Source: Candidatus Hydrogenedens sp.
Lineage (GTDB): Bacteria > Hydrogenedentota > Hydrogenedentia > Hydrogenedentales > Hydrogenedentaceae
Assembly (NCBI GenBank): GCA_049968235.1
Contig: JBMFRC010000031.1
Coordinates: 1 to 24,838, forward strand
Length of the DNA stretch: 24,838 nucleotides
Direction of reading: 5' to 3'
The position numbers and the translations under genes were made by a program. This document shows, one piece after another, positions 1 to 24,838 of this stretch (positions are counted from its first letter, which is position 1; every line of letters begins with the position of its first letter). The notes under the pieces were generated by a model, which saw nothing but the letters and a program-made list of their open reading frames with translations, made no database searches and was not told the DNA's origin.

Positions 1-73
1 TGTAACCCATCATAATTTGTTGCTCCGATAAAGTTCTCTAAATGTCTTTTGGCAGACAGGTTCATTTTTATCC
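1..73 (-). CDS. Hypothetical protein, N-terminal fragment only (start codon near 73, gene runs off the 5' edge of the window)
   Basis: Minus-strand ATG at 71-73 preceded by AAGGGGA SD (rc of 78-84); reads MNLSAKRHLENFIGATNYDGL... with no stop before window edge. Too short to assign function. Confidence 0.3.
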
Positions 74-528
74 CCTTATATAATTGAGACATCTGAATAA
101 GTCATCCGAGTTAGGTAGTATATAAGGGATATTATATACGAGAAGTGGTAAGGGAAAAAATGAACCGAGAAGAGAAGCCATTGAGAGTTGAATAACAAAG
201 CAAGAAAAAACTAAAAATGAGGAAAGGTCAACGCAGTGTGTAAAAAAGATAAAGCAAATACTTTTTATAGATTATGAAATGTCCCATCAGAAACCGACCT
301 GTTGTAGGTGTTTTTTGAGACAGATGCAAGAGATAATACCATGGAAGGAATTTGAGCAGAGGTGCATAAAAAAAGGAGTATATAAGCGAACCGGGGAGAA
401 CGGAAACTTCCGTCCTTCCTATTTTGTGCATTGTTGAACAGTGCGTAATGATTTCTCTCATCGTGATTTTATCTCATAAAAACATATATAATTTATCCTC
501 TAACCCCTTGCACTAATTGTTCAGAGAT

Positions 529-1233
529 TTATATAGGTAATAAATCAAGAGGTGGTATTCTTCCCCAGACTTTTTCTATCGTGAAACCTTCTGCATAGAG
601 GGTCCCTGCCTGTAATCCCCGAAATTTGGCTGTGGTCTCTATCATGATAAATGGGTCTGTGATATGATGCCCTTTTAGCCATTTGTATTGGCTTTCATGG
701 CTTGCCAGCATTGCTTTTTTTGTCTCGAAGTATTCTGTTATATCAACATAAAATTCGGGTTGAGATTTAAGACCCAACAGTGTATCCATATAGTAAATGG
801 GTGTAATTTTTTCATGAGCGGGATATTCTGTTTTATAGTTTGGCAATGTTGCAGAAAAAGCAGAATCGAATACTAACTGCTGTGTGATGATATGGTCCGT
901 CATATAATCCTGTGGACTGTGAGTGATAATCAGGTCAGGACGGGCTTGTCGGACAATATCGGTTACTTTTGCTCGCATTTCTTGGGTGAACAGAACTCCT
1001 AAGTCATCGCAAACAGGACCCAAAACTTCAGCACCGATAATTTCCCCTGCTTTTTTCGCTTCATTATTACGGATTTCGGCTAATTGTTCCATTGGAATAT
1101 CTTTTCCGCCCATGTTCCCATTGCAAAGATGAGCCATAAAGACTTTGTGTCCCTTCTTTGCATATTTTGCTAATGTTCCTCCGCAGAGGATTTCCAAGTC
1201 GTCAGGATGAGCACCTATTGCTAAAATATTCAT
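529..1233 (-). CDS. PIG-L/LmbE family N-acetylglucosaminyl deacetylase (BshB/MshB-like)
   Basis: 234 aa ORF; N-terminal ILAIGAHPDDLEI motif characteristic of PIG-L (LmbE) zinc deacetylases; AGGGGA SD 8 nt upstream of ATG; 17-bp gap to upstream gene suggests operon. Confidence 0.8.
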   Translation of the reverse strand: MNILAIGAHPDDLEILCGGTLAKYAKKGHKVFMAHLCNGNMGGKDIPMEQLAEIRNNEAKKAGEIIGAEVLGPVCDDLGVLFTQEMRAKVTDIVRQARPDLIITHSPQDYMTDHIITQQLVFDSAFSATLPNYKTEYPAHEKITPIYYMDTLLGLKSQPEFYVDITEYFETKKAMLASHESQYKWLKGHHITDPFIMIETTAKFRGLQAGTLYAEGFTIEKVWGRIPPLDLLPI

Positions 1234-1250
1234 TTTATATGTCCCCTATT

Positions 1251-2201
1251 CTAATTACATTCGGGATTAAGGGGTCCTGCCAGTTCTTTTAAGAAGAACA
1301 AATTGCCGGGGAGGGTAGGCATGAAACTGCTTGGAACCCATATATCGGGTCCATACCGAAGCGTAACCCAGAGACTCATACCCTGCCACATCATACCTCT
1401 GCCCAATGTTCCATCGGCTCCACCAATGATTTTGTCCGCTTTCAGGAAGATACCGGGACCGATTGTATTTGCGAAACAAGGCACTAATGTAGTTCTGCTT
1501 TTAAAACTGGTGATTGCATTTTGTTCAATAGTTAATGGATGTAATTTTGCCCCGAGCCGATAATCTTGTTTTTTCCATTCTTCTACGGATTTAAATTCCT
1601 CAGCAAAATGAGGTTCCCAAAAAGCAATATGAAACACTCTACCAATACCAAAAACGAGAATAAGTTTCGCACCGTTAGATTTCAACTCACCAATTTTCGT
1701 CGGATACGCAGGTAACAGTTTTTTCGTAGCGAAAAAGCGTTGCTTCTCCGGTACCGTTAATTTTCCCAGAGGTCCATAAAACGCATCTTCCATTGCATTC
1801 TGGAAAGCACCTGCGGATTTCGGCGGTAGAGTATTTCCGTTCTTATCACTCCATTCGTCCATATTAAATCCCCATACATGTTTACAATCCACTCCCCATT
1901 CTTGAAGAAAATATACTACCCATTTATACATTCCCATAGGACCAACAGGGAGAATTAGAATAACCTGTCTTCCTTCTTCCTTGCCGGCACATATTTCGTA
2001 GGCAATCCTATGACCAATTTTTACATTAAATTCTTCCAATGTTTCACACATCACAGGTTCGAAATTTTTGTGCCACCATCTCTGCCGTTCTAATACTTTT
2101 GTCGGTGGGTTCGCACAGCATCTCTCGATTTTTTTCAAATCCCATCCTCTGGGAAAGAATTGTTCAAGTAATGAACCTTTCAACGTATCCAATAAATTCA
2201 T
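1251..2201 (-). CDS. Glucosamine-6-phosphate deaminase/6-phosphogluconolactonase family protein (NagB-like, long form with about 40 aa N-terminal extension)
   Basis: 316 aa; [12 protein letters not shown]...[10 protein letters not shown] aligns with NagB PTGGTP...HVVTFNMDEY; [17 protein letters not shown] aligns with NagB GVGNDGHIAFNEP (His and Glu conserved, the Asp two residues before His is Val here). AAAGGAAAAG SD before ATG. Confidence 0.75.
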
Positions 2202-2413
2202 ATTCTTTTCCTTTCAAAAAACGTTAGGGTCTGCCAGACATAATACTTTTTATAAAGTATAATCCCATTCAATATTACTTTCAAACTTTTTGTAAAGGGG
2301 CAAGCAGGTCAGACATTATATGAAATATCCAACAACTATTCCCACAATTTCGCAATAATATATTATTTGAATATATATCCCTCGAAACGGAATCCTTTTT
2401 AATCTATTCGCTA

Positions 2414-4450
2414 TTATTTTGGGATAGGGACTTCTTCGGGTGTGTCAAAGATAACTTCCTGCTGAGTGGGTTTTCGTAGAGTAGGCAACTCGCATTTTTC
2501 ACTGTCGCAATATAGGTCTTGTTGTTCTAATGTGTTAATTTGTTCAAATTGAATAGGTTTTAACCGGGATACCGCTTTTTCATAAATTTCTTTTGTAATC
2601 TCCTGGTAGGGAGCCTGAGGATAATTATGTTCTTCCAGAGGTAAAAAACTAATAGATTTTAATCGTGTTTCGTATAATTCGAGGATATAAGGGATATCTT
2701 TTGCCTCTTCCGGTTTGAATGTAATGGTTGCACTTACCTGATTGTCTGCCCAGTAATATTGCATTTGAGCAACATTTTCCACCTGTTCCCAGATAGAAAC
2801 ATCCCTCTTAGAACGCGAGAAATTCGGTTGATGAACAGGGAAGTAAACAACGAATGTATTATCTCCGTAAACGGATTCTTCGATACGGTAGCCTGCTTTG
2901 CGAATAGGCTCTATTAAGGGACTAGTCTTATCTACTCGTATGGTACGGTAGTAATATTCCGCATGAGGATAATGCACCCCGGGAGTAACTCCCGGAAGGA
3001 GGGATACTGTTCCACTGGGCTTGATACTGGTCTTCTTAATACTTTCCGGTATACATAACCAGCGTGAATATATTTTGTCTAATTCACAAATATATTTATA
3101 GCCTTCATCGCACCAATGAAAATGTTCTCGTTTCCCAATTCGTTCAAAATTTTCAACAATTCCTGATTGCGAAAGCCCGATACGTCGGTTGCGAAGCATG
3201 ATAGCATTTGTTCGTTCGTTATGTGTTGGGATAAGTGTTACGGTCTTCGCATACAGATAAGCGTATTTTAATGTTTTACGATATTCCTCAAAAGAAGCAT
3301 GTCTCGAAGGGAACGTTTCCACCAGATTACAAATCTCAAAAGATTCCAGACTTTGCTCTGCACAGGGATTTGTACCAGCAACATTTGCATCGAGCCAGTT
3401 GGGCCCATCTTTTAACCGCCCATAGGCGCGAGCATTTTCAAGCCAGAAATAGCCAGGTTCTCCATTAATAGAAGTCTGTTTCCCTGTTTTATGGTAACTC
3501 ATTCCTTCCCGGGCTATAATACTATTATTCGAAGCCCAACGCCATGCCATCAATCGGTCTTCGTGGAGTCGTGGGTCTTTTAATTTAAGATATTCATCAT
3601 CATCCGGAAAACCTAAAACTAATTCCGCCGTTCTACGAACACCCCCTGAAACTACACATTTTCCAATGATATTCATCAAATCCGTTATTTCTGTTGATGT
3701 GATGGGGTTCCCTATACGAGGCTGGAGGACAATGTCAATATTTTTTACACATTCTATTAAAGGACCTGGACCGGGTGCTATCCCTCCAAAGGTTCGTATA
3801 GGTGAACCCATTGGACGGATTCGTGAATAATCTATTTGTGCAGGTCGTAATCCTCTACCTGCATAGGAATTTAAAATTACACGAATCAAATCAACCCAGC
3901 CTTCTTTGGAATCTTCAACAACATGAGTATATTCACCAATTTTAGGTTGATGAATAACGATCTTATTTGCCCCTTTCGTGTCAAAAGCAACACCCACACC
4001 TAACATGGACATATCCATCAAGAAGCAAAACGGTTCCGCAAAGTCCATGTCAATATCTTCCGTAGAAACAAAGGCACAATTATTTAATGCAGCAGACCCA
4101 CGGATATAAATATAATCGGTTCCCATCATCCAGAGTCCCCGTCCCGGGGGAAGAAACTTAAATTCCCACATTAAACGGAACATTTCCTGAGCAGAGCGTT
4201 GGGCTTTATCTTTTTTCCATGGGAGTTTTAGATTTATACAATGATTCCACTGAATTGTATAACAGCCTTCTACTACTCTACGGATTGTCTCCCAGAATTC
4301 TTCAGTTCGTCCACCACTATCGGGTACTATACGTGCATAGGTTCGCTTATATGTAATATAGCCAAGCGGACCCCAATCCGGTTGTTTATCTTTGTATTGA
4401 TTTATAAATTCCTCATCCAGTTTAAACCTTTCACGAATTGGAAACAGCAT
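2414..4450 (-). CDS. rtpR: Adenosylcobalamin-dependent ribonucleoside-triphosphate reductase (class II RNR, monomeric RTPR type)
   Basis: 678 aa; N-terminus DWGPLGYITYKRTYAR...ETIRRVVEG resembles the Lactobacillus leichmannii RTPR N-terminus as I recall it (WGKLGWVTYKRTYAR...ETVKRVVEG); NPCAEQSL...ICNLVE matches the class I/II RNR thiyl-radical motif NPCGE...CNL. Strong AAGGAAGGA SD; 64-bp gap after thyX suggests thyX-rtpR operon. Confidence 0.8.
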   Translation of the reverse strand: MLFPIRERFKLDEEFINQYKDKQPDWGPLGYITYKRTYARIVPDSGGRTEEFWETIRRVVEGCYTIQWNHCINLKLPWKKDKAQRSAQEMFRLMWEFKFLPPGRGLWMMGTDYIYIRGSAALNNCAFVSTEDIDMDFAEPFCFLMDMSMLGVGVAFDTKGANKIVIHQPKIGEYTHVVEDSKEGWVDLIRVILNSYAGRGLRPAQIDYSRIRPMGSPIRTFGGIAPGPGPLIECVKNIDIVLQPRIGNPITSTEITDLMNIIGKCVVSGGVRRTAELVLGFPDDDEYLKLKDPRLHEDRLMAWRWASNNSIIAREGMSYHKTGKQTSINGEPGYFWLENARAYGRLKDGPNWLDANVAGTNPCAEQSLESFEICNLVETFPSRHASFEEYRKTLKYAYLYAKTVTLIPTHNERTNAIMLRNRRIGLSQSGIVENFERIGKREHFHWCDEGYKYICELDKIYSRWLCIPESIKKTSIKPSGTVSLLPGVTPGVHYPHAEYYYRTIRVDKTSPLIEPIRKAGYRIEESVYGDNTFVVYFPVHQPNFSRSKRDVSIWEQVENVAQMQYYWADNQVSATITFKPEEAKDIPYILELYETRLKSISFLPLEEHNYPQAPYQEITKEIYEKAVSRLKPIQFEQINTLEQQDLYCDSEKCELPTLRKPTQQEVIFDTPEEVPIPK

Positions 4451-4514
4451 ATTTTTTCCTTCCTTTAATTATTTATTTATGTTTTATTTTTTTTTTCAAC
4501 TTTATAAAAAAGGA

Positions 4515-5294
4515 TTAGACCTTCTTGTGTTTCGTCTTTACCCATGGAATTCCATTCACCATCTCCGTTTCATAATCCGCAAAAACATTAGGAAAATGTT
4601 TCTGGACTATGGAGAAAACATTACTAAACAGAAGTCTAATTTCCTCTTCTGCGGAAGGGTCTGTTCTCTGTTCAATAACATGGCGTAAAGTCCTTAAATT
4701 ACAGGACCAACCAATCGTTGTAGCAACTCCCATAGGAGCGATACGTCGAAGCCCAGAGGTTATTTGTTTCTTAATTTCAAAGGGATACTTGTCCAACTCG
4801 AAAAGTTCAGAAAGTTCTTTCTGCAATCGCTCCATTTCTTCCACCGTACGGACAAAAATTTCCATTCCTTTTTCATTTTCACGAATATGGGTCGGAACAT
4901 ACATCGAAAGTGTTTCCAACCGAACAAAACGAAGGGATTCCTGAGATATGGCAGTTCCAGCCCGATGCCGAACCAATTCATGTGTGATAACACGGCTTAC
5001 ATCTGCAAAGATAAAGTTTAAATACGCATGCTCCAATACACTACCATGACCTACCTCAATAATATGTTCAATATAAGTGCGATTTCCCTGACGAACTTTC
5101 GTAACATTCGGATTTAGTCCCGGCTCGAAAGAACGATAACATAATCTTCCCATTACCTCAATTATTTTTTCACTGTCACTTGGTGCGTCTGTTTCCCAGT
5201 TAGGAACACCAAGATAATCAAGATATGCCTGCAGTCCCTCATTATTTATTTTTGTTTCGCCTACAAGAAAAACTTTTGGTTCAACAGACTTCAT
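4515..5294 (-). CDS. thyX: FAD-dependent thymidylate synthase ThyX
   Basis: 259 aa; ThyX signature RHRAGTAISQES (RHR-X7-S motif); size typical of ThyX; AAGGG SD upstream. Confidence 0.9.
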   Translation of the reverse strand: MKSVEPKVFLVGETKINNEGLQAYLDYLGVPNWETDAPSDSEKIIEVMGRLCYRSFEPGLNPNVTKVRQGNRTYIEHIIEVGHGSVLEHAYLNFIFADVSRVITHELVRHRAGTAISQESLRFVRLETLSMYVPTHIRENEKGMEIFVRTVEEMERLQKELSELFELDKYPFEIKKQITSGLRRIAPMGVATTIGWSCNLRTLRHVIEQRTDPSAEEEIRLLFSNVFSIVQKHFPNVFADYETEMVNGIPWVKTKHKKV

Positions 5295-5580
5295 TTATAT
5301 ACCCTTTTTAAGTTTTGTGAACACACCCAAAATTAGTGATGTCGATTAAATTTTAAGATTTAATTATAGAAAAAATGATGATGATTATCAAGTAAAATTT
5401 CAAATTTATTTTAATTTGTTATTAGCATAATTATTATTAACTGATTTTTAATAATACAATAAACTACAAAAAATATTTATATACCTTTTGTAGAATACTT
5501 TATTTAGTATACAAATTTTTCAACATACCACATATAGCTATCGCCTGATTTTGTCCGAAATCTTATATATTCCCATTAAG

Positions 5581-5594
5581 AAAAAAAAAAAAAA
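5581..5594. repeat. Homopolymeric A14 tract in intergenic region
   Basis: Fourteen consecutive A at 5581-5594 between thyX and the acylase gene. Confidence 0.9.
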
Positions 5595-5742
5595 TAAAAT
5601 GATATTTTTGTTTATATCTAAAAAAGACAGTTTCCCGCCATTTCTGTATCCATCTGTTTATTTTAAGAAAAAAAATTTTGGTTTCATAAAAGAAAATCGA
5701 TTTGTTATCAAGTTATTGTTGACATACTATATGTAGTATTGT

Positions 5743-5772
5743 TAAAGTATATTTTATATAAAATATACTTTA
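5743..5772. repeat. 30-bp perfect palindrome TAAAGTATATTTTATATAAAATATACTTTA (candidate operator)
   Basis: Read directly: 15-bp arms with no spacer; lies just downstream of a TTGACA hexamer (5719-5724) in the divergent spacer. Confidence 0.75.
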
Positions 5773-6037
5773 TATATCCGCCATATTCCTGTATAAGAAA
5801 AAAGTGTGTCCATTTTAGTTTTATACAAAATAAACACGAGTCATTATGATTTTATTAACAAAAGGTTATTTATTGTTTGAAAGAAAGCGAAAATTTATTT
5901 TTGTTTATATTTTTTACTTCTTTTTTAATCATCTTAAATATGTTTGAATAATCACAACAACGGGTATGAAAGAGAAGAATTTGAAATTGCTTTGTAAATA
6001 GTATTATGTTTTATAAAATTTTACAAAAATTAGATGA

Positions 6038-8584
6038 ATGGAGAGTTTAACATTGAAGAGAGTATTTAAGGTTTTAGTCATTACTTTATTTATTTTTTTA
6101 TTGATTCTTAGTTTATTGCTTGGTTGTTTTTTAATTTTTTATTTTTACCCATCAGTAAAATATGCTAGGGAATATGCACCAAAGTTGTCAGGGACTGTAA
6201 ATGTTCCACATTTGCAATCAGAATTGATAATACGCCGTGATGATAACGGGGTTCCTCACATCTTTGCTCAGAACGAGGAGGATGCATGGTTTGCCTTAGG
6301 TTATGTGATGGCACAGGACCGACTTTTTCATATGGATTTTTATCGGCGATTATCTCAGGGGAGAATTTCGGAATTATTAGGACCGATAGCGGTTAAATAT
6401 GACAGGATATTAAGAACATTTCGATTGACGAAATATGGAGAAGAAGTTCTGGAAAAATATGCAGATATTTACAAACCGATACAAAAATCTTTGGATGCTT
6501 TTTTGAAGGGAATTAATACATTTATAGAGACAGAACCATTACCCCCGGAGTTTCGGATATTAGGGTATAAACCGGAGCAGTTTACAAAAGTTGATTGCCT
6601 GACTACAGCAATGATTATGCCTATTACCTTTGCGGATGGGTTAAGGCATGATTTGATGAATCTCGTATTAAAGATAAAATATCCTGATGAAGATTTTTCT
6701 ATTCTTTCTTGTGGCTATCATCGGGAACGCCCCGTTACGATTATGGAAACCATTGAGGAAGCAGAAGAATATCTAAAATCTCAAGGTCGCGACCTTTCCA
6801 ATTGGGGTTTACCAACAGCCTGTTTGCAACCCAATAAAAATCATCAGACAGCTGCCTGTTTGGAGAATTTTATGGCAACATGGCAGGATGTCGTTGAGTT
6901 TATGGGTATTCATTTAGGGAGTAATTCATGGGTTTTAGGAGGTTCCAGAACGCAATCGGGCAAACCTATTTTTGCAAATGACCCGCATATCGGGTTTTTA
7001 CAACCCTCAGTATGGTATCAGGCACATCTTGTCTATAAAGATTATGACCTCTATGGGTTTTATTTCCCTCTTATACCTGTGCCGTTGTTAGGACAGAACA
7101 CGGATTTTGCATGGGGATTGACCATGTTTGCGAATGATGACCATGATTTATATCAGGAAATATTTAAGCCGGACGACCCTACCCGGGTAAAGTATCGAGG
7201 GGATTGGGTTCCTGTTATAGAGGAAGAAGAAACTATAAAGGTGCGTTTTAGCAAATCCGTTACATTTAAGAGAAGAGTAACACCTCATGGGGTTGTTATA
7301 ACGGATATTTACAGAACATTGTTGAATTATGTCGGACCCGAACTATCTTTGTATTGGGTATGGCAACATGTTCCTTACACAAACCTGATGGCTTTCTATA
7401 AGATGTCTCATGCAAAGGATATTAATTCATTTCAAGAAGGGGTTTCTCTGGTTACATCACCGGGTGTAAATGTTTCATATACAGATAAATTAGGTAATTT
7501 TGCATGGTGGGTTGGGGCTAAAATTCCTGTGCGTCCGGACCATGTAAATCCAAAGTATGTTTTAGATGGAGCCAGTGGAAAAGATGAGGTCTTAGGTTTT
7601 GTTCCATTTGAACTAAATCCGCATTTAATTAATCCACCCAGTGGATACATTGTTACAGCAAATAATTTGTCCACCGTAAAACCTGTGGGCGATGTTAAAG
7701 AATTACAGGGATATTGGGAACCCTCAGACCGCGCTTATCGCATGGAAGAACTTTTGGAAAAACGCTCCGATTGGACTATTGAAGAATTAAGAAAAGTTCA
7801 ATTAGACCACTTTTCTGTCCCGGGTCCCGATATTGTCAAAGCAACAACGGAATTATTAATACCTGAAAAAGGGACCTTATCTCCTCTTGAGCAGAAAGCA
7901 CTCGAACAATTAAGTTCATGGGATTATCAGTTCTCAGTGGATAGTATTGGTGCTTCTATTTTCACAGTATTTTGTGATGCTATTTCCCGTAATTTGCTTT
8001 TAGATGAATTGGGGATGGACATGTTTCGTGCATATTCTACTGTGGCAGACCGCTGGTGTTTCTTCAAATATGTTATTCATGATGATACTTGTTTCTTATG
8101 GGATGACCGTTCCACGCCGGAGAAGGAGACACGAAAAGATATAATCCTCCGTTCCTTTAAGGAAGCCGTAAAGGTATTAACGAAAAAAGTGGGTAAAGAT
8201 ATCGCGGGATGGAAATGGGGCAATATTCATGTTTTAGAATTTCATCATCCTCTGGGATATGTTCCATTTTTAAGAAAATTATTTAATGTAGGACCCTTCC
8301 CCTGTCCGGGCTCTTATCATGTTATAAATAACATGCCATATGTATCGGGCACTTATAAATATAATGTGGTAGCAGGACCTTCCACACGGAGATTAATTGA
8401 TTTTGCTCAACCTGCCCGTATGCTGGAAATATTGCCCACAGGTAACTCGGGGATACCCAGTAGTAAATGGTATCATGACCAGGCAGAAAAATTTGTGCGG
8501 GGAGATTATCGCGAAGCACGTGTAACGATAGAGCAAATAGATAATCATACCGTCGAAAAACTCATATTGAAACCTAAAAAATAA
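6038..8584 (+). CDS. Penicillin amidase (penicillin/cephalosporin/AHL acylase) family Ntn-hydrolase, S45 peptidase, with N-terminal membrane anchor/signal
   Basis: 848 aa; RRDDNGVPHIFAQNEEDAWFALGYVMAQDRLFHMDFYRR is the classic penicillin acylase alpha-subunit block; GSNSWVLGGSRT contains the SN-x-W N-terminal nucleophile Ser of the beta subunit; hydrophobic N-terminus. Alternative TTG start at 6053 has a better SD (GGAGAG 7 nt upstream). Confidence 0.85.
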   Translation: MESLTLKRVFKVLVITLFIFLLILSLLLGCFLIFYFYPSVKYAREYAPKLSGTVNVPHLQSELIIRRDDNGVPHIFAQNEEDAWFALGYVMAQDRLFHMDFYRRLSQGRISELLGPIAVKYDRILRTFRLTKYGEEVLEKYADIYKPIQKSLDAFLKGINTFIETEPLPPEFRILGYKPEQFTKVDCLTTAMIMPITFADGLRHDLMNLVLKIKYPDEDFSILSCGYHRERPVTIMETIEEAEEYLKSQGRDLSNWGLPTACLQPNKNHQTAACLENFMATWQDVVEFMGIHLGSNSWVLGGSRTQSGKPIFANDPHIGFLQPSVWYQAHLVYKDYDLYGFYFPLIPVPLLGQNTDFAWGLTMFANDDHDLYQEIFKPDDPTRVKYRGDWVPVIEEEETIKVRFSKSVTFKRRVTPHGVVITDIYRTLLNYVGPELSLYWVWQHVPYTNLMAFYKMSHAKDINSFQEGVSLVTSPGVNVSYTDKLGNFAWWVGAKIPVRPDHVNPKYVLDGASGKDEVLGFVPFELNPHLINPPSGYIVTANNLSTVKPVGDVKELQGYWEPSDRAYRMEELLEKRSDWTIEELRKVQLDHFSVPGPDIVKATTELLIPEKGTLSPLEQKALEQLSSWDYQFSVDSIGASIFTVFCDAISRNLLLDELGMDMFRAYSTVADRWCFFKYVIHDDTCFLWDDRSTPEKETRKDIILRSFKEAVKVLTKKVGKDIAGWKWGNIHVLEFHHPLGYVPFLRKLFNVGPFPCPGSYHVINNMPYVSGTYKYNVVAGPSTRRLIDFAQPARMLEILPTGNSGIPSSKWYHDQAEKFVRGDYREARVTIEQIDNHTVEKLILKPKK

Positions 8585-8757
8585 TTTTCCCTTCTGCTGT
8601 TAAGTGTGGCAGATATTTTTATCAATAGGGCATTGAGAAGAAGTACCGATGCATAGTTCCATTTATCCACCTTATCCGTGTTACAGATACATGCAATAGA
8701 TTACCCTTGACAGTCCTTTCTTATTAACATAGACATCATTAAAAATTCGTTCTGTGT

Positions 8758-9378
8758 TTATGGTAAATTTATAAATGCTCTACATGGGGAGCCATCGGAA
8801 CCAACAACGGCAAGGGGTAAAACTACAAATTCATAATGTCCCTCAGGAATTTTTTCTAATCGTAATCCTTCCACAATAAAAACATTATTTTTTAGCAGTA
8901 TTTCATGGGTGGGTCGCGATTGCTTATAGGGGGCAATGGAAAGATAATCAATACCAACAAGTCGAATACCTTTATCCACCAGTAGTTGAGCAGAATCCGG
9001 GAGCAGGGCAAGAAATTCAGTATGAAAATCCCCTATAGTAGCAAAAGACGAATTTTTAGTTTTGAATAATACCCGAGATGAAATTATTTCTATATCTTTT
9101 AATTTTTCTGCATTAATATGTTCATCATATTCCCACTCTATGACCTGTGCCATCCCGAAAAATACAGATGGGTCAACCTCATGTAATTTTTTACCATTCT
9201 CTACAAAATGCCACGGAGCATCACAATGAGTTCCAGTATGGGTTGATAGATGTAAAAATGATGTATTCGCATTAGCTCCATTAGCAATCCTGCGGTCTGG
9301 CTCAAATGTGAAATTCAAATCACCTGGCCAGACAGTCATACCAACTTGTAAAGGGATACTTACATCAATCCAGGACAT
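8758..9378 (-). CDS. Cyclase family protein (kynurenine formamidase-like metal-dependent hydrolase)
   Basis: HTGTHCDAPWHF matches the HxGTHxDxPxH cyclase/KynB motif. ORF track starts at 9393, but the second in-frame ATG (9376-9378) has an AAGGAG SD 6 nt upstream, so I prefer it (206 aa). Confidence 0.75.
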   Translation of the reverse strand: MSWIDVSIPLQVGMTVWPGDLNFTFEPDRRIANGANANTSFLHLSTHTGTHCDAPWHFVENGKKLHEVDPSVFFGMAQVIEWEYDEHINAEKLKDIEIISSRVLFKTKNSSFATIGDFHTEFLALLPDSAQLLVDKGIRLVGIDYLSIAPYKQSRPTHEILLKNNVFIVEGLRLEKIPEGHYEFVVLPLAVVGSDGSPCRAFINLP

Positions 9379-9538
9379 AAAATTCTCCTTCATTTAATAT
9401 ATTCTTTCAAAGGAAATATAAATTAGTTAGCTAAACCAATATAGTATATTATAAATTCCTTTATATTTATGTTAAAATTTAATTATACTTACTTGTTAAT
9501 GCAAATAATGTTTGTTACAAGAGGTGAGGAATCTAACT

Positions 9539-10636
9539 ATGCCAGAATTGTTAAAAATTTTAGGGTATGCTGTGAAGGTAGGAGCGTCGGATGTTCATCT
9601 AACAGTAGGAAGTCCCCCTGCGGTTCGAATAGATGGAGAGATACGGTTTATACAGGCAGACCCGTTATCCCCTGCGGATACACAAAATTTTGCGGAAGAA
9701 ATGCTCAATCCAAAACAAAAGGATATATTTTATGATACGGGCGATTTTGACCTGGCATATAGCGTTTCCGGATTGGGTCGGTTCCGTGTAAATTTGATGA
9801 GACAACGAGGTTCCATTAGTATTGTTATGCGACATGTGAAAGGGAAAATATTAGACTTCACATCGTTAAATTTACCTCCTGTCATGGAGAAGATAGCCAA
9901 TTTCCCAAGAGGTTTGGTATTAATTACAGGGACAACTGGTAGCGGAAAATCTACAACACTTGCATCTATTATTGATTATATTAATGAACGGAAACGACTG
10001 CATATTATCACTCTGGAAGACCCCATTGAATTTTTACATACAAACAAGAAAAGTATTGTAAACCAGCGAGAAGTGTTGATAGATACACGGGACTTTCATG
10101 TCGCACTTCGTGCAGCGATGCGTGAAGACCCGGATGTGATACTTATCGGCGAGATGCGTGATGGCGAATCCTTTCAGGCGGCAATTTCTGCAGCGGAAAC
10201 GGGACACCTGGTTTTTACCACATTACATACGACGAATGCAATGTTGACCATAGACCGCATTTTGGATATGTTCCCTTCCAATATGCATGACCAGGTGCGA
10301 AATCAAATAGCCTTACAGTTGAAAGCATGTATTTCCCAGAGGCTTGTTCCTTCTATTGATGGGCGTGGGCGAGTTCCTGCTGTAGAGGTCATGTTAAATA
10401 ATCCGGGAATATCACAACTCATTCGCGAAAATAATGTAAAGCAAATTCCATTAGCAATTATTAACGGTGCCGAAGATGGTATGCAAACCTTTAATATGAG
10501 TTTGGAAGACCTTATTCGTCGCAAACTTATTAAAGAAGAAGATGCTATGTGGAATTCTGATAATCCGGATGAATTAAAAATGATGTTACAGGGTATAAAG
10601 TTAAGCCAACAAAGAGGTGGAATATTGAAGAGATAA
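9539..10636 (+). CDS. pilT: Type IV pilus retraction ATPase PilT (twitching motility protein)
   Basis: Walker A GTTGSGKST, Asp box GEMRD, His box TLHTT, and PilT-specific GISQLIRENN (AIRNLIRE-type) motif; ATG at 9539 with GAGGTGAGG SD 9 nt upstream (track ORF begins at an upstream TTG 9512). No other pilus genes in window. Confidence 0.85.
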   Translation: MPELLKILGYAVKVGASDVHLTVGSPPAVRIDGEIRFIQADPLSPADTQNFAEEMLNPKQKDIFYDTGDFDLAYSVSGLGRFRVNLMRQRGSISIVMRHVKGKILDFTSLNLPPVMEKIANFPRGLVLITGTTGSGKSTTLASIIDYINERKRLHIITLEDPIEFLHTNKKSIVNQREVLIDTRDFHVALRAAMREDPDVILIGEMRDGESFQAAISAAETGHLVFTTLHTTNAMLTIDRILDMFPSNMHDQVRNQIALQLKACISQRLVPSIDGRGRVPAVEVMLNNPGISQLIRENNVKQIPLAIINGAEDGMQTFNMSLEDLIRRKLIKEEDAMWNSDNPDELKMMLQGIKLSQQRGGILKR

Positions 10637-10780
10637 TAAGTGTAGTAGAAAAAGAACTGGACGAAAGATATTTGGGAGTTAAGTCCTTTTTTTTGTAATT
10701 TTTTTGTGAGATTTTTTATCATTCTTTCCATTCTATTTATTTTACAATCTTTAATTGCAACGGAAGAAAGGGAAATATAT

Positions 10781-11848
10781 ATGCCAAAGAAGAAAGAGCC
10801 ATTAAAGGTAGGTGTAATTGGCTGCGGAGCCATAGCCCAGGAAAGGCATTTGCCATATTGGCATGAATTGGAAGAAGAAGGACGGATAGTTGTTACAGGC
10901 TTATGCGATGCTATAAAAGAACGACCTGAAAGGGAATCTAAATTATTTAAACAGGCAAAGGTCTTTACCGATTATATCGACATGTTAAAGAAAGAGAAAT
11001 TTGACATTATTGATATTTGCACACAGAACCGACTTCATGCTCCGATGACTTTATTCGCACTCAATGCAGGTGCTAATGTTTTGGTTGAAAAACCCATTGC
11101 CATGAATACTGCAGAGGCAAAAAAGATGGTGGACACTGCAACGAAAAACAAAAAGAAGTTGATGGTTGCACAACATATGCGATTTGAGGCAGGGGCGGAA
11201 AAATTAAAGGAAATGGTAGATAAAGGGATATTAGGAAAGGTTTATACCGCAGAGGCAAAATGGCTTCGTAAACGGGGGATACCGGGCTGGGGGAAGTTTC
11301 ATATCGCCAAAGAATCCCGCGGTGGTCCTTTAATAGATATAGGTGTCCACATGATGGACTTATGTTTCTGGTTGATGGGCTGTCCCGAACCTATATCTGC
11401 CTCTGCAAAAGTATATCGTATGTTTGGAGACCGACCCGACCTGTTCAATGCAGATTGGGGTGTGCCATATAATGTTAAGGAATTTGATGTAGAGGACTAT
11501 GCAACCGGATTGGTTCGTTTCGAAAATGATATAACCATGCAAATTAGTTTTTCATGGGCGGCAAATATTCCCGAAGAAGTTTATAATGTAACTGTATTAG
11601 GTGATAAAGCAGGGCTAACGACACATCCACCCGGTATTTATTCCGCAGACCATTCTTCTCTCACTCGCTACACATGGGATTGGTTATCTCAAGAAGATGG
11701 ACATCGCAAAGAAATACGACATTTTACAGAATGTATTGAAGAGGACAAACCGGTTATTGTTCAGCCGGAGCAATCATTACAGATTCAGAAGATTATTGAT
11801 GCTTTATATGAATCTTCAAAAAAGGATAAAGAAGTACCTATCCGTTAG
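10781..11848 (+). CDS. Gfo/Idh/MocA family NAD(P)-dependent oxidoreductase
   Basis: N-terminal Rossmann KVGVIGCGAIAQERHLPYW and the EKP motif (VLVEKPIA) typical of Gfo/Idh/MocA. ATG 10781 with GGAAGAAAGGGAA SD; track ORF extends to GTG 10706 through T-rich DNA (probably artefactual). Confidence 0.8.
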   Translation: MPKKKEPLKVGVIGCGAIAQERHLPYWHELEEEGRIVVTGLCDAIKERPERESKLFKQAKVFTDYIDMLKKEKFDIIDICTQNRLHAPMTLFALNAGANVLVEKPIAMNTAEAKKMVDTATKNKKKLMVAQHMRFEAGAEKLKEMVDKGILGKVYTAEAKWLRKRGIPGWGKFHIAKESRGGPLIDIGVHMMDLCFWLMGCPEPISASAKVYRMFGDRPDLFNADWGVPYNVKEFDVEDYATGLVRFENDITMQISFSWAANIPEEVYNVTVLGDKAGLTTHPPGIYSADHSSLTRYTWDWLSQEDGHRKEIRHFTECIEEDKPVIVQPEQSLQIQKIIDALYESSKKDKEVPIR

Positions 11849-11927
11849 TGGATTATTTGAAGTTGTTTTTTATTCATGATAATATGATGTTTATGGTTTA
11901 AACATAGAGAACATAAGGAGTAAAGAT

Positions 11928-13526
11928 ATGGCTACATCTAAAAATAAAATCGTATATCTTGTGAATAATGGTGATTTTCGAGATACAGCATGTCGTGTCG
12001 GTTGGCCTATGCAGGAAAAGACACTGGATTTGCTACAAAAAGCACTGAAGAAATTGGGATACAATACTCGAGTACTACCCCAATATGATGACAGGAAAAA
12101 GCACGGCTTTATTACAAAACAATGTGAGGGTGTCCAGGTTTTCTCTCAAATGGAATCGGATGCTCCGGTAATTGTAGTTCTGAATATCTGGGCATATTCC
12201 CACCATGTTTCGGGTCCATTACAAACACATCGAGGACCTGTGCTTTTACTGGCAAATTTCGATGGAACATGGCCCGGTTTGGTGGCTTTACTCAATCATT
12301 CAGCAACTTTAGACCGATTAAATGTGCCACATTCGCGGTTATGGAGTGAAACATTTTCAGATGACCCGGTGTTTATGAAAAAATTGAAAGAATGGTTAGA
12401 CACCGGTAAGGTTATCCACGATTTGAGTCATCTTACCGATGCAGAAAAACTTAATTTGCCTTCATCATCGGAAGAATTTGGGAAAAAACTGGCAGAAGAT
12501 ATTTTGCGAAATCGGCGTATTATGGGACAATTCGACCCGGGTTGTATGGGAATGTTAAATGCTGTGATGGACCCGGCAAAATTGGGTGCTGTCGGTTTAC
12601 CGATTGAATATTTAAACCAATCCGATTTGTTAGCAGAGATGAACCTTGTAAGTGATGAAGAAGCACAAAAACATCTGGATTGGTTGGTAAAGAAAGGAAC
12701 ATGGTTTGATTGGGGTACAAACAAATTTACAGATCTGGTATATGACCAGGTCCTTTCACAAATGAAAATGTATAGTTCCGCCGTGCGTATGGTAGCCCGT
12801 TATGGTCTAAGTGCAATAGGTATCCCATACCAGTATGGGTTGGTTCGCTGTTGTCCTGCTTCGGATCTGGTTGAGGGAATGTTGAATAATTCCGACCGTC
12901 CACCGGTTAAAGACCCTGAAACGAAGAAAATTATTCGTGATGGACAGCCCATAGTTCATTTTAACGAAGGAGATATAGGTGCGGGCATTCCCCAATTATT
13001 GTTATGTGAGATTTATTCCCGCAAGAAAATGCCACCTGAAACTACTTTACATGATGTCCGCTGGGGTAGGAATTTTGAAGGAAAATTTCTGTGGGTATTT
13101 TTGATTTCCGGAGGTGCACCACCAGCACACTTCGGTGGCTGGAAAAACACAAAGGTATATCGCCAACCACCAATGTATTTCCCATTAGGTGGTGGTACTT
13201 GCTCCGGTGTATCCAAGCCAGGAGTGATTACATGGGCACGTGCCTATGAAGCAGGTGGAAAATTGGGCATGGATTGTGGTCTTGGCGAAGTAGTTGAAGT
13301 ACCGGAAGAAGAATTACAGGATAGACTAGATAGAACCACACCGCAATGGCCTATTGCCAATGTCCATATCCCAGGATATGACCGAGACCAACTAATGGCA
13401 TCGCACATGTCCAACCATATCGTAATGGGATATGGTGATGTGCTGGCAGAACTTATTGCGACCTGCCGTTCATTAGGTATTTCAACACGCGTTGCCGGCG
13501 ATGCTCGTTCAAAATTTAAGAAGTAA
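11928..13526 (+). CDS. L-fucose isomerase/L-arabinose isomerase-like (COG2407-type) protein, function unknown
   Basis: 532 aa; N-terminal KIVYLVNNGDFRD... and C-terminal SNHIVMGYGDVLAELIATCRSLGI resemble FucI N-terminal (IGIRPVIDGRR) and C-terminal ([25 protein letters not shown]) regions; AAGGAG SD 7 nt upstream. Confidence 0.55.
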   Translation: MATSKNKIVYLVNNGDFRDTACRVGWPMQEKTLDLLQKALKKLGYNTRVLPQYDDRKKHGFITKQCEGVQVFSQMESDAPVIVVLNIWAYSHHVSGPLQTHRGPVLLLANFDGTWPGLVALLNHSATLDRLNVPHSRLWSETFSDDPVFMKKLKEWLDTGKVIHDLSHLTDAEKLNLPSSSEEFGKKLAEDILRNRRIMGQFDPGCMGMLNAVMDPAKLGAVGLPIEYLNQSDLLAEMNLVSDEEAQKHLDWLVKKGTWFDWGTNKFTDLVYDQVLSQMKMYSSAVRMVARYGLSAIGIPYQYGLVRCCPASDLVEGMLNNSDRPPVKDPETKKIIRDGQPIVHFNEGDIGAGIPQLLLCEIYSRKKMPPETTLHDVRWGRNFEGKFLWVFLISGGAPPAHFGGWKNTKVYRQPPMYFPLGGGTCSGVSKPGVITWARAYEAGGKLGMDCGLGEVVEVPEEELQDRLDRTTPQWPIANVHIPGYDRDQLMASHMSNHIVMGYGDVLAELIATCRSLGISTRVAGDARSKFKK

Positions 13527-13640
13527 TACTGTACTTTACACGATTAGATAGTTTGTGATATATAATTACACAGGACAGATTTTTAATCTATCCTTTTTTA
13601 TAAAAATTTTTATCGATTTTGGAATATATGTAACAGGCTT

Positions 13641-14636
13641 TTATTTTTGTTTTTTTTCGCTCATTAAGAGGACAAATTTCTTAAATATTTGCGGGTCTAA
13701 CTCATCACTCATTTTTTCTTTCATGAGTTTTAATGCATCAAATGAAGAAAAAGCATTTTTATAACTCCGTCGGGTAGTTAGTGCATCAAAAATGTCTGCT
13801 ATTGCAGATACCCGTGCATAGATACTAATCTCATCCCCTTTTAATTTATCCGGATAACCATTTCCGGTTAATTTCTCATGATGGTGCAGAACTACATCCA
13901 ATTGCAACTCATCTTTCAGTCCCTGCTCCTGCGTCAAAATTTTATAGCCATATTCCGGATGTTTTTTCATTTGTTCAAACTGCTCTTCAGACAATTTCCC
14001 AGGAAAGTTTACAATATTAGGGTCCACCTGGCATTTACCAATATCATGTAATAAAGAACCTATACCAAAGCGGAGCAATTCATCATCTGGGAAATTTAGT
14101 TCTTTTGCAAGGAATACACTGAAAATCCCTACATTAACAGAATGGGTATGTGTGTAATAGTCAAAGTTTGTAACTCTTAACATACATTTAAAAGCAGTAG
14201 GTTCATGAAATATGAAATCTAAAGTATTTTCAACCAAATTACGAGAACGGGGCAAAAGTTCACCGGAACGAGGGTCATCTAACATTTCTTTAATTGCCTG
14301 AGTTGTAACGGAATAAAGAACCTCTGTTCGTTTTTGTACGGGAACATTGTTATCCGAGAGAATCTCTCTTAGATGCGTTTCAAGATAACGTTTATATTCT
14401 CTTTTATTTTCGGAACGGATATATAAAGTTTCAATACCCTGCTCGCGTAGTCGTACCATGTCATTTTCTGAAATAGGTAACCTTTTTGACCGATACAGAA
14501 CAGGGGCTTTATTCCGGTTGATTCGCAAATATAAATCGAAATCTAATATTTTATTTATCTGTAATAAGGAGATAGGAATGGGAAAATAATCTTTTTGAGA
14601 GTCAGTTATTTCCTCTACTTTTTGAGTATCTTCCAT
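13641..14636 (-). CDS. HD-GYP domain c-di-GMP phosphodiesterase with DUF3391-like N-terminal domain
   Basis: HDIGK and HHHEKLTGNGYPD (HD and GYP motifs). Start taken at the internal ATG (MEDTQK) with AAGGGAAG SD; track ORF begins 7 codons upstream at a TTG. Confidence 0.85.
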   Translation of the reverse strand: MEDTQKVEEITDSQKDYFPIPISLLQINKILDFDLYLRINRNKAPVLYRSKRLPISENDMVRLREQGIETLYIRSENKREYKRYLETHLREILSDNNVPVQKRTEVLYSVTTQAIKEMLDDPRSGELLPRSRNLVENTLDFIFHEPTAFKCMLRVTNFDYYTHTHSVNVGIFSVFLAKELNFPDDELLRFGIGSLLHDIGKCQVDPNIVNFPGKLSEEQFEQMKKHPEYGYKILTQEQGLKDELQLDVVLHHHEKLTGNGYPDKLKGDEISIYARVSAIADIFDALTTRRSYKNAFSSFDALKLMKEKMSDELDPQIFKKFVLLMSEKKQK

Positions 14637-14973
14637 TATGCTTCCCTTAACGAACAACAGACCTTATTTTATTATATTTTAACATATGCAAAATAAAAAA
14701 TATTTACTTCCAGTAGAAATATGTAAATTAAGTATTTGAAGATTTGAGTAATTACGAAATATTGTAAACAATTTCATGGGTTCTATTCCATCGTAATATC
14801 CCTGACAATACTTAATGAAAATCTTTTTATGCCCCTACCTATATATATTCTGTATATATTAAGAAGATGTTTTTCATATATTATTTTTGCTATAATTAGT
14901 CCTTAAAATTTCTACAATCATTGATTTTATTGAGTTTTATTTTTAAAATCTTAACCTATGGGAGATTTTCTTT

Positions 14974-16053
14974 ATGGCAACTTATCGTATTGCTCTATTA
15001 CCGGGTGATGGAACAGGTCCCGAAGTATTGAGAGAAGGTGTAAAAGTATTAAATGCGGTAGCACAAAAGTTAGGATTTTCTATAGATACAGTAGAATATG
15101 ATTTTGGTGGTGAACGATATTTGAAGACAGGGGAAGTTCTCCCTGATTCCGCCTTAGATGAATTAAAGAAGTTTGATGCTATTTATTTAGGAGCCATAGG
15201 ACATCCGGATGTTAAACCGGGCATTCTGGAGAAAGGAATTTTACTCCGGTTACGTTTTGAATTAGACCAATATATCAACCTTCGACCGGTAAAGTTGTAT
15301 CCCAATGTGTATACACCCATTAAAGACAAAGGACCCAGAGATATTGACTTTGTCGTCGTTCGTGAAAATACAGGTGGACTATATACAGGATGTGGCGGAT
15401 TTCAGAAGAAAGGGACTCCTCACGAGGTAGCTATTCAAGAGAGCGTTTATACACGTTTTGAAGTGGACCGTTGTTTGAAATATGCATTTGAATTAACACG
15501 AAAACGAAATAAAGACAAGAAATTAACTCTGGTCGGAAAAACAAATGTGTTGACATTCGTCTTTGATTTATGGGAACGTGCATTCCATGAGATGGGTAAA
15601 AAAGAGTACCCAGACATTACACGCGATTATGCTCATGTTGATGCGACGACTATGTGGATGGTAAAAAATCCAGAATGGTTTGATGTGCTTGTTACGGATA
15701 ATATGTTTGGCGACATTATTACCGATTTAGGCGCCATGATACAGGGAGGAATGGGAGTTGCCGCAGGTGGGAATATCAACCCGGAAGGTGTCTCCATGTT
15801 CGAGCCAATCGGTGGTAGTGCCCCTAAATATACCGGAATGAACATTATTAATCCTATTGCCTGTATATTAGCCGGACAGATGTTATTAGACCATATCGGT
15901 GAAAACAAAGGGGCGGAAATACTGGAACAGGCAGTAATAAAGTTTTTTGAATCCAGAGCATTGCCCGGTTTATCTGCAAAGGAGATTAAGGAATCGGGCT
16001 GGTCAACGACCCGGATTGGCGATGCTATTGCGGATTATGTAGCAAAGATATAA
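14974..16053 (+). CDS. Isocitrate/isopropylmalate dehydrogenase family enzyme (3-isopropylmalate or tartrate dehydrogenase-like)
   Basis: 359 aa; ALLPGDGTGPEV N-terminal motif, NLRP, and GSAPKYTG blocks typical of LeuB/TtuC beta-decarboxylating dehydrogenases; stand-alone (no leuA/C/D nearby), so substrate uncertain. Confidence 0.8.
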   Translation: MATYRIALLPGDGTGPEVLREGVKVLNAVAQKLGFSIDTVEYDFGGERYLKTGEVLPDSALDELKKFDAIYLGAIGHPDVKPGILEKGILLRLRFELDQYINLRPVKLYPNVYTPIKDKGPRDIDFVVVRENTGGLYTGCGGFQKKGTPHEVAIQESVYTRFEVDRCLKYAFELTRKRNKDKKLTLVGKTNVLTFVFDLWERAFHEMGKKEYPDITRDYAHVDATTMWMVKNPEWFDVLVTDNMFGDIITDLGAMIQGGMGVAAGGNINPEGVSMFEPIGGSAPKYTGMNIINPIACILAGQMLLDHIGENKGAEILEQAVIKFFESRALPGLSAKEIKESGWSTTRIGDAIADYVAKI

Positions 16054-16119
16054 ATTTGATTATTAACAGAAATGAAGATAAAATAGGGGGCATATTTTTG
16101 AAGGTGATATGGGAAATTT

Positions 16120-17043
16120 ATGTCTCAAAAAAATAGAGCAGGGATAGCGCTTTCTTTATCTATACTCGGTTGGTCTTTTTCTCCTATATTTATCCGATAC
16201 CTTCAGGATGCCTATGACCCTTTTACACAGGCAGGGATAAGATATGCCGGAGCGGTTCTTTTTCTTGTGCCTTATTGCCTTTTATTTTACAGAGCCAGTT
16301 TCAAAAAGGCTTTATTGAAACCTCTTCCCACATTAATTCTATCTATTACCAATGTTGTTATGCAGTCTGCTTGGACAATAGGGATATATTATTCTACCGC
16401 AAGTTTGGGACAGATTTTAGTAAAGATACAGATACCTATCGTGGCGTTTTTTTCGTTTCTTGTTTTTGCAGAAGAACGCTCACTCATCAAAAATCCACGA
16501 TTTATCATCGGTTCTATTCTGGGAATTTTAGGTTCTGTTTTATTGATATACAACCCCTCTGCCATTGATGAGTTTCCTTATTTATATCGTGCTGTGCTCT
16601 CCTTATTTCTATCTGCTTTCTTATGGGGTATTTATTGTGTATATGGTAAATACACTGTGGAACGGGAACTTCATCCTATCCCTATGTTCGGTGTTATTTC
16701 GATATACACTACAATAGGATTATTACTTTTGGGTTATTTTCTGGGTAATCCTGAGAAAGCGATACATGCAGCCGTTTCCATCCATCTTATAGCCCTGTTT
16801 TCAGGTCTTCTCCCCATTGCAGTAGCCCACTCCTCCTTTCACTATGCCCAATGGCATTTAGGTTCTGCCTTTTGTAATACCTTATTAACATTAAATCCAT
16901 TGATTACCCATTTTTTTGCGGTGTTGTTATGGAAAAATGAACATTTATCTTTAGTTCAATGGATAGGAACAGTGGTATTACTTTTGGGGTGTGTTCTTGT
17001 TTTATCTACACAATCAACTATGAAAACGCAATCCCCTGAATAA
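16120..17043 (+). CDS. EamA/DMT superfamily transporter
   Basis: 307 aa, about 10 predicted hydrophobic helices, two-repeat EamA-like organisation. Confidence 0.7.
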   Translation: MSQKNRAGIALSLSILGWSFSPIFIRYLQDAYDPFTQAGIRYAGAVLFLVPYCLLFYRASFKKALLKPLPTLILSITNVVMQSAWTIGIYYSTASLGQILVKIQIPIVAFFSFLVFAEERSLIKNPRFIIGSILGILGSVLLIYNPSAIDEFPYLYRAVLSLFLSAFLWGIYCVYGKYTVERELHPIPMFGVISIYTTIGLLLLGYFLGNPEKAIHAAVSIHLIALFSGLLPIAVAHSSFHYAQWHLGSAFCNTLLTLNPLITHFFAVLLWKNEHLSLVQWIGTVVLLLGCVLVLSTQSTMKTQSPE

Positions 17044-17051
17044 TAAAAAGG

Positions 17052-17085
17052 TGCCGTATATTTGAGAACTCTCAAATATACGGCA
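17052..17085. terminator. Bidirectional rho-independent terminator (16-bp perfect inverted repeat, 2-nt centre)
   Basis: TGCCGTATATTTGAGA-ac-TCTCAAATATACGGCA between convergent EamA (+) and Gfo/Idh/MocA (-) genes; T-rich flank CTTTTTATTA on the minus-strand side, weaker AATTTAT on plus side. Confidence 0.55.
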
Positions 17086-17120
17086 GAATTTATAGGTAAA
17101 ATCCCCATCCTCGGGGATTG

Positions 17121-18485
17121 TTAGGCAGGAATAGCCCATCCTTCTCTGTAAGGTTTTGTTAACATGGCATTCGCTTCATCATCACCAATAAATTTTCCTT
17201 CTGCCATATTGTATGTAACTTTTCGATTTAATCTTTGAGCAATACAACCTAAAAGGACAACTTCTGTAAGAGGTGCAGCATAATCGAAGTTTGAGCAAGC
17301 GGGTTCTCCTCCTTTGCATGCTTCAAGCCAGTTACGATAATGGTTTGACCCGCTGATGCGTGGAATCATAGGATTCGGTTTTTTATAATCATTCATACGC
17401 GATTCCGGCAGTAATCTTGCTTTCCCGCCATATTCACCTGCAGTGAGGTATCCATGGGTTCCGATAAATAAAGAACCATTATCTCCATCACCGATAGTTT
17501 CTTCTGCAGGAATGTCTGCAGGTCGCTGAGGTTTATTTCCTTTGTCATACCAATAAATGTCCACAGGACCCATATCCTCTCGTTCAGAGAAATGATATTT
17601 CACAACAGACTGAATAGGATAGGTCTGGGTATTATGTCCTTCAATTTGAATAATTTCAATCGTAACATCTTTAGCCTTGTCTAATTTGAGAGACCAGAAT
17701 GCAGGGTCCATGATATGGCAACCCATATCTCCAAGGGCACCACAACCAAAATCAAACCATCCACGCCAGTTATGAGGGGCATATCCATGATTATAAGGAC
17801 GCATTGGAGCCGGACCTATCCACAAATTCCAATCCATTGAAGGTGGAATGGGTTCTTCGGGTAATGGGTTTGGAACTCCATGAGACCAACCTCCACGAGG
17901 ACGGTCTGTCCAGATATGGGCCTCCTTTACCTGTCCTATCGCTCCTGTCCATATCATTTCACATACTTCCCTTGCTCCCACACCCGAATGTCCTTGATTC
18001 CCCATTTGTGTGGCTACTTTCATTTCCCGAGCTACCTTGCGAAGAAGTTTGGCTTCTGCAATGGTATGAGTCATCGGCTTCTGAACATAGACATGTTTCC
18101 CCAATTTTATAGCGGTGTATGCAATTGTAGCATGCGAATGGTCAGGCGTCGAAATGGTAACGGCGTCAATATCTTTACCCATTTCATCAAACATCTTCCG
18201 AAAATCCTGATAGACCTTTGCCTGGGGAACTTTTTTAATAGTTTCACTGGCATAGTCAAGGTCAACATCACACAGGGCAACAATATTTTCACGCGAACAA
18301 GAAAGAATGTCTTCTCTTCCTTTACCACCGATACCAATACCTGCTAAGTTTAATTTTTCATTCGGTGAAAGTTTCCGGGGAACAACTTTCGCAGTATTCG
18401 GTTTGTCCTTTGCAAAAGCACTTCCCATGGCTGTGCATGTAGTAACGGCAAGAAAAACTCGTCTTGTTATTTCATCTTTTTTCAT
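17121..18485 (-). CDS. Tat-exported Gfo/Idh/MocA family oxidoreductase (GH109-like architecture)
   Basis: Twin-arginine signal TRRVFLAVTTCTAMGSAFA; Rossmann NLAGIGIGGKG; QKP variant of EKP motif. Start at ATG 18485 with GGAGGA SD 9 nt upstream (track begins at TTG 18500 overlapping the SD). Confidence 0.8.
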   Translation of the reverse strand: MKKDEITRRVFLAVTTCTAMGSAFAKDKPNTAKVVPRKLSPNEKLNLAGIGIGGKGREDILSCSRENIVALCDVDLDYASETIKKVPQAKVYQDFRKMFDEMGKDIDAVTISTPDHSHATIAYTAIKLGKHVYVQKPMTHTIAEAKLLRKVAREMKVATQMGNQGHSGVGAREVCEMIWTGAIGQVKEAHIWTDRPRGGWSHGVPNPLPEEPIPPSMDWNLWIGPAPMRPYNHGYAPHNWRGWFDFGCGALGDMGCHIMDPAFWSLKLDKAKDVTIEIIQIEGHNTQTYPIQSVVKYHFSEREDMGPVDIYWYDKGNKPQRPADIPAEETIGDGDNGSLFIGTHGYLTAGEYGGKARLLPESRMNDYKKPNPMIPRISGSNHYRNWLEACKGGEPACSNFDYAAPLTEVVLLGCIAQRLNRKVTYNMAEGKFIGDDEANAMLTKPYREGWAIPA

Positions 18486-18860
18486 TAATAATTCCTCCAA
18501 AATAATTGTGGATTGTTATTAGAACAGATGTAATACAGACAAAAAAATATTATAAATGGTGTCATATTTATTATATAACAATACCATATTTCATAGCTAA
18601 AAGGGATAAGGGAAAGTTATGAGTTTTATAAAAAATGAAAATTTTTTATTAATTTTTTTTAATTATTTACAAAAAAAAAAAGCGACACTCTTAATTTGAT
18701 AAAAAATCTTCGCATATGATGCTTTGTAAACCCGCATTAATTGAGCCTGAAAACGATGTGGAATAATTGAAAAAGTTTTTAAAAAATTTTGTAACTTTTA
18801 ATTTGATTTTTCGTATTAAATTTTGTAACATTTTTACCAATTTAAATTAATATGCCTACA

Positions 18861-18986
18861 TATCTCCGTGTGATATGGAGGTGGCACAAGCCGACCCCAA
18901 GCCCTAAGCTCCGATAGTGAGGCGACCAGCGTAAGGCGGCAACGCGGTACCAACTAAACCATTAACCCTATAGGAGGGTTTATGAA
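18861..18986 (+). promoter_or_regulatory. GC-rich (about 55-60% GC) candidate structured 5' leader / possible riboswitch upstream of speH
   Basis: About 125 nt GC-rich island in an otherwise about 20% GC spacer, immediately upstream of the speH start; contains short hairpins (CTCC..GGAG at 18864-18879; CCCTataggAGGG overlapping the SD). No Rfam class recognised by eye. Confidence 0.3.
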
Positions 18987-19394
18987 TTGCACAAGGGCAT
19001 GCATCTTATTATCGATTGTCGGAATGTGTCGCGCGACCTATGCTTAAATGATAAGCTAGTGTTAAATGCGATGGCTCGTGCAGCAGAGAGAGCCGGCGCG
19101 ACTGTAATTTCACAAGTTCGTTACAAGTTTGGCAGTGATTCGCCCCCCGGATTTGCCGCCTTGGTTATGCTGGATGAAAGCCATTGCTCCGCTCATACCT
19201 ATGCGGATTTGGGACTCATTGCAATGGATATTTTCACCTGCGGGAAAACAGACCCTCGTGTCGTGTTTCGTTACATCCGTGAAGAATTGGATTTAGGCGA
19301 TGTTACGATTCGCGAATTGCCGAGGTTTTCTGTTCAGGAAGAAGATTCCTCCGCAATTACTAAAATTGAGTCCTTCGCAATGGTAGGACATTAA
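18987..19394 (+). CDS. speH: S-adenosylmethionine decarboxylase proenzyme (small pyruvoyl-dependent SpeH/SpeD type)
   Basis: About 130 aa; LDESHCSAHTYAD matches the SAMDC self-cleavage motif (E-S, Ser becomes pyruvoyl). TTG start 18987 is 8 nt from GGAGGG SD; alternative ATG at 18999. Confidence 0.8.
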   Translation: MHKGMHLIIDCRNVSRDLCLNDKLVLNAMARAAERAGATVISQVRYKFGSDSPPGFAALVMLDESHCSAHTYADLGLIAMDIFTCGKTDPRVVFRYIREELDLGDVTIRELPRFSVQEEDSSAITKIESFAMVGH

Positions 19395-19604
19395 TTATTT
19401 TTTTTCTAGGCTTAAGTGGATTATTCCATTTTCAGAATGGAGAAGTGTCTCTATTTTCATTTGAGATGGAATAAAAAATATATACACATAAGCAATGTAG
19501 TGGTGTGTCTGCCTTTATTCCTGGTAAATAAGTGTTTTCCAATAAAGGTATGTCATTCTAAATTATTTTTGTAAATTTAAGTCTTTCAAAGGAGAAAAAA
19601 AATA

Positions 19605-20681
19605 ATGAATCGCAAATTACATGATGGGCGACATGATGGGTTAATGCCTCTTGAAAGTTTAGACCTTTCTAAAGTCTATCGTTTCACTGATTTAATAAAA
19701 GCCATGCGAAAAACTTCTTTTGGTGGACGGACATTGGGGGAAGCCTTTGAAGTTTTATTGGAAATGTTTCGGGATGAAGATTGTACAGTTGTGTTGACAC
19801 TTTCCGGTGCAATGACCGTTGCAAAACAGGGAATGATTATCTGTGAAATGATAGACCGCGGTCTGGTTCAGGCAGTTATCGCAACCGGTGCATTAATTGC
19901 ACATGGTGTAACAGAAAGTATCGGTCTTACTCATTATGCCGTTAATCCGAATATTGATGATAAAGAACTATTTGAGAAAGGCTACAATCGTGTATATGAT
20001 ACCTTGGAGATGGAGGCAAATCTTAACGATGTATGTGAAGTAGTGGGACGAGTTCTGGATGAAGTTACACCGGAAGATGGTGTATGGTGTTCCCACCGTT
20101 TTTGTCGTGCGGTCGGTCAGGAATTAGAACGATTAAATCACGGGCCAGGGATATTAAGAAGTGCCTATCAGAAAAATGTGCCGGTATATATCCCCGCATT
20201 TACAGATAGCGAAATGGGTCTGGACTTCTCTACATGGGCAATGAAAAAAACTATCCAACAGAAACAAAACAAAAAATGGGACCCCGAAGAATTATTTCAA
20301 GCAGTTCCCAATTTTAACCCATTCCTGGACTTGCAACATTATGCTCGCTTAATTGGCAGGTCAAAACGGTTAGGTATTTTAACTATTGGAGGAGGTGTCC
20401 CACGTAATTGGGCTCAACAAGTCGGACCTTACTATGATATAACATCCGTTCGTTTGGATGTAGAGATACCACAACCTCGTTTCCAATATGGTGTTCGTAT
20501 TTGTCCGGAGCCTGTGCATTGGGGGGGATTGTCCGGTTGCACCTATTCCGAAGGCGTCAGTTGGGGTAAGTTTGTGCCTACCGAAGAAGGAGGGAGATAT
20601 GCAGAAGTCCTTGCAGACGCAACCATTATTTTACCTTTCCTGATGAAATGTGTGTTTGAGGAATTGGATAATGCTTCGTAA
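19605..20681 (+). CDS. Deoxyhypusine synthase family protein (divergent DHS-like; possible homospermidine synthase or related aminobutyl transferase)
   Basis: [23 protein letters not shown] aligns with human DHS [33 protein letters not shown] aligns with DHS [16 protein letters not shown] aligns with GGGVVKHH. AAAGGAG SD. Confidence 0.7.
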   Translation: [358 protein letters not shown]

Positions 20682-20693
20682 GGGAAATAAGGA

Positions 20694-21605
20694 ATGAGTC
20701 GAAAAATAGAATTTATGAATGAGAAAGAAAACTTTCTGGCTCTGTCCAGAGAATTTTCTCATCCCAACACCGCAAAGGTCATTATCCTACCCATCCCTTT
20801 TGAGAAAACTTCCACTTTTGGAAAAGGTTCAAAAAGAGGACCTGAAGCCATTATTCATGCATCGCATGAAGTTGAATTGTACGATACTGTTTTAGGATTT
20901 GAACCGTATCGGACTTGTGGAGGTATTGCCACATTGACACCTTTGAAAGTCAAAGAGCATTCCGGTGAAAAATTAGCAAAAGTGCTGGAAGAGAAAGTTA
21001 ACTATTGGCTGGAACAGGATAAGTTTGTTATTACAATAGGAGGAGAGCATTCAAGTATCATCGGTTCGGTATATGCTCATACAAAGAAGTATAAACCCAT
21101 TACAGTAATTCAACTGGATGCTCATAGTGATTTGCGAAGTTCCTATCTGGGTGAAAAATGGAACCATGCTTGTGCTATGGCACGGATTTTAGACCGTCAT
21201 GACGGAAATTTAGTTCAGATTGGAATACGAAGTGAAGCCCCCGAAGAACCTGCTATTATTAAAACATTAGGGAACCGAATATCTACTTTTTATGCTCATA
21301 AAATACACAAAGAAGGAGATAAAATATTTGCAAAGATTTTAAATGAATTGTCTGAATATGTATATATAACTTTCGATTGTGATGTCTTTGATCCGAGTAT
21401 CATCCCATCAACAGGAACACCGGAACCGGGAGGGTTATATTGGGAATGGGTTAATCGTTTTTTTGAGATACTTTCCCGCCACAAAAAAATTGTAGGATTT
21501 GATGTAAGTGAATTGAGTCCTATCCGAAATTTACATTACCCACAGTTCACAATTGCAAAAATGATATATCGCCTTATTGGATATACCTTCCCCGCTAAGA
21601 AATAA
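20694..21605 (+). CDS. speB: Agmatinase/ureohydrolase (arginase family)
   Basis: Arginase-family metal-binding motifs GGEHS, DAHSD, SFDCDVFDPS, GTPEPGG; 12-bp gap after DHS-like gene (operon). Confidence 0.85.
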   Translation: MSRKIEFMNEKENFLALSREFSHPNTAKVIILPIPFEKTSTFGKGSKRGPEAIIHASHEVELYDTVLGFEPYRTCGGIATLTPLKVKEHSGEKLAKVLEEKVNYWLEQDKFVITIGGEHSSIIGSVYAHTKKYKPITVIQLDAHSDLRSSYLGEKWNHACAMARILDRHDGNLVQIGIRSEAPEEPAIIKTLGNRISTFYAHKIHKEGDKIFAKILNELSEYVYITFDCDVFDPSIIPSTGTPEPGGLYWEWVNRFFEILSRHKKIVGFDVSELSPIRNLHYPQFTIAKMIYRLIGYTFPAKK

Positions 21606-21619
21606 TAAGGATACGAATT

Positions 21620-22600
21620 TTAATCTTGCATTGTCCCTGAAAGTCGTTTTCGTAAATTATCGTAGAACACAAGAATTACAAGGAGCGTTCCAACAAATAC
21701 CTGTTGCCAATAAGTATTAATGTTTTCGATATTACAAAAGTTTCGGAGTACCATAATGATTAAAGCACCGGCTAATGCAGAGATAGCCCCTCCTTCACCG
21801 CCCATAAGGCTTGCCCCACCAATTACACACGCAGCAATAGCGTCCAATTCATAAGTTTCTGCAGCTTTCGGGTCCGCAACACTGGTTCGAGAAGCAAGAA
21901 CAAGTCCTGCCAATCCTGCCATAGTACCACAAAGGATATAAGCAATTGTGCGAACCAGTTCCACGCGAATACCCGAAAGTCTTGTTGCTGTTATGTTCCC
22001 ACCGATGGCATATAAGGCTCTACCGAATCGTGTCATCGTTAGAACAAATGCAAAAATCAAAGCCAGTCCACCGGTAATTGAAACGGGTATCCACCAATAT
22101 AATGTACCTCCAAGCCATGAAAAATCCGGTGGTAAACCAAAAATGGTTTGTGCACCACTAATGACCAGTGTAACACCGCGTGCCGCCATCATCATCCCTA
22201 ATGTGGCAATAAAGGGTGGAATTTTACCGCGTGTGATGAGTAAACCGTTTATTAAACCGGCAAAAGCACCACAACCCATTCCTACAACAATCCCGATAAC
22301 AATAACAAAATATCCCGGATAGTGTGCCTGATATAAATATTTCATAATCAGACACGCACTCATACTTGCAAACGCAGAAACACTACCTACGGATAAATCA
22401 ATTCCCGCCGTCAGGATAACCAACAATTCGCCGACACAAAGAATACCGATAACAGAAGTGCGATATGCTACACTTACCAGATTATCATATTTGCGGAAAT
22501 CCGGCGAAATAACAGCGAGAATAATACACAGAATTGCAAAAATAATTAAAGGAGATTGTCGCGATATAGTCCTTTTGACTCGGCTAAATTCTTTAGACAT
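21620..22600 (-). CDS. Sugar ABC transporter permease (RbsC/AraH-like, COG1172)
   Basis: 326 aa polytopic; GIDLSVGS and ELDAIAACVIGGASLMGGEGG blocks typical of ribose/arabinose ABC permeases; AAGGAGAAG SD. Confidence 0.85.
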   Translation of the reverse strand: MSKEFSRVKRTISRQSPLIIFAILCIILAVISPDFRKYDNLVSVAYRTSVIGILCVGELLVILTAGIDLSVGSVSAFASMSACLIMKYLYQAHYPGYFVIVIGIVVGMGCGAFAGLINGLLITRGKIPPFIATLGMMMAARGVTLVISGAQTIFGLPPDFSWLGGTLYWWIPVSITGGLALIFAFVLTMTRFGRALYAIGGNITATRLSGIRVELVRTIAYILCGTMAGLAGLVLASRTSVADPKAAETYELDAIAACVIGGASLMGGEGGAISALAGALIIMVLRNFCNIENINTYWQQVFVGTLLVILVFYDNLRKRLSGTMQD

Positions 22601-22622
22601 ATAAAAAACTTCTCCTTACAAA

Positions 22623-24035
22623 TTAGCTACTATGATAGTATACATCCCAACCTAAATATTTTTCCCATGCTTCATAGACGCTCTGGGCTACTTTATCTAA
22701 TGTTACCGCAACATGATGTTCAAAACCATCTACACAAATAAAATGAAGTAATGATTGAAGATTTGAAATCCTGGCTACTCCATATCCACCAAAAGATTTC
22801 ACACGGTCATTAATAAAAACACCTTCCCCAACATAGCCCTGTATTTCTCCTAAATCTTCGCGTGTTCCCATGCGAGCAAAAGTCATAGGAGCAGGTATAA
22901 TTTGCCCTGTTACAGTGCCATAGGTATTATCTTTACCTACAGAACTTGCTATTATGGCTTGATAATCCATCTCCGGCTTTTTGAAGAAGGATTTGGGTAA
23001 ATTAGAACAATGAAACATAACACAGCTATCAGGGTCATCGTTGTAATTGTTGTTCCAATCCAATAAGGCACTGGGTCGTTGGGATGCTAAAGATAACGAA
23101 TACATAGAGACAGCCCCACACACATCTACTTCACAGGCACTGGGGATTAATCGTTCACTGAGCATGCTCATACATGTGCAAGGGACGACCCCAAAATAGG
23201 TTTCTAATGCAGTCCAGCATTGTATTGCAGTAGCATTCAGCTCCTTTTCTTGAATCCACCGTTCCGTTACAATTGCAAATCGTGCCATGCGGTCTATTGC
23301 CCTGGCAGGGGTTCCTTTTATAGAAATGTATTCCGATATTTCTTTACATTTATCTTTTAATTCTTTATCATGCTCGGATATTTTTTCTGCCTGCCCTAAT
23401 ATTTCCGATAGGTCAATAGTCTCTATCGTAATGCCATAATTTTCAAGTAATTTTTCACTATATCGCACCGTATTAAATGCAGAAGGTCTTGCCCCCATCG
23501 ACCCAATACGGGCATTTTTTAAACCACGAATAACACGACAGGTCCCTGCAAAAGTTTGCAGGTCCAATAAAAATTCTTTTGAACATAACGATTCTGTATG
23601 GAAAGTTGTTAATGTAAAGGGAATACGATATTGATTTAAATTTGAACAAACACTAATTTTCCCACAAAACGAATCTCTCCGTCGTTCAATACCCATAGCA
23701 TTAGTATTATCAGGCTCTGCATGAATTAATACAGGCACTTGAAGATTTGCCAGACGAAGTGTATCCGCAACTGCTCGCTCATCACCGAAATTCGGTAATG
23801 TAACAATAACTCCATCAATCTCATCACGGTGTTTTCGAAACAAATTTGCGCATTTTTTTGCATCTTCCCATGTTTCTACTGCACCATATTTTGTGTCTTC
23901 CTGATTAAGAACAACAACCCCAAAACCTAATTTTTTCAAAAGTTTTTTAATCTCTGCATGTCCCTCTTGTGCAAGAATATCCGGGAAAAAACCTCTATTT
24001 CCCACGATAACTCCAAAAGTTATATCCTTTTTCAT
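22623..24035 (-). CDS. L-fucose isomerase-like (COG2407-type) protein
   Basis: 470 aa; ITFGVIVGNRGFF N-terminus and HHVAVTLDKV C-terminal block resemble FucI; AAGGAA SD 8 nt upstream; 22 bp upstream of the permease (operon). Confidence 0.6.
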   Translation of the reverse strand: MKKDITFGVIVGNRGFFPDILAQEGHAEIKKLLKKLGFGVVVLNQEDTKYGAVETWEDAKKCANLFRKHRDEIDGVIVTLPNFGDERAVADTLRLANLQVPVLIHAEPDNTNAMGIERRRDSFCGKISVCSNLNQYRIPFTLTTFHTESLCSKEFLLDLQTFAGTCRVIRGLKNARIGSMGARPSAFNTVRYSEKLLENYGITIETIDLSEILGQAEKISEHDKELKDKCKEISEYISIKGTPARAIDRMARFAIVTERWIQEKELNATAIQCWTALETYFGVVPCTCMSMLSERLIPSACEVDVCGAVSMYSLSLASQRPSALLDWNNNYNDDPDSCVMFHCSNLPKSFFKKPEMDYQAIIASSVGKDNTYGTVTGQIIPAPMTFARMGTREDLGEIQGYVGEGVFINDRVKSFGGYGVARISNLQSLLHFICVDGFEHHVAVTLDKVAQSVYEAWEKYLGWDVYYHSS

Positions 24036-24074
24036 TTTTCAATTCCTTTATCTATTTTTCAATTCCTTTATCTA
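24035..24074. repeat. Perfect 20-bp tandem duplication (TTTTTCAATTCCTTTATCTA x2) covering the RBS/start of the fucose-isomerase-like gene
   Basis: Read directly; copy 1 (24035-24054) includes the last base of the start codon and the AAGGAA SD (minus-strand sense); copy 2 (24055-24074) lies immediately upstream. Confidence 0.85.
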
Positions 24075-24809
24075 AATGTTTCTAATAATATACTACTATA
24101 GGAGATATCTGAATAAATCGTATAAGGTTTATATAATACTTATTTGTATAACAAAAATAAAATTATAGAGACAAGCAGATATAATGGATTATGTTAATAT
24201 ATAAGAACATCCTCTATCAATACCCTTTAAACACAAGCCAGATGCCCTATGTTCTCATTTTAATTTATTTCTTATTTGCAAATTCACAATTGAATTACTA
24301 TATATCGGCGAAATATCTTTCACCCTAATGTAGAACAGGTAGTCTTACCCTTATTTCTACAAGCACAAGCAAGATTGCTTGTGTTCATATTGCAAAGTAG
24401 CACAATTGATACGATTGAACTCGCCTTATGGTGTAAACATTCCTGCCTATGAATGTATATGTAGAGGAAGATAAATACAGTCGAAAACGAACAGTATTGC
24501 TCCTACTCCCTTACCCTACCATTAGTAGATAAATATGCGGTCCTGATTTTTCGAATACATCTCTAAATCTCTTACTCCTCTATTCCCTGCTCCTCCTGAC
24601 TGTAGATGAATATGTGGCAGAAGATAAACATAGACAGGGATGTTTGTGCTACTTTTTTGCATTTATTTATGCTGAAAAAAATATTTTAAAATTTTTTCAC
24701 AAAATGCTGGACATATGAAAAAAAAAAATGCTAAACTATAGGTATTGGAAAGTTGAATAACAAAGTAGTAGTCAATCAAACCAGAACCATCAAAATAAGG
24801 AGACCTGCC

Positions 24810-24838
24810 ATGCGTATCACAAACTTCATCAAAAATTA
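24810..24838 (+). CDS. Hypothetical protein, N-terminal fragment (MRITNFIKN..., continues beyond window)
   Basis: ATG at 24810 preceded by AAGGAG SD about 8 nt upstream; runs off the window. Confidence 0.3.

What the first reader, a model, noticed from the sequence alone, without database searches (positions are those of the whole stretch)
5719..5772. Promoter-like TTGACA followed by a 30-bp perfect palindrome positioned over the putative -10/+1 (operator-over-promoter arrangement)
A consensus -35 hexamer TTGACA (5719-5724) is followed after 18 bp by TAAAGT (5743-5748), a weak -10. At that same point begins a perfect 30-bp palindrome TAAAGTATATTTTATA|TATAAAATATACTTTA (5743-5772). A perfect palindrome of this length is unlikely by chance even in AT-rich DNA. 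Its position resembles a dimeric repressor operator occluding the -10/transcription start. Transcription would run toward the acylase gene with a leader of about 265 nt.
Basis: partly seen in the sequence, partly recalled or inferred. Interest (0 to 1): 0.5.

Follow-up and report, generated by a model that had tools for sequence, protein, structure and literature searches.

The report
Palindrome inside an NrdR repressor site
The 30-bp perfect palindrome is real, but it is a lineage-specific filler between two conserved binding boxes for NrdR, the ribonucleotide-reductase repressor. Those boxes belong to the neighbouring thyX–nrdJ operon, so this is an ordinary, known kind of operator and not a new repressor site for the acylase gene.

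Summary
**Observation.** It is confirmed. TTGACA lies at 5719-5724. TGnTAAAGT lies 18 nt downstream. A perfect 30-bp palindrome lies at 5743-5772, far longer than chance gives. The string printed in the finding has two extra letters.

**Interpretation.** It is mostly wrong.
- The spacer 5295-6037 separates thyX–nrdJ (minus strand) from a penicillin-amidase-family gene (plus strand).
- Thirteen related thyX upstream regions from Hydrogenedentota-like bacteria were compared. What is conserved is not the palindrome or the TTGACA. It is 16-bp NrdR boxes.
- The distal pair is D1 (5724-5739, all six key positions) and D2 (5765-5780, degenerate), separated by a 25-bp linker.
- The proximal pair is P2 (5495-5510) and P1 (5525-5540), separated by a 14-bp linker.
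- The palindrome is simply 22 nt of the distal linker plus the first half of D2.
- Published work shows that the NrdR linker is constrained in length (14-17 or 24-27 bp) but not in sequence.
- The boxes occur even where no acylase gene is adjacent.
- The acylase gene has its own conserved upstream block at 5979-6007.

**Verdict.** This is a new member of a known kind, an NrdR operator. No independent function is shown for the palindrome. Whether TTGACA/TAAAGT fires is unresolved.

The parts
5743..5772 (.). Perfect 30-bp palindrome TAAAGTATATTTTAT|ATAAAATATACTTTA. It equals nt 4-25 of the distal NrdR linker plus D2 positions 1-8.
   Evidence: It is absent from all related loci. It folds as a 13-bp A/T hairpin of -9.9 (RNA) or -8.3 (DNA) kcal/mol with no T-run after it.
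5724..5739 (.). Distal NrdR box D1, ATACTATATGTAGTAT. All six key positions are present (C4 A6 A8 T9 T11 G13).
   Evidence: a conserved island in 10 loci, with mean information 1.51 bits against 0.62 in the flanks. The key positions are taken from PMC13584703.
5740..5764 (.). 25-bp linker between D1 and D2. Box centres are 41 bp apart, about four helical turns.
   Evidence: Linker lengths are 24-26 bp in L003/L009, L006, L007, L010, L018 and L023. Its sequence is 50-65% identical to the closest relatives, which matches the background. The long-spacer class of 24-27 bp is described in PMC12051234.
5765..5780 (.). Distal NrdR box D2, ATACTTTATATATCCG. It is degenerate: 4 of 6 key positions, with T instead of G13 and T instead of A6.
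   Evidence: In one search the orthologous position carries ATACnnnATATAG-type boxes in the other loci. Loss of G13 abolished E. coli NrdR binding in PMC13584703.
5719..5724 (+). TTGACA, a -35-like hexamer. Its last base is the first base of D1.
   Evidence: It is not conserved: the left flank of D1 has low information content.
5740..5748 (+). TGnTAAAGT, an extended -10-like element inside the linker.
   Evidence: 10/12 match, TG present. It is not conserved.
5525..5540 (.). Proximal NrdR box P1, ATACCACATATAGCTA (6 of 6 key positions).
5495..5510 (.). Proximal NrdR box P2, ATACTTTATTTAGTAT (5 of 6). A 14-bp linker separates it from P1, and the box centres are 30 bp apart.
   Evidence: It is the only strict box pair in an intergenic part of the window.
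5363..5391 (-). Promoter-like site for thyX, TTGATA-17-TATAAT (11 of 12).
   Evidence: It is conserved in the related loci.
4515..5294 (-). thyX, FAD-dependent thymidylate synthase. It is the first gene of the regulated operon.
2414..4450 (-). nrdJ/RTPR, an adenosylcobalamin-dependent class II ribonucleotide reductase.
   Evidence: TIGR02505, 357.8 bits against a cutoff of 340.
5979..6007 (+). Conserved upstream block of the acylase gene, AATTTGAAATTGCTTTGTAAATAGTATTAT. It is promoter- or operator-like.
   Evidence: 24 invariant columns in 6 loci, including L004, which has no thyX neighbour.
6038..8584 (+). Penicillin-amidase-family (Ntn acylase) gene.
   Evidence: PF01804, E=1e-198.

Best explanation
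Bases 5719-5780 are the distal NrdR operator of the divergently transcribed thyX–nrdJ operon. thyX encodes thymidylate synthase and nrdJ encodes a B12-dependent ribonucleotide reductase.

**Proposed mechanism.**
- An NrdR tetramer loaded with dATP and ATP would contact box D1 (5724-5739) and box D2 (5765-5780) with one dimer each.
- The boxes are separated by a 25-bp linker, four helical turns centre to centre. This is the published 'long-spacer' geometry.
- Together with the proximal pair P2/P1 (5495-5540, 14-bp linker), this would repress the operon when deoxynucleotides are plentiful.

**The palindrome.**
- It has no recognition role of its own. It occupies the linker, which is constrained only in length, and runs 8 nt into D2.
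- It is specific to this lineage.
- It most likely arose by drift, or by a template-switch correction of a quasi-palindrome, in A/T-rich sequence that already carried a dyad-symmetric half-site.

**Shown versus inferred.**
- Shown: box sequences, spacing, conservation, linkage to thyX–nrdJ, and non-conservation of the palindrome.
- Inferred: that NrdR binds here, that binding represses the operon, which promoter(s) the distal pair acts on, and how the palindrome originated.
- D2 lacks the critical G13, so the distal site may be weak in this genome.
For: **Match to the published NrdR site.**
- D1 matches all six positions that define an NrdR box.
- The D1-D2 linker of 25 bp falls in the 24-27 bp class that four tested NrdR proteins bind. 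The P pair's 14 bp falls in the 14-17 bp class.
- Two pairs in one regulatory region are known from Listeria nrdAB.
- The published data say the linker is limited in length and not in sequence.

**Conservation.**
- The same two pairs, at similar distances from the thyX ATG, occur in L001, L003/L009, L005-L008, L010, L018 and L023.
- The boxes are conserved islands of 1.2-1.5 bits against 0.6-0.9 bits in their flanks.
- Correctly spaced box pairs number 1-3 per 700 nt against 0.01-0.06 expected.
- Against the closest relatives, D1 is 88% and P2 94% identical. The D linker is 50-65% identical, equal to the unconstrained background.

**Linkage to thyX–nrdJ.**
- The boxes are present where no acylase gene is adjacent (L005, L006).
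- They are absent upstream of the acylase gene in L004, which lacks thyX.
- The downstream gene is a class II ribonucleotide reductase.

**The palindrome is unique to the window.** No related region has a perfect palindrome with arms longer than 10 nt, and none lies at the D linker.
Against: - D2 in the window has T at position 13. In E. coli a G13 change in one box abolished binding, and two boxes are required. The distal pair may therefore be non-functional here.
- Neither pair overlaps the only conserved promoter-like site for thyX at 5363-5391. The P pair is about 105-150 bp and the D pair about 330-390 bp upstream of its -35. No conserved promoter was found at the pairs in either direction.
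- An nrdR gene is not in the window, and its presence in the genome could not be checked.
- The minimal six-position core alone is not enriched in the window: 10 matches against 9.8 expected.
- A perfect 30-bp palindrome is a strong statistical outlier. 'Incidental' is an argument from non-conservation and not a demonstration.
- The closest relatives available are still about 11% diverged in thyX DNA.
Confidence: 0.7

Rival explanations
1. TTGACA-18-TAAAGT is an active promoter transcribing towards the acylase gene. The palindrome is the operator of a separate dimeric repressor that occludes the -10 and the start site.
For: - The promoter-like match is good: 10 of 12 positions plus TG.
- The dyad is perfect and far beyond chance.
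Against: - The palindrome and TTGACA are absent from all 13 related regions, while the adjacent boxes are conserved.
- There is no other copy of the half-site in the window: 20 loose matches against 13.2 expected, and none better than 2 mismatches outside the palindrome itself.
- No regulator gene is adjacent.
- The acylase gene has its own conserved proximal block, which is also present where thyX is not the neighbour.
- Promoter-like sites are at chance density in this spacer.
Confidence: 0.06
2. A hybrid model. In this lineage the TTGACA/TGnTAAAGT site is a real, recently gained promoter, and it is repressed by NrdR. D1 sits in its spacer and D2 lies at about +10 to +25. This would produce an NrdR-controlled divergent transcript towards the acylase gene. 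The palindrome merely supplies the -10 and the initial transcribed sequence.
For: - The geometry is that of classic NrdR-repressed promoters, where boxes overlap the RNA polymerase binding site.
- The match includes a consensus -35 and an extended -10.
Against: - The site is not conserved.
- D2 is degenerate.
- No functional link between an Ntn acylase and dNTP supply is known (own knowledge).
- In L005 and L006 nothing coding lies on that side for about 3 kb.
Confidence: 0.12
3. The palindrome acts as nucleic-acid structure. One form is an RNA hairpin in a long leader or antisense transcript. The other is a DNA cruciform that extrudes under negative supercoiling and changes the effective spacing or phase of D1 and D2.
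For: - The hairpin is more stable than shuffles: z = -3.6 for RNA and -5.1 for DNA.
- The NrdR literature itself speculates that binding may sense supercoiling through the spacer.
Against: - The stem is almost pure A/T and only -8 to -10 kcal/mol.
- No T-run follows it on either strand, so it is not an intrinsic terminator.
- No Rfam family matches.
- It is not conserved, so there is no covariation to test.
Confidence: 0.07
4. An assembly or amplification artefact, such as a fold-back chimera, created the palindrome.
For: The window appears to come from an uncultured lineage known only from metagenome assemblies.
Against: - Both flanks continue colinearly with the orthologous loci.
- The linker keeps the family-typical length of 25 bp against 24-26 bp elsewhere, so nothing was inserted or inverted on a larger scale.
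Confidence: 0.02

Closest known systems
NrdR operators with long (25-26 bp) spacers, as in Streptococcus pneumoniae nrdDG and nrdHEF (PMC12051234)
   Same: - Two 16-bp partially palindromic boxes with C4/A6/A8/T9/T11/G13.
- A linker of about 25 bp, giving four helical turns between box centres.
- A location upstream of a ribonucleotide reductase operon.
- A linker sequence that is not conserved.
   Different: - The operon here is thyX plus a class II (RTPR-type) reductase in a Hydrogenedentota-like lineage.
- The long-spacer pair is the distal one, and a short-spacer pair lies about 200 bp closer to the gene.
- Box 2 has lost G13 in this genome.
- The linker happens to be a perfect palindrome.
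Listeria monocytogenes nrdAB regulatory region with proximal and distal NrdR box pairs (PMC12051234)
   Same: - Four boxes arranged as two pairs upstream of one RNR operon.
- A weaker distal pair of unclear role.
   Different: - Both Listeria pairs have 15-16 bp spacers, and the proximal pair overlaps the mapped promoter.
- Here the spacers are 14 and 25 bp, and neither pair overlaps the conserved promoter-like site.
Classical palindromic operators of dimeric helix-turn-helix repressors over the -10/+1 (LexA or lac-type arrangement)
   Same: Perfect dyad symmetry placed over a -10-like hexamer.
   Different: - There is no conservation, no second copy and no adjacent regulator gene.
- The conserved sequence lies outside the dyad.

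Membership tests
NrdR operator (NrdR box pair) | A 16-bp partially palindromic box with conserved C4, A6, A8, T9, T11 and G13 | tested here: met
   D1 (5724-5739) and P1 (5525-5540) score 6/6 and P2 scores 5/6. The criteria come from PMC13584703.
NrdR operator (NrdR box pair) | A second box of comparable quality, since two boxes are required for binding | tested here: inconclusive
   The proximal pair meets this. Distal box D2 (5765-5780) scores only 4/6 and lacks G13. Its orthologues in L006, L007, L008, L009, L010, L018 and L023 are good boxes.
NrdR operator (NrdR box pair) | A linker of 14-17 bp or 24-27 bp, giving an integer number of helical turns between box centres | tested here: met
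   The D linker is 25 bp and the P linker 14 bp. The same classes hold in the related loci.
NrdR operator (NrdR box pair) | A linker conserved in length but not in sequence | tested here: met
   the D linker is 50-65% identical against 88% for D1. Lengths are 24-26 bp, and 14 bp in L008.
NrdR operator (NrdR box pair) | A location in the upstream region of a ribonucleotide reductase operon | tested here: met
   The site lies upstream of thyX–nrdJ (RTPR). The boxes follow thyX–nrdJ and not the acylase gene.
NrdR operator (NrdR box pair) | Overlap with, or close proximity to, the -35/-10 of the regulated promoter | tested here: inconclusive
   D1 lies in the spacer of a non-conserved plus-strand promoter-like site. 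The conserved thyX promoter-like site at 5363-5391 is 105-390 bp away. No transcription start data are available.
NrdR operator (NrdR box pair) | The genome encodes NrdR (Zn-ribbon plus ATP-cone), and the protein binds the site | not testable with these tools
   No such gene lies in the 24.8-kb window. The rest of the genome is not available, and binding needs an experiment.
Sigma-70-type promoter | -35/-10 hexamers with a 16-18 nt spacer, more frequent than chance or conserved in orthologous spacers | tested here: not met
   The hexamers are present (10/12 plus TG). However, site density equals the shuffles, 8 against 8.6, and TTGACA/TAAAGT are absent from the orthologues.
Palindromic operator of a dimeric repressor | A dyad conserved in orthologous regulatory regions, or repeated at other targets | tested here: not met
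   It is absent in 13 related regions. No further copy lies in the window or in the viral collection. The rest of the genome could not be searched.
Intrinsic terminator | A G+C-rich hairpin followed by a T-run | tested here: not met
   The stem has 12 A/T pairs and 1 G/C pair, and no T-run follows it on either strand.

The most novel reading that the evidence does not exclude
The perfect A/T palindrome in the four-turn linker is a lineage-specific, supercoiling-sensitive element. By extruding as a cruciform, or by giving the linker unusual flexibility, it would change the distance and phase between D1 and the weakened D2. This would couple NrdR occupancy at the distal site, or firing of the overlapping TTGACA/TAAAGT promoter, to DNA topology.
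Probability: 0.05. Interest if true: 0.6.

Novelty: new member of a known kind. Interest (0 to 1): 0.3.

Why it matters
- **Reassignment.** A striking sequence oddity is reassigned to a well-understood system. This prevents a false annotation of a new operator and repressor for an acylase gene.
- **Modest positive result.** An uncultured phylum-level lineage (Hydrogenedentota-like) keeps a multi-pair NrdR architecture upstream of thyX–nrdJ. A long-spacer (24-26 bp) distal pair and a short-spacer (14-16 bp) proximal pair sit in the same regulatory region.
- **Use as a test case.** This natural side-by-side arrangement of the two spacer classes could be used to test the proposed helical-phase rule. 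It could also probe the unclear role of distal NrdR pairs.
- **Natural linker variant.** The palindrome offers a natural 'linker variant' for testing whether linker sequence really is irrelevant.

Tried and rejected
- **Rfam.** Gathering thresholds on the whole window and E<=1 on 5200-6100 gave no RNA family.
- **Plasmid collection.** A blastn search with the spacer found no match.
- **Exact-protein look-ups.** The acylase and ThyX proteins are not on record.
- **Viral contigs.** An exact search for the 28-nt palindrome core found nothing.
- **Half-site search in the window.** Up to 3 mismatches gave chance level and no second site.
- **Minimal NrdR core CNANATNTNG.** It is not enriched in the window, 10 matches against 9.8 expected. 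The argument therefore rests on pairing, spacing and conservation and not on motif counts.
- **Conserved promoter at the D or P pair.** I compared the aligned regions by eye in both directions and found no promoter at a consistent offset.
- **Helical phasing between the D1 and P1 centres.** The distances run from 171 to 250 bp, with no common phase. A looping model therefore has no support.
- **A better alternative partner box for D1.** I looked 30-32 or 40-42 bp to either side and found none (and direct reading).
- **ORF 5551-5736 (61 aa) in the spacer.** It has no family hit and lies in the 62%-identical, indel-rich stretch. I rejected it as a gene.
- **Other strict-spacing 'pairs' in the window** (about 14036, 14975 and 22092). 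These are 5/6 boxes inside coding sequence, consistent with chance given 80 loose boxes.

Full report
**1. The observation**

Direct reading and a script confirm the elements.
- TTGACA lies at 5719-5724 and TAAAGT at 5743-5748.
- A perfect palindrome lies at 5743-5772: TAAAGTATATTTTAT|ATAAAATATACTTTA, 15+15 nt.
- The string printed in the finding has 32 letters, two too many. Its coordinates are right.
- The promoter scan lists TTGACA-18-TAAAGT as a 10/12 match with a TG before the -10.

The palindrome is a real outlier.
- The next-longest perfect palindromes in the window are 14 bp.
- None of 2000 first-order Markov simulations of the A/T-rich spacer reached arms of 15 nt.

The promoter match has no such support. 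The region 5200-6200 holds 8 promoter-like sites against 8.6 expected.

**2. Context**

The palindrome lies in a 743-bp divergent spacer, 5295-6037, which is 23-29% G+C.
- To the left, on the minus strand, are thyX (4515-5294) and an adenosylcobalamin-dependent class II ribonucleotide reductase of the RTPR type (2414-4450).
- To the right, on the plus strand, is a penicillin-amidase-family gene (6038-8584).
- No transcription factor gene is adjacent.
- No Rfam family matches the window or the spacer.

**3. Related sequences**

- The acylase protein retrieved four MAG loci, L001-L004.
- ThyX retrieved eight metagenome loci, L005-L012.
- ThyX homologues retrieved further contigs, L013-L023.
- Named relatives are Candidatus Hydrogenedentes/Hydrogenedens.
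- The closest relatives, L005 and L006, have ThyX proteins 97% identical to the window's. Their thyX DNA is 89% identical to it.

**4. What is conserved**

I scanned every thyX upstream region for the six positions that define an NrdR box: C4, A6, A8, T9, T11 and G13 (PMC13584703). The scan shows the same architecture everywhere.

*Proximal pair.*
- Box centres lie near -208 and -238 relative to the thyX ATG, with a 14-16 bp linker.
- In the window these are P2 (5495-5510, ATACTTTATTTAGTAT) and P1 (5525-5540, ATACCACATATAGCTA).

*Distal pair.*
- It lies about 200 bp further upstream.
- The linker is 24-26 bp in L003/L009, L006, L007, L010, L018 and L023, and 14 bp in L008.
- In the window these are D1 (5724-5739, ATACTATATGTAGTAT, 6/6), a 25-bp linker (5740-5764), and D2 (5765-5780, ATACTTTATATATCCG).
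- D2 is degenerate at 4/6. It has T at position 13, where all better-preserved orthologues have G.

*Support for the boxes.*
- Anchored comparison shows the boxes as conserved islands of 1.2-1.5 bits per column. The flanks and linkers carry 0.6-0.9 bits.
- Correctly spaced pairs occur 1-3 times per 700 nt against 0.01-0.06 expected.
- Against L005 and L006, D1 is 88% and P2 94% identical. The D linker is 50-65% identical, no better than the 62-63% of the unconstrained stretch between the pairs.

**5. Where the palindrome and the hexamers sit**

- The palindrome covers nt 4-25 of the distal linker plus D2 positions 1-8 (ATACTTTA). Its left arm is the mirror image of that half-site plus seven linker bases.
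- TTGACA ends on the first base of D1. TAAAGT lies in the linker.
- None of these three features exists in any related locus. The left flank of D1 and the linker are not conserved.
- No related upstream region has a perfect palindrome with arms longer than 10 nt, and none lies at the D linker.
- The palindrome pieces are absent from all fetched loci and from the viral collection.
- The linker nevertheless keeps the family-typical length. This argues against an insertion or an assembly fold-back.

**6. Which gene the site belongs to**

- The boxes are present upstream of thyX in L005 and L006. There the other side has no acylase gene and no ORF longer than 90 aa for about 3 kb.
- The boxes are also present in L018 and L023, where the divergent genes are a nucleoside transporter and a URO-D gene.
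- They are absent upstream of the acylase gene in L004, which has a different neighbour.
- The acylase gene carries its own conserved block at 5979-6007. It has 24 invariant columns across six loci, including L004.
- A leader of about 265 nt from the finder's promoter is therefore unnecessary and unsupported.

**7. Comparison with what is known**

Published work on NrdR establishes the following.
- The binding site is two 16-bp boxes, and both are required for binding.
- Four NrdR proteins bind well with 14-17 bp spacers and again with 24-27 bp spacers, which add one helical turn.
- Long spacers are native in most streptococci.
- Listeria nrdAB has a proximal and a distal pair.
- The linker is constrained in length and not in sequence.

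These points come from PMC12051234 and PMC13584703.

The window matches on box sequence, pairing, spacing, an unconstrained linker and a location upstream of an RNR operon. Four things remain open.
- D2's missing G13 is a critical position in E. coli.
- The conserved thyX promoter-like site, TTGATA-17-TATAAT at 5363-5391, does not overlap either pair.
- I found no conserved promoter at the pairs.
- The presence of nrdR in this genome could not be tested.

**8. Mechanism proposed**

dATP/ATP-loaded NrdR tetramers would bind the proximal pair and, more weakly, the distal pair, and repress thyX–nrdJ. The palindrome is linker sequence with no recognition role. It probably arose by drift or by template-switch correction in A/T-rich, partly dyad-symmetric DNA.

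The rivals are ranked below this explanation.
- An NrdR-repressed, lineage-specific divergent promoter: 0.12.
- A structural role as a cruciform or hairpin: 0.07. The hairpin is -8 to -10 kcal/mol with no T-run after it.
- An assembly artefact: 0.02.

**9. Verdict**

- The thing is a new member of a known kind, an NrdR operator.
- The palindrome is an unexplained but probably incidental embellishment.
- Interest is modest. Its main value is the natural juxtaposition of short- and long-spacer NrdR pairs in an uncultured lineage.

Noticed in passing
window 5410-5438: The block TTTAATTTGTTATTAGCATAATTATTATT lies about 20-45 bp upstream of the -35 of the thyX promoter-like site. It is almost invariant in all close relatives (L001, L003/L009, L005-L008, L010, L013), although it is not an NrdR box. 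It may be an UP element or the site of a second regulator.
   Followed up: partly
window 5481-5496: A third, weak NrdR-like box (ATACCTTTTGTAGAAT, 4/6) overlaps P2 by 2 nt. As a result GTATAC-like hexamers recur at 14-bp intervals. The same layout occurs in L001 and L005-L007.
   Followed up: partly
window 5324-5339; L018 and L023 at about -70 to -37 from the thyX ATG: The more distant relatives L018 and L023 have additional NrdR boxes between the promoter-like site and the thyX start codon. L018 has a full pair with a 14-bp linker. The window has only a single 5/6 look-alike there (CACCCAAAATTAGTGA), next to a conserved TTTTGGGCATG motif.
   Followed up: partly
window 5626-5639, minus strand: This is the only terminator-like hairpin in the spacer (GGCGGGAAACTGTC followed by TTTTTT), against 0.1 expected. 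It lies between the distal and proximal box pairs and points towards thyX. The hairpin did not look conserved in relatives.
   Followed up: partly
window 6038-6055: The acylase gene probably starts at TTG 6053 and not ATG 6038. GGAGAG at 6040-6045 aligns with the GGAGGG ribosome-binding site of the relatives, and the conserved N-terminus (K-R/K-V-x-K) begins after 6053.
   Followed up: partly
L005 1-3000 and L006 1-3000: In the two closest relatives, about 3 kb upstream of thyX holds no ORF longer than 90 aa and no acylase gene. In L006 the stretch has G+C-rich, GGGAC/GATG-rich repetitive-looking sequence. Tandem Repeats Finder reported only one short 17-nt repeat.
   Followed up: partly
window 1251-2201, minus strand: A 316-aa ORF downstream of nrdJ has no Pfam hit. 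It has only weak, sub-threshold similarity to glucosamine-6-phosphate deaminase (NagB) models. The next gene is a PIG-L-family deacetylase.
   Followed up: partly
L018 1-647: In the 5.1-Mb relative, the gene divergent from thyX is a NupC-type nucleoside transporter, and the distal NrdR pair lies between the two. A nucleotide-related divergent gene there might also be under NrdR control.
   Followed up: no
L003 (CAZJTZ010000023.1): The record is labelled 'uncultured Nitrospirales bacterium'. Its thyX–acylase locus is nevertheless syntenic with the window and near-identical to L009, and named ThyX relatives are Hydrogenedentes. The taxonomic label may be a binning error.
   Followed up: no
window 5580-5594 and 5666-5675: Long homopolymer A runs (14 and 8 nt) lie in the spacer, each preceded by TTAAG. 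They form an exact 13-nt direct repeat, TTAAGAAAAAAAA, 87 bp apart.
   Followed up: no

What the first reader, a model, noticed from the sequence alone, without database searches (positions are those of the whole stretch)
18861..18986. GC-rich structured leader immediately upstream of SAM decarboxylase: candidate riboswitch or attenuator of an unrecognised class
An island of about 125 nt and roughly 57% GC sits in a spacer of about 20% GC. It lies exactly between a promoter-like element and the speH start, with C-rich and G-rich tracts (CCGACCCCAAGCCC ... GGAGGG) able to sequester the SD. It includes a 10-codon uORF (18875-18907, MEVAQADPKP). Polyamine/SAM-pathway genes are frequent targets of cis-acting RNAs and uORF-based polyamine sensing. 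I cannot match it by eye to SAM-I/II, guanidine or other known classes.
Basis: partly seen in the sequence, partly recalled or inferred. Interest (0 to 1): 0.55.

Follow-up and report, generated by a model that had tools for sequence, protein, structure and literature searches.

The report
Conserved leader RNA before polyamine operon
The GC-rich island is a real, strongly conserved and previously uncatalogued structured mRNA leader, probably a riboswitch-like translational switch, in front of a homospermidine (polyamine) biosynthesis operon in Hydrogenedentota and at least one other uncultivated bacterial lineage.

Summary
The island is real: 53% GC against 21% in the flanking spacer. Its centre (18890-18940) is a 51-nt hairpin with two almost invariant strands, GCCG-N-CCCCAAGC and GCGUAAGGCGGC. 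I found this hairpin upstream of the same gene in more than 50 distinct sequences, forming at least 17 divergent clusters from genomes and metagenomes. No Rfam 15 family matches it, and no paper describing it was found.

The two strands pair as P1, an internal loop, and an A-U pair that becomes G-C in two lineages. They enclose a variable hairpin, P2, that carries an anti-Shine-Dalgarno sequence. In most lineages the hairpin interior is complementary to the downstream leader, including the SD. Cognate halves pair better than swapped ones (p<1e-4), and anti-SD and SD co-vary. Enforcing the hairpin raises predicted SD accessibility in 11 of 17 clusters.

My best reading is a translational ON switch with an unknown effector. 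In the window's own lineage, however, the SD sits in a local hairpin in both states.

The 10-codon uORF is not conserved.

The downstream "speH" heads a speD-like/speY/speB cluster. It is therefore probably an arginine decarboxylase (SpeDA) of the agmatine-dependent homospermidine pathway, not a SAM decarboxylase. Ligand binding is untested.

The parts
18787..18833 (+). Conserved AT-rich upstream block with direct repeat TTTTGTAAC (18787-18795 and 18821-18829). It is a promoter or operator candidate. The transcription start is not defined.
   Evidence: The block is conserved in L001-L005 and L047 while the surrounding spacer varies. The simple sigma-70 scan finds no site.
18861..18883 (+). Lineage-specific 5' hairpin UAUCUCC / GGAGGUG with conserved loop GUGUGAUAU. 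The loop is complementary to AUUGCAC at the start codon (18985-18991).
   Evidence: The stem is kept through U-G to U-A changes (L003), or through use of a different 5' arm (L005). The loop-to-start pairing is only a prediction.
18890..18940 (+). Conserved core hairpin, the aptamer candidate.
- P1: 18890-93 pairs with 18937-40.
- Bulge: A18894.
- CC/GG: 18895-96 pairs with 18935-36.
- Internal loop: CCA 18897-99 opposite AA 18933-34.
- A18900-U18932 pair, with G18931 bulged.
- GC/GC: 18901-02 pairs with 18929-30.
- Weak variable P2: about 18908-18923.
- AAGCCCU 18899-18905 doubles as a distal anti-SD.
   Evidence: The covariance model R1 hits 18886-18944 at 52.1 bits, E=1e-8, and this is the only hit in the window. 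The same core occurs in more than 50 distinct sequences. RNAalifold predicts P1, CC/GG and GC/GC on its own. The A-U pair changes to G-C in L123 and L125.
18915..18956 (+). Alternative helix that excludes the core hairpin. UAGU-GAGG-CG-ACC-A-GCGU (18915-18932) pairs with ACGC-GGU-A-CC-A-ACUA (18942-18956). AAGGCGGCA (18933-18941) forms its loop.
   Evidence: It appears in the unconstrained minimum free energy (MFE) folds. The cognate duplex is -14.3 kcal/mol against a mean of -8.8 with non-cognate partners.
18960..18984 (+). SD hairpin: CAU-UAACCCU / AGGGUU-U-AUG with AUAGG in the loop. The SD GGAGGG lies at 18973-18978. An out-of-frame AUG lies at 18982-18984.
   Evidence: The stem is kept in L003 and L004 (AAACUCU/AGGGUUU) and in L005.
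18987..19394 (+). speD/speH-like pyruvoyl decarboxylase gene with a TTG start. It is probably SpeDA (arginine decarboxylase) and is the first gene of the regulated operon.
   Evidence: Pfam AdoMet_dc. TIGR03330 scores 84.2 bits against a cut-off of 75.65. The operon context is shown and matches PMC10407285 and PMC13625781.
19605..21605 (+). speY-like deoxyhypusine-synthase homologue (19605-20681) and agmatinase-family ureohydrolase (20694-21605). These are the rest of the operon.
   Evidence: Pfam DS and Arginase. NCBIfam gives sub-threshold hits to '1,9-bis(guanidino)-5-aza-nonane synthase' and to a homospermidine biosynthesis protein. The same three genes follow the motif wherever enough DNA is available.

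Best explanation
The island is the leader of the speD-like/speY/speB (homospermidine) operon mRNA. It contains an uncatalogued, conserved RNA switch.

Shown:
- A 44-82-nt hairpin has two near-invariant strands, GCCG-N-CCCCAAGC and GCGUAAGGCGGC.
- These strands enclose a variable hairpin, P2, whose 5' side is an anti-SD.
- The hairpin lies 26-47 nt before the start codon of the same gene in many divergent lineages.
- In most lineages the hairpin interior (anti-SD, P2 loop, P2 3' arm, GCGU) is complementary to the downstream leader including the SD. The leader can therefore fold in two ways. One is the conserved hairpin with a free SD. The other is a long extended hairpin that buries the SD.

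Inferred:
- An effector that recognises the conserved internal loop locks the hairpin as it is transcribed. This prevents the downstream strand from invading and turns translation ON.
- Without the effector, the more stable extended hairpin forms and the operon is OFF.
- The effector is most likely a small molecule of this pathway. Arginine, the substrate, fits the ON logic best. Agmatine, G44G or homospermidine are alternatives.

In the window's own AT-rich lineage the two folds are nearly isoenergetic and the SD sits in a local hairpin in both. Here the output may instead work by freeing the A/C-rich stretch 18941-18962 as a ribosome standby site. That step is speculative.
For: Conservation: a pattern scan of metagenomes gave 84 stretches. 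About 60 lie directly upstream of the speD-like gene. Covariance-model scores for these are 47-74 bits, against 33 bits or less for chance pattern matches.

Loci found through the protein alone, so not biased by the pattern, also carry the core. 16 of 30 genome loci have it, as do L120-L123, L125, L127, L128 and L130.

Structure:
- P1, CC/GG and GC/GC are predicted independently by RNAalifold.
- They form in the MFE fold of 41 of 46 isolated cores.
- A11-U43 becomes G-C in two lineages that are not sisters. L123's protein is 82% identical to L120's, which keeps A-U, and 72% identical to L125's.
- L122 and L127 keep a P1 in a shifted register.
- The covariation score is 0.066 against 0.053+/-0.004 in shuffles, with 0 of 500 shuffles as high.
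- U-G pairs fix the strand.

Switching:
- Cognate interior/downstream duplexes average -24.2 kcal/mol against -20.0 for swapped partners, over 17 clusters (permutation p<1e-4).
- The result holds without the SD part: -9.9 against -8.3, p=0.0015.
- Anti-SD and SD co-vary: CCUCCCU:AGGGAGG, CCUCCUC:GAGGAGG, and NCCCCCC:GGGGGGN'.
- Enforcing the hairpin raises SD unpaired probability from 0.25 to 0.44. It rises in 11 of 17 clusters and falls in none (Wilcoxon p=3e-4).

Other points: no intrinsic terminator is present. Gene association is constant. There is no Rfam match in any lineage.
Against: - No ligand binding or expression data exist.
- P1 and most loop nucleotides are invariant, so classical covariation support for the core rests on one A-U/G-C pair, a register-shifted P1 and heterogeneous P2 helices.
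- Part of the sample was retrieved with a pattern that fixed those bases.
- The extended hairpin is 2-13 kcal/mol more stable than the hairpin state, so the model needs kinetic, co-transcriptional control.
- An ON switch on a biosynthetic operon is less usual than product feedback.
- In the window's own lineage, enforcing the hairpin does not change predicted SD accessibility (0.21 to 0.21).
- Closely related Hydrogenedentota (proteins 78-87% identical) use an unrelated leader.
- Isolated cores are only weakly more stable than shuffles (mean z = -0.95).
Confidence: 0.5

Rival explanations
1. Protein-dependent translational operator. The same two-state leader is used, but the invariant hairpin is the binding site of a protein rather than of a metabolite. 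Candidates are an operon product acting autogenously, or in some lineages the co-encoded basic/acidic 90-aa protein.
For: Sequence invariance of both helix strands across lineages with about 60% protein identity is more typical of sequence-specific protein recognition than of a plain helix. Type II operons encode a small protein with a basic N-half and a hyper-acidic C-half. In L037 the motif sits directly in front of that gene.
Against: The small protein is absent from Hydrogenedentota operons, including the window. No RNA-binding domain is found in any operon protein. Small riboswitch aptamers can also be nearly invariant (general knowledge).
Confidence: 0.22
2. OFF switch. The effector, for example the end product homospermidine, stabilises a fold in which the anti-SD pairs with the SD. 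This could be a P1-containing pseudoknot or the extended hairpin itself. The local P2 hairpin would then represent the ligand-free ON state.
For: Product feedback is the expected logic for a biosynthetic operon, and the only validated spermidine riboswitch is an OFF switch (PMC10853860). A pseudoknot between the anti-SD inside P1 and the SD outside it is topologically possible (inference).
Against: The downstream leader is also complementary to the P2 3' arm and to GCGU. This pairing destroys P1b and P2 and leaves the invariant strands as a single-stranded tail and a hairpin loop, which is an unlikely pocket. P1 together with the alternative helix would need loops of 1-3 nt to span 6-7 bp in the window and in L008 (reasoned from the sequences).
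Confidence: 0.12
3. Non-sensing structured leader. The hairpin and SD occlusion only set a constitutive translation level or mRNA stability. The core is conserved for some other reason, such as RNase or ribosome standby recognition. UAAGGCGG differs from the extended SD UAAGGAGG by one base.
For: The MFE state buries the SD in most lineages. The conserved 3' strand is SD-like (sequence). In the window lineage no change in SD exposure is predicted.
Against: The model gives no reason for two mutually complementary invariant strands plus a co-evolving, mutually exclusive alternative pairing that is kept in at least 17 divergent clusters. The motif is retained in front of a different first gene after speD decay in L034, L037 and L038.
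Confidence: 0.12
4. uORF/leader-peptide attenuation. Translation of MEVAQADPKP (18875-18907) senses polyamines, as proposed by the first reader.
For: The ORF exists in the window and, with 2 substitutions, in L001 and L002.
Against: 1-nt indels shift the frame in L003, L004 and L005. No equivalent ORF exists in the other lineages. Core lengths take every value from 44 to 55 nt, so there is no 3-nt periodicity. There is no SD before the AUG.
Confidence: 0.02

Closest known systems
Spermidine riboswitch (SAM-I variant; Salvail et al. 2023, PMC10853860)
   Same: It is a cis-acting leader RNA in front of polyamine biosynthesis genes. That paper explicitly predicts that further polyamine-related classes exist.
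   Different: It has the four-stem SAM-I fold, occurs in Firmicutes, and switches OFF by transcription termination. Here the RNA is a single irregular hairpin with no SAM-I (Rfam) match, has no terminator, and has a predicted translational ON logic. It occurs in Hydrogenedentota and unassigned lineages, and the operon makes homospermidine from arginine.
Small translational riboswitches that trade an anti-SD between alternative helices, such as the add adenine riboswitch (ON), SAM-III/SMK box and guanidine-III (from general knowledge)
   Same: It is a compact aptamer next to the SD. SD:anti-SD pairing competes with an aptamer helix, and the regulation is translational.
   Different: There is no sequence or structural match to any of them (Rfam). 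Here the anti-SD lies inside the variable P2, and the whole aptamer interior is mirrored by the downstream leader. The ligand is unknown.
   Same: They are leaders of a polyamine-pathway decarboxylase gene.
   Different: Those act through a conserved nascent peptide. Here no peptide is conserved.
SpeDA-SpeY-SpeB homospermidine gene clusters (Li et al. 2023, PMC10407285; Li et al. 2026, PMC13625781)
   Same: The gene content matches: a speD homologue, a deoxyhypusine-synthase homologue and an agmatinase homologue.
   Different: Those papers describe the enzymes. A term search found no mention of riboswitches in PMC13625781, and the term searches of PMC10407285 turned up no RNA leader. Hydrogenedentota were not among the tested phyla.

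Membership tests
Riboswitch (generic definition) | Conserved structured domain in the 5' leader, in constant orientation and at constant distance from the regulated gene | tested here: met
   The core lies 26-47 nt before the start codon in more than 50 distinct sequences. Covariance-model scores are 47-74 bits, against 33 or less for chance hits.
Riboswitch (generic definition) | Secondary structure supported by compensatory base changes | tested here: inconclusive
   P1 and GC/GC are invariant. One A-U to G-C pair changes in two non-sister lineages, P1 is register-shifted in L122 and L127, and P2 helices are heterogeneous. The covariation score exceeds 500 of 500 shuffles, but the sequences are related.
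Riboswitch (generic definition) | Expression platform with a mutually exclusive alternative structure that controls the SD or a terminator | tested here: met
   This rests on computation only: the swap tests, anti-SD/SD co-variation, and a rise in SD accessibility in 11 of 17 clusters. It is not seen in the window's own lineage.
Riboswitch (generic definition) | Direct, selective binding of a small-molecule ligand | not testable with these tools
   Needs in-line probing, ITC or reporter assays.
Spermidine riboswitch / SAM-I family (RF00162) | Four-stem junction matching the SAM-I consensus; terminator expression platform | tested here: not met
   No Rfam hit at gathering score, or at E<=10, in the window or in other lineages. 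No terminator is found.
Other SAM, SAH, guanidine, preQ1 etc. classes in Rfam 15 | Match to the family covariance model | tested here: not met
   The only hits are unrelated chance matches far below gathering scores, plus tRNAs elsewhere in the loci.
Leader-peptide (uORF) attenuators | Conserved, translatable short ORF in the leader | tested here: not met
   The frame is broken in L003, L004 and L005. The ORF is absent elsewhere, and core lengths are not multiples of 3.
SpeDA (AdoMetDC homologue turned arginine decarboxylase), for the downstream gene | speD homologue clustered with speY and speB/aguA | tested here: met
   The cluster type is described in PMC10407285 and PMC13625781.
SpeDA (AdoMetDC homologue turned arginine decarboxylase), for the downstream gene | No spermidine synthase or canonical ADC/ODC in the genome; arginine decarboxylase activity and no AdoMetDC activity | not testable with these tools
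   Only a 24.8-kb contig is available. The protein still passes the AdoMetDC equivalog TIGR03330. One related locus (L128) has a Spermine_synth-domain gene next door.
11-nt GNRA-tetraloop receptor (CCUAAG/UAUGG; definition recalled from memory) | Receptor sequence plus a GNRA loop partner | tested here: not met
   The core reads CCCAAG / GUAAGG, with CCUAAG only in L067 and L085. No conserved GNRA loop is present in P2. This is a resemblance only.

The most novel reading that the evidence does not exclude
This is the first representative of a new riboswitch class. Its small internal-loop aptamer would sense a metabolite of the arginine/agmatine/homospermidine pathway, with arginine or agmatine fitting the ON logic best. 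It would switch on translation of the SpeDA-SpeY-SpeB operon in Hydrogenedentota and other candidate phyla. Sister leader types upstream of the same gene (group B, and the L124/L025 type) may be further classes for the same ligand.
Probability: 0.35. Interest if true: 0.85.

Novelty: new variant of a known kind. Interest (0 to 1): 0.62.

Why it matters
Only one polyamine-sensing riboswitch class has been validated. It is a rare SAM-I variant in Firmicutes, and its authors expect more classes to exist. No natural riboswitch for arginine, agmatine or homospermidine is known to me.

This motif gives a compact candidate of about 50 nt with clear mutational targets: A18900-U18932, the loop As, the bulged G, and P1. 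Its pathway context was biochemically defined only in 2023-2026.

The result also flags that the "SAM decarboxylase" annotation of this gene in Hydrogenedentota is probably functionally wrong. In addition, several unrelated structured leaders precede the same gene in neighbouring lineages. That pattern is typical of important regulatory nodes.

Tried and rejected
- **Rfam 15.** I scanned the whole window at gathering score, the region at E<=10, 17 related loci, and two other subtypes at E<=10. Nothing relevant was found.
- **uORF.** Rejected because the frame is not conserved.
- **Single-sequence thermodynamics.** The island (z = -1.37) and the isolated cores (mean z = -0.95) are not informative.
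- **Homology of group B, Sumerlaeota and Planctomycetota leaders to the motif.** The covariance model finds nothing at E<=10, so I treat them as different leaders.
- **Covariation inside the pattern-derived alignment.** P1 is invariant by construction. Protein-anchored loci were needed to test it.
- **Pairing of bulge N plus CCC with the GGGN Gly codon at the start of the gene.** By eye, from the sequences, there is no consistent covariation.
- **Extension of P1 into its flanks.** The flanks do not pair consistently.
- **P1 coexisting with the alternative helix as a pseudoknot.** The connecting loops are too short in the window and in L008 (reasoning from the sequences).
- **Tetraloop-receptor resemblance.** There is no GNRA partner.
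- **Promoter and terminator scans.** No sites were found.
- **Literature.** Searches for speH, polyamine, dcSAM, homospermidine or Hydrogenedentes together with riboswitch found no description of this RNA.
- **Taxonomy of the type II lineage.** The nearest named relatives are only 64-66% identical (Krumholzibacteria).

Full report
**1. The observation**

Positions 18861-18986 are 53% GC. They sit inside a 21% GC spacer (18501-18860), between a divergently transcribed Gfo/Idh/MocA oxidoreductase gene and a speD/speH-like gene. The 51-nt centre, 18890-18940, is 67% GC.

The gene starts at TTG 18987, 8 nt after the SD GGAGGG (18973-78). The public annotation of this contig uses the internal ATG instead. 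The contig is from a Candidatus Hydrogenedens sp. MAG (protein P0052).

The 10-codon uORF (18875-18907) is present. The fold of the island alone is not exceptional (z = -1.37). Rfam 15 has no match at gathering score or at E<=10.

**2. Comparative evidence that a motif exists**

A protein-anchored search of one genome per species returned 30 loci with relatives of the gene, mostly Hydrogenedentota. In 16 of them the leader contains the same two blocks, GCCG-N-CCCCAAGC and GCGUAAGGCGGC. A variable segment separates the blocks.

A pattern built from these blocks found 84 stretches in metagenome contigs. About 60 of them lie 26-47 nt before the start codon of the same gene. The rest are chance hits in GC-rich coding DNA.

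A covariance model separates the two groups cleanly: 47-74 bits against 33 bits or less. In the window it finds exactly one copy, at 18886-18944 (52.1 bits).

Further loci reached only through the protein also carry the core, so the fixed pattern did not bias them. These include variants the pattern could not have found:
- L120 and L121 have a P2 that is 27 nt longer.
- L123 and L125 read CCCCAGGC...GCGCAAGG.
- L122 and L127 have an altered 5' strand.

The carriers fall into at least 17 clusters at less than 80% leader similarity. Their proteins are as little as about 60% identical.

No Rfam family matches any subtype. Literature searches found no description of this RNA.

**3. Anatomy of the core**

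The two conserved strands are complementary. In window coordinates:

| Element | Positions |
|---|---|
| P1, GCCG/CGGC | 18890-93 with 18937-40 |
| Variable bulged nucleotide | 18894 |
| CC/GG | 18895-96 with 18935-36 |
| Internal loop | CCA 18897-99 opposite AA 18933-34 |
| A-U pair | 18900 with 18932 |
| Bulged G | 18931 |
| GC/GC | 18901-02 with 18929-30 |
| Variable hairpin P2 | about 18908-18923 |

Support for this structure:
- RNAalifold predicts P1, CC/GG and GC/GC on its own.
- These helices are the MFE of 41 of 46 isolated cores.

Because these nucleotides are almost invariant, classical covariation is scarce. What there is points the right way:
- The A-U pair is G-C in both L123 and L125. 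These two are not sister lineages. L123's protein is 82% identical to that of L120, which keeps A-U, and 72% identical to L125's.
- C-G becomes U-G in two sequences. This also fixes the strand.
- L122 and L127 replace GCCG-N-CC by GCGAGCC, which can still pair with GGC..CGC in a shifted register.
- P2 is built from different sequences in different lineages: CUCC/GGAG, UUCCUU/AAGGAG, GAGC/GCUC, GCUCC/GGAGC, CUG..CC/GG..CAG and GUCC/GGAC.
- On the 52-sequence alignment the covariation score exceeds all 500 shuffles, and four pairs show double changes. The caveat is that the sequences are related.

**4. The expression platform**

In every subtype the 5' side of P2 is an anti-SD, and it tracks the local SD:

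| Anti-SD | SD |
|---|---|
| CCUCCCU | AGGGAGG |
| CCUCCUC | GAGGAGG |
| (U/A/C)CCCCCC | GGGGGG(A/U/G) |

Beyond the SD, the rest of the hairpin interior is mirrored by the sequence between P1 and the SD. This covers the P2 loop, the P2 3' arm, the joining strand and GCGU. The unconstrained MFE of most leaders is therefore one long hairpin with AAGGCG(GC) in its apical loop and the SD buried.

Swap tests show that this complementarity is selected:
- Cognate upstream/downstream halves give -24.2 kcal/mol against -20.0 for non-cognate pairs (p<1e-4).
- The effect persists when the SD:anti-SD part is left out (-9.9 against -8.3, p=0.0015).

The extended hairpin and the conserved hairpin are mutually exclusive. 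Forcing the conserved hairpin raises the SD's unpaired probability from 0.25 to 0.44 on average. It rises in 11 of 17 clusters and falls in none (p=3e-4). No terminator is present.

The extended fold is 2-13 kcal/mol more stable, so any effector would have to act kinetically during transcription.

**5. The window's own lineage**

Here the alternative helix is clear. Positions 18915-18932 pair with 18942-18956, at -14.3 kcal/mol against -8.8 for non-cognate partners. The two states are nearly isoenergetic.

However, the SD lies in a local hairpin (18960-18984) in both states, so predicted SD exposure does not change. A lineage-specific 5' hairpin (18861-18883) has a conserved loop that is complementary to the start-codon region.

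How the switch is read out in this lineage is therefore not resolved. One possibility is that the hairpin state frees the A/C-rich stretch after the core as a ribosome standby site. That is conjecture.

**6. What is regulated**

Wherever enough DNA is available, the motif is followed by three genes:
- the speD-like gene;
- a deoxyhypusine-synthase homologue;
- an agmatinase-family gene.

The order is speD-DS-agmatinase in Hydrogenedentota. In the CCCCCC/GGGGGG subtype the order is speD-(small charged protein)-agmatinase-DS.

This is the SpeDA-SpeY-SpeB cluster. SpeDA is an AdoMetDC homologue turned arginine decarboxylase. SpeY couples two agmatines to N1,N9-bis(guanidino)homospermidine (G44G). 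A ureohydrolase then yields homospermidine (PMC10407285, PMC13625781). The DS homologue gives sub-threshold NCBIfam hits to exactly that synthase.

So the "SAM decarboxylase" label is probably functionally wrong. The protein does still pass TIGR03330, and its activity was not testable here.

In L034, L037 and L038 the speD-like gene has decayed or is absent. There the motif precedes the small charged protein gene, followed by PALP, DUF1611 and creatininase-fusion genes.

**7. Mechanism and rivals**

Best-supported model (confidence about 0.5): a riboswitch-like translational ON switch. An effector bound to the conserved internal loop locks the hairpin and keeps the SD free. The effector is unknown. 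Arginine fits substrate induction. Agmatine, G44G or homospermidine are alternatives.

Rivals:
- a protein-binding operator using the same two states (0.22);
- an OFF switch in which the effector favours SD:anti-SD pairing (0.12);
- a non-sensing structured leader (0.12);
- the uORF model (0.02), which is contradicted by frame shifts in L003, L004 and L005 and by its absence elsewhere.

**8. Comparison and novelty**

The only validated spermidine riboswitch is a four-stem SAM-I variant that terminates transcription in Firmicutes (PMC10853860). The present RNA shares only the pathway theme with it. It works like small SD-sequestering translational riboswitches but is a member of none of them (membership table).

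I rate it a new RNA family of a known kind of system. It is well supported as a conserved regulatory leader. It is plausible but unproven as a riboswitch.

Noticed in passing
window 18982-18989; also L001-L131 start regions: An out-of-frame AUG lies 5 nt before the UUG/GUG start (AUGnnUUG or AUGnnGUG). It is conserved across Hydrogenedentota, the type II lineage and Sumerlaeota. It opens only a 9-21-codon overlapping ORF. The public annotation of the window's gene starts at the internal ATG 18999 instead of TTG 18987.
   Followed up: partly
L006, L007, L010, L011, L014, L017, L019, L021, L022 (about 140 nt upstream of the gene): A second, unrelated GC-rich structured leader (GGACCCCCCCGAACGGG...GCGUCCGUCCGGUAAAC) precedes speD-like genes that are 78-87% identical to motif carriers. 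RNAalifold finds 8 pairs with compensatory changes. The covariance model of the main motif does not hit it.
   Followed up: partly
L124 1400-1500, L131 500-600, L025 2890-3000: A third hairpin type, GCCGYC-RCCCG...CGGGU-CAAA-GRCGG, sits upstream of the same gene. It shows a U-A to C-G change between L124 and L131. It may be a distant relative of the main motif, since it shares the 5' GCCG and the 3' AAAG(G/A)CGG. Sumerlaeota (L115-117) and L118/L119 have yet other leaders.
   Followed up: partly
L066 +440..719 after the motif; L099, L110, L064, L088, L105, L056; L037 +71..332: An approximately 90-aa protein with no Pfam match has a basic N-terminal half and an extremely acidic C-terminal half. 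It is encoded between the speD-like and agmatinase-like genes in type II operons. In L037 it directly follows the motif, ahead of PALP, DUF1611 and creatininase-fusion genes.
   Followed up: partly
window 18787-18833: A direct repeat TTTTGTAAC (18787-95 and 18821-29) lies in a block conserved among close relatives inside an otherwise variable AT-rich spacer. It is a promoter or operator candidate. The simple sigma-70 scan finds no site.
   Followed up: partly
L128 1-256: A 965-aa protein with a Spermine_synth domain is encoded immediately upstream of a motif-bearing speD-like/DS pair. This shows that the SpeDA assignment may not hold for every carrier.
   Followed up: no
window 19395-19604: The window lineage has a 210-nt, 27% GC spacer between the speD-like and speY-like genes. 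In most other lineages this spacer is about 20-90 nt. I did not examine it for structure.
   Followed up: no
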